A DNA stretch of 23,719 nucleotides, taken from assembly GCA_046292385.1 (NCBI GenBank), contig JBKBRF010000056.1, positions 15,824-39,542 of the forward strand, read 5' to 3'. Shown here in pieces: positions 1-23,719 of the stretch. A program made the position numbers and the translations under genes. The number at the start of each line of letters is the position of its first letter. The first letter of the stretch is position 1. The notes under the pieces were generated by a model, which ran no database searches, was not told the origin of the DNA, and saw only the letters and a program-made list of their open reading frames with translations. This DNA comes from Armatimonadota bacterium (lineage in GTDB: Bacteria; Armatimonadota; SYMT01).

Positions 1-318
1 CGTGTTCGTGGGGGTGGGCGCTTCGCCGCGCGGCGCAGCCGGGCCCTCGGCGGAGGGGCCCTCGGCGGCGCGGCGGGTGGCAGCCGAGCGCCCGGAGGTG
101 GGCTTCTTCCCCCGCCGCGCCGCCTGCTCCGCGTAGTGCTCCATAAGCTGCAGGTAGAGGTCTTCCTGCTCGAACAGGTGCCGCTCCACCATCTGCGCCA
201 GGGTCTCGAAGGTGACGCTCACCCGGATCGGCACCTCCACCTCGCGCTCTCCGATGGAGAGCCGGATCGGCAGCTCGAACTCCCGCTTCTCCTCACCGTT
301 CTCCCGGGTATCCGCCAC
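1..318 (-). CDS. Hypothetical protein, 3'-truncated by the window edge (MADTRENGEEKREFELPIRLSIGEREVEVPIRVSVTFETLAQMVERHLFEQEDLYLQLMEHY...)
   Basis: Hand translation of the minus strand: GTG at 318 preceded by GGAGG-AAGAAAA, open frame to position 1, GC3-rich codons. Absent from the ORF track because it runs off the edge. Confidence 0.75.
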   Translation of the reverse strand, partial: MADTRENGEEKREFELPIRLSIGEREVEVPIRVSVTFETLAQMVERHLFEQEDLYLQLMEHYAEQAARRGKKPTSGRSAATRRAAEGPSAEGPAAPRGEAPTPTNT

Positions 319-538
319 TTTTCTTCCTCCGATCCTCTCGTTCTGCGAGCTCGGCCGCGCGCCCGAGTCCGGTGCCTCCGGCACGTTCTCGCCGGCTCGA
401 TCCAGGACGGCCACGGCCGGCTCGGACGCCGGGCCCTGAAGGACCCGGCTGTCTCGCTGGATAGCACGCTGAAGCGCGGAGAGAGGGACCGGCCGAGCGT
501 GCGCAGCTCCCCCGGTCCCACTGTCTCTCCGTCTCCGA

Positions 539-1801
539 CTAATGCGCGGTAGCGGGGGCGCCCACTTCCTCCGGCGACTCCTTGGGCGGGCGGAAGAAGA
601 GCGCCAGGATGACCGCCGCGCCCAGCGCCATGGCGGTCGGCACCAGGAAGAGACTCTGGTAGTCCGTGGCGCCGTTCCGCGTGTAGTACTCCTGCAGCGG
701 CACGAAGAGCCACTTCGCCGCCAGGTCGCCGATCCCCAGGATCAGCAGGTTGAACAGGCCCTGGGCGCTGGTGCGGATATCTTTGGGGAAGACCGCGTCG
801 ATGTAGATGTAGAGCGTGGCGAAGAAGAAAGCGTAGCAGATGCCGTGCAGCACCTGCACGGTGATGATCACCGGGATGTTCTGGCTCATGAACGCGAAGA
901 CCGCAAAGCGGGCGGCGTGACCCAGGATCCCGAGCGTCATCGTCACCTTCCAGCCGAGCCGCTTGAGCGCCAGCCCGAGCACCGCCATCGTGAGGATCTC
1001 CGCCACCTGACCGATGCTCATGACCGGGGTGATGTATTCCGGTGGGATCTTGATATCTTCCAGGAACTTCCCGGCCATCACGAAGTAACCGTTGTGAATC
1101 GTCGAGTCGACAAAGGTCACCACGAAGAGCACCAGGATGTATGGCGCCGCCAGCAGCTTGAACGCCTTCAGCCACGCGAAGCGGTCCTCCCCGGGCTCGG
1201 CGGGCCGCGGCGGGGTGTGCGGGAGCGTGAGGCTGTAGCCGGCGAGCGCGAGCGAAGCGATACCGCCCACCAGGAAGATTGCGCTCTGCGCCTTGGTCAG
1301 CGCCTCGCCCTCGGCGCCGCTCAGGAGGAAATAGAGCGGCCAGGCCGCCAGGATCCAGCCGATGGTGCCGCCCATGCGCACGATTCCAAACTCTTTCTGG
1401 GCGTCCTTGAGGTTGGCAAAGGCGAGCGAGTTGGAGACGGAGATGGTCGGCACGTAGAGCAGCGAGTGGACCAGCATCAGTCCGAAGAAGACCGGAAAGC
1501 TGCGGGTGAAGTAGAGCCCCATCAGCGCGAGCCCGCCGACGAGATGGCTGAACGCCATGAACTTCTCCGCGGCGAAGGTGCGGTCGGCGAACTGGTTGCT
1601 GAAGAAGATCGCTACGATCGAGGCGATGGCAAAGGTGCTGCCGATGAGGGCCTGCTGATCGGTGTTGAAGCCGATCTTGCCCATGTAGGGGAAGACCAGC
1701 GGCAGCCAGGCGCCCCAGATGAAGAACTCCAACACCATCATCAGGAAAAGTCGGAGCTTGGTGTTGGCCGGCCCCGGCCCCGCTTGTGCTACCGCGCTCA
1801 T
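539..1801 (-). CDS. MFS transporter, nucleoside:H+ symporter (NupG/YegT-like) family
   Basis: 420 aa with about 12 hydrophobic segments; family-typical motifs MMVLEFFIWGAW, FADRTFAAEK, RMGGTIGWI, MSIGQVAE, LHGICYAFFF, RTSAQGL; SD AAGGAG upstream. Confidence 0.9.
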   Translation of the reverse strand: MSAVAQAGPGPANTKLRLFLMMVLEFFIWGAWLPLVFPYMGKIGFNTDQQALIGSTFAIASIVAIFFSNQFADRTFAAEKFMAFSHLVGGLALMGLYFTRSFPVFFGLMLVHSLLYVPTISVSNSLAFANLKDAQKEFGIVRMGGTIGWILAAWPLYFLLSGAEGEALTKAQSAIFLVGGIASLALAGYSLTLPHTPPRPAEPGEDRFAWLKAFKLLAAPYILVLFVVTFVDSTIHNGYFVMAGKFLEDIKIPPEYITPVMSIGQVAEILTMAVLGLALKRLGWKVTMTLGILGHAARFAVFAFMSQNIPVIITVQVLHGICYAFFFATLYIYIDAVFPKDIRTSAQGLFNLLILGIGDLAAKWLFVPLQEYYTRNGATDYQSLFLVPTAMALGAAVILALFFRPPKESPEEVGAPATAH

Positions 1802-2036
1802 GCGGCACTCCTTCGTAAAGCGAAAGCTACTGCGGCAACCCGAGCCTGGAGGTCGGGTTACCTACGCCAGTGCGCCGCGAGCGGTAGTGATTCCTACCGA
1901 GCAAGCAGCAACGGACCGAATCGGGTATCAGCTGTATCGAGAGCCAAACCCCGGGCGGGAGCGACTTCACCCTGAGTGCAGGGCCGCGCAAGGATACTGT
2001 TGGCGAAATCAACAGGGCAGGAGGATTACCGGCGGC

Positions 2037-2473
2037 CGAGTCCTCCGGCGAGATTCCCCTGGCGGGGAAGCGGTGGCAAGTGTCACACGCTGTAAAGTTA
2101 CGCCACTGGCGGCGCAGGCGAGATTTGCCGCCGTCCGGCGCTCGGTAGGGGCGGGAAAAGCTCGGCCGCCTTCGTTTTCCCACCCCAGTCATCCTGAACG
2201 CAGTGAAGGATCTACGTCGCGCCCTCTGCGCCGGAGCGAGAGGCCTCGCGCGCGGAGGGGCACCGACGGCAGAGTCCGCGTCACGTCCTGCGTGCTCCGG
2301 ACCAGCACGGCTGCCGAGATCCTTCACTCCGTTCAGGATGACTGGGGTAGGGGCACGTGAGGGGCCGTTCGTTCCTCTGGGCAGATCTTACGCTGCGCCC
2401 CGGGCGCACCCACTTTACAACGTGTGACACGAGCCACCGAATCTCCGTCGCGGGAAGGTCGCCGAAGCACTCG
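2037..2473. repeat. Long imperfect inverted repeat (arms about 2037..2129 and 2380..2473) enclosing the REP-like doublet; possible MITE-like element
   Basis: 2037..2098 versus the reverse complement of 2412..2473 gives 49/62 identity without gaps, with core GTGTCACACG(C/T)TGTAAAGT (2080..2098 / 2412..2430, 18/19). Similarity continues inward (2111..2129 vs 2380..2399). Confidence 0.8.
2182..2348. repeat. REP-like doublet (REPIN-like module), nuclease-free copy
   Basis: ACCCCAGTCATCCTGAACGCAGTGAAGGATCT (2182..2213) and its inverse at 2317..2348 (31/32 identical), 103-bp spacer. Homologous to the modules at 11027..11185 and 11585..11743, in opposite orientation. Confidence 0.92.
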
Positions 2474-2512
2474 CCCTTCGACCCGGCAGCACACTACACA
2501 CCGCGGGACAAC

Positions 2513-3748
2513 CTAACGCCGGGTTGCAGGCGGGAAGACCGACTTCAGCGCTTCCAGGTAGCGCATTCCGTGGCGGCGGTCCGGCTCCAGGTAGCTGCCT
2601 TCGGTCCACTCGTTCCAGCAGTTGATCGTCAGCACCCGCTCCGCCTCCGGACGGCCGGCCAGGAAGTCGCGGGCGCGGAGCAGCCCGGTGCGGAACGCCT
2701 CCGGCGTGTTGCCGCTCAGGCGCGCCATGAACGGGTAGCCGCGGTTCTCAAACGGGTCGGCCTGGCGGGCGCGCGGGCTGGAGTCCCAGCCCATCGTGAC
2801 GTTCGGGTGGTACGGCACGCCGAAGTTGCGCGTCGCCGTCTCCGCGTACTTGAAGTACTCGTCCATCACCCGCGCGTACGGCGTCTCCGGGAACTGGTTC
2901 AGCGGCACGTGGTGGATCCAGACGTAGGAGGTGGTGCTATCCAGCGCCAGCTTCCGAGAGAGCTCCGCCACGTTGGTGACCGCCGTCTCTCCCGGCAGGA
3001 TCTGCACGCCCCACGTGACGCCGTTCAGGTGCAGGTCCGGAAAGCCGGCGGCGCGGGTCTTCGCGCGGAAGCGGTCGAGTGCCTTCCGCGTCTCTTCCAC
3101 GCCGCCGAAACTCTGCACCAGCCGGTAAAGCTCGTAGACGGAGAAGTAGGGCCGGCCGTCGATCTTCCAGTACGACGGGTGCCGGAAGTACTTGCGGATC
3201 ACGTGGTCCGTCAGCGTCTCCCAGGTGGCGGGGGTGATCTTACCCGGGTAGAGCAGCCGGTCCGGGGTGCCGAGCGTCTTCGGGTGGATGTCGACCCAGT
3301 CGTGGTTCGCCCACATCAGCCCGAACTTGAGCCGGCGGTTATTCTTCGCGCCGAGGAAGCCGCGGTCGAGACCCCGCTCCAGGAACGGGCCGTCGTCGTA
3401 CCAGTACCAGTCGAAGATGAAGGCGTCGACCCCGTGGTCCGCCGCGGCGTCGATCTTCCGCGCCATCACGCGCGGGTCCGACTCGTCCTCGTAGCCCCAG
3501 AGCGGCTCGTTCGGCTGGTAGTGCCCGGGAAAGCGGGGCCGCGCCTGCTTCACGAGCTCCCACTCGCTCCACCCCTTCCCGTGGACCGCCTCGTTGCGCG
3601 GGTCGCCGCGATGGTAGTTCGGAAAGTAGTAGCAGGCGACGGTCGGCCGCCCTTTCGGGTCAGCGCGGGAAGGCGTCTCACCCGAGGCGGCGAGGGCGGA
3701 GAACGGGAGCATGGCGAGAAGGACGAGCAGGAGTGAGATGCGGTGCAT
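2513..3748 (-). CDS. Secreted WbsX-like / glycoside hydrolase family 99-like protein
   Basis: N-terminal signal peptide; motifs YYFPNYH, WSEWELVK, FIFDWYWY, WANHDW, YWKIDGRP, GWDSSPR, WNEWTEGSYLEPD; SD GGGAG upstream. Confidence 0.85.
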   Translation of the reverse strand: MHRISLLLVLLAMLPFSALAASGETPSRADPKGRPTVACYYFPNYHRGDPRNEAVHGKGWSEWELVKQARPRFPGHYQPNEPLWGYEDESDPRVMARKIDAAADHGVDAFIFDWYWYDDGPFLERGLDRGFLGAKNNRRLKFGLMWANHDWVDIHPKTLGTPDRLLYPGKITPATWETLTDHVIRKYFRHPSYWKIDGRPYFSVYELYRLVQSFGGVEETRKALDRFRAKTRAAGFPDLHLNGVTWGVQILPGETAVTNVAELSRKLALDSTTSYVWIHHVPLNQFPETPYARVMDEYFKYAETATRNFGVPYHPNVTMGWDSSPRARQADPFENRGYPFMARLSGNTPEAFRTGLLRARDFLAGRPEAERVLTINCWNEWTEGSYLEPDRRHGMRYLEALKSVFPPATRR

Positions 3749-3963
3749 GGCACGCTCCCTTTCGCGGCCGGTGGGGGAAAGAACCTTCTCCCGCTCGCGC
3801 GCCTGGTTCGGTCAAGAGCCGGTGCGACCTTGGCAGGGCTGCTTCGGTTGCCCCGCTGGCGGGGCGCGAAAGCAAGCCCCCCGTACTGGGGGCAAGCCAC
3901 CGCTTCCCCGGCAGGGGAATACCGGCGCTGCGTTTCGTCGGGTCAGGCGCGCACGGAAAGAAT

Positions 3964-5310
3964 CTACTTCGCCAGCACCCTCCCCACCAGAAAGTCCGGC
4001 GTCTTGCCGCGGGTTGCTCCCGCGAACACGATCTTGCCGTCTCCCTGGAGCCTCACCGCGGTGGCGTAGTCGTGACTGTTCTTGGAAAAGCGCAGCACCG
4101 AGACCCCCTGCTTCCCGAAGGTGGCGTCGAGGGTGCCGTCCGGGTGGTAGCGGGCGAGGAGGGTATCGACCGTCCTCCGCGGCAGGGCCGAGCCCGCCAC
4201 GACGAGGCGCCCGTCCGCCTGGACCGCGATGGCGCGGGCGGCCTCATCGCCGCCGGCGTGACCGACCACCGTGCCGCCGTCGCCGAAGGTCGCGTCCGGC
4301 ACGCCCTCCGCGGAGTAGCGCGCCAGCGCCAGGTCGAGGCCCTGCTTGCCGTTCAGCGCGCTGCCGGCCACCACGATCATGCCGTCCGCCTGGAGCGCCA
4401 TCCCGTAGGCGCGGTCGGCCCCGCCGCGCAGGTCGGTGACCACCCGGCCGCCGTCGCCGAAGCTGGGGTCGAGGGAGCCGTCCGCCTCGTACCGGGCGAG
4501 AGCGAAGTCGTTGTGGGCCGTGCCGGCCACGAGGATGCGCCCGCCGGGGAGGGCGATCACGGCTCGCGCCTCGTCCGAGCTGGCGGAGCCGTCGCTGAAG
4601 TCGGTGAGGACCCGGCCGCCGTCCCCGAACTCGGGGTCGAGCTGTCCGTCCGGCGTAAACTTCGCCAGCGCGAAGTCGTCGCTGGCGCCGGCGCGGCCCT
4701 GTCCCGCCGCCAGGATCGAGCCGTCCGGGAGCACGGCGAGCGCGTAGATCTCGTCATCGCCGGGGGTCAGGTCGGCCGTGACTCGGCCGCCGCTGCCGAA
4801 CTCCGAATCGAGCGCCCCGCTCGGGGTGAAGCGCGCCAGGGCGAACCGGTGGCGAAGCACCTGCTGGGCGTCCGGGCCGACGGAGGTCCCCGCCGCCAGG
4901 ATCTTGCCGCCGGAAACGAGTTCGACGGCGGAGAGGCTGTCATCGTAGCCGTCGAAGTCGAGGACCGCCCGACCGCGGGCGCCGAAGCCGGGGTCCAGGC
5001 GGCCGCGCGAGTCACAGCGCAGCAGGGCGAAGTCCCGGAGCTGCTGCGTGGCGGAGGCACGGCTCTGCGCCGTCCCCGCCACCACGATCTTGCCGTCGGC
5101 CTGGATCGCCAGCGCCTCGGCGCCGTCTTCGCGCCTGGAGAAGTCCTGGATCGCCCGACCGCCCTGGCCGAACTTCTGGTCCAGCTTCCCCGCCTTCGGC
5201 TTCGGCGCCGCCCCGGCCTCCGGCACCAGCCCACCGGCCAGCACCGCCGCCAGCGCCGCCACGCCCAGGATGCCGGCCCCCACGCGCCGCACCCGCGCTC
5301 CCTGTCTCAT
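3964..5310 (-). CDS. Secreted delta-60 repeat domain protein (beta-propeller-like), 448 aa
   Basis: About 7 repeats of type A(I/L)QADG(K/R)IVVAG...FALARY...DG(S/T)LDPxFGxGG; signal-peptide-like N-terminus from ATG 5310. The 1154-aa ORF in the track is an upstream over-extension. Confidence 0.85.
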   Translation of the reverse strand: MRQGARVRRVGAGILGVAALAAVLAGGLVPEAGAAPKPKAGKLDQKFGQGGRAIQDFSRREDGAEALAIQADGKIVVAGTAQSRASATQQLRDFALLRCDSRGRLDPGFGARGRAVLDFDGYDDSLSAVELVSGGKILAAGTSVGPDAQQVLRHRFALARFTPSGALDSEFGSGGRVTADLTPGDDEIYALAVLPDGSILAAGQGRAGASDDFALAKFTPDGQLDPEFGDGGRVLTDFSDGSASSDEARAVIALPGGRILVAGTAHNDFALARYEADGSLDPSFGDGGRVVTDLRGGADRAYGMALQADGMIVVAGSALNGKQGLDLALARYSAEGVPDATFGDGGTVVGHAGGDEAARAIAVQADGRLVVAGSALPRRTVDTLLARYHPDGTLDATFGKQGVSVLRFSKNSHDYATAVRLQGDGKIVFAGATRGKTPDFLVGRVLAK

Positions 5311-5345
5311 GGATCGCCTGCCTCTACCGTCGCCGGGGCGGCGCC

Positions 5346-6365
5346 TCAGCGGCGCGCTCGTCGCCAGTACTCCGTTGTGTAGGCACCCTGCGGCTCGGCT
5401 GCAAGCACCCCCTGCTCCACCAGGGTCTTCCAGGTGCGCTCGTAGCGCCCCGGGGAGAGGTACCCGATCGGCCGGCGCTTGCCCTGGCCGCGCACCAGCC
5501 GCGCCACTCCACGCGCCATGTGGCGCTGGTGTACCAGCCCGCCCGGCGCCTCCGGACCGGCGTACTGGAACGACATCCGCGCCGCCGCTTCCGGGTGCTC
5601 GACCGCCCACTTCCAGCCGCGGAACGACGCGCGCAGGAACTTTACCGCCGTCTCCGGATGGGTCTGGAGCCAGTCTTCCCGGGCGAAGATCCCGTCCTCC
5701 AGGATGCTGACGCCGAGGCGGTTGTAATCGAAGATCCGGAGCTCCTTCCGCTTCGCCGTGTGCAGCACGTAGCGGAGCTCGTTGTAGGTCATCGCGTGGG
5801 CGACGTCGAGCTCGCCCTGCAGGAAGGGCGTCATCTCGAACGGCTGCTCCACCACCGTCATGTGCTCTGCCGGCGGAGAGAGGTGGAACTTCGCCGCCAG
5901 CGCCATGAACTGGTACTCGTTGCCGGAGAACCAGACCCCCACCCGGCGTCCGGCGAGATCCTCTACCTTCTTGATGCCGCTCGACTTGAACGCCACCAGC
6001 CGCATCCCGGAGTCCTGGAAGATCTGCGCGATGTTGACCAGCGGCTTTCCGGCCTCCCGTGCCCGCAGCAGGGCCGACATCCAATTGATGCCGAATTCCG
6101 CGGCGCCGGCATTCACCACGTCCTCCGCGGCCAGCTCCGGCCCGCCCGGTAGGATCGTGACGTCCAGCCCCTCGTCCGCGTAGTAACCGCGGTCGCGCGC
6201 CGCGTAGTAGCCGGCGAACTGCGCCTGGTGCAGCCACTTGAGCTGCAGACGCACCTCCTCCGGCTTCCCGCCGCCGCCCGCCTCCACCGGCCGTTCCAGC
6301 ACGGCAGTTGAGAGCAGCAGCGCCCCCAGGAGCAGGAGCAGCAGACGTCGAGCCAGCCTGTTCAT
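5346..6365 (-). CDS. NMT1/THI5-like ABC transporter substrate-binding protein, 339 aa
   Basis: QLKWLHQAQFAGYYAA, GYYADEGLDV, MTYNE, FLRASFRGW motifs; signal peptide MNRLARRLLLLLLG from ATG 6365 with SD GGAGGG. Confidence 0.88.
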   Translation of the reverse strand: MNRLARRLLLLLLGALLLSTAVLERPVEAGGGGKPEEVRLQLKWLHQAQFAGYYAARDRGYYADEGLDVTILPGGPELAAEDVVNAGAAEFGINWMSALLRAREAGKPLVNIAQIFQDSGMRLVAFKSSGIKKVEDLAGRRVGVWFSGNEYQFMALAAKFHLSPPAEHMTVVEQPFEMTPFLQGELDVAHAMTYNELRYVLHTAKRKELRIFDYNRLGVSILEDGIFAREDWLQTHPETAVKFLRASFRGWKWAVEHPEAAARMSFQYAGPEAPGGLVHQRHMARGVARLVRGQGKRRPIGYLSPGRYERTWKTLVEQGVLAAEPQGAYTTEYWRRARR

Positions 6366-6514
6366 CGAGCCCTCCACGCGATCGGACCGCTTGCCCTTTA
6401 GGGCGGCAAACAAGGAGACCCAACTCTCTTGGCGCCCCGGCCGCGTAAATCCTGCCGGACGAACCCCGCCCAACGGCGGTACAACCGGTGGCGGGAGCAG
6501 CACCAGCCGGCTTC

Positions 6515-6591
6515 GTTGCAGGTTGACAGGTTGCAGGCTCGGCCTCTCGTGCGACGGGTTCTGAACCTGCAACTTGCAACCTGAAAACTTG
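6515..6591. repeat. Inverted arrays of 7/8-mer repeats (CAGGTTG ... CAACCTG)
   Basis: GTTGCAGGTTGACAGGTTGCAGG (6515..6537) and AACCTGCAACTTGCAACCTGAAAACTTG (6564..6591). Confidence 0.7.
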
Positions 6592-6648
6592 AGAACGCGC
6601 AGCGCTTCCGAGAAGTAGCTGAATTCGAAGAGCAGATAGAGGTTCGCT

Positions 6649-7410
6649 ATGGGTCGAGTCGAGGGAAAGGTCATCATCGTCACCGGCGGCGCCACCGGCA
6701 TCGGGCGCGGCATCTCGGAAGTGCTCGCGCGGGAAGGCGCGTCGGTGGTGATCGCCAACCGGAACCGGGAGCGCGGGGAAGAAGCGGCGCAGGCGATTAC
6801 GGAGGCGGGCGGTCGCGCCCTCTTCGTGCCGACCGACATCGTCTCCGAAGCGGACTGCCGTCACCTCGTGGCGGAGGCGGTCCGCGAGTTCGGCCGGCTC
6901 GACGGCCTGGTGAACAACGCCGGCATCTTCCCCCGCTCCACGCTGGAGGAGACGACCGAGGCACTCTGGGACCAGATCATGGCGGTCAACCTGAAGGGGG
7001 TCTTCTTCTGCTGCAAGTACGCGGTGCCGGAGCTGCGGAAGCAGGGCGGCGGCTGCATCGTGAACATCGGCTCCGCGAACTCCTACATCGGCGCGCCGAA
7101 CCTCTTCGCCTATTCCGTCGCCAAGGGCGGCCTGATCACCCTCACCCGCAACCTCGCCAACGCCCTGGCGCCGGACCGCATCCGCGTCAACTTCGTCAAC
7201 CCGGGCTGGGTGATCACGGAGACAGAGATCGAGATCCAGGCGCAGGAGGGGCACGACGCCGGCTGGCTGGAGGAAGCGGCGAAGAACACGCCGCTCGGCC
7301 GGCACCAGGTTCCGGAAGACGCCGCCTACGCCTGCCTCTACCTCCTCTCCGACGAGGCCTCGCAGGTAAGCGGAGACCTCCTGAACGTCGACGGCCGCGG
7401 CATCCGGTAG
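6649..7410 (+). CDS. Short-chain dehydrogenase/reductase (classical SDR)
   Basis: TGGATGIG Rossmann motif, NNAG, catalytic YSVAK (YxxxK), IRVNFVNPG; SD GAGG. Confidence 0.93.
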   Translation: MGRVEGKVIIVTGGATGIGRGISEVLAREGASVVIANRNRERGEEAAQAITEAGGRALFVPTDIVSEADCRHLVAEAVREFGRLDGLVNNAGIFPRSTLEETTEALWDQIMAVNLKGVFFCCKYAVPELRKQGGGCIVNIGSANSYIGAPNLFAYSVAKGGLITLTRNLANALAPDRIRVNFVNPGWVITETEIEIQAQEGHDAGWLEEAAKNTPLGRHQVPEDAAYACLYLLSDEASQVSGDLLNVDGRGIR

Positions 7411-7462
7411 TGGATTGTGCCGGCCCATGGATCCGCGGGCCGAGACAGCGCAAGCACTCCGC

Positions 7463-7598
7463 GGCGGGCCGTAAACGACCCGCCTGATGCTCTGACGGAA
7501 GGACGCTGAAGCGCCCTGTACTCACGAGAACCCTCACGAAAGTACAGGGCGCTTCAGCGTCCTTTGCAGAGAGACAGGGTGCTCCTTCAGGGGCACCC
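7463..7598. repeat. REP-like inverted doublet with two hairpins per arm
   Basis: Perfect 24-bp inverted repeat AAGGACGCTGAAGCGCCCTGTACT (7499..7522 / 7541..7564), each arm internally palindromic, flanked by hairpins at 7463..7484 and 7577..7598. Confidence 0.8.
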
Positions 7599-7711
7599 GC
7601 CGGGCTGATGGCGGTGCCAGGCGACAAGGGCCTGGGATCGGCCCGCGATCAACATGCCGTGCTGCGCGAGAGCAGCAAGTCCGAGGCTAGACTACACTCC
7701 CCTCCCCTTTC

Positions 7712-7720
7712 TGGTATGAT
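7712..7720 (+). promoter_or_regulatory. Candidate extended -10 promoter (TGGTATGAT) for queE
   Basis: TGnTATGAT ends at 7720, with 5 nt between it and the in-frame GTG at 7726. Confidence 0.5.
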
Positions 7721-7725
7721 ACGCC

Positions 7726-8580
7726 GTGCCCTTCGCGGGTAGAACGACGGCGATGATCACACTGGAGCGCGACCGGCTCACCCCGGCAGCAAAGCGGCCC
7801 GCCACGGCGCGGGTGGTGGAGGTGTTCAGCAGCATCCAGGGAGAGGCGGAGCTCCTGGGAGTCCGCCAGGTCTTCCTGCGACTCTTCGGCTGCAACCTCC
7901 GCTGCGCCTGGTGTGACAGCCCGGAGACGCTCACCGCACCGAAGGGGCCGCTCCTGCCGGGACGGGCGGAGCAGACCGCCGGGCGCGCCGACTTCCGCCC
8001 GCTCGCCAACCCGGCGCCGCTGGAGCGCGTCCGCGAGGCGGTGCTGCGGCTGGCGGAGCAGGCTCCGCACCACTCGCTCAGCATCACCGGGGGAGAGCCG
8101 CTCCTCCACGCGCGGTTCCTGGAGCAGCTCCTGCCGCGGATGCGGCAGGACGGCCTGCGGATCTCGCTGGAGACGAACGGCCTGCTGCCGGAGCACCTGC
8201 CCCGCGTGCTGCCGTGGCTCGACTGGATCGCGATGGACCTGAAGCCGCCCTCCTGCACCGGCGACCGGTGCCCGGACTGGCTGGAGCGTCACCGCGAGTT
8301 CCTGCGAGTCGCCCGGCCGGGCCGCCCCGGCTCTCCGCGCACCTTCCTGAAGCTGGTGCTCTCGCCCGCCGCCGAGGAGGCAGAGCTGCGCGCCATCTTC
8401 CGCCTCGCCGCGGAAGAGGCCCCCGGCTCCAGCCTCACGCTGCAGCCGGTCACGCCGTTCGGGAGCGTCAGCCGGACCCCGGACATGGAAGCGACCCTCC
8501 GCTGGCAGGCGATCGCCGGCGAGTACCTGGCCGACGTCCGCGTCATCCCCCAGGTCCACAAGCTCCTCGGCGTGCTCTAA
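7726..8580 (+). CDS. queE: 7-carboxy-7-deazaguanine synthase QueE (radical SAM); alternative start ATG 7753
   Basis: EVFSSIQGE, FLRLFGCNLRCAWCDS (CxxxCxxC), SITGGEP, LETNG, MDLKPPS, LQP, C-terminal RVIPQVHK. Confidence 0.88.
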   Translation: MPFAGRTTAMITLERDRLTPAAKRPATARVVEVFSSIQGEAELLGVRQVFLRLFGCNLRCAWCDSPETLTAPKGPLLPGRAEQTAGRADFRPLANPAPLERVREAVLRLAEQAPHHSLSITGGEPLLHARFLEQLLPRMRQDGLRISLETNGLLPEHLPRVLPWLDWIAMDLKPPSCTGDRCPDWLERHREFLRVARPGRPGSPRTFLKLVLSPAAEEAELRAIFRLAAEEAPGSSLTLQPVTPFGSVSRTPDMEATLRWQAIAGEYLADVRVIPQVHKLLGVL

Positions 8581-8607
8581 CGGGAGCCCGGGCCGGCTCA
8601 CTACCGG

Positions 8608-8728
8608 GCGGTTGAAACCGCGGCAACAACAGCACGAAGTCCCCCTGCGGGGACTCTGCAGCACCTGGTTTGGGCGTCCGGGAGGACGCTTGGCCGCAGG
8701 CCGGACAGCGAGGGAATTCATTCCCTCG
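8608..8728. repeat. Degenerate REP-like cluster of four hairpins
   Basis: GCGGT-TGAA-ACCGC (8608..8621), AGTCCCC-CTGC-GGGGACT (8638..8655), GCGTCC-GGGA-GGACGC (8674..8689), CGAGGGAAT-TC-ATTCCCTCG (8709..8728). Confidence 0.65.
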
Positions 8729-8763
8729 TGCCGTGATCGGAGCGGTTCTCACGCAGCAGTCTC

Positions 8764-9957
8764 ATGAGTGCCCACCCACCGCTACTCCAAATCGAATCGA
8801 CACCCCAGCTCCTCCCGCCCCGTCCGGCGGAGCCGATCGGCGTGTACGTGCACATCCCGTTCTGCGTGCGGAAGTGCTACTACTGCGACTTCGCCGCCGG
8901 CCCGGCGCCGGAGGCGATCCGGCAGCAGTACGTCGACAGGCTGGTCGACGAGATCCGCGGCCACGCCTGGCGCGGCGCGGCGGCGCGGACCCTCTACTTC
9001 GGCGGCGGGACGCCGAGCGAGCTGAGCACGCCGCAGCTGGCGCGGATCACCGAGGCGGCGCGGGAGACGTTCCGCTTCTCCGAGGGGGCGGAATGGTCGA
9101 TCGAGTGCAACCCCGGCACCGTCTCCGTGGAGTCGTTTACCGCCATACGGGAGATGGGCTTCAATCGGGTGAGCCTGGGACTGCAGACGTTCCACGACGC
9201 CCACCTGAAGGCGCTGGGGCGGATCCACACGGCGGCGGAGTCGGTAGAGGCGATCGAGGCGGCGCAGCAGGCCGGCATTCCGCGGCTCAGCCTCGACCTG
9301 ATCTTTTGCCTGCCGGGGCAGACGCTGGAGGAGTGGCGGAGCGACGTGGAGCGGGCGCTCTCCTTCGGCGCGGAGCACCTCTCCCTCTACAACCTCACCA
9401 TCGAGCAGCAGACCGAGTTCGGGCGGCGGTACCGTGCCGGCTTGCTTGCCCTCCCGGATGAGGACCTCTCGGCCGACATGTACGAATGGGTAATCGACCG
9501 GCTGACGTCCCACGGCTTCGAGCAGTACGAGGTCTCCAACTTCGCCCGCCCGGGCGCGGAATGCCGCCACAACCAGACCTACTGGCGCGGCGAGCCGTTC
9601 CTGGGGCTGGGTCTCGGCGCCGCCAGCTACGCCGAGGGCCTCCGCTGGGGCAATACCCGCAGCATGCAGCGGTATCTCGCCACCGCGTGCCGTCCCCAGG
9701 GACCGGAGCGCGCCTGGGAAGAGCGGCTGGAGGTGCGGGAGGCGCTGGGAGAGGCGATGATGGTCGGCCTGCGCACCCGGGAGGGGATCTCCGTGGGCGA
9801 GCTGAGCCGCCGGTTCGGACTCGACGTAGAGGCGCTGCACGGAGCGGTGCTGCGGGAGTGCCGGGAGGACGGCCTGCTCGAGCCGTACGGCGACCGTCTC
9901 CGGCTGACCCGCCGCGGCATCATGCTCGCCAATGCGGTCTGCGAGCGGTTTCTATAG
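8764..9957 (+). CDS. hemW: Radical SAM heme chaperone HemW (HemN-like)
   Basis: YVHIPFCVRKCYYCDF, YFGGGTPS, ECNP, NRVSLGLQ, YEVSNFA and the HemW-diagnostic HNxxYW (HNQTYW); lacks the long HemN N-terminal extension. Confidence 0.9.
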   Translation: MSAHPPLLQIESTPQLLPPRPAEPIGVYVHIPFCVRKCYYCDFAAGPAPEAIRQQYVDRLVDEIRGHAWRGAAARTLYFGGGTPSELSTPQLARITEAARETFRFSEGAEWSIECNPGTVSVESFTAIREMGFNRVSLGLQTFHDAHLKALGRIHTAAESVEAIEAAQQAGIPRLSLDLIFCLPGQTLEEWRSDVERALSFGAEHLSLYNLTIEQQTEFGRRYRAGLLALPDEDLSADMYEWVIDRLTSHGFEQYEVSNFARPGAECRHNQTYWRGEPFLGLGLGAASYAEGLRWGNTRSMQRYLATACRPQGPERAWEERLEVREALGEAMMVGLRTREGISVGELSRRFGLDVEALHGAVLRECREDGLLEPYGDRLRLTRRGIMLANAVCERFL

Positions 9958-10063
9958 AACGAGAGCGGAGAAGTGCGGCACCATCCAGCGGTGTGGCTGT
10001 CTGTCCTATGAGTGAGGGAGCGATCGGGATGATCGCGACCGCCGGACAGCGGGAGGTAGTAGG

Positions 10064-10975
10064 ATGAAGCGCAAGAAGAAGAGCGGGAAGTCGCCCGGCA
10101 TGCTGCTGGGGCTCGTCGGTCTGGGAGTCGCCAGTGGAATTTTCGGCGCGTTTTTCGTCGGCCCGCGCCTCTCCGAGTGGACCGATGAGGAGCCAACGCG
10201 CCAGACTGCCTCGGCCCGCGTGCCGTCCCGGGCGGCGAAGGCGGACGAGCCTGCCCGCGACGAAGCGCCGGAAGAGCAGCCCCGGGTGGCGATCCACTCC
10301 GCCCGCGCCGAGCGCCCCGCGGAGCCGGAGCGCAAGTCCGAGCGCGACTCCCACCCGCCGATCTCCGACCGCGAGCTCGCCGAGCTGACCTACGATCCCG
10401 ACGCCGACCCCTCGACCCGCGATTCCGCGGAAGAGCCGGTCCGGGTGGCGGTCCGCCGCGGTGAGGGCGAGCCGGACCGCGGTGAGAGTGAAGAGCGGGA
10501 GCGCCGGCGGGAAGAAGAACGCCGCGCGGAAGAGCGCCGGCGAGAAGAAGAGCGGCGGGAGGAGGAGCGGCGGGAAGCGCGCGAGCGCGAAGCACGGGAG
10601 CGTGAGGCGCGGGAGCGCGCGGAGCGGGAGCGGACCGCTCGCCAACCCGCAACGCCGGCGCCGAAGCCGGCCCCGGCGAAGCCGGCTCCCGCCAAGCCTG
10701 CCGCGCCGGTGACCGCCGCCGGCACCGAGGCGGCCCCCGCCGCCGACGCGGGTCCGCTGCTCCGGGTTCGTCTGGGCCGCTTCAAGTCTCGCGAGGATGC
10801 GGAGAAGCTGCGCCAGGAGCTCGGCGAGACCCCCGGTGCCGTCCCGGCCGTGGTGAAGGTTGGGGAGGACTACCGGATTCAGGTCGGCGCGTTCCGCCAG
10901 CGGGAGAATGTGGATAAGCTCCTGCAAGAGCTCCGCGCGCGGAACTACCGCCCGGAAGTGGTGCAGGACCGGTAG
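10064..10975 (+). CDS. Membrane-anchored SPOR-domain protein
   Basis: Basic N-terminus plus one TM helix, E/R-rich helix, PAK-rich linker, C-terminal VRLGRFKSREDAEKL...YRIQVGAFRQRENVDKLLQEL; SD GGAGG. Confidence 0.85.
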   Translation: MKRKKKSGKSPGMLLGLVGLGVASGIFGAFFVGPRLSEWTDEEPTRQTASARVPSRAAKADEPARDEAPEEQPRVAIHSARAERPAEPERKSERDSHPPISDRELAELTYDPDADPSTRDSAEEPVRVAVRRGEGEPDRGESEERERRREEERRAEERRREEERREEERREAREREAREREARERAERERTARQPATPAPKPAPAKPAPAKPAAPVTAAGTEAAPAADAGPLLRVRLGRFKSREDAEKLRQELGETPGAVPAVVKVGEDYRIQVGAFRQRENVDKLLQELRARNYRPEVVQDR

Positions 10976-11017
10976 GGACACGATCCGGAGGAGACTTTTC
11001 CGAGGGAGACTTGCTAA

Positions 11018-11198
11018 CCGTAAGCAGTCATGCTGAACAACGTGAAGCATCTCGGCAGCCGTTCTGGATCGGAAAAAGCATAGACGTGACGAGGACTCGG
11101 CCTGGTGGGACGCACCCGGACGAGTGGCCAGCCGCCCCTCCCGAAAAGCCGAGTTACGTAGATCCTTCACTGCGTTCGGGATGACTCGCACGGGGTGT
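11018..11198. repeat. REP-like doublet (REPIN-like module), left flank of the GIY-YIG gene
   Basis: GTCATGCTGAACAACGTGAAGCATCT (11027..11052) and inverted AGATCCTTCACTGCGTTCGGGATGAC (11160..11185); direct repeat of 11576..11756 at an offset of 558 bp. Confidence 0.92.
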
Positions 11199-11251
11199 TG
11201 AGGAAGGTCGGAGTCAGTTCGCGGGTGGCGATGTAGCGTTTAGAGACAGAA

Positions 11252-11572
11252 TTGACCCAGAGGTTGTACACGACGTATATCCTCGCCAGCCGGACACGGA
11301 AGCTTTACGTCGGCGTGACGAGTGATCTCGAGCGGCGGATACTCGAGCATCGATCCGGCACCGGGTCGGAGTTCACCCGTCGTTACCGGATCTTTCGCCT
11401 CGTGTGGTATGAGCATTTTGATAGCCCTATTGCCGCTATCGAAGCAGAGAAGCGCATCAAGGGATGGACACGCGCCCGCAAGCTGGCGCTGGTCGAGAGC
11501 ACGAATGCGGAGTGGCGCGACCTGTACTCGCCTGTAATCGAAAGCAGCGAACCCGACCGCACCCAGCCATGA
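11252..11572 (+). CDS. Stand-alone GIY-YIG nuclease family protein, 106 aa
   Basis: YTTYIL...LYVGVTSDLERRILEHR (GIY/YIG-like motifs with conserved Arg and His), FTRRY, LVWYEHF, AIEAEKRIKGWTRARKLALVESTNAEWRDL (catalytic Glu and conserved C-terminal Asn-x-x-Trp); TTG start. Confidence 0.92.
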   Translation: MTQRLYTTYILASRTRKLYVGVTSDLERRILEHRSGTGSEFTRRYRIFRLVWYEHFDSPIAAIEAEKRIKGWTRARKLALVESTNAEWRDLYSPVIESSEPDRTQP

Positions 11573-11575
11573 CAC

Positions 11576-11756
11576 CCGTAAGGAGTCATGCTGAACAACG
11601 TGAAGCATCTCGGCAGCCGTCCTGGACCGGAACAGGCCTGGACGTGGCGGGGCTGGAGCCTAGCGAGTATCTCCCGAGCGGAAGTGCCTGCCGGTTTCAC
11701 GTCGAGCTGTGCGACGGAGATCCTTCACTGCGTTCAGGATGACTCGTACGGGGCGT
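11576..11756. repeat. REP-like doublet (REPIN-like module), right flank of the GIY-YIG gene
   Basis: GTCATGCTGAACAACGTGAAGCATCT (11585..11610, identical to 11027..11052) and inverted AGATCCTTCACTGCGTTCAGGATGAC (11718..11743, exact reverse complement of 2188..2213). Confidence 0.92.
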
Positions 11757-11822
11757 GCTAGCTGTCGGCTGGATCTCGGCAGGCACAGGGGCAGATCGGC
11801 GTTCGTTCGGCTGGTGGAGACG

Positions 11823-12299
11823 ATGAAACAGAACCCGGGCGGTAATCAGGGCGGCAGGAAAGTGGTAGTCGTAAACCGGAAGGCCCGGCACGAGTACGAC
11901 ATTCTGGAGACGATCGAGGCGGGGGTGATGCTCACCGGCACCGAGATCAAGTCGGTGCGGGCGGGGCGCGTGCAGCTCCAGGACTCCTACGCGCGCGTGC
12001 AGGACGGCGAGGTCTGGCTCCACAACGCGCACATCGCTCCGTACGAGCAGGGGAACCGCAACAACGTGGAGGCGGTCCGCCCGCGCAAGCTGCTACTCCA
12101 CCGGCGGGAGATCGACCGCCTCATCGGGCGGGCGCACGAGAAGGGGCTCACGCTCGTGCCGCTCGACATCCACATGCGCAACGGCTTCGCCAAGGTGGAG
12201 CTGGCGATCGCTAAGGGGCGGAAGCTCTGGGACAAGCGCGAGGCGATTGCGGAACGGGAAGCGAAGCGGGACCAGCAGCGAGCCCTCTCCGAGCGCTGA
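11823..12299 (+). CDS. smpB: SsrA-binding protein SmpB, 158 aa
   Basis: NRKARHEY, EAGVMLTGTEIKS, RPRKLLLHRREI, GLTLVPL, KGRKLWDKRE; ATG 11823 with SD GGAG (the ORF track start at 11709 is over-extended into the repeat). Confidence 0.97.
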   Translation: MKQNPGGNQGGRKVVVVNRKARHEYDILETIEAGVMLTGTEIKSVRAGRVQLQDSYARVQDGEVWLHNAHIAPYEQGNRNNVEAVRPRKLLLHRREIDRLIGRAHEKGLTLVPLDIHMRNGFAKVELAIAKGRKLWDKREAIAEREAKRDQQRALSER

Positions 12300-12318
12300 A
12301 GCGAGTCAGAAAGCGAGA

Positions 12319-12351
12319 ATGGCCGGGGGCTCACCCCCGGCCATCCGTTTC
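12319..12351. terminator. Probable intrinsic terminator between convergent genes
   Basis: ATGGCCGGGGG-CTCA-CCCCCGGCCAT (12319..12344), an 11-bp stem with short T-rich tails on both strands. Confidence 0.7.
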
Positions 12352-12371
12352 TCGCTACCCGGCTCCCGATC

Positions 12372-12947
12372 TCAGTCGAGATCGCGCACCAGGCCGCCGG
12401 TCACCTGCCGGAGGGCGTACTCCTCCAGCACCTCGGTGTGGCGCTCCTTCTCCCGGACGACCGGCTTGACGGCGCGGTCGATCCGCTTGTCGCCGGAGGC
12501 GTAGGCCACCCGCTGGAGGGCGGTCCAGCCGAGGTGCGAGGCGCGCTGCCGGGAGACGAGCTCCCAGGCGCCCACCGCTTCGCCGCCCTCGGTCTTGTTC
12601 CCGCCGTTGCCGGAGGAGCGAGAGCCGAGGTCCCGGGCGAGCTGCTCCAGCGTCTGCCGGTGCCGGTCTACCTGCGCCTGCACGTCCGCCAGGGCCGGGT
12701 CGCCGCTCTGCTCCGCCAGCGCCCGCACCGCCGCGGCATGGGCGCGCTCCCGCTCGATCAGGCGGGTGAAGAGCGCCTCCACCTGTGCCGGGTCGAGCGG
12801 GCTCGTGATCTGGATCGGCTCCGGGGTGTCGAGCGGAAAGCTCACGAACTGCTCGTCCGACCCGAAGCTCGCGGTCTGCGACTCGCCCTTCTTGGGGATT
12901 CGGCCCCCGCGTCCGGAGCGGCCGCGTCGTCGTCGTGGATCTGCCAT
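12372..12947 (-). CDS. Hypothetical protein, possibly ferritin-like four-helix bundle
   Basis: SD GAGGAG; starts 8 bp after the upstream gene's stop; helical pattern with ERERAH, QVDRH...LEQL and EKERHTEVLEE motifs. Confidence 0.7.
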   Translation of the reverse strand: MADPRRRRGRSGRGGRIPKKGESQTASFGSDEQFVSFPLDTPEPIQITSPLDPAQVEALFTRLIERERAHAAAVRALAEQSGDPALADVQAQVDRHRQTLEQLARDLGSRSSGNGGNKTEGGEAVGAWELVSRQRASHLGWTALQRVAYASGDKRIDRAVKPVVREKERHTEVLEEYALRQVTGGLVRDLD

Positions 12948-12955
12948 CTAACTCC

Positions 12956-14884
12956 TCACTCCGTCGCGCGCTCGGTCTCTTCGCCGGAGGCCGGCTCGGA
13001 CTGCTCTTCGGCCGGCGCCTCGGAAGCCTCGGCGTCTGCCGGCTCCGAAGCGGGCTCCGCCGTGGTGGGCTCCGCCTCGCCCGCAGGCGGCTGGGATTCT
13101 CCGGAGAGCTCCTCCGGGGAGAGCACCGTCTCCTCTTCCGCGGGAGCGGCTGCCTCTTCCGCGGGAGCGGCTTCCGCTTCGGGGACCTCGGCTTCCGCAG
13201 GTGCGGCTTCGGCGGCAGGCTCTTCGCCCGCAGCTTCCTCGGCGGTCTCCGGAGCTGCCGGCTCCTCTTCGCCCTGGTCCGGCTCGGCGCTCTCCTCGAC
13301 CACCTGCACCTCACCGCCGGCCTCGGCGCTCGTCACCTCGTCCTGGACCTGGTCCTCGGCAGCCTCGGCCGCTTCGGTGACTTCGGTCTCCTCCGTGACT
13401 TCGGCCTCCTCCGCCAGCTCGGCGCCGGTCTCTTCGGCCGTCACTGCTTCGGCCGCCTCGGCTTCCTCGGTCGGCTGGCCGCGCCGGCGGTCGCCGCGGC
13501 GGGCGCGCTCCGGCTTCTCGGTGACGGTCAGCGTCTCCCGGATCCGGGTGATGCGCCAGACGATGCCGGTGCCGCCGAACGGCTCCAGGCCGTGCTCCCG
13601 GTTGAGGCGGACCTCTCCCATGTCGACCACGTAGAGCACTTCACCGGTCGGGTCGAACTGCACGTCGAACGGCCGCTCCAGGCCGCCGGAGTTGCCGGCG
13701 GAGGAGGGACCGCCCTGGCGGTTGACCAGGAAGTCGGCCGTGTCGCCGGTCCGCAGGTTCACCCGCACCACCCGGTGGCCGTGCGGCGCGTCATCGCCGG
13801 GATAGGCGGCGGCGCTCCACTCGCCGGAGAGCGCCACCAGCGCCTCGCCTACGAAGCCGAACTCCTCCGAAGAAGAGACGCTGAAGCGGCCGACGCCGGA
13901 GCGGGGCGCGAAGGTAGCGAGCGGCGTGCCGGCGACCTTCGGCGCGTCCTGCAGGAGCTGGCGCGGCTGCGGGTGCCCCGGCAGCCGGAACCGCGGCTCG
14001 GTGACCGCGATGCCGCTGGCGTGGTCCGGCCAGCCGTAGTAGCCGCCGTTCTGGATCTCCCACAGATTGTCCGGCGCTCCCGCGATCGGGCGGCTGCCGC
14101 GCTCTTCCATCCCGCCTTCGGTTGCCATGATCTGGCCGTCGGGGCCGCAGCAGACGCCGACCGGGTTTCGCAGACCCCACGCCACCCGCTCCGGCTCCGC
14201 GGTGTCCGCCGCCAGCCGGTAGATGGCGCCGCCGCAGCGCGCGGCGCCGCGGACCTGCTCCCCCGCCTCGCAGCGGATCCCGAACGGCTTGAAGCTGCCG
14301 GTGGTGCGACGGGCGGAGCCGCCGGCGGTCGGCTGGCCGGTGACGTAGTTGATGCCGTTCAGCCGCACGTCGGCGCCGGGCACGTCGGCCCAGTCCGGAT
14401 GGGCCGCCACCCAGCCGCGGGCGGCGTTGTCCAGCCCCACCACGCCGCTGTTGGTGCGGACTCCCACGCCGAAGATGAGGGCGCCGGAGGCATCGAGCGA
14501 GAGGCCGCTCAGGCCGTAGTCGCCCCCGCCGGGGAGCCCCTCCACCAGCACCTCCACCTCGCCCTCGGCGGTGACCCGCAGCACGCGGGGGGAGGGGCCG
14601 TCCTCGCCGATCAACAGCTCGCCGTTCCGGTAGACGAGACCCAGGATCGGGTTCTCCAGCCGGCCGATCTCCGTGACAGAGCGGTCCGGGTCGATCCGCA
14701 GCACACGCGGCGGGGCGACCACGGAGCCGGCCACGCCCCCGGCCTCAGCCAGGTAGAGCTCGCCTCCGGGACCGAAGGAGATGGCGGAAGGGAAGGTCAG
14801 CCCCGTAACGAGCGCCTCCACCCGGTATCCCTGCGGCGCCACGATCGCGTCGGGATTCACCGACCGCAGTGGTCCGATTCGCAT
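12956..14884 (-). CDS. Glucose/sorbosone dehydrogenase-like beta-propeller protein with long acidic C-terminal tail
   Basis: GLTFPSAISFGPGGELYLAE, TNSGVVG, AWGLRNPVG, ERGSRPI, GYYGWPD, GLERPFDVQFDPTGEVLYVVDMG; last ~170 aa are E/A/P-rich; SD GGGAG. Confidence 0.82.
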   Translation of the reverse strand: MRIGPLRSVNPDAIVAPQGYRVEALVTGLTFPSAISFGPGGELYLAEAGGVAGSVVAPPRVLRIDPDRSVTEIGRLENPILGLVYRNGELLIGEDGPSPRVLRVTAEGEVEVLVEGLPGGGDYGLSGLSLDASGALIFGVGVRTNSGVVGLDNAARGWVAAHPDWADVPGADVRLNGINYVTGQPTAGGSARRTTGSFKPFGIRCEAGEQVRGAARCGGAIYRLAADTAEPERVAWGLRNPVGVCCGPDGQIMATEGGMEERGSRPIAGAPDNLWEIQNGGYYGWPDHASGIAVTEPRFRLPGHPQPRQLLQDAPKVAGTPLATFAPRSGVGRFSVSSSEEFGFVGEALVALSGEWSAAAYPGDDAPHGHRVVRVNLRTGDTADFLVNRQGGPSSAGNSGGLERPFDVQFDPTGEVLYVVDMGEVRLNREHGLEPFGGTGIVWRITRIRETLTVTEKPERARRGDRRRGQPTEEAEAAEAVTAEETGAELAEEAEVTEETEVTEAAEAAEDQVQDEVTSAEAGGEVQVVEESAEPDQGEEEPAAPETAEEAAGEEPAAEAAPAEAEVPEAEAAPAEEAAAPAEEETVLSPEELSGESQPPAGEAEPTTAEPASEPADAEASEAPAEEQSEPASGEETERATE

Positions 14885-14906
14885 GTATCAACACTCCCTG
14901 TTTTGG

Positions 14907-14999
14907 ACTGAGTGGGAGAAAACGTGAGTGGGCGAGCTTGAGAGCCGGCTGTCGCGAGCGGGTCTCCCTTGCCCCCACTCTCCCTTTCTCCCACTCAGT
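14907..14999. repeat. Intergenic inverted repeat built on GGGAGA(A/G)-type units
   Basis: ACTGAGTGGGAGAAA (14907..14921) and its perfect inverse at 14985..14999, with imperfect inward extension (GAGTGGG / CCCACTC). Confidence 0.65.
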
Positions 15000-15003
15000 T
15001 CCA

Positions 15004-16170
15004 CTAACGGACGCCGAGCAGGACCTCCATCGTCAGCTGGTCCAGCTTCTCGTATCCGCGGCCCTTCGCGCCGATCGCGGGCCGGTCGAACTCCCGGCCG
15101 GAGAGGGTGCTGGCGCTCTCGGAGCTGTAGGAGCCCATGAGGCGCTCCAGCTCTTCGTCGCCGGCGCGGATCTGGTTCAGCAGACCGGTGATCTCCGGAT
15201 CGGCGTTGAAGCGGCGCACCTTCTCCTGCAGGATCTTGTAAGTCCGCATGCAGCCGGCACAGAAGTCCCAGACCCCGTCCCGGTCTTCGGTGCGCAGCGC
15301 GTGCGCGTCGAAGTGGCGCATGCCAGGCCACTGGTAGTCTTCCAGCAGCTTCACCAGGAAGAAGGCGTTCTTGATATCTTCCTGCCCGAAGCGGAAGTCC
15401 TGGTCGTACCGGCCCGGCTTCTGGGAGTTCAGGTCGATGTGGAAGAGCTTGCCGGACTCCAGCGCCTGGGCCACGCCGTGGTAGAAGTTGAGACCCGCCA
15501 TCGTCTCGTGGGCCACTTCCGGGTTGACGCCGACCATCGACGGGTCTTCCAGCGTCTCGATAAACGCCAGCATGTGCCCGGTGGTGGAGAAGTAGATGTC
15601 GCCGCGCGGCTCGTTCGGCTTCGCCTCCAGGGCGAACTTCAGGTTGTAGCCCTGGTCCTTGACGTAGCCGATCAGGAAGTTGAAGCACTCCCGCATCCAC
15701 TTCACTGCCTGGACCGCGTCCTTGGCGGCATCGGTCTCCGTCCCCTCCCGGCCGCCCCAGAAGACGTAGGTCTCCGCGCCCAGCTCCACGCCGAGGTCGA
15801 TCGACCGCATCGTCTTCTGCAGCGCGTAGGCGCGCACCTTCGGCTCGTTGGAGGTGAAGGCGCCGTCCTTGAAGATCGGGTCTCCGAAGAGGTTGGTCGT
15901 CGCCATCGGGACCTTCATGTCGTAGTCCCGCAGCGCCTGCTTGAACTCGCTTACGATCCGGTCGCGCTCGGCGGGCGTGGCGTCGATCGGCACGAGGTCG
16001 TTGTCGTGCAGGTTCACGCCGTACGCACCCAGCTCGGAGAGGCGCTTCACGCCCTCCACCGGGGTGATCTTCTCCCGCACCGGCTCGCCGAACGGATCCC
16101 GGCCCGGGTTGCCGAACGTCCAGAGTCCAAAAGTGAACCGATCCGCCTTCGTCGGTTGATACGCGTCCAT
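15004..16170 (-). CDS. xylA: Xylose isomerase (class I, short type), 388 aa
   Basis: [78 protein letters not shown] 16170 with SD GGAG. Confidence 0.96.
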
Positions 16171-16294
16171 GTTGCTCTCCATCGCGTCCGGCACGGCTGC
16201 GTCGCGGCGCAGACCGGGCTTCGTGCGAGTACAGGGGTGGGCACTCTTAGCGTGCGGGCGGAAAGCTGCCCCGGCGCGCCGGCCTCCAACCAGA

Positions 16295-16303
16295 ACTGTA
16301 GCA
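16295..16303 (-). promoter_or_regulatory. Candidate extended -10 (TGCTACAGT) upstream of xylA
   Basis: TGnTAnnnT on the minus strand about 125 nt upstream of the xylA start. Confidence 0.35.
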
Positions 16304-16555
16304 CAACGGTCCGGCAACCGGCGGTATGGATGACGAGCCGCCGCCCGCACGCAGGGCGGGAGGAGGCGAAGCAGCCACAGAGCCGGTACGAGGAAAGCCC
16401 CCCGCCCCATGAAGGAACGGAGGGCCGGCCAGATCAGGACCTCTCCCCATAGCCCCGTTGGCCGGTGGAGCTTACCTGTCCGGAGAGATTTCCAAACCTC
16501 CCTTCGCCCGGTCGGCGGGTCGGGTCCCGGGCAAGTCCCCACGCGGTCGCTACTC

Positions 16556-16590
16556 ATAATCCCTAATTATCTATCGATAGTAATTCATAA
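16556..16590. promoter_or_regulatory. AT-rich dyad, candidate LysR/OxyR-type operator upstream of cydA
   Basis: ATAA-N7-TTAT (16556..16570, T-N11-A) followed by perfect palindrome CTATCGATAG (16571..16580) in a sharply AT-rich patch. Confidence 0.5.
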
Positions 16591-16653
16591 GAGACGCTAA
16601 CCAATTCGGGGGATAACCTACTCCTGACGACCGACGGGAGCGGGAGGCACCGG

Positions 16654-17997
16654 ATGGATGGTTTGCTGGCGGCGCGGCTGCAGATGACGGTTTCGCTCGC
16701 GTTCCACATGATCTTCGCGGCGCTCGGGATCGGGCTGCCGCTGTTGCTGGTCATGGCGGAGGGATTGTGGCTGCGCACCGGCCGCGCGGAGTACCTGGCG
16801 CTGGCGCGGAAGTGGTCGAAAGCGCTCGGAGTGCTCTTCGCGGTCGGGGCGGTCTCCGGCACGGCGCTCGCCTTCGAGCTGGGCCTGCTCTGGCCGCACT
16901 TCATGCAGTTCGCCGGCCCGATCATCGGCTCGGCGTTCGCGCTGGAGGGGTACGCCTTCTTCATCGAGGCGATCTTCATCGGGCTCTACCTCTACGGGTG
17001 GGACCGTCTCTCGCCGCGCGCTCACTGGCTCTGCGGCATCCCGATCGCCATCAGCGGCGCCGTCTCGGGAATCCTGGTCGTCTCCGCCAACGCCTGGATG
17101 CAGCATCCGGTCGGATTCGAGCTGGTGGACGGCAAGGCGGAGAACATCCAGCCGTTCGCGGCACTCTTCAGCCCGGCGTGGGCGGTGATGGCGCTTCACT
17201 CCACCCTCTCCTGCTACACCGCCACCGCCTTCGCCGTGGCCGGCGTCTACGCGTGGGGGTACTGGAAGGGGCACCGGACGGAGGTGCAGCGGGCGGGGCT
17301 GCGGCTCTCCATGGCGCTCGGCGCGGTGATGGCGCTGCTGATGCCGCTGAGCGGCGACCTGAGTGCCGGCTTCGTCGCCGAGACGCAGCCGACCAAGCTC
17401 GCCGCGATGGAGGCGCAGTTCGAGACCGAGCGGGGCGCGGCGTTCCGAATCGGCGGCTGGCCGGACGAGGAGCGCGGGGAGGTGAGCTACGTCCTCGAGA
17501 TCCCGAAACTACTGAGCTTTCTGGCTTTCCGGGACTTCGACGCGGAGGTTAAGGGGCTGAACGAGTTCCCGCGCAGCGAGTGGCCCAACGTCACCATCAC
17601 CCACCTGAGCTTCCAGGTGATGGTCGGCTGCGGCATGGCGCTGATCCTGGTCTCCGGGATCTACTGGCTGCTCTACTGGCGGCGGCGCGGCGAGCTGCCG
17701 GGGTGGGCGGCGGCGATCCTGGTCCCCGCCGGCACCCTGGGGTTCCTGGCGCTGGAGACCGGGTGGATGGTGACGGAGGTCGGGCGGCAGCCATGGGTGA
17801 TCCGCGACGTGATGCGGACCTCCGAGGCGGTCAGCCCCTCTCCGCACCTCGTCAACACCTTCTACAGCTTCACGGTCCTCTATCTCTTCCTCGCCGTCGT
17901 GCTCACCTGGTTCCTCCTGCGCCTGGGCCAGCAGCCGCAGGAGCCGGAGCCGGACGAGCCGGCGGCCGCCCACGGGAGGGCGAGCCATGCCGCTTGA
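16654..17997 (+). CDS. cydA: Cytochrome bd quinol oxidase subunit I (short Q-loop type)
   Basis: FHMIF heme ligand, FALEG..FFIEAIF, ANAWMQHP, QPTKLAAME, FQVMVG, ETGWMVTEVGRQPW; SD GGAGG. Confidence 0.96.
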   Translation: MDGLLAARLQMTVSLAFHMIFAALGIGLPLLLVMAEGLWLRTGRAEYLALARKWSKALGVLFAVGAVSGTALAFELGLLWPHFMQFAGPIIGSAFALEGYAFFIEAIFIGLYLYGWDRLSPRAHWLCGIPIAISGAVSGILVVSANAWMQHPVGFELVDGKAENIQPFAALFSPAWAVMALHSTLSCYTATAFAVAGVYAWGYWKGHRTEVQRAGLRLSMALGAVMALLMPLSGDLSAGFVAETQPTKLAAMEAQFETERGAAFRIGGWPDEERGEVSYVLEIPKLLSFLAFRDFDAEVKGLNEFPRSEWPNVTITHLSFQVMVGCGMALILVSGIYWLLYWRRRGELPGWAAAILVPAGTLGFLALETGWMVTEVGRQPWVIRDVMRTSEAVSPSPHLVNTFYSFTVLYLFLAVVLTWFLLRLGQQPQEPEPDEPAAAHGRASHAA

Positions 17998-19030
17998 GCT
18001 CTGGATCGCGTCTGTGGCCCTGGCGGCGCTGATCGCCTACGCGCTGCTGGGCGGGGCCGACTTCGGCGGCGGGATCTGGAACCTGCTCGCCGGGGGACCG
18101 CGCAAGGAGGAGCAGCGCCAGGCGGTGGCCCACGCGATGGGCCCGGTCTGGGAGGCGAACCACGTCTGGCTCATCTTCCTGATCGTGCTGCACTTCGTCT
18201 GCTTTCCGCCCGCCTTCGCCGCGGTGAGCGTGGCGCTCTTCGTTCCGTTCCACCTGGCGCTGATCGGCATCGTGCTCCGCGGCTCGGCCTTCGTCTTCCG
18301 CGCGCACGGCGCGGAGGCGCTCCGCACCGGCGGGCCTTCCTCCGTGCACCCGCTCGCCTCCGCCCGTCTCTGGGGCCGGATCTTCGGGGTGGCGAGCACC
18401 ATCACGCCGTTCCTGCTCGGCATGTGCCTGGGCGCCGTCTCGAACGGGCGGCTGGAGGTGCGGGAGGGAGTCGTCGTCTCCGGGTACTGGGAGCCGTGGC
18501 TCACGCCGTTCTGCTGGTCGCTCGGCGCGCTCTCGCTCGCGATCTGCGCCTACGTGGCGGCGGTCTACCTGACGCTGGAAACGGAAGGGGAGACCCAGGA
18601 GGACTTCCGCCGGCGCGCGCTCTGGGCCGCGGCGGTAATGGCCGCGCTCGCCGCTCTGACCGCGCTGGTAGCCCGGTGGGACGCCCCCCGCTTCTGGGAA
18701 GCGCTGGCCCAGCCGCGCGTGGCGCCGATCCAGGCGCTGGCGGTGGTGCTGGCGGCGCTCTCCGCCTGGGCAGTCTACCGCCGCCGGTACCGGCTCGGAC
18801 GCTTCGCCGCCGCGGGCCAGGTAGCGCTGGTGGTGATCGGCTGGGGCGCGGCGCAGTACCCGTACCTGGTCTATCCCGCCTACACCTTGCAGGAAACCGC
18901 AGCCCCGGACGCCACCCTCAGCTTCGTGCTCTGGACCCTCGTCCCCGGCGGCCTGCTGTTGATCCCTTCCCTGGCGCTGCTCTTCTACGTCTTCAAAGGC
19001 CTCCCGCTGCGGCAGACCGCAGAGGAATGA
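17987..19030 (+). CDS. cydB: Cytochrome bd quinol oxidase subunit II
   Basis: YALLGGADFGGG, GPVWEANHVWLIF, LRGSAFVFR, AQYPYLVYP; overlaps the cydA stop; SD GGAGG. Confidence 0.95.
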   Translation: MPLELWIASVALAALIAYALLGGADFGGGIWNLLAGGPRKEEQRQAVAHAMGPVWEANHVWLIFLIVLHFVCFPPAFAAVSVALFVPFHLALIGIVLRGSAFVFRAHGAEALRTGGPSSVHPLASARLWGRIFGVASTITPFLLGMCLGAVSNGRLEVREGVVVSGYWEPWLTPFCWSLGALSLAICAYVAAVYLTLETEGETQEDFRRRALWAAAVMAALAALTALVARWDAPRFWEALAQPRVAPIQALAVVLAALSAWAVYRRRYRLGRFAAAGQVALVVIGWGAAQYPYLVYPAYTLQETAAPDATLSFVLWTLVPGGLLLIPSLALLFYVFKGLPLRQTAEE

Positions 19031-19164
19031 GTCAGCTGTTCTCTGCTGCGGACGGCCCAGAGCGCGTCTGGCGGAATCCGGTTGTGATTCTCGACACAAC
19101 CCTCCCTCAAGAGGAACCGCCTGCTCGCCAGAATCGCTACCATCACCGTACTGGAGGTACAGCG

Positions 19165-19383
19165 ATGGCACTCTTGCGTCGCGCGTTCGTATTTTGCGCC
19201 GCGCTGGGCGGGGCGTGGGGCGGGCTCCGGATTCTGGAGTTCCTCGCCAGCCAGGCCGATCCGGGCAGCACCTTTGAGATCTGGACCCGCGAGGGCGTCC
19301 TGATGTCGCTGCCGATCGGGCTGGTCGGCGCGGTGGTCGGCGCCTTTCTCGGCGCGCTCTTGATCCCCCAGAAGCTGACCTGA
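19165..19383 (+). CDS. Small membrane protein, 72 aa, two predicted TM helices
   Basis: ATG 19165 with SD GGAGGT; MALLRRAFVFCAALGGAWGGLRILEF...LPIGLVGAVVGAFLGALLIPQKLT. This is the 3' part of the track ORF 18424..19383. Confidence 0.75.
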   Translation: MALLRRAFVFCAALGGAWGGLRILEFLASQADPGSTFEIWTREGVLMSLPIGLVGAVVGAFLGALLIPQKLT

Positions 19384-19416
19384 TCCGCGGCGGCCTGGTG
19401 AGGAACCCGAGCCAGA

Positions 19417-19669
19417 ATTCAACCGCAGAGGACGCAGAGGGCGCGAAGAACGATCCGGCGGGCGCGATCTCGTCGCCATTCTGTGCAGCGTCCTTAAAGG
19501 AAACTGCGCGCCTGCCTCTGGTTCTCTCCTCAGCGCTCTCCGCGTCCTCTGCGGTGAACTAAGCTCGAGCCGGGGCCGCTGTCTGCGACTCGTGAGACGG
19601 AGAGAGCCCCTACCTCCGGTTCCCTCCTCGGTGCCTCCTCTGTGCACTCCGTGCGCTCTGTGGTTGAAT
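19417..19669. repeat. 9-nt-period repeat units (ACCGCAGAG GACGCAGAG ...), one forward and two inverted
   Basis: Forward ATTCAACCGCAGAGGACGCAGAGGGCGC from 19417; inverted copies at 19529..19558 and 19638..19669, both followed by TAAGCTCG. Confidence 0.75.
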
Positions 19670-19724
19670 AAGCTCGGGCTTCCACTCGGATCTGAGCCAC
19701 AGACGTCCCCGCCTCCCTCACGCC

Positions 19725-20924
19725 ATGCCTGCCACCATCACCCGCGTCCGCACTCTCCTTACCGCTCCCAACGGCATCCGCCTGATTGTCGTGCGGGTCG
19801 ACACCAGCGAGCCCGGCCTCTACGGCTACGGCTGCGCCACCTTTACGCAGCGCCCGATGGCGGTGGTCGCCGCCGTGGAGGAGTACCTCGACCCGTTCCT
19901 CCGCGGGCGAAGCGTCGACGACATCGAGGACATCTGGCAGTCGGCCTTCGTCAGCTCCTACTGGCGCAACGGTCCCGTGCTGAACAACGCCCTTTCCGGG
20001 GTGGACGAGGCGCTCTGGGATATCAAGGGGAAGCAGGCCGGGATGCCGGTCTACCAGCTCCTGGGCGGGAAGTGCCGCGACCGCGTGCCGCTCTACCGCC
20101 ACTGCAACGGACGGGATCCGCAGGAGGTGGAGGCGCGGGTGCGCGAGGCGCTGGCGGAGGGCTACGTCCACTGCCGCGCGCAGATGCAGGTGCCCGGCTT
20201 CAGCACCTACGGCGTCAAGGGACAGGACGCGCAGCAGGCGGTCTGGGAGCCGGCGCCGTACGTGCGCTCGGTGCTGCAGCTTTTCGACCACCTCCGCGCC
20301 GAGCTGGGCGACGAAGTGGAGCTGCTCCACGACATCCACGAGCGGGTCCCGCCGATCCACGCGATCAACCTGGCGAAGCAGCTCGAGCGGCACCAGCTCT
20401 TCTTCCTGGAGGACCCGTTCGCGCCGGAGGACATCGGCTACTTCCCGCTCCTGCGGCAGCAGGCGGCGACGCCGATCGCCATGGGAGAGCTCTTCTCCAA
20501 CGCCAGCGAGTACCTGCCGCTGATCCAGGACCGGCTGATCGACTTTATCCGCGTCCACGTCTCCACCATCGGCGGCCTCTCACCGGCCCGCAAGCTCGCC
20601 GCGCTCTGCGAGTTCTTCGGGGTGCGCACCGCCTGGCACGGGCCGGGGGACGTCTCGCCGGTGGGCCACGCCGCCAACCTGCATCTCGACCTCGCCTGCT
20701 ACAACTTCGGGATCCAGGAGGAGTACCTCTTCCCGGAGGAGACCCGGGCCGTGTTCCCCGGCACGCCGGAGATCCGGGACGGCTGCATGTGGCCGAACGA
20801 GCGGCCCGGCCTGGGAGTCGAAGTGGACGAGGAGCTTGCCGCGAAGTACCCCTTCCCGGAAGAGCCGCTCCGGGGCGGCTGGGCCGCGATCCGCCGCCGG
20901 GACGGCACCGTGGTGCGCCCCTGA
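19725..20924 (+). CDS. rspA: Enolase superfamily acid-sugar dehydratase, RspA/mannonate dehydratase subgroup
   Basis: YWRNGPVLNNALSGVDEALWDIKGK, metal ligands in LLHDIHER / FFLEDP / MGELF, WHGPGDVSPVG, NFGIQE, PGLG. Substrate not determinable from sequence. Confidence 0.88.
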   Translation: MPATITRVRTLLTAPNGIRLIVVRVDTSEPGLYGYGCATFTQRPMAVVAAVEEYLDPFLRGRSVDDIEDIWQSAFVSSYWRNGPVLNNALSGVDEALWDIKGKQAGMPVYQLLGGKCRDRVPLYRHCNGRDPQEVEARVREALAEGYVHCRAQMQVPGFSTYGVKGQDAQQAVWEPAPYVRSVLQLFDHLRAELGDEVELLHDIHERVPPIHAINLAKQLERHQLFFLEDPFAPEDIGYFPLLRQQAATPIAMGELFSNASEYLPLIQDRLIDFIRVHVSTIGGLSPARKLAALCEFFGVRTAWHGPGDVSPVGHAANLHLDLACYNFGIQEEYLFPEETRAVFPGTPEIRDGCMWPNERPGLGVEVDEELAAKYPFPEEPLRGGWAAIRRRDGTVVRP

Positions 20925-21037
20925 CACGTTTCTTTAGACTCCTTTGAGGGTGGGCGGGAGGTTTCCGCCACCGGGCAACGGAACGGGAGCGCCGGGAGCG
21001 GGATTCCGCTCCCGTCTCCGCTGCTTCCGCCGGATCT

Positions 21038-21256
21038 ATGCCCCTCCCTCTACCCCTTTGCCAGGTCTGCGGCCGCCCCCTCAGCCTCCGCGGCTACCTG
21101 CGGAACCTGCGCCGCGGCGAAACCACTTACCCGTTCCGCATGCAGGACGACTCGCGCCGGGAAGAGACCATCCGGTGGCTCTGCGGCGCCTGCGAGCAGC
21201 GGGCCGAACGCCACCGCGGCAGGCTCGCTGAATCCCGCACGACGGTTTCGGACTGA
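21038..21256 (+). CDS. Small putative zinc-binding protein, 72 aa
   Basis: Two CxxC pairs (CQVC, CGAC); fills the intergenic gap on the locally coding strand; no clear SD. Confidence 0.6.
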   Translation: MPLPLPLCQVCGRPLSLRGYLRNLRRGETTYPFRMQDDSRREETIRWLCGACEQRAERHRGRLAESRTTVSD

Positions 21257-21353
21257 GTCCCCACGCTCCCCTGCCCTGCTGCTCGCACGCGCCGCGGCGA
21301 CTCCGTGTCATCGACCCTCTTTTCGGGAATGAACCGCTACAGGAGGGAGTTCG

Positions 21354-22082
21354 ATGTCTGACCGAGGCCCGAATCAAGACTTCATGGAGCAGGAGAGGCT
21401 GGACCCGATCAAGGACCGCTCGTACGAAGACGCGGGGTACCTGGGGACGAGTCCGGACGATGATGAGGAAGTCCAGGATCTGGGCTTTATCGTCGATAAC
21501 CACAGCGATCGTCGCACCACGCTGACGGAGCACTGGCAGCGGCTGGACGACCTGGATACCGACGAGGCGCTGGAGACGAACCGCAGCGGGCCGATCCCGC
21601 ACGAGGTCGCCCGCCGCGCCAACCCGAACCCGCCGGATCTCTTCGCCACCGATTACCACATCAGCAACGCGCGAGGGGAGGAGCAGGAGGCCGATTTCGT
21701 GCGGACCTCCATGCTGAACACCGATCCGGACATGAACGACGGCATGGACGACTTCACGGGCGAGTCGCTCCACGCGGACGATGGCGCCACCTTTACCACG
21801 GACCTCCACGGCCACGTGACCGGCGCGGCGCCGGGGCTGGGCACCAGCGTGCCCCAGGACCTCGGCTCGGCCGGCTTCCAGATCCGCGACAACCCGCTCA
21901 CCGACGGCGACGACGCGCGCGTCTCGATCCGCCGCGACAGCGTGGGCGGCGTCGACATGCTGCAGTCGGACGACGACGAGATCGACATGGAGACGCTCTC
22001 GGACGAAGACCTGGAAGCGATGGCGGAACAAGCGGACACCGATAGCCGCGCCGGCGTCGGCACGGGGATGAACCGGCCATGA
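21354..22082 (+). CDS. Highly acidic hypothetical protein, 242 aa
   Basis: Strong SD GGAGGGAG; D/E-rich; host-like codon usage; stop overlaps the next start (ATGA). Confidence 0.82.
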   Translation: MSDRGPNQDFMEQERLDPIKDRSYEDAGYLGTSPDDDEEVQDLGFIVDNHSDRRTTLTEHWQRLDDLDTDEALETNRSGPIPHEVARRANPNPPDLFATDYHISNARGEEQEADFVRTSMLNTDPDMNDGMDDFTGESLHADDGATFTTDLHGHVTGAAPGLGTSVPQDLGSAGFQIRDNPLTDGDDARVSIRRDSVGGVDMLQSDDDEIDMETLSDEDLEAMAEQADTDSRAGVGTGMNRP

Positions 22083-22318
22083 ACGAGGAACGGGCCGCGC
22101 GTCCGGAGGAACGGGCGCCGGAAGAAGGGCCGGGGCTGGCTGAAGATCCCGCGCTGGAGCGGATCCGGCGGGACCGCAAGCCGGGTGAGATCGAGACCGG
22201 GATGATGTCCGGCTCCGACGACTGGGACCTCAGCGCGACCGATCGCTTCGAGGGGGAGCTCACCCGGGAAGAGGCGCTGGAAGTCCTGGACCCGGAGCAC
22301 ACCCGCACCGGCACCTGA
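22079..22318 (+). CDS. Acidic hypothetical protein, 79 aa
   Basis: ATGA overlap with the upstream gene (translational coupling); host-like codon usage. Confidence 0.72.
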   Translation: MNEERAARPEERAPEEGPGLAEDPALERIRRDRKPGEIETGMMSGSDDWDLSATDRFEGELTREEALEVLDPEHTRTGT

Positions 22319-22486
22319 GCTGGGTGCTGCGCGTGTCCGGCGGCGAGTCCTTCCACGAGAGAGAGCGGTCTCCTGGATGCCATCTCCGTGGAAGGGCTTC
22401 GCCGCGTACCGCCGGGGTGACGCGCGCCGGGTGACCCGCCCGGGCTATCCACTCGCCAATGAAGGGTAGGGATCGAGAGGGAAGGA

Positions 22487-23359
22487 GTGCCGGCCGGCGC
22501 GATGGGCATCCTCGACTTCCTATGGATCTACCTGATCCTGGCGTCGCTGCTCCCGATGCTGCAGCGGCGCTGGCTCGACTTCCGGCGCATGCAGGCGCTC
22601 CGCGACCTGGAGAAGAAGCGTGGCGGCCGGGTGATTACGCTGATCCACCGCCAGGAGACGATGAGCTTCCTCGGGATCCCGATTGCCCGGTACATCAACA
22701 TCGAAGACTCGGAGGCGGTGCTCACGGCGATCCGGCTGACTCCGGTCACGACCCCGATCGACCTCGTCCTGCACACTCCCGGCGGACTGGTTCTCGCCTC
22801 GGAGCAGATCGCGGAGGCGTTTCGGAAGCACCCCGCTCCGGTACGGGTGCTGGTCCCGCATTACGCGATGTCCGGGGGGACCCTGATCGCGCTGGCAGCC
22901 GACGAGGTGGTACTCGATCCGAACGCGGTTCTCGGTCCCGTCGACCCGCAGATTGGCGAGTACCCGGCGGCCTCGATTCTGCGGGCGGTGGCGCAGCCCA
23001 ACCCAAACCGGGAAGACCGCACCCTGATCCTCGCCGATATCGCGGAGAAGGCGCTCCGGCAGGTGAAGGAGACCGTGCTGGGACTGATCGGCGACCGGAT
23101 GCCGCCGGAGCACGCGGAGCAGGTCGCGGACGCACTGACCCAGGGCTACTGGACGCACGACTACCCGATCGATGCCGCCCAGGGCCGGGCGATGGGCCTC
23201 CCCATCAGCACCGATCTCCCCGAAGAGGTTTACGCACTGATGGAGCTCTACCCGCAGCCGATGCAGCGCCGCCCCAGCGTGGAATACGTCCCGGTGCCCT
23301 ATCCGGCAGAGCCGCGGGAGGACCGCCCCACTCCCAAGGGCAGCGGCAGGCGGCATTGA
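22487..23359 (+). CDS. ClpP-class serine protease, SDH_sah family (alternative start ATG 22502)
   Basis: N-terminal TM helix; RVITLIHRQETMSFLGIP, DLVLHTPGG, VPHYAMSGGTLIALAAD (catalytic Ser), LGPVDPQ, WTHDYPI. Confidence 0.9.
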   Translation: MPAGAMGILDFLWIYLILASLLPMLQRRWLDFRRMQALRDLEKKRGGRVITLIHRQETMSFLGIPIARYINIEDSEAVLTAIRLTPVTTPIDLVLHTPGGLVLASEQIAEAFRKHPAPVRVLVPHYAMSGGTLIALAADEVVLDPNAVLGPVDPQIGEYPAASILRAVAQPNPNREDRTLILADIAEKALRQVKETVLGLIGDRMPPEHAEQVADALTQGYWTHDYPIDAAQGRAMGLPISTDLPEEVYALMELYPQPMQRRPSVEYVPVPYPAEPREDRPTPKGSGRRH

Positions 23360-23599
23360 GCCGGACCGCCGGTGGCGCGCCGAGGCGGTGATACAGGGCT
23401 CCCTTCTGGTTGCCGGCGCCTGATAGGGGTGTTCTTGATCCGAGAGCGCTCAGGGAGGGAACCCTTTTGTGCCCGGGAGTCCCTCCCTTCCACCGTCCAC
23501 TAGCAGGGGTAGTTGGTAGCCCCGGCACGCAGCCTTCACAGCCGGGCTCCCAAAAAGGAGGGGGATCCAGATAGGGGTAGGTAGGGCACCGGACGCTCA

Positions 23600-23719
23600 G
23601 AGGGTGTACGGTAGTCGGTCATACAGTTAGCCGGTTGAGCATCAGCCGGCTCATCGCCAGCAGGATCTTCGCCTCCGTGGTTTCCGGTAGATAGTCGTAC
23701 TCGCGGGCGAGCCCTCTCC
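23600..23719 (-). mobile_element. Downstream end of an IS5-family insertion sequence (IS1031-like group), truncated by the window edge
   Basis: Transposase C-terminus followed by a terminus reading GAGGGTGTACGG on the + strand from 23600, preceded by TCA (23597..23599), matching the GAG ends and TNA target typical of this group. Confidence 0.75.
23619..23719 (-). CDS. IS5-family transposase, C-terminal fragment
   Basis: Hand translation ...RGLAREYDYLPETTEAKILLAMSRLMLNRLTV* resembles the RRLxKDYExLPETSEAxIxLAMxRLMLxRL tail of IS5-family transposases. Confidence 0.82.
   Translation of the reverse strand, partial: RGLAREYDYLPETTEAKILLAMSRLMLNRLTV

Follow-up and report, generated by a model that had tools for sequence, protein, structure and literature searches.

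The closest described counterpart of the locus analyzed here is the Ssn system, in which single-domain GIY-YIG nucleases specific for single-stranded DNA (CDD cd10448) are encoded by genes flanked by NTS/SRM hairpins (Chenal et al., Nat Commun 2025, PMC11893778). According to the published account, Ssn proteins bind hairpins with a CGTCAT tag exclusively in single-stranded DNA, the cut falling a few nucleotides upstream of the hairpin, and most homologues (71%) are flanked by the motif. The sole biology of the family tested in that account comes from N. meningitidis, where the nuclease/repeat pair modulates natural transformation and where SsnA showed no RNA binding; the analogy of the layout to IS elements and to RAYT/REP systems is already raised there. 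A second related group consists of the CGTC-tagged REPs, which carry a CGTC, TGTC, or CCTC tag, an 8- to 9-bp stem starting with A-T and T-A pairs, a 4- to 5-nt loop, and a CCA tail, are mostly arranged as inverted dimers, and have no dedicated transposase as far as their description goes (Di Nocera, De Gregorio and Rocco 2013, PMC3733652). In the literature searched for GIY-YIG proteins together with palindromic repeats, hairpins, MITEs, COG2827, or UPF0213/YhbQ, no such pairing was described besides that of PMC11893778.

The locus presented here, from an uncultured Armatimonadota genome, is very probably a new example of the Ssn nuclease/repeat pairing published in 2025, with an unusual hairpin and an unusual layout. 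It lies within the analyzed stretch of 23,719 nucleotides (hereafter the window), in an 850-bp gap between a SPOR-domain gene and smpB (Table 1). A preliminary description made from the window alone had reported a stand-alone GIY-YIG gene between two direct modules at a 558-bp offset, 159-bp cores each made of two inverted 26-nt units, a right module starting 4 bp past the stop codon, and more A/T-ending codons than in neighboring genes, and each of these features was recovered. The direct repeats at the 558-bp offset comprise positions 11007-11094 versus 11565-11652 (84% identity) and 11147-11198 versus 11705-11756 (85%), while blastn aligned 11018-11198 to 11576-11756 with 77.7% identity over 184 nt. 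The right module begins at the fourth base past the stop codon (11570-11572), and its first unit lies 12 bases past it. GC content at third codon positions (GC3) is 0.729 in the GIY-YIG gene versus 0.845-0.917 in five neighboring ORFs.

Table 1. Features of the nuclease locus and of the other doublet found in the window
Feature	Coordinates	Strand	Remarks
SPOR-domain gene	10064..10975		Left neighbor
Left repeat module	11018..11198	+	159-bp doublet 11027-11185 with short conserved flanks; direct repeat of 11576-11756
Hairpin unit	11027..11052	+ (sense)	"A end" of left doublet; rare ATGC/GCAT stem, AAC loop
Hairpin unit	11160..11185	- (sense)	"B end" of left doublet; ATCC/GGAT stem, GCA loop
Single-domain GIY-YIG nuclease gene	11252..11572	+	106 aa; TTG start; Pfam PF01541; probable Ssn type
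Right repeat module	11576..11756	+	Doublet 11585-11743 with flanks
Hairpin unit	11585..11610	+ (sense)	Identical to 11027-11052
Hairpin unit	11718..11743	- (sense)	
SmpB gene	11826 (ATG)..12299		Right neighbor; E 7.8e-60
Third doublet	2188..2342		Gene-less; units 2188-2213 (+) and 2317-2342 (-); between real-looking ORFs ending by 1975 and starting at 2357

The 106-aa protein matched the Pfam GIY-YIG family over residues 6 to 77 (E 3.7e-17, 62.8 bits against a cutoff of 22.6) and no other Pfam family, making it a single-domain protein, and no NCBIfam model matched it. An alternative TTG start at 11264 would give 102 aa. The searches found 287 homologues of about 95 to 110 aa (full range, 85 to 142 aa), and in 26 aligned homologues Y9, G21, R29, E66, and N85 are invariant and Y19 occurs in at least 90%. 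The family profile also matched PDB entries 1zg2 (E 4.5e-11) and 1ywl (E 7.9e-8), which are likewise small single-domain GIY-YIG proteins; we take them to be UPF0213/YhbQ-like members of CDD cd10456, a family other than cd10448, and we know of no repeat association for such proteins. The conserved Y9, Y19, and E66 lie near the positions of the catalytic Y6, Y17, and E64 of the published family, a correspondence by position only in unaligned proteins (PMC11893778).

Published membership in the Ssn family is defined by cd10448 assignment or by a tblastn E value of <1e-10 to N. meningitidis SsnA (PMC11893778). Two sets of homologues bridge the protein encoded here to that definition. Sphingomonas paucimobilis, tabulated with an SsnA homologue of >60% identity and a cd10448 match (PMC11893778), carries a gene whose product is 58% identical to the 106-aa protein and which is flanked by four SRM-string matches. 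Rubrivirga marina is tabulated as Ssn-positive and cd10448-positive (PMC11893778), and the Rubricoccaceae homologues are 56 to 66% identical to the 106-aa protein. On both flanks of the gene lie oriented hairpins that have a GTC tag at the 5' side and a C behind the stem, i.e., the features that mutagenesis identified as determinants in Ssn. On the strength of the bridging homologues the protein is a probable member of the Ssn family, and the sequence comparisons make it highly probable that the locus as a whole is an Ssn-type system, in which a gene for a single-domain GIY-YIG nuclease is accompanied by cognate hairpin repeats. The two Armatimonadota reference genomes tabulated are Ssn-negative and without SRM excess (PMC11893778); the present locus would place an uncultured member of this phylum among the carriers of the pairing.

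The repeats extend far beyond the nuclease gene. The window contained six unit matches, against none in 100 shuffles, and the genome (7.04 Mb) contained 110 units within six substitutions of the consensus and 38 +/- pairs of 155 to 160 bp; the left module aligned to about 60 genomic places by blastn. The many genomic doublets expected in the preliminary description are therefore present. Each doublet is a 159-bp inverted unit pair with a conserved spacer and two distinguishable ends, and about 40 to 60 of them are dispersed in the genome. They are embedded in larger mosaic clusters of repeats, in which the remaining modules are equally abundant. In 32 of the 38 doublets a single reading frame is open from end to end, where about two per doublet would be expected by a rough estimate from composition, a count without bearing on coding.

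The 26-nt unit consists of GTC, a 5-bp stem beginning with A-T and T-A, a tandem G.A/A.G mismatch, two further pairs, a triloop of the form GNA, and a CT tail. In 44 distinct genomic units, selected for similarity irrespective of pairing, 93.8% of stem cells are paired, versus a mean of 81.6% and a maximum of 85.4% in 1,000 shuffles, and double changes occur at four stem pairs. The non-standard elements are kept as well (G.A in 40/44, A.G in 42/44, and the GNA loop in 38/44). In 24 of the 38 doublets the left unit carries T6-A22 and the right unit C6-G22, so that each unit is complementary to itself. Across 104 units, G1 (100%), T2 (98%), C3 (100%), and C25, which follows the stem (97%), are conserved and the five upstream bases are variable, in agreement with the determinants mapped for N. 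meningitidis SsnA (PMC11893778).

Nearest-neighbor DNA folding gave single units no stability above that of shuffles (z between -0.89 and +0.33). This result is uninformative because the energy model credits G.A pairs and GNA loops little, although GNA loops, like sheared G.A pairs, are known to be stable in DNA. The hairpin in the unit consequently rests on covariation and on this known stability, not on folding energy.

Folding also bears on whether the modules act as RNA, for instance as a structured noncoding RNA, a terminator, or an mRNA stabilizer, with a regulatory link to the gene. Taken as a whole, the left module has a more stable fold than its shuffles (-36.6 kcal/mol, z -2.31), and for REP-type repeats a role in mRNA is known (PMC3733652). 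However, the 107-nt spacer of 26 class-I doublets has a consensus fold of only -6.1 kcal/mol with almost no double changes, and strict unit patterns are split equally between the strands (28 forward, 29 reverse). No Rfam family reached its gathering score in the window, and within 10950-11850 there was no Rfam match up to an E value of 1. Scans against shuffles detected no promoter-like site and a terminator-like site at chance level only. The lack of RNA binding reported for N. meningitidis SsnA (PMC11893778) points the same way, and an RNA role appears very improbable.

The genome harbors two small GIY-YIG genes, both in a module-gene-module layout, with copies sharing 80% amino acid and 70% nucleotide identity. 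Among ten genes tested for units within 1 kb, only these two were positive, with four and three units; none of five Y1_Tnp matches and none of three other GIY-YIG-domain matches in the genome had a unit within that distance. Double flanking is thus not due to the abundance of the repeat. A RAYT partner for the units was also rejected, as the flanked gene is GIY-YIG and no unit lies within 1 kb of any of the five PF01797 matches.

The association holds beyond this genome. At 80 homologue loci, the 70.8 kb of sequence no more than 300 bp away from the gene contain 68 strict GTCAT hairpins, versus 19 in the remaining 592 kb, a 30-fold enrichment (binomial P of 8e-49), and a looser base model gave 196 near the gene versus 85 away (19-fold). 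The preliminary proposal that homologue flanks of 300 bp would be enriched for GTCA-tagged palindromes is borne out by both counts. Chance co-location was rejected on the 30-fold enrichment together with the absence of a nearby unit at the eight other tested genes. Under the looser model, 70 of the 80 loci, from many phyla, have units within 300 bp, 45 of them on both sides; ten loci have no unit even under this model, and among Armatimonadota loci only 12 of 28 have one. Sense units point mostly outward (upstream, 64 on the + strand versus 35 on the - strand; downstream, 67 on the - strand versus 30 on the + strand; looser model, 80 loci). Many homologues lie on very short contigs, as is typical of repeated DNA. 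The stem variant follows the protein tree with 27 changes versus 33 to 43 in 500 label shuffles (69 rows), as the proposed co-variation of palindrome and protein would have it, but the tree was a quick one and related rows share labels, so this result overstates co-evolution.

From these sequence associations it is very likely that the GTC-tagged hairpins have their cognate nuclease in the small GIY-YIG protein. This part of the earlier proposal is backed by the flanking of both genomic copies and of 70/80 homologue loci. Its guess of a nickase came close to the activity published for Ssn, a cut in single-stranded DNA (PMC11893778). The suggestion that the system might be undescribed fell, since the nuclease/repeat pairing is already contained in that publication (PMC11893778).

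The similarities to Ssn as published include a single-domain GIY-YIG protein of about 95 to 106 aa, hairpins on both sides in which an unpaired GTC tag precedes a stem starting with A-T and T-A and closed off by a C, numerous additional repeat copies in the genome, the importance of sense-strand orientation, and a distribution over many phyla (PMC11893778). The hairpins nevertheless escape the published SRM search string, which matched none of the 110 genomic units, including the four that flank the gene, and occurred in the genome at chance level (95 versus 72 to 104 in shuffles); the same string does find motifs at three canonical homologue loci, including that of S. paucimobilis. Judged by the published search string, the conserved tandem G.A/A.G mismatch and the GNA triloop set these units apart (PMC11893778). 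The published motif definition misses a large class of hairpins with non-standard pairs, and Ssn family censuses, including the figure of 71% flanked, probably undercount as a result. The tandem G.A and GNA elements are concrete candidate specificity determinants for enzymes that are in development as single-stranded-DNA tools.

Further differences from the published system are the organization of units into 159-bp doublets, which share a conserved spacer and have dissimilar ends, the placement of the gene between two co-oriented doublets instead of inside one inverted pair, and the host phylum, here Armatimonadota (PMC11893778). The doublet-gene-doublet layout is rare, being found at two of 82 homologue genes elsewhere, whereas the order + unit, gene, - unit occurs at 31/82. 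Relative to the content of PMC11893778, the G.A/GNA hairpin outside the SRM string, its presence beside 70 of 80 homologues under the looser model, the doublet-gene-doublet layout, and the empty site and gene-less unit-rich relatives described below are modestly new.

The CGTC-tagged REPs resemble the present units in their unpaired GTC tag, A-T/T-A stem start, and inverted dimers, but here a C precedes GTC in only 18% of units, the loop is of 3 nt, the tail is CT, and the stem contains two non-standard pairs (PMC3733652). RAYT/REPIN systems likewise combine a low-copy nuclease gene flanked by hairpins that are dispersed as inverted doublets with hairpin recognition in single-stranded DNA (Nunvar 2010; Bertels and Rainey 2011). 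They differ in proceeding through an HUH/Y1 covalent intermediate, where GIY-YIG hydrolysis would apply here, and in their GTAG tag, in place of GTC; for the Ssn pair, mobility is conjectural.

If the enzyme behaves like the published members of its family, it would bind the folded 26-nt unit only on single-stranded DNA and only in the sense orientation, with recognition depending on the stem, on the unpaired GTC tag at its 5' side, and on the C that follows it, and would cut that strand within the variable flank, a few nucleotides ahead of the tag on its 5' side. Such cuts may serve to control incoming or replicating single-stranded DNA, or may contribute to the spread of the repeats.

The genomic neighborhood in relatives bears on these two roles. 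In two same-family genomes the SPOR and smpB genes are <100 bp apart and form the empty site that the preliminary description had suggested looking for, and in a third same-family genome smpB is directly adjoined by a hemW-like gene. The small GIY-YIG gene is missing from all five smpB loci that were inspected in relatives. Compared with the SPOR-smpB junction of these genomes, the 750-bp block represents inserted sequence. A small GIY-YIG gene was detected in 18 of 61 relatives, with a best match elsewhere of 56% identity. Doublets are nearly absent from same-family relatives, and the strict unit pattern occurs 57 times in the genome versus 0 to 2 times in six same-family genomes, which suggests recent spread in this lineage. 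Among 14 unit-rich relatives, seven have no detectable small GIY-YIG gene, and in five of these seven the sole GIY-YIG match lies in a frame of 612 to 647 aa, UvrC-like by size. The insertion relative to the empty site and the gene-less unit-rich genomes bear on whether Ssn enzymes spread their repeats or are confined to acting on them.

Gene and doublets may form a mobile system that resembles RAYT/REPIN or a small insertion sequence, in which Ssn cuts at outward-facing tags release single-stranded copies and host ligation or repair pastes them in next to other cut sites. This would extend the Ssn-type explanation, and we regard it as quite possible, at somewhat less than even chances. The insertion, the strict-unit count, the patchy distribution and low GC3 of the gene, the placement of many homologues on very short contigs, and the tracking of the protein tree by stem variants speak for it, as does the common + unit, gene, - unit layout, which resembles terminal inverted repeats. 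GIY-YIG enzymes hydrolyze DNA and form no covalent intermediate, and since they cannot themselves join DNA, joining would need other factors. Also against mobility are the gene-less half of the unit-rich relatives and the position of the doublets within mosaic clusters, where the equal abundance of other modules means that another process may move all of them. No excision product, circle, empty allele, or target duplication was seen in run contigs, a result that is neutral because these contigs break at repeats. The earlier idea that the enzyme spreads or maintains the repeats is a conjecture, with the insertion in its favor and the 7/14 gene-less relatives against a strict dependence.

A stronger form of mobility, which we judge rather unlikely, is that the Ssn gene and its doublets constitute a self-propagating element, with a hydrolytic GIY-YIG single-strand nuclease in place of the REPIN HUH transposase, of a kind not yet shown in bacteria. 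Cuts just 5' of outward GTC tags would then liberate doublets in single-stranded form, or else a 558-nt piece made up of one doublet and the gene, with a cut site on the same strand at either end, and host functions would reinsert the freed pieces beside other cut sites and so regenerate doublet-gene-doublet. Were the element self-propagating, the G.A-mismatch hairpin class would be its dominant target in Acidobacteriota, Chloroflexota, Gemmatimonadota, and other phyla.

The position of the gene between complete doublets, not within one, and the unit-rich relatives that lack it would also suit a selfish homing-type nuclease gene that parasitized a preexisting repeat and copied itself between doublets, the repeats being spread by something else. 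Free-standing GIY-YIG homing endonucleases exist and provide a precedent. Homing enzymes, however, have added DNA-binding domains and cut double-stranded DNA, whereas the protein here is a bare catalytic domain from a family that is described as cutting single strands only (PMC11893778). Homing would moreover split its target and not leave two whole copies, and only two gene copies face about 60 potential targets, so that we consider this origin improbable.

The nuclease may instead have been domesticated for a host function, with hairpins marking chromosomal sites and the enzyme trimming hairpin-bearing single-stranded DNA during uptake, conjugation, replication, or repair. The transformation phenotype in N. 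meningitidis, the sole tested biology of the family (PMC11893778), fits this explanation, as do the two diverged but intact gene copies with the same layout. The absence of the gene from 43/61 relatives would be unusual for a core function, however, and the atypical codon usage of the GIY-YIG gene suggests recent arrival; domestication appears doubtful to us. Also in its favor, contigs of sequencing runs from other studies contain stretches nearly identical to the locus, among them the junction of the gene, the right module, and smpB, which indicates that the block is stable where present. Apparent "joints" in such contigs, for instance one that leads from 11072 to 11713 across 81 unrelated letters, stem from further doublet copies and not from excision, and one run contig matches the locus with one difference over 337 nt.

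In the source genome (7.04 Mb in 91 contigs, 69% G+C), the window spans C56:15824-39542 and carries a small GIY-YIG gene between two direct repeat modules that are offset by exactly 558 bp and share 77.7% identity over 184 nt. In both modules, a 159-bp core comprises two inverted copies of a 26-nt unit around a 107-nt spacer. The GC3 of the gene is 0.729, compared to 0.845 to 0.917 in the five adjacent ORFs. The preliminary description, which had reported this arrangement and a gene richer in A/T-ending codons than its neighbors, was right on all points of the locus that were checked. The neighboring SPOR protein has a long low-complexity middle, Glu/Arg rich and Pro/Ala rich, with 33-bp and 15-bp tandem repeats.

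Features of the GIY-YIG locus and related repeats in the window
Feature	Position	Strand	Remark
Third doublet, same family, gene-less	2188-2342		between ORFs
SPOR-domain gene	10064-10975		left neighbor of the GIY-YIG ORF
Repeat modules, ~180 bp each	11018-11198 and 11576-11756		one per side of the GIY-YIG gene
Units with ATGC/GCAT stem variant and AAC loop	11027-11052 and 11585-11610	+	both flank the GIY-YIG gene
GIY-YIG ORF, 106 aa	11252-11572		between the SPOR gene and smpB; sole Pfam match is the GIY-YIG catalytic domain (E 3.7e-17)
smpB	11826-12299		right neighbor of the GIY-YIG ORF

A search of the whole genome revealed many such doublets, with 110 units (≤6 substitutions from the consensus), 38 +/- unit pairs of 155 to 160 bp, and ~60 places aligning to a module (blastn with the locus as query). 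Once oriented, the doublets can be aligned end to end, and their ends are unlike, with CTCGGCAGCC after one and CTACGTCAC after the other. Many are embedded in larger mosaic clusters where other repeat modules are equally abundant; the genome has a BIME-like system of stacked repeats in which the doublets form one layer. One unit of the gene-less third doublet is preceded by …CCCACCCCA and the other is followed by TGGGGTGGG…, outer flanks that belong to a further many-copy repeat module. Outside the window, contig C15 (120828-121600) holds a ~770-bp mosaic of several repeat families, with outer modules of ~50 copies each and then two tandem doublets.

The units fold as hairpins, as assessed on 44 distinct ones picked by similarity to the consensus rather than by pairing. 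Over the seven Watson-Crick positions, 93.8% of cells are paired; when the 3′ partners were shuffled 1,000 times, pairing averaged 81.6% and never exceeded 85.4%. Four pairs show double changes (T-A to C-G; C-G to T-A or G-C; A-T to C-G; C-G to T-A or G-C). Nearly all units keep a nonstandard G.A (40 of 44) and A.G (42 of 44) at two facing positions, and 38 have a GNA loop. In 24 of 38 doublets, T6-A22 in the left unit stands against C6-G22 in the right, and cross-unit pairing would give T.G and A.C; each unit is therefore self-complementary. DNA gains unusual stability from sheared G.A pairs and GNA triloops; with standard DNA folding, single units were not above shuffles in stability. Across units, conservation is 98 to 100% at G1, T2, and C3 and 97% at C25, but the five upstream bases are variable. 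Among the 33 matches in the source genome to the unit pattern of the preliminary description, the stem variant and loop of the two plus-strand units beside the gene occur in these two alone; the stem variant recurs in two other Armatimonadota genomes (G033 and G058) and beside homologues at loci L001, L040, and L055.

The repeats accompany the gene well beyond this locus. The sole further gene of the same type that tblastn detected in the source genome (C43:28944-29237, 80% protein identity) likewise lies between two co-oriented modules, and its locus aligns with that of the window at 70% over 522 nt. Among five GIY-YIG and five Y1_Tnp Pfam matches in the genome, units within 1 kb were confined to these two small GIY-YIG genes. 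Of the Y1_Tnp genes, two strong ones (IS200/RAYT-type, ~145 to 149 aa; C51:25920-26261 and C22:55627-55965) are not near GTC units. We then considered 80 fetched loci encoding homologues (44 to 66% identity) from Acidobacteriota, Chloroflexota, Gemmatimonadota, Pseudomonadota, Planctomycetota, Rhodothermota, Deinococcota, and others. As anticipated, the flanks are enriched for GTCA-tagged palindromes: 68 strict GTCAT hairpins lie ≤300 bp from the gene versus 19 in the eight-fold larger remainder (30-fold density, p 8e-49), covering 32 of the loci. Inspection of the other 48 revealed the hairpin base again, with longer tip inserts. A base-only model (GTCAT-xyz-GA ... GA-z′y′x′-AT) gave a 19-fold density, with units near 70 of the 80 genes, 45 of them flanked on both sides; 10 loci had no unit under this model. 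Some family proteins in databases (P0040 and P0008) have N- or C-terminal extensions, e.g., VILSEAKD and DPSLRSG, that look like translated hairpin units, and gene callers therefore run into the repeats. The proposed co-variation with protein phylogeny found some support, with 27 stem-variant changes on a quick tree of 69 rows versus 33 to 43 in 500 label shuffles, but this is weak because related rows share labels. The commonest layout is a plus unit, the gene, and a minus unit (31 of 82 homologue genes); the doublet-gene-doublet layout of the window occurs in two, both at L021. At this locus, from an uncultured Acidobacteriota (3919-5443), two tandem homologous genes each lie between ~177-bp doublets. 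A selfish homing nuclease gene parasitizing a pre-existing repeat fits poorly and is improbable.

The main inference of the preliminary description, that the GIY-YIG enzyme is the cognate nuclease of the GTC repeats, is very probably right but not new, given two earlier studies. CGTC-tagged REPs were defined by Di Nocera et al. 2013, where a dedicated transposase was not found for them (PMC3733652). Chenal et al. 2025 (PMC11893778) published the pairing for the Ssn family of single-stranded-DNA nucleases, nearly equal to CDD cd10448. Neisseria meningitidis SsnA, a 94-aa GIY-YIG protein, requires single-stranded DNA of the sense strand to bind the NTS hairpin (CGTCATTCCCGCG...GCGGGAATC), and its cut lies a few nucleotides upstream. 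Cutting depends on the three bases that precede the stem, and binding on the C that follows it; mutants Y6A, Y17A, and E64A bind without cutting. Homologues of three other species cleave their own motifs, and the cutting distance varies among homologues. A degenerate motif, SRM, lies near 71% of Ssn homologues and on both sides of 42%, and the discussion likens the NTS-ssnA-NTS layout to an insertion sequence, with RAYT and REP as a further comparison (PMC11893778).

The published SRM string matched none of the 110 units, which sets them apart from the published motif, and its 95 matches in the source genome are at chance level (three mononucleotide shuffles gave 72, 103, and 104). It matched near the gene in four of the 80 homologue loci, one match probably being intragenic. 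Correct implementation of the string is shown by its recovery of canonical NTS-like hairpins at L029, L041, and L073. In the table of PMC11893778, Rubrivirga marina is Ssn positive with an SRM "enrichment" of 0.37-fold, and the two Armatimonadota genomes listed are Ssn negative. At Rubricoccaceae homologues L005 and L035, the G.A-type unit is present. Judged by the search string and tables, the published definition therefore seems not to cover the G.A/GNA class. The feature is real; its kind is known, its hairpin is a variant, and its layout is uncommon.

The protein is very probably an Ssn-type nuclease that acts on single-stranded DNA, where it would recognize the folded unit and cut on the 5′ side of the GTC tag. 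An SsnA substrate with GTC from base 26 yields a 20-nt product (PMC11893778); by analogy, the predicted cut positions are about five bases ahead of 11027 and 11585 (plus strand) and of 11185 and 11743 (minus strand). Two same-strand cuts would bound a 558-nt piece comprising one doublet and the gene. That the modules instead act as RNA fits poorly and is highly improbable.

Built on this 558-nt piece, a mobile system of gene and doublets can be entertained tentatively. Empty sites, anticipated in the preliminary description, support it: SPOR and smpB lie <100 bp apart in two same-family genomes, compared to 850 bp in the window, 750 of which are the module-gene-module block. In a third, smpB is abutted by a hemW-like gene, which precedes SPOR in the window, and the nuclease gene was absent at all five smpB loci examined. 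Mobility is also favored by the strict unit pattern (57 occurrences in the source genome versus 0 to 2 in each of six same-family genomes) and by the gene's presence in 18 of 61 genomes searched, source genome included. Against a strict dependence between repeats and gene, the gene is present in 9 of 16 genomes with the pattern and in 9 of 45 without, and 7 of the 14 genomes with ≥5 units had no gene match. In five of these seven (19 to 138 units, 96 to 100% complete), the sole GIY-YIG match is in a 612- to 647-aa frame, UvrC by size; gene absence is not proven, since repeat-flanked genes can drop out of assemblies. A host function, with hairpins marking chromosomal sites and the nuclease trimming single-stranded DNA that bears them, is rather unlikely. 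Contigs from public runs end at repeats, and neither excision nor an empty allele was seen in them. Near-identical copies of the gene, and of the gene-module-smpB junction, occur in contigs from other studies' runs. Near-identical locus pieces were found in soil and root metagenome contigs of several studies (runs X2, X6, and X7), the best holder being labeled a hot-spring metagenome.
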